Source of the DNA: a virus
Strand: one strand, 5' to 3'
DNA length: 10,108 nucleotides
UHGV virus genome: UHGV-0351028
The notes beneath the pieces were generated by a model, which made no database searches, had not been told where the DNA came from, and saw nothing but the letters and a program-made list of their open reading frames with translations. The position numbers were made by a program, and so were the translations under genes. Positions 1 through 10,108 of the stretch are shown piece after piece. Each line of letters opens with the position of its first letter. Position 1 is the first letter of the stretch.

Positions 1-6902: not shown

Positions 6903-6924
6903 CGCTTCACTCGAGGCGTTTTTC
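6903..6924 (+). terminator. Second intrinsic terminator-like hairpin upstream of cIII
   Basis: CGCTTC-ACTC-GAGGCG stem (one G-U pair) followed by TTTTT. Confidence 0.5.
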
Positions 6925-6949
6925 GTTATGTATAAATAAGGAGCACACC

Positions 6950-7090
6950 ATGCAATATGCCATTGCAGGGTGGCCTGTTGCTGGCTGCCCTTCCGAATCT
7001 TTACTTGAACGAATCACACGTAAATTACGTGATGGATGGAAACGCCTTATCGACATACTTAATCAGCCAGGAGTTCCCAAAAATGGATAA
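6950..7090 (+). CDS. cIII: CIII (protease inhibitor stabilising CII), 46 aa, shorter than lambda CIII
   Basis: MQYAIAGWPVAGCPSESLLERITRKLRDGWKRLIDILNQPGVPKNG matches lambda CIII as recalled up to a stop that lambda lacks. SD AAGGAG lies 6 nt upstream. The 80-aa track ORF from 6848 is an upstream extension with no SD. Confidence 0.85.
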   Translation: MQYAIAGWPVAGCPSESLLERITRKLRDGWKRLIDILNQPGVPKNG

Positions 7091-7196
7091 AACACTTATG
7101 GCTATCCAGACTAAATTCACTATCGCCACTTTTATTGGCGATGAAAAGATGTTTCGTGAAGCCGTAGAAGCCTACAGAAAATGGAGGTCAAAATGA
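7083..7196 (+). CDS. kil: Kil-like protein, 37 aa with a divergent C-terminus
   Basis: MDKTLMAIQTKFTIATFIGDEKMFREAVEAYRKW... matches the lambda Kil N-terminus as recalled, then diverges. Overlaps the cIII end. Confidence 0.7.
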   Translation: MDKTLMAIQTKFTIATFIGDEKMFREAVEAYRKWRSK

Positions 7197-7381
7197 TTCC
7201 GGTAGAACTGGCGAAAACTCCAGAGTTAAGTCGATTAAAAAGAGAATATCACATTGCTGAGGCTCGTTACTGGCGTAAAGCGGGAGATAAATCAAAGAAA
7301 CAACTTTGTTTATGGCAGGCGCAAAGAGAGCGCATGAATGAGCGCGAATTTCTTTCCTGCCCATCCGAATTACCATTCTGA
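7193..7381 (+). CDS. Hypothetical protein (62 aa)
   Basis: ATG at 7193 with SD GGAGG 5 nt upstream; ATGA overlap with the kil stop. Basic, helical-looking product. Confidence 0.6.
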   Translation: MIPVELAKTPELSRLKREYHIAEARYWRKAGDKSKKQLCLWQAQRERMNEREFLSCPSELPF

Positions 7382-7389
7382 GGCAAATT

Positions 7390-8070
7390 ATGGGAACTGC
7401 GACATTAATACTCGGTGAATCTGGCACCGGAAAATCAACCAGCATGAGAAATATCAACCCAGAGGAAGCAATACTTATAAAACCAATAGGCAAGCCGCTA
7501 CCATTTAAATCAAAAGACTGGCTTGCATGGGATGCCAGAGCAAAAAAAGGAACCGTAGTTACCACTGACAAATGGGACGTAATAGTTGCTGTAATTAAGC
7601 GTGCTCACGAATACGGAAAAAGAATCGTTATTGTTGATGACTTCCAGTATGTGATGAGCAATGAGTTTATGCGCCGCTCAGAAGAAAAATCGTTTGATAA
7701 ATTTACTGAGATAGGCCGCCACGCATGGGAGGTGATTAAGGCTGCACAGGATGCACCTGATGACCTGAGAGTCTATTTTCTTGCACACACCGAAGAAACC
7801 CCTATGGGGCGTGTGAAAATGAAGACTATCGGCAAAATGCTGGACGAGAAAATCACTGTCGAAGGCATGTTTACTATAGTTCTTCGCACCCTTACCCGCG
7901 ATGACCAGTTCTTTTTCACCACGAAAAACAACGGTGCAGACACTGTAAAATCCCCAATGGGAATGTTTGATTCTAATGAGATTGATAACGATCTCTCTTT
8001 CGTCGATGCCACTGTTTGTGATTACTACGGCATCAATAATGTTCATCAAATTAAGGAAAACGCCGCATGA
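7390..8070 (+). CDS. Sak4-like (AAA_24/RecA-core) phage ATPase
   Basis: 226-aa ORF with Walker A GESGTGKST at residues 9-17 and Walker B RIVIVDD. Size and neighbourhood are typical of phage Sak4-type recombination ATPases. Confidence 0.75.
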   Translation: MGTATLILGESGTGKSTSMRNINPEEAILIKPIGKPLPFKSKDWLAWDARAKKGTVVTTDKWDVIVAVIKRAHEYGKRIVIVDDFQYVMSNEFMRRSEEKSFDKFTEIGRHAWEVIKAAQDAPDDLRVYFLAHTEETPMGRVKMKTIGKMLDEKITVEGMFTIVLRTLTRDDQFFFTTKNNGADTVKSPMGMFDSNEIDNDLSFVDATVCDYYGINNVHQIKENAA

Positions 8071-8654
8071 GCAACGTGATTTTTACTTATAACGAAGAAG
8101 CAGCACTGACCGCAGGGCAAGGTGGTTTTATTAACGAAACTGGTGCTCATATCATTACCATTACTGAAGCAGAACTAAAGCAATCAGAAAAAGGAGCCAA
8201 ATTTATTGAGTTTTCTGGCGAATCTGACGACGGACGTAAAATCCAATATCTTAGCGTCTGTGTTCAGAAAAATGACGGAACGGAAAACAAATTTGGCGCA
8301 AATGTCGTTCACGCCATGATGGGGTGTGCCGGGATTGGACAATTAACGCAACATATGGTTTCCGCCAGTAAATTTGTTGCTCCTGAGTTTCATGGAAAGA
8401 AAATCGGGTTAGTGCTCCAGAAAGTATTAACCACAAACAAAAAGACTGGCGCAGACAACTACCAGATGGAAATACGCATCCCGTTTATTGCACAAACAGG
8501 TCAAACCCTTAAAGAAAAGGCAGAAGGCAAGCAACCAGAAACTATCGCCAACATGGTTGCCAATCTCAAAGATAAAGACAATCGCTCTAAAAACGTAAGC
8601 CAGAATCATGCAGATGATTATGGTTACAGCCAGAACGATTACCCTGCTTTCTGA
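8067..8654 (+). CDS. Putative ssDNA-binding protein (DUF669-like partner of Sak4)
   Basis: 195-aa ORF overlapping the ATPase stop by 4 bp. Acidic/aromatic C-terminal tail ending ...DDYGYSQNDYPAF resembles SSB-type tails. The Sak4-DUF669 pairing is a known phage module. Confidence 0.55.
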   Translation: MSNVIFTYNEEAALTAGQGGFINETGAHIITITEAELKQSEKGAKFIEFSGESDDGRKIQYLSVCVQKNDGTENKFGANVVHAMMGCAGIGQLTQHMVSASKFVAPEFHGKKIGLVLQKVLTTNKKTGADNYQMEIRIPFIAQTGQTLKEKAEGKQPETIANMVANLKDKDNRSKNVSQNHADDYGYSQNDYPAF

Positions 8655-8677
8655 TTACTGAAAATAAGGCTCCCATT

Positions 8678-8974
8678 ATGCCAGCGCCTCTGTATGGTGC
8701 GGATGACCCGCGCAATTGCTCCGGTAGCTCCAAGGCGGAGGTGCTGGAAAATATCAAAAACATTTTCGACACGTTTATCGATCTGCCACCAGAAACAAAA
8801 GCAGAACGGATGTACCGACGCGATATACAACTCGCGTTAAAAAATGAGAAGGACCGAACAAACGAAACATCAATCCGACCATTCCGCAAAGCCACATATA
8901 CCCACTTCCCTGAATATATCGACCCGCGCCTGCGTAATTACCGCTCACGCTATGGCGCTATCAGTAATGACTGA
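8678..8974 (+). CDS. Hypothetical protein (98 aa)
   Basis: Co-directional ORF in the early-left operon with no recognised motif. Confidence 0.6.
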
Positions 8975-8984
8975 GGAATTTACC

Positions 8985-9152
8985 ATGAGAGGACTTGCAT
9001 ACAATCCCGGCATTCTTCCGGCAGAAATGATTATTCGCCAACGCGTAAAGCCAATGCCATCGAGAGAGGAATTGCTTAAGAGAAATTCTATTCCATCAGT
9101 GAATCAAAACAAATATCTGAATGCGATGTGGCGCAAAGGAGGCAACCAGTGA
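8985..9152 (+). CDS. Hypothetical small protein (55 aa)
   Basis: ATG at 8985 with GAGG upstream. Its stop overlaps the GTG start of the next gene. The 102-aa track ORF from 8844 is an upstream extension. Confidence 0.5.
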
Positions 9153-10015
9153 GCAAGATTGACTATCAGGTACTGCGTGCCAAGGCAGAAAAAGCAACGT
9201 GTGGTGTATGGTCGCTCGAATATGGAGAGAGCCGATTTGATGGTGATGATGCTCTAATTTATCGCGAGGCTGCTGGATATATTCCCATTTGCAGAATTGA
9301 AGGAGCGCATCCAGAAAGCGGTTTCGATGAAGATTTCCAAATGGAACAGCAGGCCAATGCTGAATTCATCGCCGCAGCCAATCCCGCTACCGTCTTGGCC
9401 CTGCTGGATGAACTGGAAAGAAACCAGCAATACATAAAACGCCGCGATCAGGAGAACGAGGATATTGCGCTAACGGTAGGGAAACTGCGTGTTGAGCTTG
9501 AGGAGACAAAATCAAAACTCAACGAGCAGCGCGAGTATTACGAAGGTGTCATCTCGGATGGAAGTAAGCGCATAGCAGAGTTGCAGACAAAATCTGCACC
9601 AGATTCGTTTGGCATCATCGGTGAAAATATTCGAACACAGGATAATCGAATAACGTCAGACCCTATGTTTTGTGTGTATCAAAAGTGCGAAATTGTTGTT
9701 GATGCTGATTATGACTATGACCGGATTGTCTGGGTTGATGAAGATGGCAATGAAGCCAATAAACGCCAAAGTCGTCGTCTCGAACTACTTCACGAAAACT
9801 TTCGAGAGCCACCAGAAAAATGGCGGCGCGTTGCTGTGAAAGATATTGATGAATTCGTTACCTGCTGTTTCACCGAACAGGGTTGTAAAGACTACCTGGC
9901 AGCCAATGGTCACAATCTTCGCTTGCCATTTATATATGTAAAAAGCGGTTTCAGGAACGCTGAATATATCGGCATAAGAAACTGGCTTGCTGGCATTCGC
10001 ATCAAAGGAGAGTGA
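9149..10015 (+). CDS. ead/Ea22-like prophage protein with a central coiled coil
   Basis: In-frame GTG at 9149 is preceded by a strong SD AGGAGG at 9137-9142, so it is preferred over the ATG at 9128, which has no SD. Product ([20 protein letters not shown]...[24 protein letters not shown]...) resembles Ea22-family prophage proteins as recalled. Confidence 0.7.
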
Positions 10016-10016
10016 G

Positions 10017-10108
10017 AATGCAAATTTCACCGGTTACTCTTCGTGTTGCGAAGGCGTTTATATCCAGACATCACCGACACAATAAACCCCCGGTGGGGCA
10101 TAAATTCA
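10017..10108 (+). CDS. Hypothetical protein, 5' fragment (continues beyond window end)
   Basis: ATG at 10017 with SD AGGAG upstream, 1 bp after the previous stop. Open to the window edge (MQISPVTLRVAKAFISRHHRHNKPPVGHKF...). Confidence 0.6.

Follow-up and report, generated by a model that had tools for sequence, protein, structure and literature searches.

Do the cIII and kil genes of this lambdoid segment, both of which are shorter than those of lambda, still encode working proteins? The window, that is, the whole stretch of 10,108 nucleotides from virus genome UHGV-0351028 that was analysed, covers the immunity and early-left part of a lambdoid phage, read leftward. The following genes mark its layout.

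3251-3964: lambda-type cI
6014-6397: N-like gene
6526-6726: ral

The genes of interest here are in the order cIII (46 aa), kil (37 aa), hkaM, sak4, ssb and abc2, which is the gene order of phages HK620 and HK629. We have high confidence that the window is an HK620/HK629-type early-left lambdoid segment in which both short proteins are most likely active. The short cIII and kil are already known as a common allele pair at a known module boundary. When the entire window was compared with the phage collection by megablast, no record covered more than 41% of it; by this comparison, the window as a whole is its own mosaic. A promoter scan found no sigma-70-like promoter in 6700-7450. Rfam also gave a MicX match over 6701-6888; with 20 bits (gathering score 75) and E = 0.06, it was taken to be due to chance.

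The two genes overlap, and a single substitution relative to lambda affects both of them.

6937-6995, + strand: cIII translation-control RNA (Rfam Lambda_thermo, RF01804), full length
6950-7090, + strand: cIII, 46-aa product, from the ATG at 6950 to the stop TAA at 7088-7090
7083-7196, + strand: kil of the HK620/HK629 type, 37 aa ending in RSK, from the ATG at 7083 to the TGA at 7194-7196
7089, + strand: C>A relative to lambda, changing cIII Ser47 (TCA) to a stop (TAA) and also kil Gln3 to Lys

The CIII product has 46 aa in the window compared with 54 aa in lambda (J02459), and it is identical throughout to residues 1-46 of lambda CIII (hereafter, CIII-46). The original prediction held that the TAA is a sense codon in lambda and that eight residues are missing; the alignment confirmed this, with TCA for Ser47 in lambda and C>A at 7089. 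By coordinate arithmetic, this base corresponds to lambda nt 33324, complement strand. The canonical 54-aa length with the C-terminal SNTYGYPD is therefore absent, codon 47 being TAA. The kil ATG at 7083 lies inside the 3′ end of cIII, as in lambda, and codon 3 of kil begins with base 7089, so that the substitution gives the Q3K change. Pfam Lambda_CIII (PF02061) was matched over its whole model (1-42 of 42) on residues 2-43, with an E value of 9e-31 and a score of 106.1 bits against a curated cut-off of 25.7; the lambda tail SNTYGYPD lies outside this model. The cIII leader and the thermoregulator are identical in the window and lambda, and Lambda_thermo was matched from 1 to 59 of 59 (88.5 bits against a gathering score of 50, E = 5e-22).

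Kil is 37 aa long in the window (MDKTLMAIQTKFTIATFIGDEKMFREAVEAYRKWRSK; hereafter, Kil-37) and 47 aa long in lambda. The first 34 residues are identical at 31 positions, the differences being Q3K, D29E and K32R; past residue 34, the window has RSK and a stop, and lambda has ILILKLRSSKSIH. The original prediction that Kil matches lambda for about 33 residues and then runs into an early stop was right about the divergence and the stop, although the match extends to residue 34. Pfam Lambda_Kil (PF06301) was also matched in full (model 1-31 of 31, E = 8e-22; 76.8 bits against a curated cut-off of 27.6). The AF2 model of Kil-37 consists of a helix at 3-18, a turn at G19-D20 and a helix at 21-36 (pLDDT 94.5), and this predicted helical hairpin agrees with the core described in PMC11762379. 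The polar RSK/RSSK motif near the Kil C-terminus, which is discussed in the same paper, is present as the final RSK.

The change in the Kil tail coincides with the end of the homology to lambda.

6890/6891, unstranded: point at which about 400 bp of lambda DNA, including ea10, is missing here (alignments and the split between blastn blocks)
7166-7185, + strand: last lambda-homologous stretch, more divergent (5 of 20 nt differ)
7181-7185, + strand: end of lambda homology and module junction, with ATG 7181-7183 aligned to the lambda gam start codon, plus GA
7193-7381, + strand: hkaM homologue, 62 aa (phrog_1723)

By blastn, the lambda homology forms two blocks, 6431-6890 with 96.5% identity and 6891-7185 with 96.3%. 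Apart from the ea10 indel, the DNA of lambda (J02459 33463-32816) is about 96% identical to that of the window between ral and codon 34 of kil; beyond that, lambda has gam-bet-exo where the window has hkaM-sak4-ssb-abc2. That Kil diverges where gam begins in lambda was correctly foreseen: the homology ends at 7185, with the ATG at 7181-7183 on the gam start. Up to 7165 there are six differences from lambda in 275 nt, and further mismatches are clustered at 7166, 7169, 7172, 7175 and 7177. The first four of these are third codon positions of the kil frame, and the five clustered changes in the kil end comprise three silent ones, D29E and K32R. This third-position pattern points to selection acting on the kil frame as far as W34.

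In lambda (J02459), kil shares its final 46 nt with gam. Thus a module swap rewrites and here shortens the Kil tail, and any phage with another module has another Kil tail. An HK620-type module takes the place of lambda gam-bet-exo, with the swap point exactly on the start codon of the first module gene, and the RSK-stop tail is encoded by the hkaM ribosome-binding site together with its start codon. The hkaM Shine-Dalgarno sequence GGAGG at 7183-7187 is followed by 5 nt and the ATG at 7193, and this ATG overlaps the kil TGA as ATGA; the stretch TGG AGG TCA AAA TGA accordingly encodes the end of the Kil tail and contains the GGAGG-N5-ATG of hkaM. The 16-mer ATGGAGGTCAAAATGA (7181-7196) was invariant in 30 of 30 sampled Kil-37 loci, even at positions that are synonymous for kil, and the flanking codons varied. 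As RSK is encoded by the hkaM Shine-Dalgarno sequence and start codon, its conservation alone is not evidence of Kil function.

The original prediction placed the shortening of both genes at this junction. This holds for kil but not for cIII, whose stop is a separable SNP 96 nt upstream of the junction. In an IMG/VR sample of 120 loci among the matches listed, 31 had TAA and 89 had TCA. TAA mostly occurred together with Kil-37, hkaM and sak4 among these matches, and 27 of the 30 Kil-37 sequences listed combined K3 with an RSK tail. There were exceptions among the listed matches in both directions: at least three TAA loci had the long Kil and gam, and at least three TCA loci had Kil-37 and hkaM. 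Because such recombinants exist both ways, the cIII stop is not a product of the junction. On these allele combinations, it is a separate SNP in the cIII/kil overlap, in strong but breakable linkage with the module.

The closest named phages carry the same arrangement. Window 6757-9133 is colinear and ungapped with HK620 (NC_002730 4002-6378; 95.2% identical over 2377 nt) and likewise with HK629 (NC_019711; 95.2%). The genes of HK620 follow in the same order, namely cIII (p15), kil (p14), hkaM (p13), sak4/hkaL (p12), ssb/hkaK (p11) and abc2/hkaJ (p10), and both phages have the TAA in cIII, Kil-37 and the ATGA overlap of kil and hkaM. Compared with HK620, the amino acid identities were 45/46 for CIII, 36/37 for Kil, 61/62 for HkaM, 225/226 for Sak4, 191/195 for SSB and 66/98 for Abc2. 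HK629 Kil is also identical to the window Kil at 36 of 37 residues, and its Rec module is alike. Farther upstream the phages differ: the homology to HK620 starts at 6757, and the window has a lambda-type ral where HK620 has hkaP/hkaQ. The ea10 DNA is absent from the window, HK620 and HK629 but present in lambda and in the Stx2a-converting phage LC616032.

Since HK620 and HK629 are colinear with the window straight across the junction, the breakpoint exists relative to lambda only, and the predicted mosaic breakpoint stands to that extent. The junction itself is, by this comparison, old and common to the whole lineage. The original prediction had also allowed that these lengths might be normal for the lineage and its lambda lengths wrong; the short lengths are indeed the norm in the HK620/HK629 lineage, whereas the lambda lengths that it gave are correct.

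In the GenBank record of HK620, cIII is already flagged as shorter than similar proteins owing to an internal stop codon. A literature search for discussion of this stop gave nothing useful, and the support is the GenBank note. The HK629 RefSeq record (8229-8468) gives kil as a 79-aa ORF that extends back through cIII, and no cIII is annotated. The cIII sequence with TAA is nevertheless present in HK629, so the contrast with the window is one of annotation, not of sequence.

The 6890/6891 junction, where the ea10 segment is missing, sits between two terminator-like hairpins. In the HK620 annotation, tL2A and tL2B lie upstream of cIII.

6863-6880, + strand: terminator-like hairpin, by position HK620 tL2A (terminator scan)
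6901-6920, + strand: terminator-like hairpin, by position HK620 tL2B (terminator scan)

Downstream of hkaM, the remaining genes of the recombination module are as follows.

7390-8070, + strand: sak4 (hkaL), core-only RecA-like single-strand annealing protein (phrog_2872, E = 4e-108; Pfam AAA_24)
8067-8654, + strand: cognate SSB (hkaK) (phrog_743, E = 1e-66)
8678-8974, + strand: abc2 anti-RecBCD gene, divergent allele (Pfam Anti-RecBCD_p2, E = 3e-37)

The order hkaM-sak4-ssb-abc2 directly 3′ of kil was found by PHROG, Pfam and the colinearity with HK620. It agrees with the expectation of a hypothetical gene followed by a Sak4-type module, given the 62-aa ORF at 7193-7381 and the Sak4-type ATPase at 7390-8070. 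The HK620 recombination module has been defined and experimentally characterised (PMC5928155): Sak4 is a RecA-like annealing protein of the core-only kind, HkaK serves as its cognate SSB, RecBCD is modified by Abc2, and HkaM is an orphan. A scan of CIII, Kil, HkaM, Sak4 and SSB against NCBIfam returned no matches; the NCBI names of these proteins must therefore come from another rule. In the abc2 region, 200 nt (8657-8857) hold 64 of the 113 mismatches to HK620. It appears that a different abc2 allele was patched into a module that is otherwise about 98% identical.

Both short proteins are widespread. Proteins identical to the 46-aa CIII and to the 37-aa Kil are each present on at least 1000 public contigs, and the exact 62-aa HkaM homologue occurs on 783. 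The NCBI names of the first two are "protease FtsH-inhibitory lysogeny factor CIII" and "host cell division inhibitory peptide Kil". Among 5426 complete E. coli genomes, 1532 match 6940-7400, and in 226 the match extends over the whole cIII-kil-hkaM junction; RefSeq calls cIII and kil intact in E. coli genomes with the whole junction. This kil is present in 1427 E. coli genomes. A 48-mer over the SNP with TAA was found exactly in 202 records and with one or two mismatches in 1230. In the phage collection, 68 of the 233 records with this kil carry the junction, and many of them are Stx2a-converting phages; phage LC616032 combines TAA, Kil-37 and ea10. The shortening is not new, given the HK620 GenBank note and the NCBI intact-gene names. 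A sequencing or assembly error as the source of the cIII stop or the early kil stop was rejected outright, the allele being present in thousands of independent assemblies. HK620, HK629 and Stx2a-converting phages share the identical sequence, as do at least 1000 contigs and complete genomes numbering in the hundreds.

E. coli CE10 (NC_017646) is 100% identical over 6940-7400 with different upstream DNA, and its identical cIII-kil-hkaM-sak4 segment (CE10 7445-8658) is preceded by an IS3-family element and by tail genes that are truncated. To judge from these neighbours, the CE10 prophage copy is rearranged or degraded.

The original prediction asked whether the shortened proteins are functional, and this can now largely be answered. 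For CIII, older work cited in PMC1838920 is reported to show that residues 14-37, an amphipathic helix, are essential and sufficient for activity. This region, R32 included, is intact in CIII-46 and identical to that of lambda. In the AF2 model of CIII-46, residues 16-38 form a helix that is followed by coil; the eight lost residues would thus lengthen a disordered tail. CIII-46 would act through the intact helix as a competitive inhibitor of FtsH, stabilising CII, and would be expressed under the intact lambda-type translation-control RNA.

For Kil, lambda residues 1-36 still blocked division (Naha, Cameron and Margolin 2025, PMC11762379). In the same study, lambda Kil without its C-terminal 11 residues was about 10-fold less efficient at Z-ring removal, and the N-terminal five residues and the C-terminal tail were jointly required for lambda Kil activity. 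Because of the roughly 10-fold effect of the C-terminal deletion, a quantitative difference is possible for Kil-37. The HK629 peptide, Kil′, tested with a His tag and without five N-terminal residues, blocked division, disrupted Z rings and needed ZipA (PMC11762379). The Kil of the window differs from that of HK629 at residue 28 alone (V in the window, I in HK629). By analogy with the HK629 peptide, we infer that Kil-37 is a helical hairpin that inhibits the assembly of FtsZ rings in a ZipA-dependent manner and would disrupt such rings in the same way.

Polymorphism is consistent with retained function. In codons 1-46 of cIII, the 27 TAA-allele copies among the matches listed had 10 synonymous and four non-synonymous variable sites (pN/pS = 0.12, binomial P = 2e-4), in a small and redundant IMG/VR sample in which RNA-structure constraint could partly account for the counts. 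The readable TAA-allele copies among these matches had no extra stop or frameshift in cIII. In codons 1-34 of kil, the TAA haplotypes among the matches listed had nine synonymous and six non-synonymous variable sites (pN/pS = 0.16, P = 5e-4), with the same reservations. As read from these site counts, the pattern shows that the cIII TAA haplotypes are under purifying selection. Very probably, the short CIII and Kil have both retained their function.

If the TAA were instead an inactivating nonsense mutation, cIII would be dead or weakened yet tolerated, and the short Kil would be a crippled remnant of the swap. Such an interpretation could draw on the loss of 8 of 54 CIII residues, on the missing cIII annotation in the HK629 RefSeq record and on the roughly 10-fold loss of efficiency when lambda Kil lacks its C-terminal 11 residues (PMC11762379). 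However, the missing CIII residues fall outside the Pfam model and outside the 14-37 region (PMC1838920), and the predicted coil past residue 38 means that the lost tail would extend an unstructured end. Inactivation also fits poorly with the intact regulatory RNA of cIII, with the strong synonymous excess in the TAA haplotypes and with the readable copies among the matches listed, which show no further disruption. In addition, HK629 Kil′ is active (PMC11762379), and the TAA allele is carried by viable temperate phages, namely HK620, HK629 and Stx2a-converting phages. We consider inactivation highly improbable.

Base 7089 lies in the cIII/kil overlap and alters both products, which raises the question of which product was the target. 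The C>A change might have been selected for its effect on kil, through Q3K or through tighter translational coupling, with the shortening of CIII as a neutral by-product. In the coupling version, the distance from the kil ATG to the cIII stop matters, which the change reduces from 29 nt to 5 nt. The Q3K version could appeal to the 27 of 30 Kil-37 sequences among the matches listed that join K3 to an RSK tail, and to the joint requirement for the N-terminal five residues and the C-terminal tail in lambda Kil (PMC11762379). However, the crossed combinations also exist: Q3 occurs with RSK and K3 with a long tail, at least three times each among the matches listed, and these recombinants in both directions imply that the K3-RSK pairing is not obligatory. 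Selection on kil seems rather unlikely as the cause, and it would be compatible with, not opposed to, the activity of both short proteins. A related idea is that C>A at 7089, which takes away the disordered C-terminal octapeptide of CIII and brings the cIII stop to within 5 nt of the kil ATG, acts as a tuning switch, either for the turnover of CIII by FtsH or for cIII-kil coupling. This is a doubtful suggestion; if true, it would shift the lysogenisation frequency or the Kil dosage in HK620-type phages, including Stx2a-converting ones.

With two active short proteins as the favoured reading, cIII and kil of this type should be annotated as intact genes, not as pseudogenes, and HK620-type Sak4 module is the label that the recombination genes should carry. 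Beyond correct annotation, the locus is of little importance. It does provide a clean textbook case of a lambdoid module boundary exactly on a start codon, and it illustrates how a module swap combined with overlapping genes forces a change in the C-terminus of the neighbouring protein.

Several other features of the window deserve mention. Downstream of the lambda-type cI, two overlapping ORFs of 159 aa (Pfam DUF6932) and 310 aa (4114-5522, + strand) occupy the position of lambda rexA/rexB. They match the A and B subunits of the PADLOC candidate defence system PDC-M63 (E = 2e-41 and 8e-45). By homology and position, this pair probably represents defence cargo that the prophage carries in the rex slot. 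The N gene (6014-6397) encodes 127 aa and is not lambda-type, and its match to HK620 N is limited to 6332-6395 (87.5%). In another frame, a 38-aa ORF (6331-6447, + strand) ends in VTCVGRQKIKLGSKPLI, resembling the C-terminus of lambda N (ITCSGRQKIKGKSIPLI); it may have been left behind by an older N allele or by a frameshift. On the opposite strand, a 164-aa ORF (882-1376, - strand) encodes a NUMOD4 + HNH_3 endonuclease. Its neighbours are a replication O-like gene (1484-2344) on one side and a weak Toprim-like ORF (70-897) on the other, and it has the appearance of a stand-alone homing endonuclease within the replication module.
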